DNA of 64,000 nt from Vicugna vicugna (taxonomy: Eukaryota). The stretch spans positions 124,001 through 188,000 of the forward strand of contig MU057786.1 of NCBI GenBank assembly GCA_013265495.1. Reading direction: 5' to 3'. The translations under genes and the position numbers were made by a program. Every line of letters starts with the position of its first letter. Within the stretch, counting starts at the first letter, position 1. Shown here piece after piece: positions 1 through 64,000 of the stretch. The notes beneath the pieces are model-generated. The model saw nothing but the letters and a program-made list of their open reading frames with translations, had not been told where the DNA came from and did not search any database.

Positions 1-862
1 ACTACAGTGAGGTATCACCTCACACCAGTCAGAATGGCCATCGTTCAAAAGTCCACACACAATAAATATTGGAGAAGGTGTGGAGAAAAGGGAACCCTCT
101 TACATTGCTGGTAGGAATGTAGTTTAGTATAGCCATTATGGAAAACAGTATGGAGATTCCTCAAAAAACTAAAAATCGACTTATCATATGATCCAGCAAT
201 CTCACTCCTGGGCATATATCCAGAGGGAACTTTAATTCAAAAAGACAAATGCACCTCAGTGTTCATAGGAGCATTATTTATAAGAGCCAAGATATGGAAA
301 CAACCTAAATGTCCACCAACAGATGACTGGATAAAGAAGGTGTGGTATATTTATACAATGGAATACTACTCAGCCATAAAAAATAACAAAATAATGACAT
401 TTGCAGCAACATGGATGAAACTGGAGATTGTCATTCTAAGTGAAGTAAGCCAGAAAGAGAAAGAAAAATACCATATGCTATCACTCATATGTGGAATCTA
501 AAAAAAAAAAAAGACAAACTTATTTACAAAAGAGAAACAGACTCACAGACATAGAAAACAAACTTATGTTTGCCATGGGGGAAAGGGGTAGGAAGGGATA
601 AATTGGGAATTCAAGATTTGCAGATACTAACTTACACATATAAAATAGATAAACAACAAGTTTCTTCTGTATAGCACAGGGAACCATATTCAATATCTTG
701 TACTAACCTATGGTGAAGAATATGAGAACGAATGTATGTAAGTTCCTATATGACTGAAGCATTGTGCTGTACACCAGAAATTGACACAACATTGTAAACT
801 GACTATACTTTATCTATAAAAATATATTAAAGCAAAAAGAAAGAATGAAAGAAAGAAAGAAA
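1..862 (+). mobile_element. LINE-1 3' end (ORF2 C-terminus, 3' UTR, A-rich tail); truncated by window edge
   Basis: ORF 259-501 matches the L1 ORF2 C-terminus (WKQPKCP..WIKKVWYIYTMEYYSAIK..FAATWMKLE.VILSE); GAAA/A-rich tail at about 830-862. Confidence 0.92.
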
Positions 863-899
863 ACTGGAGGCTACACACACTGCTAAAACTCAATAAAAG

Positions 900-1430
900 A
901 AAAGAAAAGAAAAATCAGTATTGGTAACTTATCACATTAATAAAGAGGAAAAATGCATGGAATTTTCTCAGTGGATGCATAAAAAGAATTTAATTCAAAT
1001 AATATTCAAAGATAAATATTCAAAATAAATGGAAAGACTAGCTGAAAAGAAATGCCTTATTTGAAGATTCAATGTTAACAATTCAGAAATATTCAAAGAA
1101 AAAAGATCTTTTAAAAAAGTAGAAATAGAAGGGAACTTCCTTGAAACAATTATTGAAGGTATTTAGTAAAAACTTACAGAAATTTACCTTAACAGTAAAA
1201 TCCTAGAATTATTTTCTTGAAATTCAGCATCAAAATAAGAATTGCCAATGTCAGTATTTCTGTTTGATATTATTTAGAGGTCTCAGTGTGATAAGACAAA
1301 GAATGACAGACAAAAGTTTGAAAATTAAGCCTGAAACCACATGCAGATAAGACTGTCTAATACAAAATCCAAATAAATCCATAGAGAATTTGTTAGAAAC
1401 AAAAAGAAAATAGTTTAGCTATATAGTAGA
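900..1430 (+). mobile_element. old, degraded L1 ORF2 fragment
   Basis: A-rich sequence with degenerate L1 ORF2 motifs (gaatagaagggaacttcc, gcagataagactgtct..aaaatcca); boundaries approximate. Confidence 0.5.
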
Positions 1431-3079
1431 TAAAAAAAAACAAAAAAAAGCAAAAACCCAAACAGCCAACAGAAGAGTTCAAACTAACCATCTTGCTGAA
1501 AACAATTAAAATGCTGGCAGGAAAAAATTCTTTTTCTTAAACCTTTTAAGAAAGCATTGAAGAATTAACAGGCTAATGAAACATCACTTGACCTAATAGA
1601 GAGAGAAGATGGAAGAACAGAGCACTCACAATCACTTTTGCCCTCAAGGATTTGCTCATCCACAAGTAATAACAGTGAAATTAAGGCAAAAAGTATTATG
1701 CGTCATAAGCATTACATTTAGGGCAAATCTCTGAAATACCATACATCTGTGGAAAGAAAGAGATCATTCTTGTACTGACAAGATCTCAAAGTCATACTGT
1801 TTGGGGGAAATTCAAATTGCACAGTCATACATACAGTGCATCATAATCCATTAAAGTATACAGTCACATAATATCTGCATATGCTTCTGAGTGCACAGAC
1901 AGAACAATCCTGGAAGGCTATTTATCAAACTGATAAAGATGATTATTTCTGCAGGAAGATGAGATGAGGGGAAATGTGTTTTAACAGGTTTTGTTTAATT
2001 GGTATTGATTTGAGTTTCTTTTAAATAAGAATATATTTATTCATTTCGTATGTATTCAGAAGAAATGTGAAAGGCCAGAAAAATCAAATGAACAGACATA
2101 AAGCTGCCATTGCTACTTAACAGCTGTCTGCAGAGGGTGGTAAATATTGGGCCTATATGATCTGGTTACATTCAAGAGCATCCCAGCAAACCACCCTCAA
2201 CTTAGTTAAAATAGTTCTAATAGCTCAGTGGCAACTTGACCTTTCTGGGGGCAGATTATCATTATTTACTGCCAGAGGCAGGCAGTAAATATAATAAATG
2301 TGTTATATACAACTAAGAGTTCTTAAGAGGTTAACAGGTATTGTGTATTTCAACCAGCATCATATGAATAGATTAATGCAAAAATTGGGAATGATTCTTA
2401 GACTTTTTCCTGAATCTCCTGATCCTCTAAAATCTAAAATGTCTCGATCCCTGAAAGAAAGCAAATAGAGTCAAAGCAAAAAGAGAATAGAGCCAGTTTA
2501 CAAAGAGTTTAAGGTATTTAAAGCGTTTTAAAACATCAAGAGCTGGGGTTGTAACTCAAAACAACTCTGTGCGATGATGTGAAGAAAATGTGACCACTGT
2601 TTGCTGACAAGACCAAGACTCTAGGAGGAAAAGCAGGCGTGTGAGCAGCAGGAACCGGACCCTTCGATGAAGAGCCAAGCTGAGGAAGACGCCAGGAAAT
2701 GGTCGTACTTTACAAACTGTCCCTTTAGCTTTCAAGTAATACCACCTGATGGCTGGCTGAAATCTTACAATCCTCTTAGAATATACAACAGCAGAATTTT
2801 CACTGGGGCGGCTTTTCTCACAACCACCACAAGGAGTTTCTGGCAGACAAGACTTGAGTCAGGCTCTGAAATGGTGATGAACTGAAACAAAGTTTGTACC
2901 TGCTGGTAAAACTGAGCTTTTTACTCCCCTAGTTACAAAACCGTAGAAGTCCAAACGTTGCATGGTGATCGGGGGAGGATGAGTGCAAAATGAAATTAAC
3001 ATGGGCATGAATCGTAAGGTTTGTGAAACTTGGATTTCATTTGGAGTTTTTCTGTGACTTAGCACACGGGTCCAACATG

Positions 3080-3250
3080 CTGCTAGGTGATTTCACATCT
3101 CTTCTCTGATATAATCTCTCCAACCTCCTGGAAGGGTGAGTGGTATCTGTATTTCATTGAGAAATACATTGAGACTTTAGGTCAGATTGGTTACCTGAGG
3201 CCCCATAAGGGGCAGAATCTGGATTTAAACCCAGATCTGCCTGATTCCAA
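3080..3250 (-). mobile_element. MIR SINE fragment
   Basis: gcagaatctggatttaaacccagatctgcctgattccaaa resembles the reverse complement of the MIR core. Confidence 0.5.
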
Positions 3251-3574
3251 ACGTAAGCAGGGGTCGCAGCACTCACGCTGTCCTCCCTGGGGTGACCTCT
3301 CATTGTATCCCTGCATCCGTTAAAGGTCTCTACCTCTTTCTGTTTCATGAGTTTCCCCATCCAGACTGAGTTTGTTGAGGGCAGGAAGCAGGACTTACTT
3401 GTGTTTGAATGTTCAGTGTCCTAATGAAACTGGCTTAAATTAACTTTATTTTTATCTCAATGAATTTCTAAAATAAATTCTAATTTCTTACAGCAAAGAA
3501 GAAACCATTTAAATTTCTCTCTTCTAAGCTTTAGGACTCCAGGAGGGACATAGGTAAGAAAACATTAGACTGAA

Positions 3575-4415
3575 CATCAAAACTACAATGAGGTATCACC
3601 TCATACCAGTCAGAATGGCCATCATTCAGAAGTCCACAAATGGTAAATGCTGGAGAGAGTATGGAAATAAAAGAACCCTCCTACACTGTTGGTGAGGATG
3701 TAATTCGGTGCAGCCACTGTGGAAAACAGTATGGAGATACCTCAAACAGTTGAAAATAGACTTACCATATAATCCAATAATCCCACTCCTGGGCATATAT
3801 CTGGAGGAGACTCTAATTTGAAAAGATAAGTGCACCCCAATGTTCATAATGGAAATATTTACAACAGCCAAAACATGGAAACAACCTAAATGTCCATCAA
3901 CAGATGACTGGATAAAGAAGTTGTGATATACATATACAATAGAACACTACTCAGCCATAAAAAAGAATGAAATAATGCCACTGCAGCAACATGGATGGAC
4001 TTGCAGATCGTCTTACTAAATGAAATAAGCCAGAAAGAGAAAGAAAAATACCATATGATACTTACATGTGGAATCTAAAAAAATGACACAAATGAACTTA
4101 TTTACAAAACAGAGACAGACTCACAGACATAGAAAACAAACTTTTGCTTACAGTGGTGGGGAAAGGGGTGGGAAGGGATAAATTAGGAGTTCGGGATTGG
4201 TAGATACAAACTACTATATATAAAATAGATAAATAACAAGGTCCTACTGTAGAGCACAGGGAACTATATTCAATACCTTGTAATGGCCTATAATGAAAAA
4301 GAATATGACAAGGTATATATATATATATACTGTTGTATATGTATATGAATCACTATGCTGTCCATCGAAATTAACACAACACTGTAAACTGACTAATTCA
4401 ATTAGAAAAAAAGAC
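3575..4415 (+). mobile_element. 5'-truncated LINE-1 3' end, same subfamily as the copy at 1-862
   Basis: Colinear with 1-810 (actacaatgaggtatcacctc...ctgtaaactgacta) and ends in an A tail. Confidence 0.92.
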
Positions 4416-5683
4416 TAGAAAAAACTAGGTTGATATGATAGCTCACTAGTTTGAATGTGCTGAGAAGCAATTTACATGTCAGTTGGCAGTTTGGGATCAA
4501 TTAGAGACATGTACTTAGAAAATGAAGCAAAGTATTGACTTAGAGGTTAACCAAATGTTGCACAAGAAAAAAATGTAATCGAAGGTTATTATATGTAGCT
4601 CAATATTTACACAATTGTTGTAATATTACACAATATTGGTGAAATATTGATTTCAGCACGTGTGATATGGGTATGTTGGAAGGATAAGTAGGGGCAGGGG
4701 GCCATAGGAGAGGGAATCCTAGTCTCCCAGGGCCGCCGGTTGATGGAAAAATCAAGAAATAACAGTATAAGCATATTGTTTAGAAATCAGGAGGGAACAG
4801 ACAGAAGCAGCAGCTGAAAGACGGGGGAGTGGGGGCTTCTGGGTAACAGGGATGCGGTACCTTGCAGGAGGGCCAAGGGAACTGCTGTAGCTCACTGTAA
4901 CCTTTTTCACTGTAGCACTTTTGACTTTTTAAAGTACATACATATACTACTTTGATAAGATAACAAATTATAAAGTGAGTGGTAGCTGGGACTGTCTTCA
5001 GGGGGGAACCCACATCCTGAGTTGAACCTTTAGACCATGGAACAGTTTCTGAAGTACTTGAGCATGAATTCCTGCATGAGTAACCAAGTAGAGCATCAAA
5101 GAATTTTTAGTGACTAAACTAAAAAAATAAAAATAAATGCTCTTGGTTTCAGGAGTCTCGTTGTCAGGACTCCAGCTCTACAGCACATCGTGGAAAAGAA
5201 AACAGTGCAGATCACGCAGTGCTTAAGCACGTACCGCGACTCCAGTGTTTCCTGCTGCTGTCACGCAAGGGGAAAACGTAAGCCCAGTTTTCCTAAAAAT
5301 AACTCACCTGTACTGAACATTCACTGTATCTATGCCAGGCCCTGGATATACCACTTCCTGCCTTTAACCTTTGGATCACTGAACAGTTTCTGAAATGCTA
5401 AGCATGAATTACTGCACCACCTACCATGGCCGGCCAGAAATAGTTCGATGGACTAATATTAAATACACCATTTATTTTTAGGGTTTTAGGAGTAAGTGAC
5501 ATAGCAGAATCACATATAAGAGAAACCAAAATGCAGTGCATCTTTTTCAAGCACCTGTTACTTTTTCAACGACTACCTCATTTTGCTGCTCCAACCTACA
5601 ATCACATTTTGAGGGATGTTTTAATATAAACTGCTGATGTACACTGAGCCCCTAGGATATGCCTGGCACAGGCTTCAATTTTT

Positions 5684-5821
5684 TTTTTAATGCTAACTTT
5701 TTTTTTTAGTGGGTTTTTTTTTTTGGAGCAGGGGAAGGTAATTAGGTTTATTTATTAATTTTTTTAATGGAGGTTCTGGGGATCAAAGCATCCGCTTTGC
5801 TACTTGAGTTACACCCTCCCG
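5684..5821 (-). mobile_element. tRNA-derived SINE (camelid vic-1-like), internally deleted
   Basis: Reverse strand reads gggagggtgtaactcaagtagcaaagcg..gatccccagaacctccattaaaaaa..aaacctaattaccttcccc plus A tail; flanking direct repeat cttcaattttt at 5673-5683 and 5827-5837. Confidence 0.8.
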
Positions 5822-7369
5822 CTAGCCTTCAATTTTTAGATACTTCCAGAAGAGCTGATGTTCCAGTTCTGGAGTTCCAGGTCTACGCCGGGAGAGCTCA
5901 TAAATTGTGGACAAGCTAAATTTTAACTAATTTTCAAGGCACTATGAAAGTAAAAAAAAATAATGGAGGTTTACTTTGGGCCTTGCCTGGCAGTTATGAG
6001 TTATTTATGAATGTGGTATATAGATTTTTTTTATGCATCAAAATAATGCAATGACATTTTAAGTAAATCTTCTACAAAGTGCAATGATTTGCCAGTGATG
6101 AACACGCAGGGGGTGAGCCACAGATGTGTACAGCCTTGTGCAGTAGAATAATGAACAACTCCTTTGGAAGAGGCAGTGCCGAGTGGGGACAGCCTACCAG
6201 TGCCTGGTTCCATGACAGCTGATAAAGTGGTTGGACACGGACAGCTGTCTGCAGGGCTGGGCTGCTTCAGTTGTCCCAGCGGAAGCCAACATCTATTGCA
6301 TATCTACAAGGTGCTTTGGAAGGGGCTAGGTCTGGTGCTAGGGGTTTTCTGTGCACTGCCTCATTAATTGTCACACTGGCAGGAACTGCGGCCTGGAGGA
6401 GGCCGGGATCACAGTTAGCAGCTAAGGGCTAACTCAGTGCTGAAACCCAATTCTCCAGGCCTGTCCTTTACTGGTGATGCTCCCTGTGTCTGCAACTCTG
6501 AAGGGCAGCAGTATCCTCCCTGAGTTCCATGGGTGTTTCCTGAAATAATCTGCTGGGTGAGAAGGCTGACTGATGTATTTTATCTGTGCAGACTTTGACA
6601 TTTATTTCTGTTTTGCTCCATGTGCATTTTTACTGACACTTTGGCTTTTTGAGGATGTAGCCTGAATGAGAAATCCAGGAAGAAGCTAGGCCTAGTGGGG
6701 AACACTGTCAAGAGAGGGGGCCGACTTAATTATCCAATCATGGGTTTATCCAAAATAAAGTTTCCTTTTGTAAGGGAGAGAAAATTAAAAAAAAAATCTT
6801 AGACTAGAATTAGTCTTTTAATTGTAGCATGGATAATACTTCTTGTGTGTTTCCTTAGCAGGGTTTTTTAGACACATAGAGGACACCTGATGCTGGTGCA
6901 AAGCTCAAGGCCCTAGTGTAGCATGTTTTTAATGTTTGTTTCAGGGACTGTGGAAGCCATTATCAGAAAGTTTCACAAGAGCTCAGTGGGAAAGGATATG
7001 ATGTGTTAAAGTAATGCGTAAAGAGCAGGCATTGTTAAGAAGAGGGAAGCCCTAGTTGAGCTGCCCCATATGATACCATGTGGAGGAGAAGCCATGCCCA
7101 CTGAGCATCACTCAAATACCTGAACAGCTGACAAGAGGACTGTTGTTTTAAGCTACTAATTGTTAGTGTACTTTGTTACACAGCCATAGCTGACTGAGAC
7201 AGACCCTTATTAGGAAGATCTTAAGTGGGAAAGATTCACAGGCCGAGGTTGAATCTAGGTAAGCTAAATTCATGAGACATAAAAGGTCCACAGAGAAAAG
7301 GGTGCTAGAATTCTTACACAGGGCATGCTGAGAAAGAGAAACCTGGTTGAGAGGGGACACTGAAAGTTT

Positions 7370-9490
7370 TTTTTCTTTTTTAATGGTATAACCTATATAT
7401 AGCAGAACACACAAATCTTAATTATACAATGCTATAAAACATGCATATGTATACACCATATAACCACCATTCAGTTCAAGATCTAGAACATTTCCATCAT
7501 CCCAGAGGTTTCCTCGTGCATTTTCCTAGGTACCACAGGGTAACCACTATTCTGACTTCTATCATCGTAGATTAACCTGCTCTTGAACTTCATGTCTATG
7601 GAAATACACAACATGTGTGTGACTCCTTCTGCTCAACAAAATGTTGATGACTCATCTCTGTTATATCAATAATTTGTTTTTATTCTATAAATACACCAAG
7701 ATTTATATACTGTGTTGATGGACATGTAGGTCATTTCTAGTTTTGGGGCTATTATGAATAAGGCTGACATGAACTTTCTCATCCATGTCTTTCATGGATA
7801 TATGCATTCAATTTTTTTGGGTAAATACCAAGAAGTGAAATTGCTGAATCATAGGGTTAGGTGTATGTTTAACTTCAGTAGATAATGTTCAACAGTTTTC
7901 TGAAGGGGGTAACAATGATTTATTCTCCCTCTGAAAATGAAGGATGCTCTGTATCCTTGTCAGCACATAATATTGTCAGACTTTTAGATTTTAGCTGGCC
8001 TGTCTGGTATGCAGGAGTATCTCACTGAGGTTTTAATTTGCATTTCCTCCTTGAATGAAGAGGTTGAGCACTTTTTCAAGTGCTCATAGGCCATTTGAAT
8101 GCCTCTTTATGAAATGCCTGTTCAAGTCTTTTGCTCATTTTCTAACTGAGTTATCTGTCCTTTTCTTTTTGATACGTAGGTGTTCTTTGGGCAGATAAAT
8201 GTGTTGTGAATCTATTCTCCCAGTCACTGGCTTGTCTATTCATGACTTCTTTTGCTTAACATAAATATGGATTTTTAATTAACCAGGACTTAACTTTTTA
8301 AAACTATGGTGTATATATAAGTTATAATAATAATAAAACAAATGTCTACATACCCACCCCAAACTTCAGATCTAGAACGTGACTTCAACATTAGAGTAGC
8401 TTTCCTTCAAGCCAACTATTCCGTCCCTGCTACTCCTGCAGAGATGGCTCCTGCCTTGAATTTTGTGTGTATCATTTGCATGCTTTTTAAAAATAGCGTT
8501 ACCAAACATGGATGTATCTCAAAACAACATGTAGCTCAACTTGCTTGTTTTTGAGATTTACAAAGTGTGTTGTTTCCTGAGGCTTTCTTTTTTCCCCCAC
8601 TACTTCATGTTTTCCAAGATTCATCTTTATTTCTGCATGTCACTGTAAGTCATCCATTTTCACAGCTTGAAAACATTCCATTATGTGATTTTATCACAAC
8701 TTATTTAGGCATTGAGGTCAACAACAGAAATATACATTTTCCTCAGTTTTTTTTTTAATTTCAAGAATGCTGTTATGATCCAGCTCACAAATACCTTCAC
8801 ATGCACCTGTGCAAGAGTTTCTCTAGGGTTTATACCTAGGAGTGGAATACACAGTTCATGGGATACACACATGTTCAGTTTTACAAAATACTGTCAAGTT
8901 ATTTGACAAAGTGGTTGAACCAATTTATACCCCAACCTGCAGTTAAAGGTGCTCTCATTGCCCCGTATTCCCTCCAACACTTCAAACTATCAGATTTAAA
9001 TTTTTTTTCCTAATTTGGTGGGTATAACATGACATCTCATTGCTATCATCTATTTTTCTCATTACCAATGAGCTGGAACCTATTTATGGACCACTGGTCT
9101 TTTGTCCATTTTTCTATTGATTTATCTTTTCCTTATTGATTGTTTTAGTTATTCTAAATAGTATTCTCAATACTATTCCTTTGTTCATTAGGTATGTTGT
9201 GATTACCTTCTGGTTTGTGGCTTGATTTTTCACTTTCTTTATAGTATCTTTTATCAAACAGAAGATCTTCATTTTACTGTAGCAAGTATTAATCGTTTCT
9301 TTCATGATTAGAATGAAATAAAATTGTTGAATAGACCATTCTCTACCCAAGTTGATAAAGACATTCATCTGTATTATCTTCTGAAAGTATTAAATTTTGC
9401 TTTCACATTTGAGCATTCAAATTGGAATTGAATGTTTGCGTTACAAATATCAATTTCATTTTTTCCATATGAATGAACAATTGTCTAGCT
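7370..9490 (-). mobile_element. cluster of old L1M 3' fragments
   Basis: T-rich sequence with L1 antisense motifs (ttgatggacat..ggtcatttctagttttgggctattatgaataa; ttttaatttgcatttc; atacctaggagtggaat). Confidence 0.75.
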
Positions 9491-9519
9491 GGATTTTCTG
9501 TTCCTTTTCTGTTGGTCTT

Positions 9520-9986
9520 TGTAGAAGGCTGAATAATGGTTCCCCAAAGAGGTCCACTTCCTAATCCTTGGAACCTGAGAATGTGTTACCTCTTATGGCA
9601 AAAGGGAATTTGCGTTATGACTAAATTAAGGGTCATGAGAATGGGAGATTATCCTGGATTATGTGGGTGAGCCCAGTGTAATCAGAAGGGTCTTCATAAG
9701 AGGGAGAAGTAGACTTAAAGAAATACAAGGACAGAAGCAGGGTCAGAGATTGGAGTGATGCAATCACTTGACAGAAGAAGGGGTCAGGAGCTAAGGAAGT
9801 TAGGCAGCTTTTAGAAATTGGCAAAGGCAAAACAACGCATCCTTCTCTAGCGCCTCTGAAAGAAATGAAGCCCCATGGACGCATTTTAGAAGTCTGAGCT
9901 CCAGAACTGTATGATAACCAATTTGTGTTACTTTAAGCCACTAAGCTTGTGGCAATTTGTTGCAGTAGCCACTGGAAATTAATATA
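9520..9986 (+). mobile_element. MaLR LTR (MLT1D-like)
   Basis: tgt..ggctgaataatggttccccaaaga..ctaatccttggaacctg..aagccactaagcttgtggcaatttgttgcagtagcc..aattaata. Confidence 0.8.
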
Positions 9987-10019
9987 GCCTTCATCATCAC
10001 CGTTGTCTTATGTCACGGT

Positions 10020-10500
10020 TTCATATTCTTCTGAGGCTGTTTCTGGGCACTCCTGTATTTATTTGGGCCTTTTATGTCCTATAAGAAGCTTCACATTTTT
10101 TTCCAAACTGGTATTGTACATTTTTTATAAGATTTTTTCCCATAGATTAGTTTGTGGCTTCTTTGTTTCCAACAGAAATAGCATTATTTTTAAGATTTTA
10201 TTTTCTAACTGATGTTGGGGTATAAAACTGTGGTTGATTTTTATATAAGCTTTTATTAACATAACAGTTTGTCTATAGATTTCTTTGGTTTCTATTAGAT
10301 AATATCACCTATGTAATGATAATTTTGTTTCTGCCTTTCCATTTATATTTTATACATTTTCTTTTTCTTCTCTTACTATGCTGGCTAGGATCACCAACAT
10401 AATGTGGAATAGAGGTGGTGATTGTGGTCATCCTTTGTATATTTTTAGTTTTGAAGGAATTTTAACATTTCCCCATTGACAATAATGTCGAGTGTAGATT
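10020..10500 (-). mobile_element. old L1 ORF2 fragment
   Basis: Antisense L1 motifs (ctggctaggatcacc..aatgtggaatagaggtggtga..ggtcatcct); ends abruptly near 10500. Confidence 0.6.
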
Positions 10501-10610
10501 TTAAAAAAATTATAACCTGGTGTTGACCTTCAGAAAATATTCACCTTCCTGCTTTCCTTTCAGTGAAATGCAGCAACGTTTTTCAGTGAGAACAGATTGA
10601 TCCTACTATT

Positions 10611-10802
10611 ATACACCATATACAAAATAGAAAAACAACAGGTTTATACTGTATAGCACAGGGAACTATACTCAATATCTTTCAGTAATTTTTAATGAAA
10701 ACGAATATACGTATGTACATGTATGACTGAAACATTATGCTGTACACCGGAAGTTGACGCAACATTATACACTGACTGTCTTTCAGTTTCAAAAAAAGAG
10801 AA
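10611..10802 (+). mobile_element. short L1 3' tail insertion with diverged TSD
   Basis: tgtatagcacagggaactata..ctgtacaccggaagttgac..A tail; flanks gaacagattgatcctactatt and gactggattgaccctgttatt. Confidence 0.8.
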
Positions 10803-13800
10803 AAGACTGGATTGACCCTGTTATTGCCTCCAATTGCTTCCCTGCGGCATTTCTGCCAGACACGTCATTCAACTTCTGACCTAATCTGCTTTGCCAAAGC
10901 TCAGGGAGGGGCAGCCCTGGGTGACCTCACCCAATAGGAGACACATGACCCATTAAGCACGCGTGGCTCAATGCTGGCCAAGTATTTCACTGCAAAGCCC
11001 CCAAACTGTGTTCACAAGTGTGGAGCATGGGAACTTCTGAGTCACAGAGATGCAGGTCAGAACTGGTGCCATGGCAACCCTGGACCACTTGCAGGATGAA
11101 ATCACAGGGAACAGAAACCTGGAACCCACAGAGCGCAGGGTAGAGTCTCAGAAACAAGAGACGTGGACCATACACACGAAACAAGGAGCCTCCTCTGATC
11201 GTAATGCTTCCCAGATCAGAGCCTTGTTCCCATGAAGCCTGGCTCTTCGCCATTTCTGTCCTTACAGAAAACACCCCTGGCCCCACTACCAACAGCCTGA
11301 ATGGGCTTGATCACACGATTAAATAACCCTGACCTACACCTCTTCCATATCGGCCCCTGTGATGCAGCCTCCACAGCATGTCACGTTCTCTCCTGCTTTT
11401 CCATCTCCACCAGCTCCTTCAGGTCCTTCTCGTGTCCCACTAGGGCCCTTGTGCTGGTGCCAAGCCAGTCTCCAGGCTCGCCCTTAGGCAAACCATCTTT
11501 CCTCGCTTCCAGCCACATCCATCTGCAACCAAGTCCTGAAACTACCCCTGCCCAACTGGCCGCGGCTGCCCATCCCCTCTGGAGTCTAAGTGTCTCCCCT
11601 TGACCTTCAAGGACCCACACTGTTGGTTTTCATTGCCTCTCGAACATATGCCTCCTCTCAGCGACAAGTGGCCCAAGCTGGTCAGAACCGTGCTCGCCTT
11701 GGGTCTTGCTGTGCTCACACTCTGGTCCCCGGCAGCCCTCGTTCCCGTGTTTCACTCCACCCGCCCCGCCGTGCCCCGTAGGTCTTCTCAGGCCGCACAG
11801 AGTAAGGACCCTCCCAGGTCCCTGAGGGGTGGACACAAGGGAACTCAGGACACATCTCAGCGGTGGTGACCAGCCCTCAGGAGCATGTGTGCATGAGTCC
11901 CCTGCCAGCTGTCCTGTCATCCCCATGCCTCACGCACCCTCTGTCACGCCCCCTCCTATGGCTCCCCTGTGCCATCTCCTGCCCCCTCTGTTCTCACTTC
12001 AGGAGGCTCAGATGGGCACCCAGGCTCCTGGCCAGCCAGCGAAGCTGCCACTCACCAGGGAGAGTCTGTCTACACCCCTTTCCTTAGAAGGACCAGTGGG
12101 CGTTGACAGACGCCCACTGCTTTTAAACATAAATTACATCATATTTTATGTATCAACAAATCTCACTTTTGTTTACTATTGTTAATTTTGCTTTCTCTCC
12201 AAGGTAGTATTTTGAATATAGAGAGATGTACGTGGTCCAACATGTACAAGGTGGCAACAGATAAACAACGAAAAACCTTCGTCACTACTGTCATTTGACC
12301 AGGGCTTCTCCATCTAACACCCCTCCCTCACCATCCCTTACCCTGGGTAACTTTTTTTAAGGCACTCGTCACCAGCTGATATAAGTAGACGTGTCAGTTT
12401 CTGCCTCCTCCTCCATTGATTGGAGGCTGTAGGTGAAAAGGGACCGTCTCTTGCCAGGTGTCCCCAGCTCTTAGGGCACAATGCCCAGTCGGAGGCGGAT
12501 CTAAGAGTCTGGGGCTGGTGTGGTGCAGGGAGAGCTCTGGGAGGCCGCCAGAGGGACCAGCAGCGGCAGTCCATGGAGTGGAGCGATGTCCTTTGAGGAC
12601 GACAGAAGAGAGTTGAAGACAGAGGTCCAAGCGGAAGAAAGAGGGAAAAGAATGGGGTGCTGAAGGACTTCCAGTGTGGGTTGGGGAGAGACTGGAGCCC
12701 AGGGTCAGATCTCATTCTTTAGGGGCACTTCACTGCTCAGGGCCACTAGCGTGTCCTGCCCTCCCTTCGGTGTGCCCCTTCTGGAACCTCTTCTGAGGGC
12801 AGCTGAGCCGGGCTGACTCGCCCATCTGGCCTGAAGACCATCTCAGAGCTGTCAACAAGCAGTGAAGAGGGCAGGAGATTGCCCTTGGTGGACCCCTTGT
12901 CCAGGCTCCAGTCCCTGTGTGCATGTCTACACTGGCTAGATCACAGCAGAAACCGCATTGCTGACTCCAGGCACCTGGCTGTTCCCTTCTAACTTTTATG
13001 ACCCTGCGGTGGAATCGCAGACCCCGGGAGGGGCCCGCCACCCAAGGACTACCTGGAGAGGAGGTGGTGCTGGCAGGTGCTGAGGGCAGCCTTAGGCCCA
13101 GCGCCTATTCTGTCCTTGTCTGACCCCGTCTGGGGTCTCGCCAGCACCCGGGCGCCGGCAGCGCAGGGCCAGGGTTCATGGATGTCACTGCTTGTATAAG
13201 TAAGTGGGCGGAGTGACGCGTCCTGGCGTGGGCAACGCCGCCCCGGACTTCTGGCTGCCCTGCTCCTTCCCTTGGGGACCCTGGGCACCCAATCAAGCTC
13301 ACGGCCTCATGCTCCAGTGTCCAGAGAAGGAAAGGACGGTGGATCCGCTTCTCCTGCTCCCCACGGCCCCCAGGGGAGCCCATCAGCCCCAGTTCTGACC
13401 TCCTCTGTCCCCAGGCCGACAGCTCGGCCCTCCTCGATGGAGGGTGATGCCTGGGGGCGGCGGGGAGCCGTGGCTTCCAACCTTCCCGGGCCTGGAAGGA
13501 GGGTGGATGTGGGGGATCCTGGCGGGAGGCAAGGCTGGCTCCAAACCAGTGCAAACAGATCCGGAGCCCAAGCCAGGCTGGGATCTGACCAAGCGGGGCG
13601 CAGGGCAAGTCCGTGAGGTTGGTGACTGTACACGGAGGCCTGGAGAGAAACGGAGTGGGCCCAACGGAAGGAGCCACCGGGACAAGCAGAGCCTGGCAGC
13701 AACCAGCCTCACGGGGTGCGCCGCCTCCTCCCGGACCCTGATTGCAGGCCTCCGCCCTCCCACACTGGGCTGCAGGCCCGGCCGGTTCTCCGGGTGCTCG

Positions 13801-14199
13801 GGGCCCCGCGCACAGGCCTGACTCTCCGAATGCAGGGCTTGTGCCCGCCAGCCGTGGGGCTAGGACCCCGAAGCCCTCCTCGTCGTCTGCTCTCCAGTTC
13901 TGAGTTGGACGGGACAGGCCTCTGAGCTTCCCAGGGGTCCGATACAGGAACTGCAGCCCTTTCCTTGATCCCTGTGTGCCTGCAGCGCCCCCTGCAGTGA
14001 GTCTGCAGCAGGGCAGCCCGGCTCCGTTCCCACTTGAGCCTCAGCCAGAGCTCCCTGGGGCCTCCTTTCTCCTCCTTGACCGACTGCCTCCGCGGGCTGT
14101 AGCCTCTGGGGTTGGAGTTGGAATTCCTAGTTTGTATCAGATCCCCGATATATAGCAAATGACACAAAACAAACGTGAAGCTTAGTGAATTCTTACAAA

Positions 14200-16490
14200 A
14201 AGAATAACCTTATATGGTTCAATATCTGCAAATCAATGTAATACACCACAGTAACAAATTGAAAATTTATCACGTTCACCTCAATAGACGCAGAAAAAGC
14301 TCCTGAGAAATTTCAACATCCGCTTATGATTAAAAACTTTCCACAAAGTGTGTAGAGAGGGAACACACCTCAACATAATAAAGGCCACATAGGATAAACC
14401 CACAGCCAACATCATACTCAACAGTGAAAAGCTGAAAGCATTTCCTCTAAGATCAGGAACAAGACAAGAATGCCTACTCTTGATATTTCTATTCAACATT
14501 GTTTTGGAAGTCCTAGCCACAGCAATCAGATAAGAAAAAGAAATCAAAGGAATCCAAAATAGAAAGGAAGAAGCGAATCTGTCACTGTTCACAGATGACA
14601 TGACACTATACACAGAAAAGCCTAGAGACGCCACCAAAAAACGACCAGAGCTCATCAGTGAATTCAGTCAAGTTGCAAAATACAGAATCAATATACAGAA
14701 ATCCGTTGCATGTCTATACACTAAGCACAAACTATCAGAAAGACAAATTAAAAAATAATCCCATTTACCATTCCATCAAAAAGAGTAAAATACCTATGAA
14801 TAAATCTAAGGAGGTAAAAGATCTCTACACAGGAAAAAAAATCTCTACACAGTAAAGTATAAGACATTGATGAAAGAAATGGAAGATCACACAGACAGAT
14901 GGAAAGATGTACTTCAAGGATCAGAAGAATGAATACTGTTAAAATGACCATACTCATAAAGGCAATCTACAGATTCAATCCAATCCCTATTAAAATACCA
15001 ATGGCATTTTTCACAGAAGTAGAACAAATGATTCCAGAATTTGTATGGAAACAGTGGCCTGACCTGAATAGCCAAAGCAATCTTCAGAAAGAAGAACAGA
15101 GATGGACATATTGTGTGTCCTCACTTCAAACTATCCAGTAAAACTACAGAAAGAAGAACAGCATGGCACTGGCACAGAAACAGACCCACAGGTCAATGGA
15201 ACAGAATAGAGCCTAGAAATACACAGATGCAGTTACAGTCAATTAATCTAGGACAAAAGAGGCAAGAATATTCAATGGGGGAAAAGCCAGTCTCTTCAAT
15301 AAGTGATGCTGGGAAAACTGGACAACTACATGGAGAAGAATGAACATTTGCTTACAGCATATCCAAAAATAAACTCAAAATAGAGATCTAAGTGTAAGAC
15401 CAGAAACCATAAAACTCTAAGAAGAAAACATAGGGAGAACACTCTTCGACATAAATTGTAGCCATAATTATGTTTGGACCTGTCTCCTAATGCAAAGGAA
15501 GCAAAAGTGAACAAATGGGACTCATTAAACTTAGCAGATTTTTCCACAGCAAAGGAAACCACCTACACAACAAAAGGGCAAAATACTGAACTGGAGAAAA
15601 CATTTGCAAATGACATGACTGATAAGGGGTTAATATCCAGAACAGACAAACAGCTCATAGAACTCAATCTCAAGAAACCAAACAATCTGATTTAAAAATG
15701 GCAGAAGAACTGAATAGGCATTTTTTCCCCCAAAGAATACATACAGGTGACCAACAGACACATGAAAAGATGCTCAACATCATTCATCATCAGTGAATGC
15801 AAATCAAAACCTCACTGAGACATCACCTGACCTGTCAGAATGGCTATCATTGAAAAGTCTACAAATAACAAATGTTGGAGAGGATGTGGAGAGAAAGGAA
15901 CTTTTGTACACGGTTGGTGAGAATGCAAATTGGTGCAGCCAGTTTGGAGGAAAGTATGGAGATTCCTTGAAAAACTAAAAGTAAAACTACCATAGGATCC
16001 AGCAATTCCACTTCTGAATAGATAGCCAAAGAAAGCAAAAACACCAGTTTGAAAAGATACATGCACCTCGATGTTCAAAGCAGCACTACAAAAGCCAAGA
16101 TATGGAAGCATCCTAAGTGTCAGCCAACAGATGAAAGGATAAAAAATATGTACACTATATAATATATATATGTGTGTGTGTGTATATATATATATATAAT
16201 GGAACACTACTCAGGCATAAAAATAGAATGAAATCTTGCCATTTGAAACAACATGGACGAACCTGGAGGATATTATGCTTAGTGAAACAAGTCAGAGAGA
16301 GACAAATACTGTATGTTATCAGTTATATGTGGAGTCTAAAAAATAAGAGAAAGCACATATGACAAAACAGAAACAGACTCACAGAGATAGAGAAGAGACT
16401 AGTTGTTACTGGGGAGGAGAGGAGGGTGGGGAGGGGCAAGACATGGGTAAAGGATTAAGAGACAGAAAATACTATGAATAAAATAATCAG
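14200..16490 (+). mobile_element. LINE-1 ORF2 3' half and 3' UTR, frameshifted
   Basis: ORF fragments [45 protein letters not shown] and KVNKWD..L..FSTAKET; (TA)n/(TG)n at about 16155-16198. Confidence 0.92.
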
Positions 16491-17121
16491 GCTGTGTGTG
16501 GTTAGGAATGTTTACATGTATGTTTTAAACATAAACAAGCCCCAGTTCTGTCCTGAAGATGCTGATGGACGCTGGGGGGGGATACAGCTGCCTTTGTAAA
16601 ACAGTTGCCAAGCTTTCCAACAGCTCGAAGGAAACGGCTCCTCAGGTCTCCCCGAGGTGGATGTGTGACCAACTTTTATAATTGTTTTAAGAAAGTGGGC
16701 TGTTTGGAGTTTTTGTACTTCCTAGATTTAATTTTGGTTATTTTTGTTTTCCCGAAAATTATTCATGTAGCCTAATATGGCCAGTATATGGGTATGAAGT
16801 TGTTCATTACCTTTTTAATGACTTTTTTTCCATCAGTATTTCTTGTCTTATTCATAATAAAGTTTTTTTTTAATTTGCTTGACAGGGTTCATCTATTTTC
16901 AATTAGAAAAACAATACTTTCCTTTTCCAAAACCAACATTTATTTGTGTCCATCAAGCACAGTGTTTAATTTCCAACTGTTTATTTTAGGTTTTCTATAT
17001 TAAATTCCTCTCCCATTTCCAATGTTTAAAATTTTGTTTTCAATTCCTAGGTTGAATGTATGCTTTGTATAATTTCAAACTTTCTAACTAAGGAAAAAAG
17101 TTCAAGTTTCCACTGAAAAAA

Positions 17122-17627
17122 TGTAAGCACAGCTGCCATAAAGGGAAACAGACGCCAGAAAAGAAGTTACAGTGAGTGACAGAGGGAAGAACGCATTTTC
17201 AGCATCGGTAAGACAAAGACAAAAACAAATCAAAGACAAAATCAACTAAACTAAAAGGGACGAAAAGTAACTGCACGCATGCGCAGTTGGGGCAATCATG
17301 ATCAATAAGATACAGAAAGGCCACAAAACAGCTGCCACTCCCAGGCACCAGAAGTAAACGCAGGGCACTGAACATGGCCCTGCACACAGCGCCAGCAAGG
17401 GGGTGGGCCCACCACCGAAGCCAGCCCTCTGGCCCCTCCCACCAGTCAGCCCCCACCCTCCCCCATTTAAGGAACCAACCCGCCCCATCTGAGAGCAAAG
17501 GGCACCTGTTCCTTGTTCTCGCTCCCTTTTGCTGCTGCGGGAGTCCTGGTAAATCCTCGCCTGAAGGCCTCGCCCACCTGTTCTCAATTTCTATTGATTC
17601 AAGGATCTAAGACCCAAAACTGCATCA
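17122..17627 (+). mobile_element. solo ERV-type LTR (family not identified)
   Basis: About 500 bp, TG...CA ends, internal gcatgcgcagttggggcaatcatg, TATA-like catttaagga, U5-like tttctattgatt..aagaccc..atca; no clear TSD. Confidence 0.55.
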
Positions 17628-19259
17628 ATTACATAAAGCAATCTCTTCTTTTAACCCTCACATCATCCTGCTTCTACAAATAACCATCTAATTACTGCTC
17701 ACACGAATCCTTCCTGCAATCTCTTCAGTTACTTTGATTGGGAAGCTGGTTCTGAGCAGAGTCCTCTCCGAGGGCTCCCGGAACAGTCTCCTGACGCGCA
17801 GTGATAAAGGCGGGGGCAGTATTTCTAAGTTTTACTTTTGCCTCTGGCTCCAATATGTCTCATTACAAGTCTTTTCATGATCCCATCTTCATTTCACAGT
17901 TTGGTATTTTGCTCAGGAAGGACTATTTGGCACTGATTCTGCTTTTTGAATAATTATTACATCAAAACCTTATTTATCTTGATTTCTGAGTTGTTTGTCG
18001 TCCCCTGAAATTTTGTGCCTGTGCCCAGTGACTTCTTGCCTCCCCTGGTTCTAGCCCTGAGTTGAAGCGTCTCTGTCCTCGGTCTTATAGGTTCCCATCC
18101 TGACTAATTTTTCCCCCCGCACTCCTTATAGTTGACATCCACTGGGGGTTCAGTGCTAACATAGCCCAGGCACCGCAGTTTGAGAATTCAAGGACTTTCA
18201 TACCTTACCTTGGAGCTCTGCCTTGATCACTGGTGGTGTGAACCAAGTTCCTCCTCGTATCAGCGGCAAGTCCTTGCCTGACTTCTGCATGGTATGACCG
18301 CAAGGCACTGCTGTGGGTCCTCACTCGGCCTCAGCACCGCGCATGCGTGGGGCCCTCCTGGGAAGTAGGGTGGATGCTCGCTCCTTCTGCTACTGTACTG
18401 AGCATGTGCAGGGCCCTCAGACGTTTACTTGCACTGTTACTAAGTCTACTTTGCCCAGACTTTTGAGATATTCGGTGGGTCTCAGGGCTGTTATTCACTC
18501 ACTTGGATTTTGCAGTAATGAGGGATACCTTGTATTCTAGACTTGTTGTAAATGGGTTTTGGTTTTCATATAATATGCTCTGTGTTTATGTGGAGATTCT
18601 GGAAGACAAAAATTATGCTTCCATGAACATAGCCATATTCCCAGAATTCTTATATTTATTTTATTTTTGAAAGGATACTTCAAAAAAAATGAAGGACAAA
18701 ATTATTTTTCAAGTACAGAAAGCATTAAAAAATATTACACTGAAAAAAACCCACAAAAGAATAATGTTTGCTCAATGCCTATGCATTTTCTCATTGTTAA
18801 CAAAGCAGATTTCAACTGCTAAAGATGTGACAGCTCCTGGTCCAGGCAAGATGTAGACCAGACAATCCAAACACCCTTGTGCTACAAACACTCAGATGTG
18901 GGATGGCCTGGTCAAGCTCAGGAGAGAGAAAGGGAGAGGCCTCAGAGTGAAGAGGAAGGGAGGACAGGGTTCCAGTTTGTGATCCAATGTGTCAGCTGTG
19001 GGCGGTGGGGCAGTGGTGGGGTGGGTCCTGATATTGGTCCATGGAGCCAGGTGAGCATCTTTCTGATTTTCACCTCTTTTGAAGGGAGAGAAGGCAGGAT
19101 CAGGGATGCAGACACAAAGGCACATAAAGCGAGGTCTGTGGGTGGATTCTGCCCCTAATAGACGTTGACTAGAAAACATTTTACTCACTGAGGAAGCTTT
19201 GATATCTGAACTCTGGGTCAGAAGAGAGATACTCCTCTGAGGGGAATATTTGCTAGATC

Positions 19260-19627
19260 TGTGCTGAGGAATGAATATTTATTTTCCCCCCAAATGAATA
19301 TGCTGGCATCTGAACCTCTAAGCTGAAGGCATTAGGAGGTGGGGCCTTTGGGAGCTGATTAGGTCAGAAGGCAGAGGCCCTCATGAAAGGGATGGATGCC
19401 CTTGTGACAGAGACCTGAGAGGGTCCCCTTGCCCCTTCTGCTGGGTGAGAACAGAGTGAAAGATGGCCTCCTGGGAACCAGAACGTGCACCCTCACCTGA
19501 CACGGAATCTACACACAGTTTGATCCTGGATATCTCAGGATCTAAAACTAGCAGAGTTAAATTTCTGTTGTTCATATAGCACCCAGTCTAAGGTTTCTGT
19601 TATAGCAGCTCAAACGGAGGAAGACAG
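19260..19627 (+). mobile_element. MaLR LTR (MLT1A-like)
   Basis: ttaggaggtggggcctttggga..gattaggtca..gccctcatgaa..ggat..tgttatagcagctcaaacgga..aagaca. Confidence 0.8.
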
Positions 19628-20129
19628 CCTGTGACGGAGGCAGCCAGTGCTGGATTATAAGTGCCATGGGTATAAGTATACAGAGGAAGGGGTGGAGGTG
19701 TGGAGTTGGGACATTCTGTTTTAACTGAAGAGGTAACTGAAGCCTTTGTGTTGGGAGGAACATGAAGGAAATGATACTTAAGAAGAATACTGTAGATTCA
19801 TCACCATAGGGTCTGAAAATGCACTTGAGAAAATTCCACATCATTCTCTGATTAAAAAAAAGATAACACTTAACAAAATGACAATAAGTAGAAATGTCCT
19901 TAACATGACAAAAACCATGTATATACATCAAAACCCCCAAACCAGCAAGGATCCACTATCACCCAAACATGCCCTGATCTACCACAAACAAGGCTCAGCA
20001 GATACTATGAATGGGGAGATTGGAACACTAAGACCTTCGTGATATAGAATAATTTGGTAAAAGTAGAAAAGAAATTCCTCTAAATTGGTTAAGGACCTAA
20101 AAGTTCCTATTGGAACCATAAATGAATAA

Positions 20130-21935
20130 AGATAATATGAAATTGAATCCCCCAAATTAAAATACTTAGGAGTAAGTCTAACCATGGAAGTGAAAGACTT
20201 AGAGAACTAGAAAACATTGACTAAGGGAATTGAAGATGCCTTAAAAAAAGGGAAGGGTACCCATGAGCTCTTGAACTGGAAGAATGAATACTGTGAACAC
20301 AGCCATACTCCCCAAAGTGATGTACAGACTTAATGTGATCCCTGTCACATAACACAGGACATGTTTCACAGAAGTAGATCAAATCATCCTAAAATTTATA
20401 TGGAGTCACAAAAGACCTAGAATTGCCAAAGCAATACTGAAGAAAAAGAATGAAGCTGGACGAATAACCCTCCCAGACTTCAGACAGTACTACAGAGCTG
20501 CAGTCATCAAAACAGCATGGTATTGGCACATGGCATAAAAACAGACATATGGACCAAAGGAACAGAATGGAGAGCCCAGAAATAAACCCACAGACTTTTG
20601 GCCAATTAATCTTTGACAAAGGAGACAAGAACATACAAGGGAGTGAAGACAGTCTCTTCAGCAAATTGTGTTAGGATAACTGGACAGCTGCGTGTAAATC
20701 AGTGAAGCTAGAACACTCCCTCACACCATACATAAAAATAAACTCAAAATGCTTAAAGGCTTAAACATAAGACAAGACACTATAAAACTCTTAGAAGAAA
20801 ACATAGACAAAACTTTATCTGACATAAATCTTAGGAAGATTCTCCTAAGGCAGTCTACCTGGCTATAGAAATAGAAGCAAAAGTTAACAAATGGGACCTT
20901 TTAAACTTAGAAGCTTTTGTTCAGCAAAGGGAACCATAAGCCAAACAAAACAACTTACAGAATGGGAGAAAATATTTGCAAATGATGCGAATGTCAATGG
21001 TATAATTTCCAGAATATACAAATAGTGCATACAACTTAATAACAACAAAACAAACAACCCACTCCAAAAATGGGCGGAACACCTAAACAAGCAGTTCTCC
21101 AACGAAGACATACAAATGGCCAATACCCACATGAACAATGCTCAAAATTGCTAATTATCAGACAATGCACATAAAAAACTTCAATTAGGTATCACCTCAC
21201 ACCAATCAGAATGGCCATCTCAAAAGTCCACAAACAATAAATGCTGGAGAGGCTGTGGAGAAAAGGGAACCCTCCTACACTGTTGGTGGAAATGTAGTTT
21301 GGTGCAGCCATTGTGGAAAACAGTATGGAGATTCCTCAAAATATTAAAAATAGACTTACCATATGATTCAGAAATCCCATTCCTGGGCGTATATCAAAAG
21401 GGAAACTTAATTCCAAAAGATACATGAACCCCAATTTTCATAGCAGCACTATTTACAATAGTCAAGATACAGAACGAAACCTAAATGTCCATTGACAGCT
21501 GACTGGGTAAAGATGTTGTAGTATATTTATACAATGGAATACTACTCAGCCATAAAAAGAATAAAATAATACCATTCGAAGTGACATGGATTGACCCAGA
21601 GATTGTCATTCTAAGTGAAGTAAATCTGAAAGAGAAGGAAAAATACCATATGATATAATTTATATGTTGAGTCTAAGAAAAAAAAAGACAAACTTATCTA
21701 CCAAACAGAAACATACATAGAAAAGAAACTCATGGTTACCAGGGGAAAAGAGGGTGGGACTGGATAAATGGGAGTTTGAGATTTGCAGATACTAACTACT
21801 AAACATAAAATAAACAACAAGTTCACACCATAGAGCACAGGAAATTGTATTCAATATCTTGTAGTAACTTGTGGTGAAAAAAATATGAAAATGAATATAC
21901 ATATGTCATGTATGACTGAAGCACTGTGCTGTACT
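20130..21935 (+). mobile_element. LINE-1 ORF2 3' part and 3' UTR, degraded
   Basis: aaatacttaggagtaa..ccagacttcagacagtactacagagctgcagtcatcaaaacagcatggta..; 3' UTR similar to 1-862. Confidence 0.9.
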
Positions 21936-24629
21936 GTGAAGGGCAATTGAAGACTTTGTCACAGAGGAGGGAAGGCTGAGTACAGGGAGCGCAAAGAGCA
22001 GTCCAGGCAGCAGGACTAAGTTAGGGCAGAAACATGACAGAATGACATCTTCAGATGCCAAGGGACACATCATAAAAACGTCCAATATTTTTCCGTCTAA
22101 GCCATCACTCAGGAGTAAAAGCAAAATAACATCATTTTCAGATCAAAGTAAATAAGAGATTTTGCCACTGTCAGGCTGTCACTGAGAGTGAGGAAGGATG
22201 GATTTAAGGAAGAAGTGGAGAGTGAGACACGGAGGCAGGAAATGGGTGAGTGCAGGTCTGACAGTCACAACTGTGTAAACCAACAATCAGGGGTTAGTAA
22301 GAACACTTACCACGAATAATGAGAAGGCAGAAGCCTTTGTGGTTCAGTGTTGTGTCCTGACCAGCACCAACCACCCTAGCAGGGCTCAGGAAGCCTGAGC
22401 TGAGATAGGAAGGGCAGAAAAATACTTACATACTATTCATTCATAACTATCTGTGTAAGAAGAATTGCACACCATTAAAAAGTGGGAATTATTCCTGGAA
22501 TGCAGGAAGACTTCAACCTAGGAACATGCATCAGTGTAATACACTACACTAACAGTGTGAGGAGAAAAAAGAGGAGCATCTCAATTAATGCCGAGAAAGC
22601 AATGGAAGAAATTCAATACCATCTTCTGACTTTCATGTAAACATGAGAAATTTAAAGGGTAATATTTGCATAAGGTTTCTTTTAACATAACTCTAGCACA
22701 ACTGGCTAATAGCAATTTTTAGAAGTATCACACCATTCTATATTGCACTATAGCACAATATCACTTCCTTCTGTTCCTCTTCTATGTGTCAGGTCTTTCA
22801 GAGCCTCATCAGAGAAAGGGCAAAATTCAGTAGGGATGCTCATTGCAAAGAAAAATATATTTGTTTTATGATATCGAGTTAAACATTCATTGCTCAAGGA
22901 ACACCAACCATTGTGACAGTCATGCAGAGTCGTATTTCTCCACGTGGTTATTGATTTTTAAATTCAGTCCCATCATGAAACTTTAGGTCCATAGGATCTA
23001 GTACTGTGACATTGGATCCCTGAGGGAATTAGAGGTGTCCCTTGACCTAGAGTGGAGAGCCACAAAATAGGACAGTCACAGAGGCTGAAGTGAGCAGAGA
23101 AGTGACAGCAGATGGTGAGATGTGACATGGGAGAGCCCTGGGATCAGGTGGGTCCTGGCTGAGGGGCGCTGTGGGAGGGTCTTCAGGTGTAAAAGGCCTG
23201 GCAGGTAAGGAAGGTGCCTATGTATGATGACCTCCTGTCAGGACAGCTCCAGGAGAGCCCCCATTTCAAATACATTCCCAAACCTGTCACATCTTGCCTC
23301 CCAAATGTATTCCGTCAGCAATACTCGGCCAAGTGCTGGGCTAGAGACCTGTAATGTACTCGAAACCAAGGCGTAGACTCTGCTCCCAGGTGGCTGAGAA
23401 TTTAATATAATACAATACAGGAAAAGCCGTTGTAGGTAGAGGATCAGGAAATTAAAATCATAACCTGTCCCTCTCCCACAGTTCCTATAATCACTGTTCT
23501 TTATTCTGACACTTTAGGATACACAGGATTTTAGCAAAGCCCCCAGGGGAAAGCAGATTCAGTGCTCTGGGGATAGAAGTCCACGAGGACCCACCTTGGC
23601 TGTGCTGAGCAGGAGCTCTTTCCCTTGGAGTGACTCTCACTGAGGCCTCCTGCCCCCCTACAATTGTCTCCTAGGGATCCAGGGACAACCCCGCTGTCCT
23701 GTGAGCAGGCCACTTGCTACCCAAATCTACATCACACACACAAAAGGCAACATGAATTAAAATATCTCTTCTACATTGCACTGATTGTCAAAGTCTTTTA
23801 TTTAAATAGATATTTACAGATAGTTGGAGGGAGAGAGGAAGGGACAGAGGTGGACACAGACGGGGCTGGACACAGAATTATATACATGTCTATGTGTCAC
23901 AAGGGACAACGTCCACTCAGTACCTCACCTTATATTTGTGACTTATTTACATTAGCTTACAAGTGAGATTGAAGAAGAAAAGCAAAGCTCTATAGCTTAA
24001 AGAAATCCTCAGTTCATAAAATGCTCTGATGAAGGATAAATTGGTAAGCACCATATTTGAACAGAGCAGAGTGTTTGTCATAAGCAGTTACACACCTCCC
24101 TCTGGTGGCCATATGAGGAATGTCATGGATGCTGCTGGCTCCATGGATGTCAAACAGGCAACAATCGCACACACAAATCAGTGATGCTGCTAGAAGAAAA
24201 CAAATTCTATGAGATTAAAAGTTCGGGGTTGCCTTCTATTCGAAGTCCTTCCCTTCATCTTGAGATGACCGGGCACTTCCCAAGGGCAGGGTCTCAGGGA
24301 GTGCTGATGGAGCCCCTGAGTCAGGTCCTGGGTCCACAGCAGACAAGGGAGAGGAGGGACCTGCAGGGAGAGGGTGGGCACGTGCTGGGGTCACTTGTCC
24401 ACGTCCCCGCCCTGTGTGTCTGGTGCAGAGAAGTGAGTCTACCTGAACAAAGACATGTAGGGCACTTTGATGTTTATATTAACGATAAAACACAGACAAA
24501 ACAGGCAGCAAGTGATATGTTACCACCTCTAAGAATAATCAGGAATTGTAAATTCACAGACACATCAGGAACAGTGGGCGTCCCGGCCCTGAAAGCAACG
24601 GGAGACAGCGGAGCCTGACTGAGACTTAC

Positions 24630-24729
24630 CGCGCGTCCCTCTGCTCTGGCTCTGGCGCTGTCGCAGGCAGGAGGGCTGGAGCTGGCGCTCCATCCAGAGG
24701 GGTTTCCCCAGCGGGTTCTGGAGCTGGTG
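24630..24729 (-). CDS. RALGDS-like exon 6, P/A/E-rich linker (A)PAPEPAGETPLDGAPAPALLPATAPEPEQRDA(R), then stop
   Basis: ctacag| acceptor in the phase required by exon 5; |gtaagt donor; composition like the RALGDS post-REM linker. Confidence 0.7.
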
Positions 24730-24995
24730 CTGTAGCTCCAGGAAGGGAAACTCTCATCAACAGGACTGCTTTCCCACGTGTCTCTCAAAGACAGGGGAGC
24801 CCTCACTGCTACTCAATCAACTCTCAGTCCAAGATTCCACCCCAGGAAGCCTTCCCAGACTGCAGTCCAGGGGATGAGTGTTCTGAGCCTCCTCATTGCT
24901 CTTGAGCCAGTTCCAGCCTCGGGAGGCTCTAATCTGTGTGGTTCACTGCCTTCCCCGCCCCCCTCACCCCATCACCCACCCAGCATCTTCCTCAC

Positions 24996-25189
24996 CATCA
25001 TCCTCTGTGTCCGGAAGCTCCAGGTGCTCCAGCTCTGCCAGGAGAAAGTGGACCCAGTACTTCAGGTCAGAGCCAGGCATGCTCAGCTCTATGTAGGTGA
25101 GCACGGTCTTCAGGCAGGGAAATTCTGGAGGCTGGTGGAAATCCTCTGGGTACTGGTGCAACCAGGTGCCCAGGATGGAGGTCATGGCC
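24996..25189 (-). CDS. RALGDS-like exon 5, REM second half
   Basis: ccccag| acceptor, |gtgag donor, 194 nt; AMTSILGTWLHQYPEDFHQPPEFPCLKTVLTYIELSMPGSDL matches RALGDS AISSILGTWLDQYSEDF.QPP.FPCLK. Confidence 0.92.
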
Positions 25190-26137
25190 CTGGGGGTAGT
25201 GAGGGGGACAGCAGAGTCAGTGACCGGGCCTTGTCCAGCACACTGGGCTCCCAGAGCAACCCAGCAGGGACCTGGGCCTCTGCCTTCGGCTCCTCTCCAT
25301 CCAGAGGCCGGCTCTGCTCCACATCCCATCTCACCTGGCAGTCTGGGCAGAGGCGGGCCTGGGCAGAGAGGAGGGGCTGCTACAAGCTTCTGAAGGGACA
25401 GCCCTTGGTCAGCGGTGTGGGCACCTCTCTACCTCTTCAGGGACACATGTCACTCTGCTCTGTCCCTCTCCCTGCCCCTCCCCACTGGATGGCACCTCTG
25501 TGAGGACAGGCAGGCTGTGTGCTCTGGGCGCTGCCCTCTGGGAACACGGGAGCTGCTCTATGAGTCTCTGACCCAGGAGGGAACAGACAGGCTGTGTCTG
25601 CCGCCCAGGCTTCCCCCGGGCCTCCTCACTCCTCAGACATTAGCTCCTGCACCTGCCTGCTGCCTAACCCTCCAGGGACCTTGCCTTGGTCTCCTCCTGC
25701 CCCTGCCACTCAGCTTCCACAGGGTGGGCTCAGCTGTCCCCTGAGGCTCACGGGGTCCCCTGAGCGCCAGCTGAGTCCCCACCATTGAGGCTCCACTAGA
25801 TGATGGTGAGCAGGATGCTGTCCACCCTTTGCGTTCTGGGTCCCAGGAAGGAGTGGGGGCAGGGCTGGGATGGAGAGAGGATGGCTGTGGGTTCTCTTAG
25901 GGGCTGACTCTGTCCTCTGACCTCCCAGATTCCCTTCACAGCACCACAGCCCCATCCACAGCTCTCTGGGTCTCCTTTCCTCTTTGCCAGGAGAAGCCCT
26001 AAGACTTCTGCTCTCAAGCCAGAATCAGAGGATGTGGAGGATCCAGGGCCCTGCCCACCTCTGCCCATCCACACAGCCCACAGCTCCACAAAGTTTTTGG
26101 GGAAGGAGTCCCTCCAACTTCAATCAAAGAAACTCAC

Positions 26138-26197
26138 TGTTTCAGCTGGTGCAGGGGTCCACTGTCCTCATCGCTAGAAGGGAGGGCGCATCCGTAT
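26138..26197 (-). CDS. RALGDS-like exon 4: (R)YGCALPSSDEDSGPLHQLK(Q)
   Basis: tctag| acceptor, |gtgagt donor, 60 nt, in phase with neighbours; resembles RALGDS YGCILPYSDEDGGPQDQLK. Confidence 0.85.
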
Positions 26198-26829
26198 CTA
26201 GATGAGACCAGGAAGGCGTCACATGGACTGTCCTGAGCACACTAGCTGGATGTGATGTCTAGTGTGACAGTGTGAGTCCCGGGAGAATGGAAGCCCTGGA
26301 GGGCAGGGCTGTTGTTTGCTCGATGCATTAAATGATGGTTGTTCCTAGAAAAGCACCTGTCCCCAGGGCCCTTCCTATATATTTGAGGAATGAGTGAGCC
26401 CACCCAGCCCTACAGCGCACATCTGAGTGGGCCTGGGACCCTACTTGTCCCTCCCAGGGATCCCTGCTCTCACTCTCCCAGGACAGGGACAGCTAAAGGA
26501 ATCACCGATCCCCTTTGAAATGGGAAAACAGTTCCACCCAAGGCCACAGTCCCAGTGACACAGGAGGCAGAGGCTTCCTCATGGACAGGAGGACAGTGAC
26601 CACTTAGCAGACCCACAGCCCCTCCAGCTGCCCTTTCCAGGGGCCAGGTCCCCAGAAAGCACTTTCCATGAAGGACCCCCTCTGTTCCTCCCCTTCTAGG
26701 GCCTGCTCCTCTCTTGACCCCAGTGTGCAGAGGGGCAAACTGAGGCTCAGAGAGTTCGAGGTCCAACCCCACATGTCACTGCTAGTAGGTGGCCGAGTCC
26801 TCAATGTCCCATGAGGACAGAGTGCTCAC

Positions 26830-27023
26830 CTTTGGAGCAGAAGGTCCAGCACCTGCTGGGCAGTGGCAAAAGATCTATAGCTGCCCAGGAATGTGAGCAA
26901 GTAGGAAGGGTTGCCGCCCAGCATGGCAGGCACCAGGTTTGCCACCAGCTTCTCCAGCCTTTGTTGCTGGAGGCTCCACACCCTGTGGGTCTCATCCCTG
27001 CTCCCTGATGGTCCAGCTCCCCC
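26830..27023 (-). CDS. RALGDS-like exon 3, REM (RasGEF_N) first half
   Basis: ccccag| acceptor, |gtgag donor, 194 nt; LEKLVANLVPAMLGGNPSYLLTFLGSYRSFATAQQVLDLLLQR matches the RALGDS REM motif LEKLVEHLVPA..FL.TYR.F.T.QQVLDLL. Confidence 0.92.
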
Positions 27024-27641
27024 CTGGGGTGGAAGGAGGACAGACATGAGTCAGAGGCAGCACCGGGGACCAGCAGGGGAATGAGTTGAATCCTCAAGCC
27101 TTAAGGTCTTGTGCCTGAGGTGGAACAGGGGAGCCCTGGACAGATTCAAGGTTCTCAGCATCATCAGTGCAAGGGGCAGAGGGCGATGATTAAATGCGTT
27201 AGCATCTCAGATCACTGTGTCAGCACCGCAGTGCCAGCCCCTCCCTGCATGATGCCTCATCCCTGTGACTGCTGTCACAACATCCCAATGTAGAGATGAG
27301 AACATAGAGGCTGGTCCCGGGGTGGGAGGGATCAGGACTGTCAGGCCAATGTGAACACGTGGGGATGGAGGAGAAACAGGACAATCTGTCGAAAATGCAG
27401 AAACACGCTTGTCCTAACGTGAATTGAAATTCTGTCAAACTCTCTTCCTGAGATTCGGACTCATATGTGGGCACTGACTTTGCATCTGGCCAAGGCAGGG
27501 CCTGGGCTGTGAGGGCAGGTGGGTGAGACATGGAATCAGATTCCTTTGCCAGCAGGTCTCTAAGAGGGAGCGCGGGGGAGAAGCGGGGCAGCTGTGGGAC
27601 CCGGGGCTTCCTGGGTGTGGAGTCTCCTCGTTTGCACTCAC

Positions 27642-27752
27642 CCTGAGCCTGTCCTGGGCTCCCTTGGTGTCGTGGGGCACCTGCCCCTCCTGCAGGGAGG
27701 TCACATGGGGGACTCCATGGACCAGGTCCTGTCCCATCCCCTGTGTGGAGTC
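27642..27752 (-). CDS. RALGDS-like exon 2: DSTQGMGQDLVHGVPHVTSLQEGQVPHDTKGAQDRLR
   Basis: tttgcag| acceptor, |gtgagt donor, 111 nt; resembles RALGDS SSTQEIGEELINGVIYSISLRKVQLHH. Confidence 0.85.
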
Positions 27753-28164
27753 CTGCAAACATAGTGCCCAGTGGCCAGGCAGAGACCTCAGAGCCCTGTC
27801 TGGCTGTCTTGACTGGTTCTCAGACCCATAAGACATCTCCAGTCCCAACACACACAGAACACTTTCTGCACAAACCTCCATTAGGGACAAGAAAGATGAC
27901 AACCTGAGGGCCTTGGATTCCCACTGGCACAGAGGAGAGGCCTTCAGGAGTCCTCTTTCCCCCCTATCAGCCCTGTCCTCGGGTGTGGCCATGACAGGAC
28001 CACCAGGTTACCAAGTGTTCAACAACCTGTTCCCACCCAGAGGGGACACCTCCCCTTAGGTCCCCCTTCTCTGACATGGAGATGAGGGGAAGTGGGCCTG
28101 CCCAGGGAGGGCCCCCAGAGGAGGCTGGGCCAGGACTGGCCTGCTCCAGGCCACCCCGTGTTAC

Positions 28165-28302
28165 CTTAGGTGCCCTCCTCCTAAAAGACCAGAGGTGTCA
28201 CAGTTGAGGGTTCAACCAATGGCTAAAGGCACTGAACAACCTCTCAGTCCAGGGTTTCCTGGCGGAGAAGCCCCGGGAGTTTGTGAAACAGGAGCAGAAC
28301 AT
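28165..28302 (-). pseudogene. RALGDS-like coding exon 1: MFCSCFTNSRGFSARKPWTERLFSAFSHWLNPQL*HLWSFRRRAPK
   Basis: ATG at 28302; 46 codons; phase-0 donor AAG|GTAACA matches phase-0 exon 2; TGA at 28200-28198. Confidence 0.72.
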
Positions 28303-28479
28303 GCTTCTTCTTTAACTGTCTCCAGCCAAGTGAGCTGGCTCTGGGGCTGTCACTAGAATGTGGGTGCCTGGTAACCAGGTTCCGTTTCTGTTGGGGTCTG
28401 TGGTCAAGGAAGTGACCTCACTTCCTGGGGTCCACTTCCTTGGACCCCCTCCTCAGACAGCACCTCCACACACAGCCCT

Positions 28480-28740
28480 CCGGGCTGCTGCCTGCGCACC
28501 CCCTTCCCCGCGCAGCCCCACCGCTCCCGCAGTTACAGCGCCCCGCCCGCCCCACGGCTCCCGGGGCGGCTCTGCCTGCGGCTGTGAGGAGCCGCCCCGG
28601 CTTCCAGACTCCACTCCTCATTCTTACCTGCTCTCCATCCTGGATTTACCCTGGTGTTTCTCCAGGACGGGCTCCCCACCTGCACAGCGGGGCTGGTTCT
28701 AGCTCGTGCTTCTACGGACGTCCTCAGGCGCATGTGGGAT
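28480..28740 (-). promoter_or_regulatory. small CpG-rich region and candidate upstream exon (donor CAG|GTAAGA after 28628) of the RALGDS-like gene
   Basis: Local CpG enrichment, GGGCGG boxes and a strong minus-strand donor about 330 bp upstream of the ATG exon. Confidence 0.4.
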
Positions 28741-30899
28741 AAGACCTGACAAGTGTGGGAGTGATGTCACTGGTAGGGGATGCCTCCAAACCCCTTTTTT
28801 TGGTCTTATTACCACCCTAACATCAATTTCTCTCCTGATCCTGGCCCATAGTCCTTACTTAATGTCACTGTGCCCGTGTGTCTATGCGTTTGTGTGTGTG
28901 TGTGTGTGTGCTTGTGCACACATGTAAGCCAGTGCTCACACTCTGTGTGGCCTGCAGAAAACTGGCCCCACATGGAATGGTTGTGCAAGAGCTTCCTGAG
29001 GTCTGAGGGTTTCTAATTTCCAAAGCAAACCTGATGAGGGAGGTTCAAGCCTTGGCCAGCAGGTCAGAGCACTGTGACTCCAGGCCATGCAGGTGGCAGC
29101 GGCTGGAGCTGGGATCACAGACCCACACAGTCTGGTTCCACTGTCCACACTCAGAACCACAGTGCTGGGGGCAGGGAGGCCGTCCCCTTCCCGGGCACAC
29201 GGCCTGGCAGGGTCATCTTCTCTGGCTGGACACACAGTGGTCCAGGGACAGTTGGGCAGTTGAAGGGTTGCTGTCACCAGAGATCTGACAGTCTCACCTG
29301 GTGCTGCCTCTATGTTCCTGTCCTCACATCCCTCTCCCCGAGTTCCAGCCCCAGTGTAACAGTCACCTTCCCCAGGAACAACAGGATTTGTTTGCGCTGG
29401 AGGAAGAGGATCCTCAGCCTCAGTGGGAATTCCTCGGTAATCAGTTCCTCCCAGTGATTTCATGAGGAACATGTATCAGATCTGATCTAATCTCATAAGT
29501 GCCTAAGGTTCAGTTGGCCCCAAGTTGCCTTCTGGAACTCTTTTCCTCCCCTCCACCATCCGTGCAGCTTCTCCATCTCCCCACCTGCTCAAGCCGGAAC
29601 CTGGGGCTCTGTCTGCTCCCTCTTTCCTCCTCACCCCACATGCAGTCAGCTCCTCCCCGTCCCTGGGTCCCAACTCCAAATGCGTTCGTCACCTCTCTGT
29701 ATCTCCCTCCCCCTCCCTGTCCAGGCCACCACTGACACTGTCCTGGATGCATGCTCTTTGCTTCCCTTTCTCACTCCCTCTGACCCGGAGGGATGTTTAA
29801 AAGACAGATCTGTTCCTGTCACTCTGCGAACACACAGGAAATCTCTCAGAGGCACTTTGGGGAAAAGCCCCAATTCTCAGTCAGACGTGAAGCCCCTCCT
29901 CCTGCCAGCAGCCCACCTGGCCTTGCTGCCCTCAGTCCAGCCACTCTGGCCTTTGTCTATTCTTCCAAGGACCACCCCCTGTCTCGCATCAAAAGCCCCA
30001 GCCTGGGAGCCCACTGAGATCTTTACCTGGATGACTCCTCCTTCAGGTTTATCTCAAATGCTGCAAGTTGCTCTGCCCTGGCCCTCAGTTTCTCCCCCAT
30101 GGCTCTTTCCATCATCCTGGGAGTCTTCTTTGCAGTGTCCTGGGCCCCAGGGTTTGCCTGGGGAAGGTGCAGGGGCCCGGGATCCTGGGCAACCTCCTGG
30201 TTCCTAGCCCTGTGACTCCTCCTGCCACCAGCTTGCATGTGACCACAGAGGGCTCTGTCACCCCCTGTCAACCTGGTAGAAGAGGCCTTATAGACCTTCA
30301 GAGCCCCTCCTCCCTGCTGGTTTTCCAAGGCGAATTCAAGAGGGAAAGCCAGGGCAGTGGGCGGGGCTTTCAGATGCTGCCCCGCCCATCACAAGCCCCT
30401 CTCCTTTTTCAGTTTCCTTGGTTGGCCTTTCAGGGCTCAGTGCTCAGAGTCACCTGGGGGCAAATCCTCACTTCTATTGTTTTACTATGTGGCTGCTGCA
30501 AGTCACCTTGTTTTTTTTCTTCAACATGCCTGGGACTATCCCAGGCACTGGGAATACTGCGGGGAATGAAACCTACAAAGAGCCTGCCGGCTCGGAGCTT
30601 ACAGCCCAGCGTGGGTAGACTGACCATCAATATGTTTATATCTCTGTTGGAGCTGGACCCCTGCCCCCTCCCTCCAGCTGCTACCCCATCTCTGCTTCCC
30701 TTTAAAGCAAACACTGTCAGAGGCTAGTCCAGATTCTGCTCCAACGGCTCTGATGGAATTATCTGTCTGTGAGAAGAGCATTCTGGGTGGAGCAAATAGC
30801 AAGCCGCAGTTCAGGGGATTCAAATAGTCCAGGTGCTGGGCTGGGTGGGAGGGCAGCAGGTTTCATGCCTTCGAGGAAACGCTAGAGAGAGGTGAGTGT

Positions 30900-31950
30900 G
30901 AGTTGGGGGCAGGAGGGCTCTTGGCCCAGGAGTGACAGGATAGCCACTCAGTAACTGAATCCTTATGGCTGCTGCACAAGATCAGAGGACATGAGAGGAG
31001 TCACAGGATCAGATGGGGTGACTGTGTTGTAAGGATACCAGGGTGGTGCTGGTGGAGGGGTGGGAAGAGGCTGGATTCCAGATCTGAGTTGAAGCTAGAG
31101 AAGTTAGGATTTGCTGTTGGACTAGATGTGGGATTTAAGGGACACTCAAAAGTTTCTGAACATCAGAAAGGCTGGAACTTTCTGGGTCGTTGAAGACTGT
31201 TGGAGAAGCTGGCTTGGGGATGGGGAAATAAGGAGCTCACCTTTGGACATGTCCAGTTAGCGCTTAACAGAGGACCTCTAGTGGTGATGCTGGTTTGAAG
31301 TTGATAATAAAGGGGAGGAATTCAAAGAGGTCTAAGCTGGAAATCAAGGTTTTTGAGGCAGGCAGAGATAGCACTTAAAGCATTGGAACTAGGTGAGATC
31401 ATTCAGAGACCAAATGTGAAAATGAAAGAGCAAAATGTGTGTGTGTGTGTTGGGGTGGTGGGGAGTAGGGTAGACTGGGCAGGAGAAAGCAGAGAGGAAG
31501 TCGGGGAGCGGGGTGAGTAGGGCCAGGTGAAGGGAATGTTTCATGGAGAAGGGCATGTCGTCTGTACCAAATGCTGAAGGGGCAAGATGAGGACTGAGGG
31601 GTGACCACTGGATTCTGCAACATGGAGGCCACGAGTGACCTTGACAGAGAGGTTGTGTGAATGGTGGGGGTGAGGCTTGAAGTGGGTTCTAGAAAGAACT
31701 GGCAGAGCATTTGGAGGGGAGTCTAGACAAGCCTCTGACAGTGTCTGCTTTAAGGGGCAAGAGAGATGGAGCAGCAGCTGAGGGAGGTGGGAAGGTCCAG
31801 GTCCAGTAGAGAAGTCAGCATGTTGATGCAGGAGAGGGGGGAGTCGCGGGAGTGACGTCCTAGGGTGGAGAGCTTGACTTTCCAGGAGCAAGTGCATCTC
31901 CTGCACAGAAACGGAGAGAACAGGCTGTAAGCACAGATGCTTCTGGGGGG
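30900..31950 (-). mobile_element. LINE-2 fragment (RT region)
   Basis: Minus-strand translation HHSHNLSVKVTRGLHVAESSGHPSVLIL resembles the L2/CR1 RT motif HSTETALxKVTNDL..SVLILLD. Confidence 0.75.
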
Positions 31951-32254
31951 AACTTGTGGTTCTCTTTCTCTATTTTAACTCATGAAATACATTTGCAGAA
32001 AAGAACATAAAACACATATATATCACTTAATGAATAATGTGGGTAACTATGTAAACTTTACCTAGGGGAAAAAAAAAAAGGACATGATTAACACCTTAAA
32101 AAATTCTCCAGTCAGAATTTTTTCCTTCTGCCCCAGATGCAACCACCATTCTGGTTCAGTGATAATAACTCAAAAAAAAAAAAAAGTTTTACCCTCTAAA
32201 CATATTCCTAAACCACTTTAAATGTTATTTAACTACATTTGTTTTTTTTAAATT

Positions 32255-33090
32255 TGATTTGCATTTTTCCAACTTTATTGAGGTTTAATTGACAATAAAA
32301 ATTTAAGATACTTAAAGTGTACAGCGTGATGATTTGATATATGTATACACTGTGAAAAGAATCCCTAGGTTTAATGAACACATCCATCACATCACGTAAT
32401 TACTCTTTTTTTCTTTTGATGAGAACATTTAAGTTTTATTAACTTCTACTCTCTTAGCAAATTGTAATGGTAAAATACAGGCATACCTTGGAAATATTTT
32501 GAGTTACATTCCAGACCACCAGAACTGAATATATTGTGATAAAGCGATTCACCGGAATTTTTCGTTTTCAGTACACAGAAAAGTTATATTTATACTATAC
32601 TATAGTCTATTCAGTGTGCAATTAGCATTATGTATTAAAAATCAATATACTTAAAAAATCAATATACTCACCCTAATTAAAAAATACTTTATTGCTAAAA
32701 AAAATGCCAAAATGATTATAATAGTAACATCAAAGTTTGCTGACCACAGATTACCATGACAATTAAAATAATAATGAGAAAGTTTGAAATATTGTGAGAC
32801 TCACCCCAGTGTGACACAGAGACACGAAGGGAGCAAATGCTGTTGGCAAAATGGTGCCCACAGACTTGCTTGACACGGGGTTGCCACAAATCTTTCATTT
32901 GTTAAAAAAAAACACAGTCTCTTCAAAGTACAATTCAGGGAAGCAAAATAAAATGAGATCTGCTTTGACTGTGTTATCAACTGTAGTCACCACATTACTC
33001 GTTCGATCCTGAGACCTACTCATCTTGTAACTGAAGGTCTGTACCTTTACCACCCTCTCCTGATGCCCCTGGAAACCACTGTTCAAATCT
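32255..33090 (-). mobile_element. L1MA-type 3' end, interrupted by a Tigger element
   Basis: tttattgaggt..aattgacaa..ctactctcttagcaaatt, resuming at ctgtgttatcaactgtagtcaccac. Confidence 0.75.
32478..32967 (+). mobile_element. internally deleted Tigger1-like DNA transposon
   Basis: Starts TA|caggcatacct (Tigger1 TIR); contains gacacagagacacgaag..tgttgg..aaaatggtgcc..gacttgct..gggttgccacaaa; degenerate right TIR gagatctgctttg. Confidence 0.8.
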
Positions 33091-33529
33091 TTTGTCCACT
33101 TTTTTTTAATTGGTTGTTATTCCCGTTCTTTATTGTTGCATAAAATCCACCCCAAAACTTAGTGGCTTAAAACAGCCACAGTGGTGTGATTTGCTCATGA
33201 ATCTTCAATTCGAGCAGGACTTGGCCTCAGCTGGGATGATTGAGGGTTGGGATTTGAACTAGCTGGACCATGGATGCCTACAGCATGGTGGTCCCAGGGT
33301 GGTCAGAGCTCTTGCATAGCAGCCAGTGCCCCCTGCACTAGGCACTGCAAGAGATCTGGGTGGGAGTTGCAAGGCCTCTTCTGATCTAACCATGCATGTT
33401 CCAGATGTGTCCTATTCATCAAGCAAGTCTGTGAGGCCAACCCAGATTTAAGGGAAGGGAAATTAGCATCCACCCTTCAGCTAAGAGGACTAGCAAGCAA
33501 TTTGCAGTCATTTCCCATCTCCTGCACTT

Positions 33530-36500
33530 GTCTACTTTTTCCTTATTGATTTACAGGATTTCTTTATATAGTGTTCATCTAATGTCAGTTACCTGTTTTG
33601 GAACGATCTCTCCCATTGTGGCTTTCTTTCACTTCCTTTATGTCTTTCCCCCCTTTGTGACTAGTGCCTTTTGAGTCTTGTTTAAGAAGGTTTTCTCTCC
33701 CTCAAGGGCATGAAAATATTCTCTTAAAAACCTTCCAGTTTTTTAAACTTCTAAAAGCTTTCTAACTTCTTTCCTATTTATAGGTCTTTAATCTACCTGA
33801 AGTTTACTTTGGTGTGTGGAGTGAAGTAGTCTTTTCCCATGTGAATATTTAAGTACCATTTATTAAGAAGAATGCTGTTTCCCCACTGCCCTGCTGTGTT
33901 GTTTCTGCCAGATGTCAAACGTTGGTGTATGTGAGTGTCTTTTCTGGGCTCTCTGGTCTTTTCCATCCTGGCTTCCTATCCCAGCTCAATACCATGCTGT
34001 CTGAGTGTCTGTTGCACTAGGTGTCACCATCTAGTAGACTAAGCTTTCCCCTCTCACTCTGTAAGAGTGTCTTGGCTATCTTGGCACTACACTCCCTCCA
34101 AATTTTAGAATCGTTTGACATCTTCTACCAAAATATCTGTTGGGATTTTGACTGGAATTGATATCTACACTCTACTTACTTTTCCAGTGTTTATTTATCA
34201 CATATCTTTATCTACTTAGATGTTCTTTGATGCTTGCCAACAAAGTCTAATATAAAGTTTTCTTCCTGCACCCTTTAAATCTGTATAGTCCACAGGTTGT
34301 TTATAGCTTTTGACACCACTGTAAATGTTATTTCTTTTTCTCTTTTAATCCATTACCATGCGATGAATATCACTGATCGGTTTTCCAGTGTTAAACCACT
34401 TTTGTTCCTAGAATAGACCAGTTTGCTTATTATGTATTAATTATCCTCTTTATATATTGTTGGATTTGGTTGGCCAATGTTCTGTTTACAATTTTGGCAT
34501 TGACTTTCCTGCAGGCCATTGGTCTGTACTTTTCATTCCTCTGTCTTTGTGAAGTCTTGGTATTAAGGCTATGCTGGCTTTGTGAACAAGCTGGGGTTTT
34601 TTCTCCGCTCTCTGCAGGAGTTCCTGTACTATTGACATTATTTCTTCCTTAAATATTTGGTGGACTTCATCAGTGAAGCCATTGGACCTGGAAGACGCAC
34701 ATTTCTTTAATAATTACAGGACTATTTAGATTTTAAGTCATTTCTTTTGGTATAAACTTTGGTGATTGTATTTTTGAAAGAAATGTATCCGTTTCATCAG
34801 AATTTTCAAATAGTGCGCATAGTGTTTTCTCATTACTTTGAATGTCTAAAGGTGCCTTAGTTAATTTCTCTTTTTAAAATCTTGGTTAGCCTTTTGTTTT
34901 CTTTCTCTCTTTCTCCCTTTTTGATCAGTCTTGACAGCCAGGGATTTTTAACTTTATTAGTCATTTCAAAAAACCAATTCTTTTCTTTTGATCTCTCCAT
35001 TGTATGTATTGCATTGTTTTATATGTTATTAATTTCCACTCTATATTATTTTATTTATTCTGTGTTTTGGGTTATTTTACTTTTCTTTTTCTAATGTCTA
35101 AAATGGATGCTTTCTCATTAGTTTTCTGTGTTACTTACTTCAAGACTATAAACGTACGTCTAAATACTCCAAGGACAGCTTAGAAGCATAAACTTTTATA
35201 TGTAACATAAACTTTTTTTTCTACTGGAGCATAATTGATTTACAGTGTTTCAGGTGTGTAGGAAGGTGATTCAGTTATACATACATAAACATGTATTTTT
35301 AAATATTCTTTCCTATTATAGGCTATTATATAGCTCCCTGTGCTATATAGTAGGTCCTTGGTATTTATCTATTTTACGTATAGTAGTGTGTATCTGTTGA
35401 TCCCACATTCCAGATTTTTCCCTTCTCTCTCCCCTTTCTTCTTTGGTAACCATAAGTTTGTTTTCTATGTCTGTAAGTCTATTACTGTTTTGTAAATAAG
35501 TTCATTTGTATCACTTTTTAAGGTTCCACATATAAGTGATACCATATGACATTTGTCTTTTTCTGTCTGACTTACTTCACTTAGTATGATCATCTCTAGA
35601 TCCATCCACATCACTGCAAATGGCATTATTTCATACAATATTCCATTATATACATATATATGTACATACTTACATACACATCTATAAACCAGATCTTCTA
35701 TATACAATCATCTGTTGATGGACATTTAGGTTGCTTCCATGTCTTGGCTGCTGTAAATAATGCTGCTACATGTGTGTTTTGAGTTAGAGTTTTCTCCAGA
35801 TATATGCCCAGGAGTGGGATTCCTGGATCATATGGTAACTCTATTTTTAGTTTTTTAAGGAACCTGCATACTATTCTCCATGGCGGCTGCACAAATTTTA
35901 TATGGGGCGTTTTTATTATCATTACGTTCTAAATATTTACTATTTTCCAATTGTTATTTCCTTTTTGCCCACTGGGTTGTTTAAGAATGCATTTCTTAAT
36001 TTTCAAATATAATGGAGATTTTCTCATTGTCTTTTCATTATGTCTTGCCAATATTGATTCCATTGTTGTAAGAAATCATGTTTAATACTATTTCACTTAA
36101 GCATGGTCTTTTTGTAAATGTTTCAGATAGGCCTGAAAAGAATGCGTAGTCTGTTCTCACTGGGTGCAAGTTGTGTGTCATGAGGTCAAATGTGTTAATA
36201 GTTATATTGATCAGATCATCTCTTTCTTCACTGAATTTTAACTTCTTTTGGTTGCTTTTTCTATCTTTTCCTAAGAGACTTATGTTAAATCCTCCTGTTA
36301 AGATTTTGTTTTCTGTGTATCTATAACTTTGGGGTTTTCTACATTTTGAGACTCCTTCATTAAGTACATAAAAACTAAAATTGTTGCATCTCCTTGGTAA
36401 GCTGAACCTTTTATTATCATGTAATAACCCTCTTTATCTCTAGTAATACTTTTTTGCTTTAAAATCTATTTTGTTTGATATTGCATAGCCACACTAGCTC

Positions 36501-37430
36501 TTTCTTGGTTAGTGTTCACAGAGCACATTACTTTTATTCCTTTTACTTGCAGTCTTTCTGTATCTTTATGTCTTAGACGTGACTTTTGTAAACAAGATGT
36601 AGTTGAATTAAAAAAAAACCAATTTGCAACTATTTGCCATTTAAGTAATATGTTTAATTATCTCACATTTGATATACTTATTAATGCATTCATGTTTAGA
36701 AATACCATCTTATTTTGTGCTATTTGTCACCCTCTTGTATGTTTCTTTCTTTCTTTTTTTTCTTCTTTCCTTTCTTGCTTCCTTGGGTTTGTTTATATCT
36801 TATCACTCCATTTCCACCCAGAGTTTTCCTCTTGGCCTCTCTTTGTGTGTGTCTGTTGTTTTCTCCTAAATTAAAATCTGCATTCTTAATTTACTGATTC
36901 TACAGTTAACCAATACTTTTTCTATTTTCCTAGACAACACCTATGCTGTCTTGTATTTTGATTCTCTTACTTTTTTTTTAATTCCACAGACATTACTGTT
37001 GCAGACAGTGTTCATTTATATTTACCCACATATTAAATGCCCTTTGCTTTTTATTCCTTCTTGTGTATCAGTCCTTCTGGGATCATTTTTCTTCTCCATG
37101 AAATGTCTCCTTTAGCATTTCCTTTAGTGCAAGCCTGCTTCTCAGTGAACTCTTTATGTTTCATTTGCCTGAAATTCTATATTTCACCCTTTTACTTGAA
37201 GGATATTTTTTCACCCTCAGCCTGGAATTCTAGGTCAGAAATGTTCTTTAGCTCATCGAAGTTTCATACCACTATTTTCTGCCCCGTGTGTGTATGCACA
37301 TTGTTGGAAAGTCAACTAAGTCGGTCCAAGAAGTTATTTTCTTCAGCTGCTTTAAAGAGTTTTCTCTGTGTCTTAGTTTTCTGTTGTTGCTCTATGTTGT
37401 ATCAAAATGTAGACTTTTTATTGACCGTGT
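33530..37430 (-). mobile_element. long, old L1M remnant containing a younger L1 3' insertion at about 35212-35900
   Basis: T-rich antisense L1; nested ORF fragments [18 protein letters not shown] and MPFA..WMDLE.IILSEVSQ. Confidence 0.8.
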
Positions 37431-38199
37431 GACTGACCAGGAGCTCCGAGGGCAGAGTGATGGGTTTTTGGAGTTGGGAAGGGCTGGGAGATAGGAGGAG
37501 ACACAAGGAGGCATAGAATTTGTAGACAGTTCGCTTAGGATTTCCACATCTTTGAACCTCAGTTGTTGGTTCTATGAAAGAGGTTTGGTGATATTTACTT
37601 TGAATTTATGTATTTATTCTGTAAATTTGGAGAACCCACCAGGTGCCAGATCATAACCTGGGGAGTATGGACACAAATATAAGCCTCTGCTTCTGAGACT
37701 CTTCCAGCAAGTTGGGTTCCAGCAGATGTGCTAACAGATATAAGCAAAGGGGAGCGTTACTGCCAAAGATGGTACAGGATGGAGGGTTCTATGTCCTGTT
37801 GGAAATGTGGGTCACAAAGACTTCCTGGTTGATGGGGCTTGAGTTTATCTCAGAGGCTGAGTAAATTTTCACTGGACAACTCAGGAGAAAAGCCATTTGT
37901 AGGAGAGAGAAGAACATGCGTGACGGCTGAAAGTTGGGAAAGAGCTTGGCTCTTCAGTGGTACTGAATTGTTTTGTATGGGCGCAGGGAAGGGTGCTGAT
38001 TGGCCTAGTTTGGATGAGTGGCCGTCCCTAGACCAATCATGTGGAGCCTGGGACAGCATCTTGCAAGAACTCTGTTACTGCTGCAGCCCTGGGTGTTGGT
38101 GGAGTTCCCAGGGGAGCAGGCTTTACTGGGTGCCAGTCCTGAAGGTGTTCATTGCAGCTTGAGGAGTCTGACCTTTGCTCACCAGGTAGAGGAGCCAGT

Positions 38200-40690
38200 A
38201 TAAAACATTCATTTAATTTATTTTAATTTAAAATTTTAATTGTGGTATGATACATATAACATAAAATTTGCCATTTTAACCATTTTTAAGTGAACAGTTC
38301 AACAGCATTTAAGTACACTCACACTGTTGTTCAACCACTCATTTCCAGAGCTGTGAAAGCAAGTTGCTATTCCATTTATTCATGATAAACAGTATAAGTT
38401 ACTCAACATGATTTTTTAAAATTGTTTATCAGTTCTTCCACTCTATTTATTTACACACCCTCGGCACCAGTTTGTGAGCACATTTGGATGTTTTCTACTA
38501 TTATAAGTTAGACAGATGGCAGAATTTTGTCTTTCAAATTTCTTGTGGAATTACATAAAAGAAAAAGAACAGATCTTGCATCGACAGCTAACTTATCATT
38601 TTTGTCAATCTCTGAGGGGATTCCCAGGGAATATAATGGTGTCCTTAGACTAACAATTTACTATATTGCATATGAATACAGAAAGGAATTAAATACTCAT
38701 GGAAATTATTTGGAAGACCGCCTATGCCCTGAAAGGTACAAAACTGGTAAAATTCATATTTATCTGGCATGCATAATTTCCATAGCTGGATTAGTTAGTG
38801 ACAAAATACACACTGCTTCAGTGAATAATGTTGCTATCACTTTCAATCTTAATTGCACAATTACTTATTCTAATAATACATAGTGTATTCATATGAAGAG
38901 ATAAATCAAGGTAAGCAGAATTCTTTTATCTATATTCTAATTGGTATTCCAGGAAGTTATCAGCATGATTTATAATTCATACCGTCCATGTTACCTAAAT
39001 ATACTAGATACTGAAATACTATTGAGATAATTTGGTTGGATGTTTCATATTTACCTACCTACATTAAACAGCATTTTATATGATTAAATGTAAAAAAGTT
39101 AAACAAAATTAATTTTGGAATAAATTTTGAGTAAAACAGACATCACAGAATTATACATTTACCCAGGACTTTTATAATCTTCCTTAACTGAAACTCTGTA
39201 CCCATTAAACCACCACTCCCGACTCTCCCTCCCCTCCCACCCCCGGCTCTTGGCAACCACCATCCTACCTTCCATCCTTATGAAGCTGACTACTCTAGGG
39301 ACTGCATACACGTGGAATCATAGAGTGTTCATCTTTTTGTGACCAATTTATTCACAAAGGGTTATGTCCTCAGGATTCATCCATGTTGTAGTGCATCAGA
39401 ATTTCCTTCTTTTATGAGGTCACATAACACTCCATTGTAGATATGTTTGTTTGTCTTTTCATCTTTTGATGGACATTTGGGTAGCTTCTGCCTTTTGGCT
39501 ATTGTGAATGCTGTGAGCATGGGTGTACCAGTATTTCTTTGAGATCCTGCTTTCAATTTTATTGGATATATATCCAGAAGTAAAACTGCTAGAACATATG
39601 TAATTTTTTTAGTCTGTATATTGCTAGCTTTTTAAAAATTGAAATAGAATTGATATAGCATTATGTTAGTTTCAGGTGTACATCACCATGATTAAATATC
39701 TGAATACATTGTGAGATGATCGCAATAATAAGTCTAGTTAACATTCAACACCATACATAGTTACAGAATTTATTTTTTCATGTGTAGTAGCACTATTTTT
39801 AGTTTTTTTAGGAATCGATATGCTGTTTTCCATAGTGGCTGCACCGTTTTATATTCCCACCAACAGTACACAAATGTTCCAGTTTTTTCATATTTTTGCC
39901 AACACTTGTTTAAAAAAAATTTTTTTAGATCCTAATAGGTGTGAGGTGGTATCTCACATGATGGTTTTAAGTTGTATTTCCCTAATAACTAAAGATGCTG
40001 AGCTTCTATTTACATCCTTATTAGCCATTTGTGTATCTTCTTGGGAGAAATATCATTTAAAATCCTTCGCCCATTTGTTTTAATTGAAGGTTAGTTGATT
40101 TACAATGTTGCGTTCTGGTGTACAGCATAGTGATTCAATTATACATACATATAAATTTATATTCTTTTTCATTATAGGTTATTACAAGATACTCAATGCA
40201 GTTCCCTGTGTTCTACAGTAGAAACTTGTTTATTTTATATAGAGTAGTTTGTATCTACTAATCCCAAACTCCTAAATTATCCCTCCCCCACTTCCCCTTT
40301 CGTAACCATACATTTGTTTTCCATGTCTATGAGTCTCTTTCTGTTTTGTAAATAAGCTCATTTGTATCAATTTTAAAGATTCCATATGTAAGTGAAATCA
40401 TATGACATTTGTCTTCCTCTGCCTGACTTACTTCACTTAGTGTGATAATCTCTAGGTCCATCCATGTTGCTGCAAATGGCATTATTTCATTCTTTTTTAT
40501 GGCTGAATAGTATTCCCTTGTATATATATACCACCCTTTATCCATTCATCTGTTGATGGACATTTAAGTTTGCTTTCATGTCTTGGTTATTGTGCTAAAA
40601 TAGTGCTACTATGAACATTGAGGTGTGTGTGTCTTTTTAAGTTAGACTTTTCTCTGGATATATGCCCAGGAGTGGGATTGCTGGAGCATA
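38200..40690 (-). mobile_element. nested L1 3' ends (older L1MA/MB-type and a younger copy at about 40080-40690)
   Basis: ORF 40327-40545 is the L1 ORF2 C-terminus; older 3' UTR motifs (aactgaaactctgtacccattaaac); interrupted at about 38350-39165 by non-L1 sequence. Confidence 0.8.
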
Positions 40691-41209
40691 TCCTTCCCTC
40701 AATCTTTAATTCACTTATTTTTTGTTGTTGTTTAGTGGTAGTAAAGACTTTAAGAAAGATGTTATAATTTGACCTATGGTTTGGAGAGGGGTGAGCTTGA
40801 AACTTCTGCAGTAACCAGGGTGAGAGTATGGGAGGACCAGAGCTGTCTACGGCTGGCAGGATGCACACTGCACACACAGGTGTTCTCCACAAAGGCCCAC
40901 CTGGCTCTCCTTCTCTGGACCTTGGGTGAACTTGGACAAGGATGACTCAAGTCATTCCCTTAAATATTGGGGTCTGCCAAGATCCACTTCTTGTAAATGT
41001 CTAGGGATGGCTCAGAGTAGACTCAGGCCCACATGAAATCCATGGTTTTGGTCCTTCCACGTAGCCCAGGCAGAGAACAGTTCATAATCAGGGCTGTAGG
41101 CAGTCTGCTCTTCTGCAGCAGTGGCTGAGGGGTGAGGCGGTCTCTGGGAATTACAGAAAGTGACACCATTTCAGGACACATAAACGAAGACTCTCCCACT
41201 CCCCTTTCT

Positions 41210-41440
41210 GACAAGCACGTGGTTCAAAGGGCTGTAGAGTCAGACTGCCTGGGTTCAAATCTGACTCTGCCACTTCCTAGGTGGGCAACTTACATAACCT
41301 TCTAGTACCTCATTTCCTCCTCTGTAGAATGGGAATAATTAGAGTGCCTCCAGTATTAAGAATTAAGAGTAAATAAGTTAATCATGCATTTAAACACGAG
41401 AGCCATGCATGGCTCATAGTAAATTATGGCCACTGTTGTC
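41210..41440 (+). mobile_element. MIR SINE
   Basis: agagtcagactgcctgggttcaaatctgactctgccacttcctag..cctcatttcctcctctgtagaatgggaataat. Confidence 0.8.
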
Positions 41441-44400
41441 ATTTTCACTGAGATCAGGACCTGCCCAACTTCTGATCTAACTACTGTCCAGCTTCTCGCA
41501 GGATTCCCCACCTAGGTTAAGGCACCTGTATCCCCAGCCAGGTCCTGTCTCCTGGGGTTCTCATGGCTGTTGTAGCCAGGCTTGGCTCCTGGCTGCCAGC
41601 AGAGGGCAGCATTGCACCACACTGTGCTGCTCAGAGCAGTAGGTCCAGCCTGTGAAGTCTGGCTCTGCGTCCCTGGTGCAATCCCCTCTGGCCTGGCATG
41701 CTGGGCCCCGGAGCCAAGAGACTGTCCTCTCTGCCAGCCCAGCACCCAGTCTCCTCCTTCAGGAGGCTCCCAACCCCCTGGGGCACTTGTGGCTCCTTCT
41801 CTGCCCTTTGTGCAGCCTGGAGGCACTAGTAGATACTCTTGACTTGGTGCACAATCTCCTCATCTGTAAAATGAGGACAACTGCTCTGTGTTGCAGGGCT
41901 TGGCTCAGGGTTGCAGGGTGAGGAGCAACAGATCTTTTAACAACCTCTACTATGCCCTTCTTTAGGGAGTAAGCTGGGCTAGGAGGTGATGGCATCAGGT
42001 GGGAGTTTGGGGGTGCATGTTAAGGGAGTGGGGATTGGGGAGATGGGGAGTGGGTGAGTTGTGTTTCTGAACGTGTGACCAACTGAGGGGAAGTGTGACC
42101 ATGAGGGTGTGCTCAGGGGTCTCTGCTCCAGGCTGTGGCTGGCTATGTGGTCTTGAAGGCAGGGCTGATCAGGGTATGAGCGCACCTCATTCTTGAACTT
42201 GCTCAGTGCCTCTGCATCTGCTTCCTGGAATGCCTCTCCCTTTCTCCTTCGCTTCTTCTAATCCTGCTTAGGCTTCTCAGAAGTTCTTAAAGACTTCTAG
42301 GCAGCTCAGGGCCTGGCATCAACTTCCCCTGGCCCTTGCCAGCCCCCAGCAGCAGTCTTAGCCCCATCTGGGGCTACCCAAGTTCCTGCCATCAGGGCCT
42401 GAACCTCACGCCAGAACAAGTATCCATCTCAACCTGGCCCTTAGCAAGGGACCAGGGAAGTTGCCCGGCATCCAATAAAGAAAGTTCCAGTAAAGCTCAA
42501 TGATTCCAGTCCTGGAATCTTGGGGACTTCAGGAGTCTAGCCCTTGGCTTTCCTCTCCTACAATTCCTGGAGGGCCTTGAACACTGGCCAACCCTACTTT
42601 AACCATCTGTGATCACACACCTCCAGTAAACCATGGCAGATGCAGATTCTCCCTTTAGAAGCTTGGGACCTAAAAAACCGTGTCAAAGAATCACAAACTG
42701 GCAAAAGAACACTCTGTGAATCCAGTGGTCAGGAAATGCACATTAAAACAATTTTGAGACATAACTGTTCACTTATCAAAATGAAAAAAAATTAGAAATT
42801 AATAATGCCTAATGTTGGTGGAGGTGCAGAGAAACAAATAGTCATGACTTTCTCTTGGAAATGTTAACTGGTTTTAAAAACTGCTTTAGAAAACAATTTT
42901 GGAAATATGTATTGAAAGATTTAAATTATGCATAACTTTTCTAGGCATTTATCATAAAAATAATTGCTTAAGTACCTGAAATGTGTATATGAGTACTTTT
43001 ACAGTAGCATAAAAAAATGTCCACCAGCAAGTGACTGGTTAAATAAGTATGACAGGTGCATGGAAAACAACTGTCATCAGGGAGAAAAAAAATCAAGGTT
43101 TCAGAAAATAAATTCACAGTTGGGGAGGAGCTCACATTAAGATGTTCATTCACACATTAATTAATTTATTGGTTTAACTAACATTTATTGAATATTGCGG
43201 CATGTCAGGCATTGTTCTGGATACAGGAAATATAATCATAAATGAGATATATCGTATCTTTCTTTTCATGAGGCTTGTCCCCTCTAGGGGGAGACAGACA
43301 ATAAACAAATGAAAAAGAAGATAATTCCACGTATACTTTTCTCTGCTTGTATGTAAAAATTATAGCTGAATAGAGAAAAGGACAGAAAGAAAAACATCAT
43401 TCGGTCAACAGTAGTTTCAGGTTGGTGGTTATCAGTTAGGATTTCTGTTACTAATAAGGGAAAACTTTACTGCAGGAGCTGAACTAGTCGAGGGCTGAAC
43501 TGTCTCAGGTGTCCAGGGCTGAAGAAGCCAACCACTGTCACCTGGCAGCTCTGCCATCTGGGGTGAGGCTGTCCGTCTCCTGCTTAGCTTCTCAAGGTCA
43601 CATGGCAGCCTCTCTTCTGGATCTGCTGTCCACATTACAGATCTGAAGGAAGAACAGGAAAGGTGGGGAAGAGAAAAGTCTTTCTCCTCCTGGGGTCCTT
43701 GTCTTTTTATCATCCAGGAGCAGAGCTTCGACGTTGTTGTTCAGAGAGGGCCACGTGGCAGCTTTGAGCTGAATGAGGGCAGGGAGAACATGGAGGTGGT
43801 GTTAGGACCAATCCTCATTGTCTTCTCCACGTTTTGGGGCATTTTCTAAATCAATCCAGGCATCAAAAAAAAAAAAGGTTTTACATAGAGGAAACCAAGA
43901 GCTTTCTGTGTTTTAAGAAATAGAGGAGGAGCAGTGTATTGCAGGCGCTCAAGGTCTGGCAGGTTCATGGATTCGGGTAGACAGAAGAACACTGGAGGAG
44001 CTGTAGGTATCTCTGACATGCCTTTATTGCAGAGGAGAACACGGGACTAGATGGTGCCGGTGGCGGAAAGTCCCCTCCATCTTACAGACCAAGGCTAACA
44101 AAGCCAGCGTCTATCCAGCAATGACCTATGGGCTTACCCAGTGCGCTTGCGTAGCGCAAGTCATCCTTACATAACAATACATGGGTACTGCGCATGCGGG
44201 GTAACACTGCTGAGTCACCAGGCACTGGACGTCCAGGAAGGAGCCTGACTCCATTTCCCCCATGGGTGGATTGCGACATGTGCAGCGAGGGCAGAGGAAA
44301 GGCAGCAGCAGCTGGACCCAGACGCACCTGCGTGGCCCCTGACGCCAGTCCCTTGGATTTCCGTCCCCTTCAGCTTTGTGGCCACAGGAGGTCAGTGCAG

Positions 44401-44679
44401 CCCTGAGAGGACACGGGAAGTACAGGCCGTGGCCGCCCCAGTGAGGGCTGCTCCCTTTTACCGGCCACCCTGCTGGCCTGCGCTAGCTCTGTCCATTTGC
44501 TGGTCTGCAAGGAGGGGGCGCGTCTGCAGGCTGGGCTGGTGCAGGCCTGAGCCCACTGGCCCTTCTGCCTTTCTCCTCAAACAAGCTGGAGTTTGTCCCC
44601 ATGCATAGGCCCTGGTGGCCCACGCCAGGCCGACTTGTGTTTGCATTCTGGTTTCCCTCCTTTGTTCCTTCCCTGTGGC

Positions 44680-45295
44680 TGGTGTATCAAATTACTGTAG
44701 ATGAAGTGCCTTTAAACAACAGAAATTTATTCTGTCCCAATGCAAGAGGCCAGAAGTCTGAAATCTCGTGGGACCATGTTGGCTCTAGAGATCCTAGGGG
44801 AGAATCTGTCCTTGTCTCTGCCAGCTTATGCTGGCTGCTGGCATTCCTTGGCTGGTGGCTCTATCACTCTGACCCTTATCTCTGCAGTCACATCGCCTTC
44901 TGTCTGTGTGTCTACCTCTGCTTCTCTCTCATAAGGGCACTTGTGATGGAATTCAGGGCTCACTCAGACAATCCAGAACAATCTCCTCATTTCGAGCCCT
45001 TAACTTACTCACATCTGCAAAGACTATTTATTTTTTCAGTTTTACATCTATTTTTTTTAAATTTTATTTTTTTATTTAAGTGTAGTTGATTTACAGTGTT
45101 AGTTTCAAGTGTATAGTGAAACGATTCAGTTATATATATGTGTACATACGTGTATACACACCATATATTTTCAGGTTCTTTTCCATTATAGTGCAGACAC
45201 TTTAAAAGACACTTTTAAAAAACAAGGTCACCTTTACAGATTCTGAGGATTAGGACACAAATATCTTTTGGGAACCACCATTCAGCCTATCACAC
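44680..45295 (-). mobile_element. MLT1-type LTR interrupted by a short L1 tail (about 45050-45195)
   Basis: aaacaacagaaatttattct..gaggccagaagtctgaaatc..ggagaatctgtccttg..; resumes at aaggtcacctttacagattctgaggattaggac. Confidence 0.75.
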
Positions 45296-48200
45296 CCATG
45301 AACTGTCCTGGGACTTTGCCACTCTGAGCCTCAGTGATCTCATCTGTAGATTGGGGATGAGAACCCTATTCTCAGAGGGTCTTGTACTGATCACCAACTA
45401 TGTGAGCAGGTGAGAGGAGGACAGGGCCTCTGTGTGGTTGGCCCTGCTCCTCCCCTCTGACCTCTGAGGGCTGTTATCATCTCCTAGGGCAGTTTCTCCC
45501 TCCACCCCTTTTTATCATTGACTGGTCCTGATTCTGTGAAACTGGGAGGCAAACAGACCCTTATCTCCACCTCCAACTGATGCTTTTTCTGGCCTTGCTG
45601 CCCTTCTGCAGTGAATTGTGAGGTGCTGCTGTGCCCAGGCCTGGCACTTGGCAAGTTTAGACACATGCAAGTTCCCTTCCTCTCCTGGGATCTCCGCTTG
45701 GGACTTCTGCTCTCCTGCTGCCTGTCTTGGCCCCTTCACCCCAAATCCTGGCTCTCCTTCTCTGTTTTCCAGATGAATGTCTGGGAATTTGGGGACCCTG
45801 CCCAAGGTTGCTCAGTAAATCAGTAGTCAATCCAAGGCTGTGCTGTCTCCCTGCCTCATCTGAAGGAGCATGGGGCAGTCCTTGCTCCTAGCCAAGTCCT
45901 CAGAAGCATCCCCAGGAGATAGCACCTTCATCCTTTGGGGTGACACAGTGCTAAATGCACCGTGACACCCAGACAGAGAAAATCAATCACAATTTCATTT
46001 CATTGCTGCGTAAAAGAAGAGGTTTACAGGCAAGAAAAAGTGCTCATGGAAATGGGTGTGTCCATGAACAGGGTCATCTGATTCATTAGGGGCTGTGTCT
46101 AGCTGGAGGTCTGAGTCTGGGGAAGGAGTTATCTGCTAGGTGAGCCAGTGCTTCAGGCAGATGCAGGTCCCCTACTCCTTGCCCCTTGGGAAAGTGGGGT
46201 CTCAGCTCTGAGAGGCTGCAGGCCAGGCTCTACCTGCCTTGGGATGGGATGAGATGGGATTGACTGAGCCTCTCACATTCATTTCACAGAGTGTCTGGGG
46301 TCTCCACATTGAGACCTCGGCTCTCAGCTCAGTGGGAAGGGTAACACTTGGTTATCCCATCACAGGTGAGGAGCAAGCTGAGTCTGAGGTCCAGTGAGTC
46401 CTGGGGCCCCACCTCACCTGTGGACACCTGGAGCTTCATCCCTCGTGAGGACAGAAGACATATGACTGGCTCAGAGTGTGATGTGCAGAGTCAGGGTGGG
46501 TCAGCTTCCTGTGAGCTCCCTGGTGGCCAAGGGGACAAGGGCTTCACCCCTCTGTCTTGACTGTGTCTTGTGGATAAGTGGCCCCCTGGCTTCCCTGCAA
46601 TACCCACTGAAGACACAATGGTTGACATGTCTCTGGCTGCCCAGGGCCACCTTAGGACCCTGCTCTGTAGAGACATGTCTGAAAAGTAGTGAACAGGCCT
46701 CAGCATTCTCCCACCAGGACCATTCTGGCGACTTCCATCCTGGGCTCTCCACCGACTCCTCCTTCACATCTTGCTCCCCTCCCCTCTGTGTTTGTATACA
46801 TGCTTCTACCTCCATGCTTTTACATTTGCTGTTCTCTTGGTTTGGGATGTGCACTTCTTCCTTAACTCAGCTCATGCGCTCATCTCAGCCCGTGTGGAGC
46901 CCACTGCAGGGACCTACTGCAGCAGACGGCAGGGGCGGGGAGGCCTCTGGGCAGTGGTGGGAAGGACAAGGGGCCTTTGTGGTGCTCCACGTCCTGGGTG
47001 TAGAGCCTTGACAGTGACTGGCCAGGGTGTGGAGGCCCGAGTTCTGCTCTGGAGAAAGATAGCCTGGGGTTTGGTTCCTTGCTACTTGTCCTTCCTGGGG
47101 GAATTGGAAGCTCCCTCAGTGCAAAATGGCCAGCGTTGCAGGGCCCAGGGGCCGGGGAGAGAATTGGGAAGCCTCCTCAGGCCTTGTAGTGGGGAAGCAG
47201 GGATCCCAGCTTGCAACCTGGGGAGGGCCTGGGCCAGCTTTTGGGCTCTGGAGAGATTCATCAGGATGGAGGTTTTCAAACTTTAGACTCTCAACAGCAG
47301 AACCCTTTCCTCATACACAGTGGACTTAGAGCACTCAAGTTCAAGCCTGAAGGAAGTGGGGTGGGGCTAGAGCCCTGGAAGCCAGGACCTCCTCTGAAGG
47401 ACACCCTGGACCCAGGGTGGGGGACACACACACACCTGGAGGACCACTGCTCTAGGAGGAAGTTGGGACACAGGCTGCCCCAGGAGGCCTGGGACTGAGA
47501 TGACAGCTCAGGGTTCTTCCTGATAACTGAACCCTCCTTCTTTTTGCTTATGCTTGGTATTTGGTAATGCCTCTGTGCAAACTCTGGCCTGCCTCTTCTG
47601 CCCTTCAGAGGGGCCTACGGAAAGAATGGACCTTGCTGGACTCCACAGGGCCAAGGGGAGCCCTGGATGTCAGCATGAGAACGTGGGTGGGCTTGAGCTG
47701 GGGTTTGGTGCTGCCACCTACCCTGCCAGGGAGGCCTGGGTCCAGGGACCAGATCTCTGAGGTTCTAGATTGTTTTTGCGGAGGAAGCAACTTCTCACAC
47801 AGGCAATGTTTTAGATTATCCTGGTTTTAAGCAGACTGCACACTCTAAATGGGCCTCAGTTTCCTGACCATAGAATGGGGATAGAGAGAGATCCCTGCCC
47901 TGCAGAAAGAAGGTGCTCTTGTCTAGAGAGGAAATGCTATGTGTGATTTCCTTCCTCCTCATTGGCCTGTGGGGCGTGGCTCCAGCAAAAGGAAGCCTCC
48001 TTACCTGGGCTGTGAGGCATGGGCTCCTGCACTGTGCCATTGGCACTGAAGTAGACAGAGTACCTGGGGAGGCTGGGTGTGGCCAGGGGGTTGGGCCTAT
48101 CAGTGGATCCTGCCTTGGAGGCTGCGGCAAGGTGGGTGCAGGGAGGGCACCTTCAGTTTCATTCACCCAACCCCCAATGTGGAGAAAACCAAAGACTAAA

Positions 48201-51200
48201 TGAATAGAAGCCTCGAATACTGGAATGAGGGATACAAAAGATTGCTGGCCTGGGAAATTGAAAAGTAAAAACCCATGAGGCTAACCAGAATAAAAATAAA
48301 GTAAAAAATACGGTAATATAAAAGAAGATGAAATCAAATAACTACACACTGAGAAACAGTAAAAATGAGATGAAAGAGATTGGCAAGAAGGGGTAAGGAA
48401 GACAAAGCAGAGATGGACAATTAACATACAACAAAAGACCAAAGGCAGCGACTGAGGGGAAGGATGAAATAAGCAATAAATAAATGGGGGTTTTTTGTTT
48501 GTTTGTTTTTAAGAAAAACCCAGTGGGTTAAGAGAAGAAAATAGCAGTGGGGTTCTCTGAGCTCAGATTCTGGCAGATGCCGGTTGTTTGGAGCCACTGG
48601 GAACTGAAGACACAGGGCGTAGAGCTTGGCTCTTTCTAAGATGCTGGCTGGCCCCTCCCTGGGGGGGTGACCCCAGGACTTGGGTTGGCTTCCTCCTTGT
48701 GTTCTCTGGAGTGCTGTCTTCTGTGAAAGCCTGCAGAGAATCCCCCAAGCTGGGTCTTGCTCTCTCTTGCAAGTGGTAACCATGCAGGTCTGAGCTGAAT
48801 TATCTTAGAAATCCTGGGTAGGCTGTATGCTGGGGAGGGAGGGAGGAAGGTAGACTATCTTATCTGGTTTGGGGCTTGCTTAAAGGAGCATCACTGGGGA
48901 GGGGTAACCTCTTCAGGGGTTGGGCAGTGGTGGTTCTACATGAAGGAGACAGCACCCCAGGGAATGTGCCAGGGCAACAGGCTCCTGGGAAGGTCAGGAC
49001 TCCAGCTGGTGCTCCCTCTGTCCAGTTGGGATGGCTGGGATGAGAAATGAGATGACAGAGAAAGGAGAGGTCTGCTTTATGGGATGACACAACTCCAAGT
49101 GATGAGGTCCAAGTGGACCACCATGCGTTGTTTTTGTCTTGATGTTTCATCTGCAGGTGTGATGACAAAATACTGGCTTACGGTAGTGTTTTAATTAAGA
49201 TTCCTGATGGGCTCAGGTTATCTCTTTGCATCTCCTTTCCTATATGGAAAATGGGAATACTATCTTCTAGTAAGATGTAGGGTGTTGAGCACTGTGCCTG
49301 CATATGGTAAATGTTAAATAAATATAGCTAGAATTAGTGTAACTGAAGATCTTTTAAGAAAAAGCAATCACTTGTGCTGGCTGAACTCTGTTCAAAAGGG
49401 GGATTGATTGATCCACTTTTAATTTCTGTGACTACATCTTTGGGGAGTGAGGAGCAAACCAAGAGCACTGAGTCCTGAATCTGCCAGTAACTCACCTGGT
49501 AACTTGGGCAAGTTACTCCTTTCTCTGAGCCTCAGTTTTCCCCTCTGTGAAATGGATTTGCATCATATGATCCAGAGATTGCTAATCTCTCTTCTCCAGC
49601 CATGTTATTAGCGTTGGGGTGAACTTGTTCATCAGGTAGAGTTGCTTCCCCTGGAGTCTGGTTTGGGGGAGACAGCTTTTGCAGTCCCAGAGGTTATCAG
49701 GTCTTAAAGGGACTGGGCTGGCCAGGATCAATAAGTAATTAAGGATTTGATGAGCTTGATAAAGCCCCAATTATAGCCAATGTCCTTGGAACCTGGTAAT
49801 CCCAACTTCAGGTGGCAGAGAGGATTAAAAGAGTCTTGCCTAGAGGTAGTGGGGCATAGCACCCCAGTGATCTCTGGGCCTGCCTCCCCACTCTAGGAGA
49901 AATCGGACCTGTGCAGAGTGCCCCTCCTGGCTAGTCAAGGGCTACCCAGGCCATTCCGGTCTAGCAGGAAAAACTGGCTTGGCTTGGGAGTGTAGGAGGA
50001 TGAGCACCAGGAGATGAGCATCTTGGGATGGTGAAGGACCCCACACTATGGGAGATGGAGAGAAAGGTGGTACCCAGGACAGGAGGTTGAGATTTACTCA
50101 GGCCAAGAGCTTCCAAGGGTATGCCAACCTGAGTCATCGCCGTCAGGTCCCAAACTACAGGGAATCTCATCATCCAAACTAGAAACTGATAGAAATCTCA
50201 AAACTGTGTGTGTGCTTATAGGTTGACTTCTTAATATTTGGAAAGGGGTCTTGAGACTGGTCTCACTGCAATCATCCTACCTCTATCTAGCATAATAAAT
50301 ATCAAGAAAAACTTCTAACTGGGTTAGAAGTATCACATGCCTACTTTACTAACATACTGCAGGGGTCCAAACAAGTGTGTTTGAGGAATCCCTGACCCTG
50401 TGGCTCTTGATCTCAAGTTTGAGCCCCTAGAGGGTGAATATACTACCATCCTTCTGAGGTGGAGACAATCCCCATAGGAATCAAAATGTTATATAATAAA
50501 ATCCATCCTTTATTTCCCTTCTCTCTACAACTGTTCAGCCAGTGCATGGTAGAATTCCCAGGGAATGAGAATGGAGACATGGAGAGTTTGTAGAGCCTGA
50601 GTGGGGCATGTTTTACAATTCAAGGTCCCTAAGATGGATTTCTTGAGGAAGTGCCTTTGTGTGAGCACCACATCCAGCTGGACAGCTCGGCCTGCAGCAT
50701 GCATGGCCATTTTTCTCTCTCTGTCCATTGGCCCCCTCATCCTGGAAGTTGCCGTACCAGCCCATGTGGCTCCCTGCTGTTTCTCCAAATCAGCTTCTCC
50801 TCTCCTCTAGGTGCCCCTGCCCAACTGAGTCAGTCCCATCAGTCACTGCAAGGGCTGCCTCACTGCTCTCCAAGCCTGCACTGGTCCCCTCTGCACCGCC
50901 TCCTCCCCCATCTTTCCACACACACAGACTCACACTAAATTCTTTTTCTTCTTGCCTTGGCTGGCTAACCAGCATTCAATGCCTGGAAGCCTCCCTTACT
51001 TCTCCCTTGGTAACCCCTACTCAGCCTTTAGAACTGTCACCTCTTCCAGGCAGCTACCCCCTGGCTCTTCTTCCCAGGCTAGGTCACAGCCCAGGACGTG
51101 CCTGTGCGTATATGACACTCAGGGTCCTTGACACCTCTTTTAATGATCTGTTTAGGTGTCTGCCTCTCCTTTGAGTGGGGAGTTCCAGGAAAGCCTCTCT

Positions 51201-51649
51201 GAATCTCTCACGCCCAGCGCAGGGCCCTGATCAAGGCAGAGGCCTTGGGGGCAGGCCAGCAACAGGGCTCAGGGGTGCTCCTGGGCTCGCGGGAGCAGCC
51301 TCTCCTAAGAGGCTCTGCCAGCCGCTCCCAGACCGAGAGCTTCCTTGGAATCCTGGTCTGGGAAGGCTCAGTTGTCTCCCCAAAATCTTGAGTGTGCCAC
51401 GTGCAGCCCACTCTGTCTGAAACTTGGTAGGGTGGGTGGGGGCGATGGGGAAGGGTGGCTACGCTTCAGGCTTGCCACCTCCTTCCAGGCTGGAGCCCAA
51501 ACAGCTTAACGCTGTATCTGGTGGTGGCGGCTGGCCGGAGGCATCCATGGAGCAGTGGAGAGAGCCCCGCTCTCCGCTGGCTACAAGAAGCAAGCTCTCC
51601 GCCTGGGCTTGCGCGTAAAGGCTCCGTGCAGGGTCGGAGTCTGAGCACG

Positions 51650-53240
<1,591 letters not shown>

Positions 53241-53486
53241 NNNNNNNNNNNNNNNNNNNNNNNNNNNNNNNNNNNNNNNNNNNNNNNNNGGTGGGTGGGT
53301 GTTGTCAGCGTGTGTCGCTTTGTATGTACCTGGTACCGTGTTGGTGTCACTGCGAGAGGGCGTCGGGGTGTGTGGGGCCATCCAAGTCTGTGTTGATGCG
53401 TGCACGACTGTCTGTCAGCCTGTCAAGAGTGGACACTGTCTGCCTGTTTCCTTGGTGTGTGTGTATTTCTTAGTGTATGTGTGTGG

Positions 53487-53530
53487 GAGAGAGAGAGAGA
53501 GAGAGAGAGTGTGTGTGTGTGTGTGTGTGT
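53487..53530. repeat. compound (GA)n(GT)n microsatellite in GRID1 intron 1
   Basis: gagagagagagagagagagagagtgtgtgtgtgtgtgtgtgtgt. Confidence 0.9.
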
Positions 53531-55001
53531 ATCTGGTTGTGGCGATGGCAGCCTAATCCTGGACAGTCCCAGAGTTTCCCATGGCCCAAGTGTTGGGGGC
53601 TGGCAGATGGCCTGGGTGGTGGGAGCCAGAGGAGAAGCCTGGGCAGCGGTGTGTTGGGGCAGTGTGTGTGCGCAGGCTGAGCGGGATTTGACCAACGGAG
53701 GGAGAACCGGGAGAGAAGAGGAGACAGGAGAGGAGGAGGGGGCCGGTGGATGGGGAGTGTGTGGGAGTTGGTAGCAGCATGGGAGAAATCCCAGGAAGTT
53801 GGGCCGGGTTAGGGGATTGACAGTGGTTGCTTTTAGGGAGCTCTTCTGCAGTCGCCTTTCCGGAAGTTGGGAAAGACCATCGAGCCCAGAGAAACTGGGG
53901 GTTGGGAGGTGTGAGAAGGCAGGAATGATGGGACAGGCCAGGCAGGGATGTGAGGGGTGGTGAGGGACTAGGCCTGGGCTTGGTGTGCTGCAGTTCCCCC
54001 GGCAGGGGCCAGGGCCAGTCCTGCTTCCCAGTGGTGGGTGGTGGTGGGGGGCGCTTGGGTCTTGGGTCTTGTGGTCAGCATTGCGGCTCTGGGTATAGCA
54101 TGGAAGGGTACCTCCCTCCTCCTGCCCAGCCCCCAGCTCCCAGGATCACTGGGCCCAGCCCTGGGACTACGGTGAACCTCAGAGCCTGGAGGGGAGGAAG
54201 GACTCCAGAGTTGTGCAGGCTGCAGGGCCAGGCTCTGGCGAGTCTGACGGATCTTAGCTGCAAGTGCACAGAGTCAGCCAAGGCGGTGCTAAGAACGCAA
54301 AGGGCCAGCCGGAGGCTGCCCGGGAGGAGATGTTCATGGTTCAAGAGCAGCTCCTTCTGGCTCCTCAGCCTTGCTGTGTCAGAAGGCAAGGTGTCCAGGG
54401 ACATTCTCTTACCCACCGGACCCCCAGTGTACTTGGAAGAAGAAAAAGCGGGGAGGGATGGAGAACAGGAGGCAGAGCCCAGGCAGCCAGGCTGGGACTG
54501 AGCTGCCTGTCATCAGTCATCAAAAGCCCCTACATAACAAAGCCCCCTGACACAGGAAAGCCACTGTGGACCTGCTTGCTCAGCTCCATGCCAGCAGGGA
54601 AGAAGGAAGTCATCAGTCAATTTTTGGGATGGGGACTGGGGTCATTGCCCTGCGGGGGAATTTTCTGGCTCCTAGGATGGCACTTACGGGGCCATGTCAG
54701 GGCATTTAGGAGCTGCCTGAGGTCATGCCAGCTTGGCTCAGTCCATTATATGGGGGCATGTCTGGTACATAAGGTGGCTTGATTGTGAGACACTTGTGTG
54801 ACCTGGCGGCAGCATGTATCATGTGCATGTGTAACTCATGTCAACTGTGTTGGCATACGGGGGCGGGCATATTTCTGTGCTGGTGGACTGAGGAGAGCCT
54901 TAAACTATCCTATCTGGCTAGAACTCCAGCCCAGAACTCCCACCACCTGGCAACCTGCAGTCCTGCCAGCACCATGACCCAAGGGCCAAGGGTAGGGGTG
55001 A

Positions 55002-55990
<989 letters not shown>

Positions 55991-57644
55991 CCTTTAGCTT
56001 TTCCCTTCTCTCTGCTGCGCTCCCTCCCACTGGATGTGAGCCTGGGTTCTGGGACTTGTGTGTCTCCCCCACGACGCCTGCTTTCTCATCAAGGCTCTGA
56101 TACCTGATCTCAAGGCCCCTCATATCTGCCCAGCCCAGGGCCCCTTTCCTCTCCTCTGCCCCTAAATCCATGGGTTTGACTCCAGGCCCTTATACCTGGG
56201 AATATTGAGGACAGAGGGCACCGCTGGTGGCACAGGGTGCAGGGATTTCTCCCAGGAGGAAGTGACAGGACAGTGGGTGTACGGTGGAGGTGGGCTGGCT
56301 GAGGGCTCCAGGAAAGTTTTCTCTCTCCCCCATCCCCCAGCCCCTCGCAAGCCCTGGGCTATACGTGGCTGCTGGTCTCTTGGGGACCTCCAAAGATAGG
56401 GTGACTCAGTGAAAGGTCTAATCTGAGTCTAGAAGTTCGGTGCTGGGGAGAACTTCTTGCTGGAAGGAGGTTTTGGGGGAGCCTTCTATTCTTGAGTGTA
56501 GCAGAGGAGAAGAGGGCCCAGCTCTGGGGCCTGAAGGTCCAAGGATGTCTTGAGGTAGTCGTAAAAACCTGGAGTCCTGAATGTGTTTTGGGGGTGGTGG
56601 TGAGTGAGGTGAAGCTGGTGTTGTCTGTCATGGAAACTGCTGCTCCCAGATGTCCACTGATGTTCACTGAGATACGGGAGGAGGAATCCCTGTCCTTCTT
56701 TGCTGTTAGATCATGCCCGACCTGCAGTCCCTGTCCCCACACACCCTGCCTCTGGATGTCTTTCTGTGTGCCCTTATTAGGAGAATTGCCAGTGCTTGGG
56801 GTGGGCTCTAGCTAGGGGAGGGCGGGGCCTCCTTAGGCGGGAAAGACCCTAGCTGGGGTGGGAATCTGTGGTGACCCAGGCTTTTCCAGTTACACAGCAC
56901 AGTTTTCACAGTGCCTTTTGCTCCCTTGACAATGTACACACACGCTTGTCTCTATGGACATTCGTTCTTTTTGAGCTCAGGAGCTGAGGACTCAGTTGGG
57001 GAGCACATATTTTCCTGCTCCAGGGAGCTCACAGTGTGACAGCGATGCCACCTGTGTTCGCCATGGTGTTTTGGCCCTTCCACCTTCTCTGTTGACGTAC
57101 CTGGTTTCCGTTGACTTCCTCTCAGCTGTGTTGCGTATTCCATGCTCACTCATTTTGCTCCGAATGATGCTGATCTCCACGCCCCTTCCCTGCCCCGCAG
57201 CAGGTCCCCAGAGACTGAAGATAATGCCTTTGCCCCGGGTTACAGTCTCAGGCAGGTAACACACATGGGTGAGCTGGGCTGCTGGGCCTGGAAGGACCCA
57301 GAGTGTAGGGTCTGGAGAGGTCTTCTCTGTCAAAAGCAGCAGCTGTTCCACAGCTTCAGCCGATTTTGTCATTTTGGAGTGAAAATCCTAGTGTTAAAAT
57401 TGTGCTGACTTTTTTTTTTTTAAGAAGAGCCCCAAATCTGGACCTTAATGTAAAACCTGATTTCTAACTGTTGTCAACTGATCAAACAATTTCAGCAACA
57501 CAGTACAAGCCAAAGAAAATGGAGCCATGGGCCATTTAGCCTTCAAGCCCTAATGCAGTTTTGTCCTGGAGACACAGGGCTTTACCTGGGGACCTTTTCT
57601 GGGTCTCAGTTTCCCTCTTTGTATAACTGGAAAAATGTCTCAGT

Positions 57645-57797
57645 GGGAGGGTATAGCTCAGTGGCACAGTGCATGCTTAGTGCACAGGAGGTCTGGGGTT
57701 CAATCCCCAGTACATCCATTAAAAAAACAGACAAACAACAAAACCCTAATCTCTCCCCCAAATAAATAAATAAAATATAAAAATTGAAAAAAAAAAA
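57645..57797 (+). mobile_element. tRNA-derived SINE (camelid vic-1-like), full length
   Basis: gggagggtatagctcagtgg (A box) ..ggttcaatcccc (B box) ..ccattaaaaaaa..cctaatctctccccc plus A-rich tail; imperfect flanking repeat aaaaa..ctcag. Confidence 0.88.
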
Positions 57798-58419
57798 CCT
57801 CAGGCTCTAAGGATGGGTGGCTGACACAGTCACAGGAGGGTGTGAGAGTGCGTGTGTGCACATCCGAAACTAGAGAGCTGGATGCTGGTGGCTGACAGTT
57901 GTCCAGGCAGAAGAATACTGACCAGGGGTTGTTGGGCTGCCCTCTGCCCATAGGGCATGTGCTGGTTAAAGTTGGCGGGCTTTCAACTGAGAAGCCACGT
58001 GGGCAGAAATCCACATTGTTATCTGTGACCTTTCGAAGCCCTGGGATGTTACCCGGGATGGGAGGAGCCAGCCCCTTGGGGGCCTTCAGGAGCGTAGAGC
58101 TGGGCACCAAGGCTCCCTCTCCCTGGCCTGAGGCTTGGCTAGGTAGGTGCTCAGCCCACTAGGTGTCCTCTGTGCTCCGTAGGGTGCTGTCCATCCCGTG
58201 GCTTGGCCCTGCTTGATAGATACCTCATCTCTCTCCTGGGCCTGGACAGTCAAAGAGCAGCAGAACATGGGTGGTAGGCACAGTTTTGCTGGGAAAGGAA
58301 AGGACTTCTTGGCTGGGGAGTGGCCAAGGCTTAGAGCAAAGGCAGACGGGTTCAGTCTCATTGTGGACCCCCTGGTGGAGCTGGGATTGAGCTGAGGCTG
58401 CCCTATTTTGGCCTGAGAG

Positions 58420-58660
58420 GCAGCACCATGCAGGAAGTAAGAACTTGGCTTCTGGTGCCCAAGAAATTGGGCTCAGATCTTGCTTGCTTCCTGTGTAGTG
58501 TGATCCTGGGGGAGGCCTGGCCCTGTTCAGAGCTTCTGTTCATGAGCCTGTTAAGAGGGAGCACTCACAGTACCCGCCTCCTGGGGTTATTGGGAGGATT
58601 AAATGAGACGTGTATGAATCGTCTGTGGAAGACCTGCGGTAGGTGTTCAGTAAACACTAA
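58420..58660 (+). mobile_element. MIR SINE, degraded
   Basis: tagtgtgatcctggg..gggttattgggaggattaaatgaga..ggtaggtgttcagtaaa. Confidence 0.6.
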
Positions 58661-59159
58661 TTCCCTCTCCGTTCCTTGACCAACTGCGAATCCATCTCAG
58701 CTTCTCTGGAGGCTGTTGGTATTTCCAGCTGCCTCACTGCTTCAGCTAGTGAATTCCTTGAGAGCGGACCCTAACTGACCTTTTTATTTCCAGCTTTTTA
58801 CTTAACTTTTCCCCTCCTGATTATAAAAGAAATGCCTTGCAACAATGAGTGTGAATTAATTTAAAAATGTACAAAAGGAAAAGGGCAGTGCGTGCTCATT
58901 ATCTAAAATGTGGAAGGTACAGGGAAGCAGCAAGAGACAGAACAGAATCATTCTACCACTGTTATTTCCTTCTAGTCTTTTTTCACTAGTCTTTTTTCAC
59001 TGACTGAATTTCATAAGTGCTGAGAGCTCCTATTCTGTTCAGTTGTATATTTTGAGTTTTTAAATTTTTCATTTATCATTGGCTTTTTTGGAAATCACTA
59101 TGAACTATTGGTAAACATTACTTTTAATGGCTGTGTATATTTTTCAATATTCAAAACAG

Positions 59160-60195
59160 CTTTTTTAAAGAAAAACAGTGGAAACATTTGTGCTAAGATA
59201 TGTTTAAGTATTTAATGAAGAAAACAAGAAACTCAGCTTTGGCTTGCTGGTCCTAAGCTTTATACCTGCAACTTCTTCAGGCTGGTTTTGTACAAGCTTC
59301 TTACAAACTACCTTTAGAGGCAGTTGGTCTGTTGAATGTAAAAGATTGGATCACTTTTAATACAATATGCATTTGGTGAGGATTTAAAGTTAGCAGATGA
59401 TAAACAGAAGTGATGTTTAAAACTCTAAAAATGTTGTATCTCAGATTTAGTTGGCAAAGTCCATATTAACAGTAAGTGTGAAAATTTGTCTTCTAGATAC
59501 TAGAAGAGATACTAATTTGTTAAATAAAAAAAATTTCATGTTGCTTTAAAGTGCCTGCTGAAGGAAATGATTACATAAATGCATAAATGCATAAAAGAAC
59601 TGGCTGAACACGAGTCTCCTCCATTCCCAATATTACCTTTTACTGTAAGTAAAAGACTTGAGTTATTGACTATGCTGTAGATACATCTGTCATAGAGAGG
59701 AGAGATAACAATTTAGGGAAGAGGAAGAAAAAAGGAGCGTATGTGAGGCAATATTCCTTTTAGTTACAATAAGCACAAAAATGTTTCAGGAAGACAAGGT
59801 AAAAATCAACCAAGTGTAGCTTGGTGTTCACAGAATAAACCAGTAAAACAATGAAATAAAATGAAAGGAAAGTGCAGTGAGTTTGTTGGTGTCTCTCTGA
59901 TGGTCTTGATCGTATTATAGTGGGCGCTCTTAGGTGCCCTTCCCCTCGTGCTCCATGACATCTGCTAGATGGTCTCCCTCCTTGACACCTCTGGTAGCTT
60001 CCTCGGCTTCCCTTCAGAATGAGAGGTCCCGTTGAGGTTGAATTTTTGTAGCCCCTGCTGACAGACCCATTGTTCTCTCTGGGAAAGTCTTTCTTTGGTC
60101 CCTGCCCGGAAGACACTGCCAGCATCTCCCTGGGTGTGACCTTAGTGTCATTAAAGACGCTTGCAGGCCCACCGCCACCATACCCATCCACTCGG
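59160..60195 (-). pseudogene. candidate processed pseudogene fragment (coding C-terminus plus AT-rich 3' UTR), parent unidentified
   Basis: Gly/Arg/Ser-rich minus-strand ORF 60191-59760 grading into about 650 bp of non-repeat AT-rich sequence, with ATTAAA (59216-59211) and an A-run (about 59167-59160). Confidence 0.4.
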
Positions 60196-60725
60196 CTGCA
60201 TTATTTTTTCTCTTGGTGCTGGAACAAATTTTACCACAAATTTGCTGGTTAACAACGGACATTTATTATCTTATAGTTCTGCAGGTCAGAAGCCTGACAT
60301 GGGTCTCACTGGGCTAAAATCAAGGTGTCATCAGTGCCGATTCCTTCTGGAGGCTCTAGGAGAGAATCCATTTTCTTGTCTTCTCAGCTTCCGGAGGCTG
60401 CTTGCCTGCGTTTGCTCCTGGCTCCCTTCCTCCATCTTCAAAGCCAGCCGTGGTGGGTGGGGTCCCTCTCAGGGTGGGTCCCGTCTGTCCTCACACCTCC
60501 TCTGCCTCTGGTTCTTCTGCCTGCCTCTTCCCAGGACCCTTGTGATTGCATTGCCCCCCCCCCCAATCATCCCGGCTGATCTCCCTGTCTCCAAGCCAGC
60601 TGATAAGCAACCTTAATTCCACTGCAACCTCGATTCTCCTTTGCCATGTAGCCTGGCATGTTCCTGGTTCCGGGATGAGGACGGGGATATCTCTGTGGGC
60701 CTGTGGGTGCCTGTTGTGGCCAGGG
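60195..60725 (-). mobile_element. MLT1-type LTR
   Basis: atttattatcttatagttctgcaggtcagaag..gggctaaaatcaaggtgtc..ttccttctggaggctctagg agagaatcc..ctttgccatgta..ggttccgggatgaggac. Confidence 0.8.
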
Positions 60726-63700
60726 CGTGCTGTGACCCTTCCCTTTCTTCTGCACGGTTGGCTGCCCTCTTGCTTACTGGCTGGCATCTTCTTGTCACTT
60801 GGGGTGTATGGCCATGGTTCCCTGTCTATCAGACTCACTCTGGAGGTGGCACACTGTAAGCCTGCAGGCCTCTACAGACTTACCTGTGCTCTCCCGTGAC
60901 ACCCTGACTTCCTTCCCTGGGCCTGGAACCTGTCTGTGCCTAAGGAAGATCCTAGAGGAATGTGCTTTGTGAATAGCCAGACTGTTTCAGTCTGTGTCAC
61001 CCATGCAGGGCCATGACCTCTGTTTCTTTGAGGCTGGGTTCTCCAAACCCCCTTCCTCTCCCCATCCTCCACCCCATTCACCTAGAGCCCAAGGCGGGGT
61101 CCTTGCAGAGGTTAGGCTGCCACCCAGGGGCTCCTGCCCGTGACGCTTCAAACCAGAAGATGGCTGTGGCCGTGGCTGCGGGTGCTGATGGCCACTCAGT
61201 AGAGCTGGGCTGGGGACGGACGGGGAGCCATCTGGTCCCCTCTCTGGATTTCTAACAAGCCTGTGGCTCTGTGAGGGAATAACTGCCCACTTCCCTCATC
61301 TGAACTAGCAGGCTTCAGAGTTTCCCCTCGTTCTAAGGTCACACACAAGCGTGCACACAGACACACACACACACACACTTTATAGACTCTACTCCTGCCC
61401 TCCCCACATCCCCATATTTTGGTTCTAAAGGCTCCCTTTCAGTATCTCTAATGCCATGTTCTTGTCCCCAGATTGGGAGGTTGGATGTAGCTGGCAGTGA
61501 ATAGGTGGGCAGCCTATGCCAGGCATGTGGGGAGGAGGCCACGGGTCTAGTGAGAGCTGCCATTCTTCCCCTTCCTGGTGACATGGGAACTTTAATAACC
61601 TTCCTGTCTAGAGCGGAGTGTTGGGGCCATTTCTCCAGGTTTCTCAGCCTTGGGTGTCCTCCTTAACACTCAAAGCCACATCGTGGAAGGGCCAACAGAC
61701 TCTCCAGATTCTTGTAGTTGTCAGGTCAAAAATCCCCTAGCCTTGTCCCCTCCAACAGCCATCTCCTCTCTTTACTCAGCCTTTTCACTGCCCAGAAAAT
61801 GCTGTCACCTAAAAACTTGGAACAGTGAGTCTGTGCTGCTTATTTCCAAACCATTTCTAACCCAGCCTGATCCCTGGATATGAATCATTTTAGACTTGGC
61901 AACCCAGGGAAGAGCCAGTTTGTCCCTACTCTTTGGTTTTGTTCTGTAGTTCCTTTTGTATCAGTCAGGATAGAGTAAGTTACACTGTCGTAACAAATAC
62001 TCTCCAAGTCTAGTGGCTTTAGCATAGCACTCATTTATCTCCTGCTCATGCTACTTGTCCATCGTTGGTCATTTAGGAGCTTGGCTCATCATGATCACTC
62101 AGCTTACATATTGCTAGTTGCTATACTAGAGGGAAAGAGAGCTCTGGGGGTCTCCGCCTGGATGTGACACATCTCACTTCTATTTATAACTAGTCGTGTG
62201 GTTCCAACTAGTCTTAAGGGATCCAGGAAGCACAGTCCTGAGATCTGCCTAGAAGGAGGAGAACTGGAAATATTTGGTGAATGACACAAGTATCTACTAC
62301 CCAATTCACATCAAAACAGCCCTCCCATTTCCTTGCTGACTCATTAAAATGACAACAGTGAAACAAACAAACAAACAAACCAAAAAGAATTGTAGGTACT
62401 GGATCCTGGTTGGACCAAATGCATGGCTCCTGTCAGTTACCCTTTGCCCACTTGTTTAACTTGTCTCCCTGCTCCAGAAAGCACCGGGCAGCCCTTTGGT
62501 GTAGTGGGTAGTCAGGAACCCTGGGTCCTCAGCCCTGCCAGGCTCTCAGGAGAGAGCCAGTCTTGTATCTACCAATCCTGTCTTCTGTGAACTAGGGTCT
62601 AGACAGGCCCAGTTCTCAGATGACTTGTGCTCAGTGCTTCCTAAGTAATGAGGTGAAGATTGGCATTCCGGCTCATCTGGTGCTGGCACCAGCACCCATG
62701 GGCCCCTACTGCTGGGCTTCAGCAAGCCTGCACTTCCTGTGGACTCAGAAGGCCTCCCTGTGACCCTGTTTCTTCTTACAGACACCTCCTGCCCCCACTT
62801 CCCACACAGCAGTACTTCTCTGTCTTTTGCTGCAGCATCGGGGCTGGAGTGGAGACTCACCTCTGCCACGGGCTGTCCTGTGACAGCTCCCCTCTCTGGG
62901 GGTCTGGCCTCTGAGAGGCATGGGGCTCAGGAAGGCATCTGGGTCTGTGTTCCATATCCCATCAGTTGGGTTCTCTAAGACCTTCCTCCCAGCCTATGAA
63001 TGGCCAGTTTTCTGGCTGATGGCCACAGGCTGGGGAGAGAAAGACCCTGGGTTCTCCCTTCTAGGCCTGAAGCACAGGCAGGGTAGCTGGGAGGTGATTA
63101 GATGGCCCTCTTCTATCTGTTTCTGGGCCCAGTCTGTGGGCGGGGCAGACTCCCAGCAGGTAAAGCTGGGAGCTGCCCACTGGGGTCCAGGGTGGTCCTC
63201 ATCCCAGGCTGTGCCTCGTCCTCCAGCCAGATCTGGGGCATATGGCCCTGACTGGCCCTGTCTACCAAGCTTGCTTCCCTTACATTAGTTCTTTGCCAGA
63301 CCCAGCAGACGCAGCCAGATGCTGCAGCTCCGTCTCTGCCTGCCCTGTTCGTGCTCCTGCTCCTAGCAGTGCTCAGCCTGGCCCTGCCGTGCCTCTGCGT
63401 GAGAACAGACGTAGCGTCCACAAGCCGATGGGGTGGGGGTGGGAGTTGGGCAAGAGTCTTGCTGCTGTCACATGCAGACCGGGGTTCCCGATGCTGCTCT
63501 GTGTCTCACTCTGGGCAGGCTACCACAGTTTCCTTGAGTGGAAGTTGGGGTTAATGACACAGGACCCTGGGACGGTCAGTGGAGGAAATGCACTAAAAAG
63601 CCCAGTTAAGGGCCAGGCACAGAGGTTGAGATGGTTGCTGTAGTGCCAGCCTGAGTGGTCCCAAGGGGCTCTTGGCCTCTTTCCACTTCCTGACCTGGGC

Positions 63701-64000
63701 TGGGCAGGCTCTCCCAAGCCCTGCCCCATTTAGGGGAGCTGAGAGTTAATCCCGGCCTTGCTGGTGTCCCAGAAAAGTGGGGAAGCAGGTTAATACTGAC
63801 GATGTGACTCACATAGAGGCTGCCTGGAGCCACCAGTGTGGGTGGTGCTCTGGGAACCCGTAGCCCGTCGCTGCATGGAACTGCAGCCTTCTGCAGCCTC
63901 ACAGCTCTGAGTGCGCATCGGGGCCAGAACCCAGCCCGCCTGGCCCAGCCCCCGAGCAGCCTGCTGTAGAGCCCATAACTTGCTCTATTTGGCGGGCAGG

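Follow-up and report, generated by a model that had tools for sequence, protein, structure and literature searches.

The RALGDS-like locus described here is probably a decaying member of a multi-copy, segmentally duplicated, REM-only family. This family is represented in this genome by a seven-exon unit only, comprising a first exon, the REM domain, the start of a proline-rich linker, a short tail and a polyA site, and it is already present in public gene annotation. The analysis covered a window of 64,000 nt from the Vicugna vicugna assembly GCA_013265495.1 (contig MU057786.1, positions 124,001-188,000, labelled C827 in the analysis), in which the gene lies on the minus strand. The original prediction, made from the letters of the window, described an intron-containing, DNA-level paralogue derived from RALGDS and restricted to the REM (RasGEF_N) region, and this was borne out; the accompanying proposal of an open six-exon gene maintained by coding constraint was not.

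Gene structure and predicted product

At the six exons originally proposed, all six donors are GT, all five acceptors are AG and a single frame is shared. Exon 1 (28165..28302, with a GT donor) is the family first exon, beginning MFCSCF at an ATG at 28302-28300. Exon 2 (27642..27752, AG acceptor and GT donor) contains the ATG at 27737-27735 with which the public 227-aa model begins. Exons 3 (26830..27023) and 5 (24996..25189) encode the first and second halves of the REM domain, as judged by Pfam RasGEF_N and tblastn matches, and exon 4 (26138..26197), supported by splice signals and tblastn, encodes the REM linker (RYGCALPSSDEDSGPLHQLK). Exon 6 (24630..24729) was placed by its splice signals and holds the start of the proline-rich RALGDS linker.

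These six exons had been thought to form an open frame of 266 codons followed directly by a stop. Their total length is 797 nt, or 265 codons and 2 nt, and an in-frame TGA in exon 1 (codon 35, 28200-28198) interrupts the frame, so that this exon at present reads as a 34-codon upstream ORF. The apparent stop after exon 6 is CGG TAA, read through the consensus donor at the exon end, GCGCG|GTAAGT. That donor joins a seventh, terminal exon missed by the original prediction (23797..24360), which was recognized by comparison with other copies and by its ORF; it starts at 24360, contains the true stop at 24323-24321 and a 3' UTR, and ends at an AATAAA (23802-23797) with a GT-rich run downstream, as had been anticipated near 23800. 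The in-frame stop and the seventh exon together refute the 266-codon model.

Read from the exon-2 ATG (27737), which has G at both -3 and +4, the seven-exon ORF encodes 227 aa, the same sequence as a public Vicugna pacos model, P0002 (RALGDS-like isoform X2); exon 5 alone is 100% identical to this model. A processed (retrotransposed) pseudogene was ruled out, since all six introns are retained with GT-AG ends. A GC-rich, CpG-enriched patch on the same strand, 100-300 nt 5' of exon 1 (28400..28599), is a candidate promoter; it has a GC content of 0.72 and a CpG observed/expected ratio of 0.62, against 0.05-0.38 in the adjoining 200-nt bins, and it sits within the duplicated unit.

The REM assignment is supported at several levels. 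P0002 matched PF00618 at 58.0 bits over residues 52-144 (cut-off 28.3), and exon 3 alone matched RasGEF_N with an E value of 2.5e-8 (34.5 bits against the same cut-off of 28.3), while exon 5 covers positions 79-102 of the profile in the Pfam search. In tblastn comparisons with RALGDS proteins, exon 3 showed 48-53% identity and exon 5 showed 62-63% in four of five queries and 61% in the other. The core of the product (residues ~50-170) is predicted to adopt the helical REM fold with a pLDDT of 85-94, and the invariant REM residues of the family are retained.

Absence of CDC25 and RA domains

CDC25-like coding sequence was absent from the 64-kb window in tblastn searches with five CDC25-bearing RalGEF proteins, and RA-like coding sequence was absent in searches with four RA-bearing proteins (E limits up to 10 and 1 for the 5 + 4 query proteins); both sets matched only exons 3, 4 and 5. 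As a positive control, these queries did detect CDC25 exons at RALGDS itself (locus L047). In agreement with the original prediction, no CDC25 or RA match was found in the 24 kb downstream of the gene. A genome-wide profile search for PF00617 gave 55 matches, none of them on C827 or any family contig, and a Pfam search of the window's 20 longest stop-to-stop ORFs matched no family. The locus thus lacks both the catalytic CDC25 (RasGEF, PF00617) domain and the C-terminal RA domain of a RALGDS/RGL-type Ral exchange factor. One weak tblastn match at 18600-18671 (E 0.1-0.2, four of five queries) was rejected as noise, since it lacks DNA homology to the gene and contains stops in all three frames.

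A duplicon family with few intact members

A ~10-kb duplicon is present in at least 40 copies, 77-92% identical including introns, and the locus is one of them. An exon search scored 128 of 448 candidate matches, spread over 32 contigs, and 39 family loci were retrieved for comparison with the window copy; the closest of these, L028, is 92% identical. Homology continues beyond the gene on both sides, at 82-97% identity to family contigs in the 5' flank (28901-31950) and 82-89% in the 3' flank (22038-23790), so that the flank matches place the duplicated unit at approximately 22040..31950, holding the entire REM-only transcription unit. The duplicon stops ~1.7 kb past the polyA signal, where it is bordered by a high-copy dispersed, L1-like repeat (20300..21935) detected by DNA search, in keeping with the L1 sequence originally reported downstream. 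This repeat gave 26,963 first-look candidates, and of the 40 scored, over 30 are dispersed loci with 79-85% identity.

Both homology across the whole unit and the seven-exon plan place this copy in the camelid REM-only RALGDS-like family. The preserved exon phases had been taken as a sign of coding constraint; they follow from the copying of the whole unit, introns included, at the DNA level, and the introns are conserved equally with the exons. Only six of the 39 copies are undamaged in exons 1-6 (no stops, frameshifts or lost splice sites), and five of these six fall in one young clade.

Lesions, selection and transcription

Owing to two private lesions, the window copy cannot be read in an open frame between the exon-1 ATG of the family and the family tail. 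Where this copy has the exon-1 TGA, sense codons are found in L028 as well as in four intact copies. The second lesion is a 14-bp frameshifting deletion just past the first 3-5 bases of exon 7 (~24358-24355); the 14 bases are present in all five copies alignable at the start of this exon, L028 included.

Rates of substitution were compared with a neutral expectation of 0.76 derived from the intron CpG and transition/transversion mutation spectrum. Between the window and L028, dN is 0.045 and dS 0.052, a ratio of 0.86 that is not below this expectation and, with the two private lesions, argues against coding constraint on the REM-only architecture in this copy. Across 14 independent sister pairs the NG86 ratio was 0.58 against the neutral 0.76, a corrected ratio of 0.76 (p = 0.019), indicating weak but significant purifying selection family-wide; these tests were built on reference-anchored BLAST alignments of loci in which gene conversion is evident. 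Divergence from L028 is lower in exons than in introns (4.9% vs 7.4%, p = 0.014), and this was rejected as a sign of constraint owing to block-wise mosaicism, with exon-free windows at 25880-25381 diverging by only 2.4-4.0%.

RNA contigs closest to the window sequence suggest that this copy may be transcribed. In run X1, a contig from the 3' UTR (23880-24005) had two mismatches to the window against nine to L028, and a second contig, from intron 4 (25387-25515), was also closest to this copy; as the contigs nearest this copy include intron, they may represent pre-mRNA or DNA carry-over. The exon 4-exon 5 joint (25188/26137, GT..AG, minus strand) was found in contigs of runs X2 and X5 of a single study, on a short side of 22 letters that could also stem from a paralogue. 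Paralogue transcripts are spliced, with exon 6 joined to exon-7-type sequence (loose end 24631, run X1); the other observed junctions derive from paralogues, one of them being an exact match to a disrupted copy, L021. The exon-7 bin 24308-24484 had zero depth in all three runs that gave RNA contigs. In the single-cell run X18, sampled to about 1 in 100, 0 reads were placed, too small a sample to weigh against transcription. The RNA with spliced family transcripts was labelled reproductive tract. Non-canonical joints were also seen in RNA contigs, at 24730/25063 and 27022/27255.

Relatives in other mammals

In agreement with the original prediction, many mammals have RALGDS-like paralogues annotated in multiple copies. 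The alpaca has dozens of REM-only family copies, the horse has 63 short REM-only models in one 90% cluster, and REM-only models also occur in cattle, pig, cetaceans, carnivores, rabbit and elephants. An MFSxCF first exon begins 10 of 16 aligned proteins, from camelids, pig, horse, rhino, rabbit, fox, cattle, elephant and kangaroo rat; the kangaroo rat protein P0054 joins this exon to a REM and a CDC25 domain. The presence of the exon across placental orders, including a CDC25-bearing member, indicates that, contrary to what had been supposed, this duplicate did not gain its N-terminus itself; the separate 3' end that had been predicted is supported by the polyA site. When residues 1-52 of the paralogue P0011 served as a protein query, P0011 alone was returned, the word index being too coarse for a query of 52 residues. 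Paralogues of the P0011 type are, like the locus, REM-only and organized in seven exons; unlike the annotated paralogues, this copy has its exon 1 closed and its tail frameshifted. Tails vary between orders, and mink and rabbit proteins finish in a hydrophobic stretch for which no significant match was found in the window and 40 loci.

RALGDS proper (L047, G000:C4996) has homologous REM exons in a like layout, with 70-76% DNA and 49-66% protein identity to family exons 3, 4 and 5. It differs in running on into a linker exon and then the CDC25 exons (7857-9055), whereas the family unit ends after a short tail; its introns can no longer be aligned with those of the family, and the exon search found no match to the family first exon at the RALGDS locus. 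Relatives that retain CDC25 are found in kangaroo rat (P0054), beaver (P0100), manatee (P0097) and armadillo (P0128). Unlike the locus, these members keep a full RasGEF domain (148.9 bits in P0054), and their layout of REM and CDC25 without RA presumably resembles that of RGL4/Rgr. The best genome match of the CDC25 part of P0054 is RALGDS itself (51% identity), indicating that the alpaca has no closer CDC25-bearing counterpart.

Alternative readings of the locus

We infer that this copy is a transcribed pseudogene or is becoming one. If it were transcribed and translated from the exon-1 ATG, a 34-residue peptide would result; its stop, lying well before the last junction, would be expected to trigger nonsense-mediated decay. 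For the annotated REM-only protein of 227 aa, with its aberrant tail of 13 residues, to be made, ribosomes would have to reach the exon-2 ATG by leaky scanning or re-initiate there. A working gene would depend on such initiation, with exon 1 as a 5' leader containing a short upstream ORF; its product would be a non-catalytic modulator that might occupy partners of the RALGDS N-terminal region, PDK1 among them, or dock in trans onto the catalytic domain of a RalGEF. Several observations speak for such a gene and against decay: the public pipeline models the locus as protein-coding, with P0002 identical to the window ORF; the start context at 27737 is good; the REM fold is predicted confidently; and an RNA library contains contigs nearest this copy. 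Decay is further opposed by the retained invariant REM residues, by the weakly purifying selection across the family and by the short intact REM-only models annotated in many mammalian orders. Excerpts of two papers add that the N-terminal part of RalGDS is autoinhibitory and binds PDK1 (PMC3215182), and that a RalGEF has a scaffold role independent of GEF activity (PMC6534338). We nevertheless consider a working gene unlikely, given a near-neutral dN/dS to the nearest paralogue, private lesions that destroy both the tail and the family first exon, RNA contigs that include intron, and zero depth in the exon-7 bin 24308-24484. The broader proposal is doubtful: that the laurasiatherian REM-only RALGDS-like genes are a working stand-alone REM family, subject to birth-and-death turnover and weak purifying selection, spliced, and acting in trans on RalGEF/PDK1 signalling, with this copy damaged but able to yield the 227-aa protein by re-initiation after the 34-codon upstream ORF.

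There is a very small chance that the locus belongs to a full exchange factor, its CDC25 and RA exons being either beyond the window or hidden in a gap of the assembly. The CDC25-bearing relatives and the fragmentation of the assembly (12,405 contigs) would allow this, yet neither domain was matched downstream or elsewhere in the window, none of the PF00617 matches falls on C827 or a family contig, the duplicon ends in a dispersed repeat shortly past the polyA signal, and both the public model and paralogue RNA terminate in exon 7. The original model, a six-exon REM-only ORF with a new N-terminus kept by coding constraint, was correct in its exon coordinates, splice signals, common frame and lack of downstream CDC25; it has next to no chance of being right, as its frame is closed at codon 35, its exon-6 donor is used, its first exon is common to placental orders and a CDC25-bearing member, its introns are conserved like its exons and its dN/dS is near neutral.

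Implications

The result for the locus is chiefly corrective, in that a supposed purpose-built REM-only gene is a lesion-bearing duplicon copy. If stand-alone REM proteins have a role, it would belong to the few paralogues that are intact and young, not to this copy, and the suggested decoy or modulator function is at best plausible, for those few paralogues only. In crystals of the REM-CDC25 regions of Rlf/RGL2 and SOS1/SOS2 (4JGW, 5CM9, 1BKD, 1NVX), the REM domain is always packed on the CDC25 domain of the same chain, whereas here there is none. Human SRGAP2C is a truncated segmental duplicate that acts on the pathway of its parent gene. The locus resembles it as a partial DNA-level duplicate retaining only the N-terminal interaction domain of a signalling regulator; it differs in that expression and dominant effects have been shown for SRGAP2C, while this locus is known from its sequence as a damaged copy.

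Passages of a survey of human, mouse and rat term the set of Ras switch genes practically fixed in mammals (PMC3141262), and a description of the REM-only RALGDS-like expansion was not found in the literature searched. If it is true that some intact members work, the family would provide a natural test of REM domain function without a CDC25 partner.

Structure and domain content of the window copy

Six exons had been predicted for the window copy on the minus strand, and all six were recovered (exons 1-6: 28302-28165, 27752-27642, 27023-26830, 26197-26138, 25189-24996 and 24729-24630), with GT at 6/6 donors, AG at 5/5 acceptors and one common frame. The proposed open frame of 266 codons did not hold: the exons sum to 797 nt, a TGA at codon 35 of exon 1 (28200-28198) breaks the frame, and the exon-1 ATG opens a frame of only 34 codons. 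Likewise, the stop thought to follow directly after exon 6 was an artefact of reading across the donor GCGCG/GTAAGT. The public model P0002 (RALGDS-like isoform X2 of Vicugna pacos) runs beyond exon 6 into exon 7, and joining exon 6 to the acceptor at 24360, with the start at the exon-2 ATG (27737; G at -3 and +4) and the stop at 24323-24321, produced a 227-aa ORF identical to P0002. The polyA signal of the window copy is the AATAAA at 23802-23797, also on the minus strand.

Exon 3 alone matched Pfam RasGEF_N at 34.5 bits and the whole product at 58.0 bits (gathering cut-off 28.3). The 64-kb window yielded no CDC25 or RA coding sequence: with five CDC25-bearing proteins of RALGDS type and four RA-bearing proteins as queries, tblastn matched exons 3, 4 and 5 only, apart from a weak match at 18.6 kb rejected as noise. 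The same queries recovered the CDC25 exons at the RALGDS locus (L047), which served as a positive control. When all six frames of the 2.03-Gb assembly that contains the window were scanned for PF00617 (RasGEF), 55 matches emerged, none of them on the window's contig or on contigs carrying family copies. Both searches thus agree with the original prediction that the locus lacks CDC25.

Elsewhere in the window, a very GC-rich block (51600-54600, up to 0.675, with N runs at 52290-52315 and 53241-53289) is open over long stretches of both strands (frames of up to 372 aa), with no Pfam match for any of these frames.

A mostly broken duplicon family

The genome was searched with the paralogous 308-aa protein P0011, and 128 exon-sized places matched on 32 contigs (128 scored of 448 candidates), three of these contigs representing RALGDS itself, another RGL gene and a recent RALGDS fragment. 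We fetched 39 family copies together with RALGDS. The window gene, introns included, aligned to the family loci along its entire length at 77-92% identity, the closest being L028 on contig C10552 (92%), while RALGDS aligned at exons 3-5 only (70-76%). The shared unit extends from ~31950 upstream to ~22040 downstream, where a high-copy dispersed repeat starts, indicating a duplicated unit of ~10 kb that holds a complete REM-only transcription unit. Introns and flanks shared with the other copies establish the window copy as a DNA-level duplicate, as had been proposed. Preserved exon phases, previously read as a sign of coding-frame selection, are explained by the same copying, because the DNA was duplicated together with its introns.

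The upstream part of the duplicon contains an inverted-repeat pair (30625-30752 and 31703-31828, ~126 bp, 79% identical), also present in other copies, which are probably short interspersed elements. Separately, L049 (G000:C11065:452500-459500, at 2324-4317) arose very recently as a partial copy of RALGDS proper; it spans exons 3-5 with introns at 95-96% identity to L047 and already contains in-frame stops. Partial duplication of the RALGDS REM end has thus happened more than once.

Only 6/39 loci (L009, L010, L011, L013, L016 and L028) were undamaged: when read in the window's frame, their exons 1-6 showed neither a stop nor a frameshift nor the loss of a splice site wherever they could be aligned. 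In another 13 copies (L022, L024, L025, L027, L030, L031, L034, L035, L037, L038, L039, L041 and L043) homology ends at the start of exon 4 (~26200), leaving units with exons 1-3 only. These 13 did not form a single clade in a tree of 35 rows, from which L022, L029, L044, L045 and L048 (coverage <70%) and RALGDS (L047) were excluded. Five of the six intact copies fell into one young clade, and the window copy and L028 were sisters on long branches. Relative to L028 and the other copies, the window copy carries a private lesion at each end. At the 5′ end, the exon-1 TGA is a sense codon in the others; at the start of exon 7, a 14-bp deletion converts the family tail (…SCEAAASSLLSAVDPGPSS…) to RSLLSLVCCGPRT-stop.

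Relatives in other mammals

A first exon encoding MFSxCF… opens 10/16 aligned proteins, from camelids, pig, horse, rhino, rabbit, fox, cattle, elephant and kangaroo rat. A complete RasGEF domain is present in the kangaroo rat member, P0054 (148.9 bits), and also in relatives from beaver, manatee and armadillo. Since this exon is common to distant mammals and to a CDC25-bearing relative, the N-terminus is old and, contrary to what had been suggested, was not newly acquired by the window duplicate. The best genome match of the P0054 CDC25 part was RALGDS itself at 51% identity; thus no closer CDC25-bearing counterpart was seen in alpaca.

A HMMER search of proteins returned 484 matches (E up to 0.001), and from the best 150 of these, 80 proteins of ~200 aa or longer and not previously seen were scanned for domains (E up to 1e-5). 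These are gene predictions, some of them fragments: 44 contained RasGEF_N without RasGEF, 22 contained RasGEF and 14 neither, in keeping with the earlier statement that RALGDS-like paralogues are annotated in multiple copies in some mammals. In the protein alignment the C-terminal tails vary from order to order.

Several of the relatives have features of their own. In REM-only proteins of mustelids (P0102 and P0052; mink, stoat) and rabbit (P0108), the C-terminus is a run of ~20 hydrophobic residues resembling a tail anchor; a search of the alpaca loci for the mink and rabbit tails gave no significant match. The horse P0075 cluster (90% identity) holds 63 REM-only models of horse and Przewalski-horse, mostly 286 aa and on single chromosomes, and marks a large amplification that took place recently among equids. 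The public Camelus ferus model P0016 (493 aa) combines an RA part, presumably RASSF-like, with two partial REM copies of the family (Pfam RA and RasGEF_N), and is probably a prediction mis-joined across neighbouring genes.

Selection and probable gene conversion

Comparison of the window copy with L028 gave dN 0.045 and dS 0.052 (ratio 0.86), and across 14 non-overlapping sister pairs the Nei-Gojobori ratio was 0.58. Neutral expectation, obtained by enumerating all single changes under the CpG and transition/transversion rates of the same pairs' introns, was a Nei-Gojobori ratio of 0.76. The corrected family ratio was 0.76 (observed/expected 0.72 for non-synonymous and 0.94 for synonymous changes; binomial p = 0.019), from alignments anchored on the window and pairs whose histories are blurred by conversion. 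The coding constraint that had been predicted is weak across the family, and none is detectable on the window copy, where 0.86 compares with the neutral 0.76.

Exons of the window copy and L028 have diverged less than introns (4.9% versus 7.4%, p = 0.014), as coding constraint would predict. However, divergence over 23780-30860 is a block-wise mosaic: 0.8-3% upstream (0.8% in 28630-28381, with 97% identity in the upstream flank), 8-14% mid-gene (28130 to 26381), 2.4-4.8% over 25880-24381, and ~9% at the 3′ end beyond 24381. Exon-free windows within the 25880-24381 block were equally low, and constraint was rejected as the explanation. Together, the mosaic and the near-identical upstream flank point to interlocus gene conversion.

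Transcription of the family

Eight runs recorded as RNA contained 7-13% of the sampled words, and contigs of three runs (X1, X2 and X5) aligned to the window with a minimum likeness of 97%; a fourth, the single-cell run X18, gave no aligned reads from the roughly 1 in 100 of the run that was sampled. Contigs of X2 and X5, from one study labelled reproductive system, shared a joint at 25188/26137 (GT..AG on the minus strand) corresponding to the exon 4-exon 5 junction; its short side is only 22 letters, and it may come from a paralogue. Loose ends at 27024, 24740 and 24631 matched the exon-2 end, exon-5 end and exon-7 start of paralogues, one of them exactly matching the disrupted copy L021, indicating that family transcripts are spliced at 2/3, 5/6 and 6/7 and that broken copies are transcribed too. 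The contigs closest to the window copy, both from X1, were a 3′ UTR piece (23880-24005; 2 mismatches versus 9 to L028) and an intron-4 piece (25387-25515; 1 versus 6). Several intron bins were covered by RNA contigs, and the exon-7 bin (24308-24484) had zero depth in the aligned runs. Two non-canonical joints, 24730/25063 (TG..TT, X5) and 27022/27255 (CC..TG, X2 and X5, low depth), may be artefacts of paralogue contigs placed on the window copy.

Fate of the window copy and its family

From the private lesions and the neutral ratio, we infer that the window copy is a decaying gene. Ribosomes starting at the exon-1 ATG would terminate after 34 codons, long before the last junction, probably exposing the transcript to degradation; the annotated 227-aa protein could arise only by re-initiation at 27737. 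A function is conceivable for the intact paralogues. Reviews describe the N-terminal part of RalGDS as autoinhibitory and binding PDK1 (PMC3215182), and a GEF-independent scaffold role for RalGEF (PMC6534338); a free REM domain of intact paralogues could therefore compete for such partners.

A full-text literature search, with subscription journals outside its scope, did not turn up a paper on any family of REM-only RALGDS-like genes. In one paper an elephant RGL-like paralogue is mentioned in passing (PMC7806701), and a survey regards the mammalian Ras switch gene set as practically fixed, counting RGL4 among the few genes that vary (PMC3141262). Public annotation already includes the locus and its relatives; new here are the corrections to the gene model, the lesions, a census of the family in the genome and the selection test. 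The original observation is confirmed in part, and its interpretation is supported in part. Within a duplicon family that is annotated but unstudied, the window copy is one ordinary member undergoing decay; the question of the REM-only family as a whole is moderately interesting.
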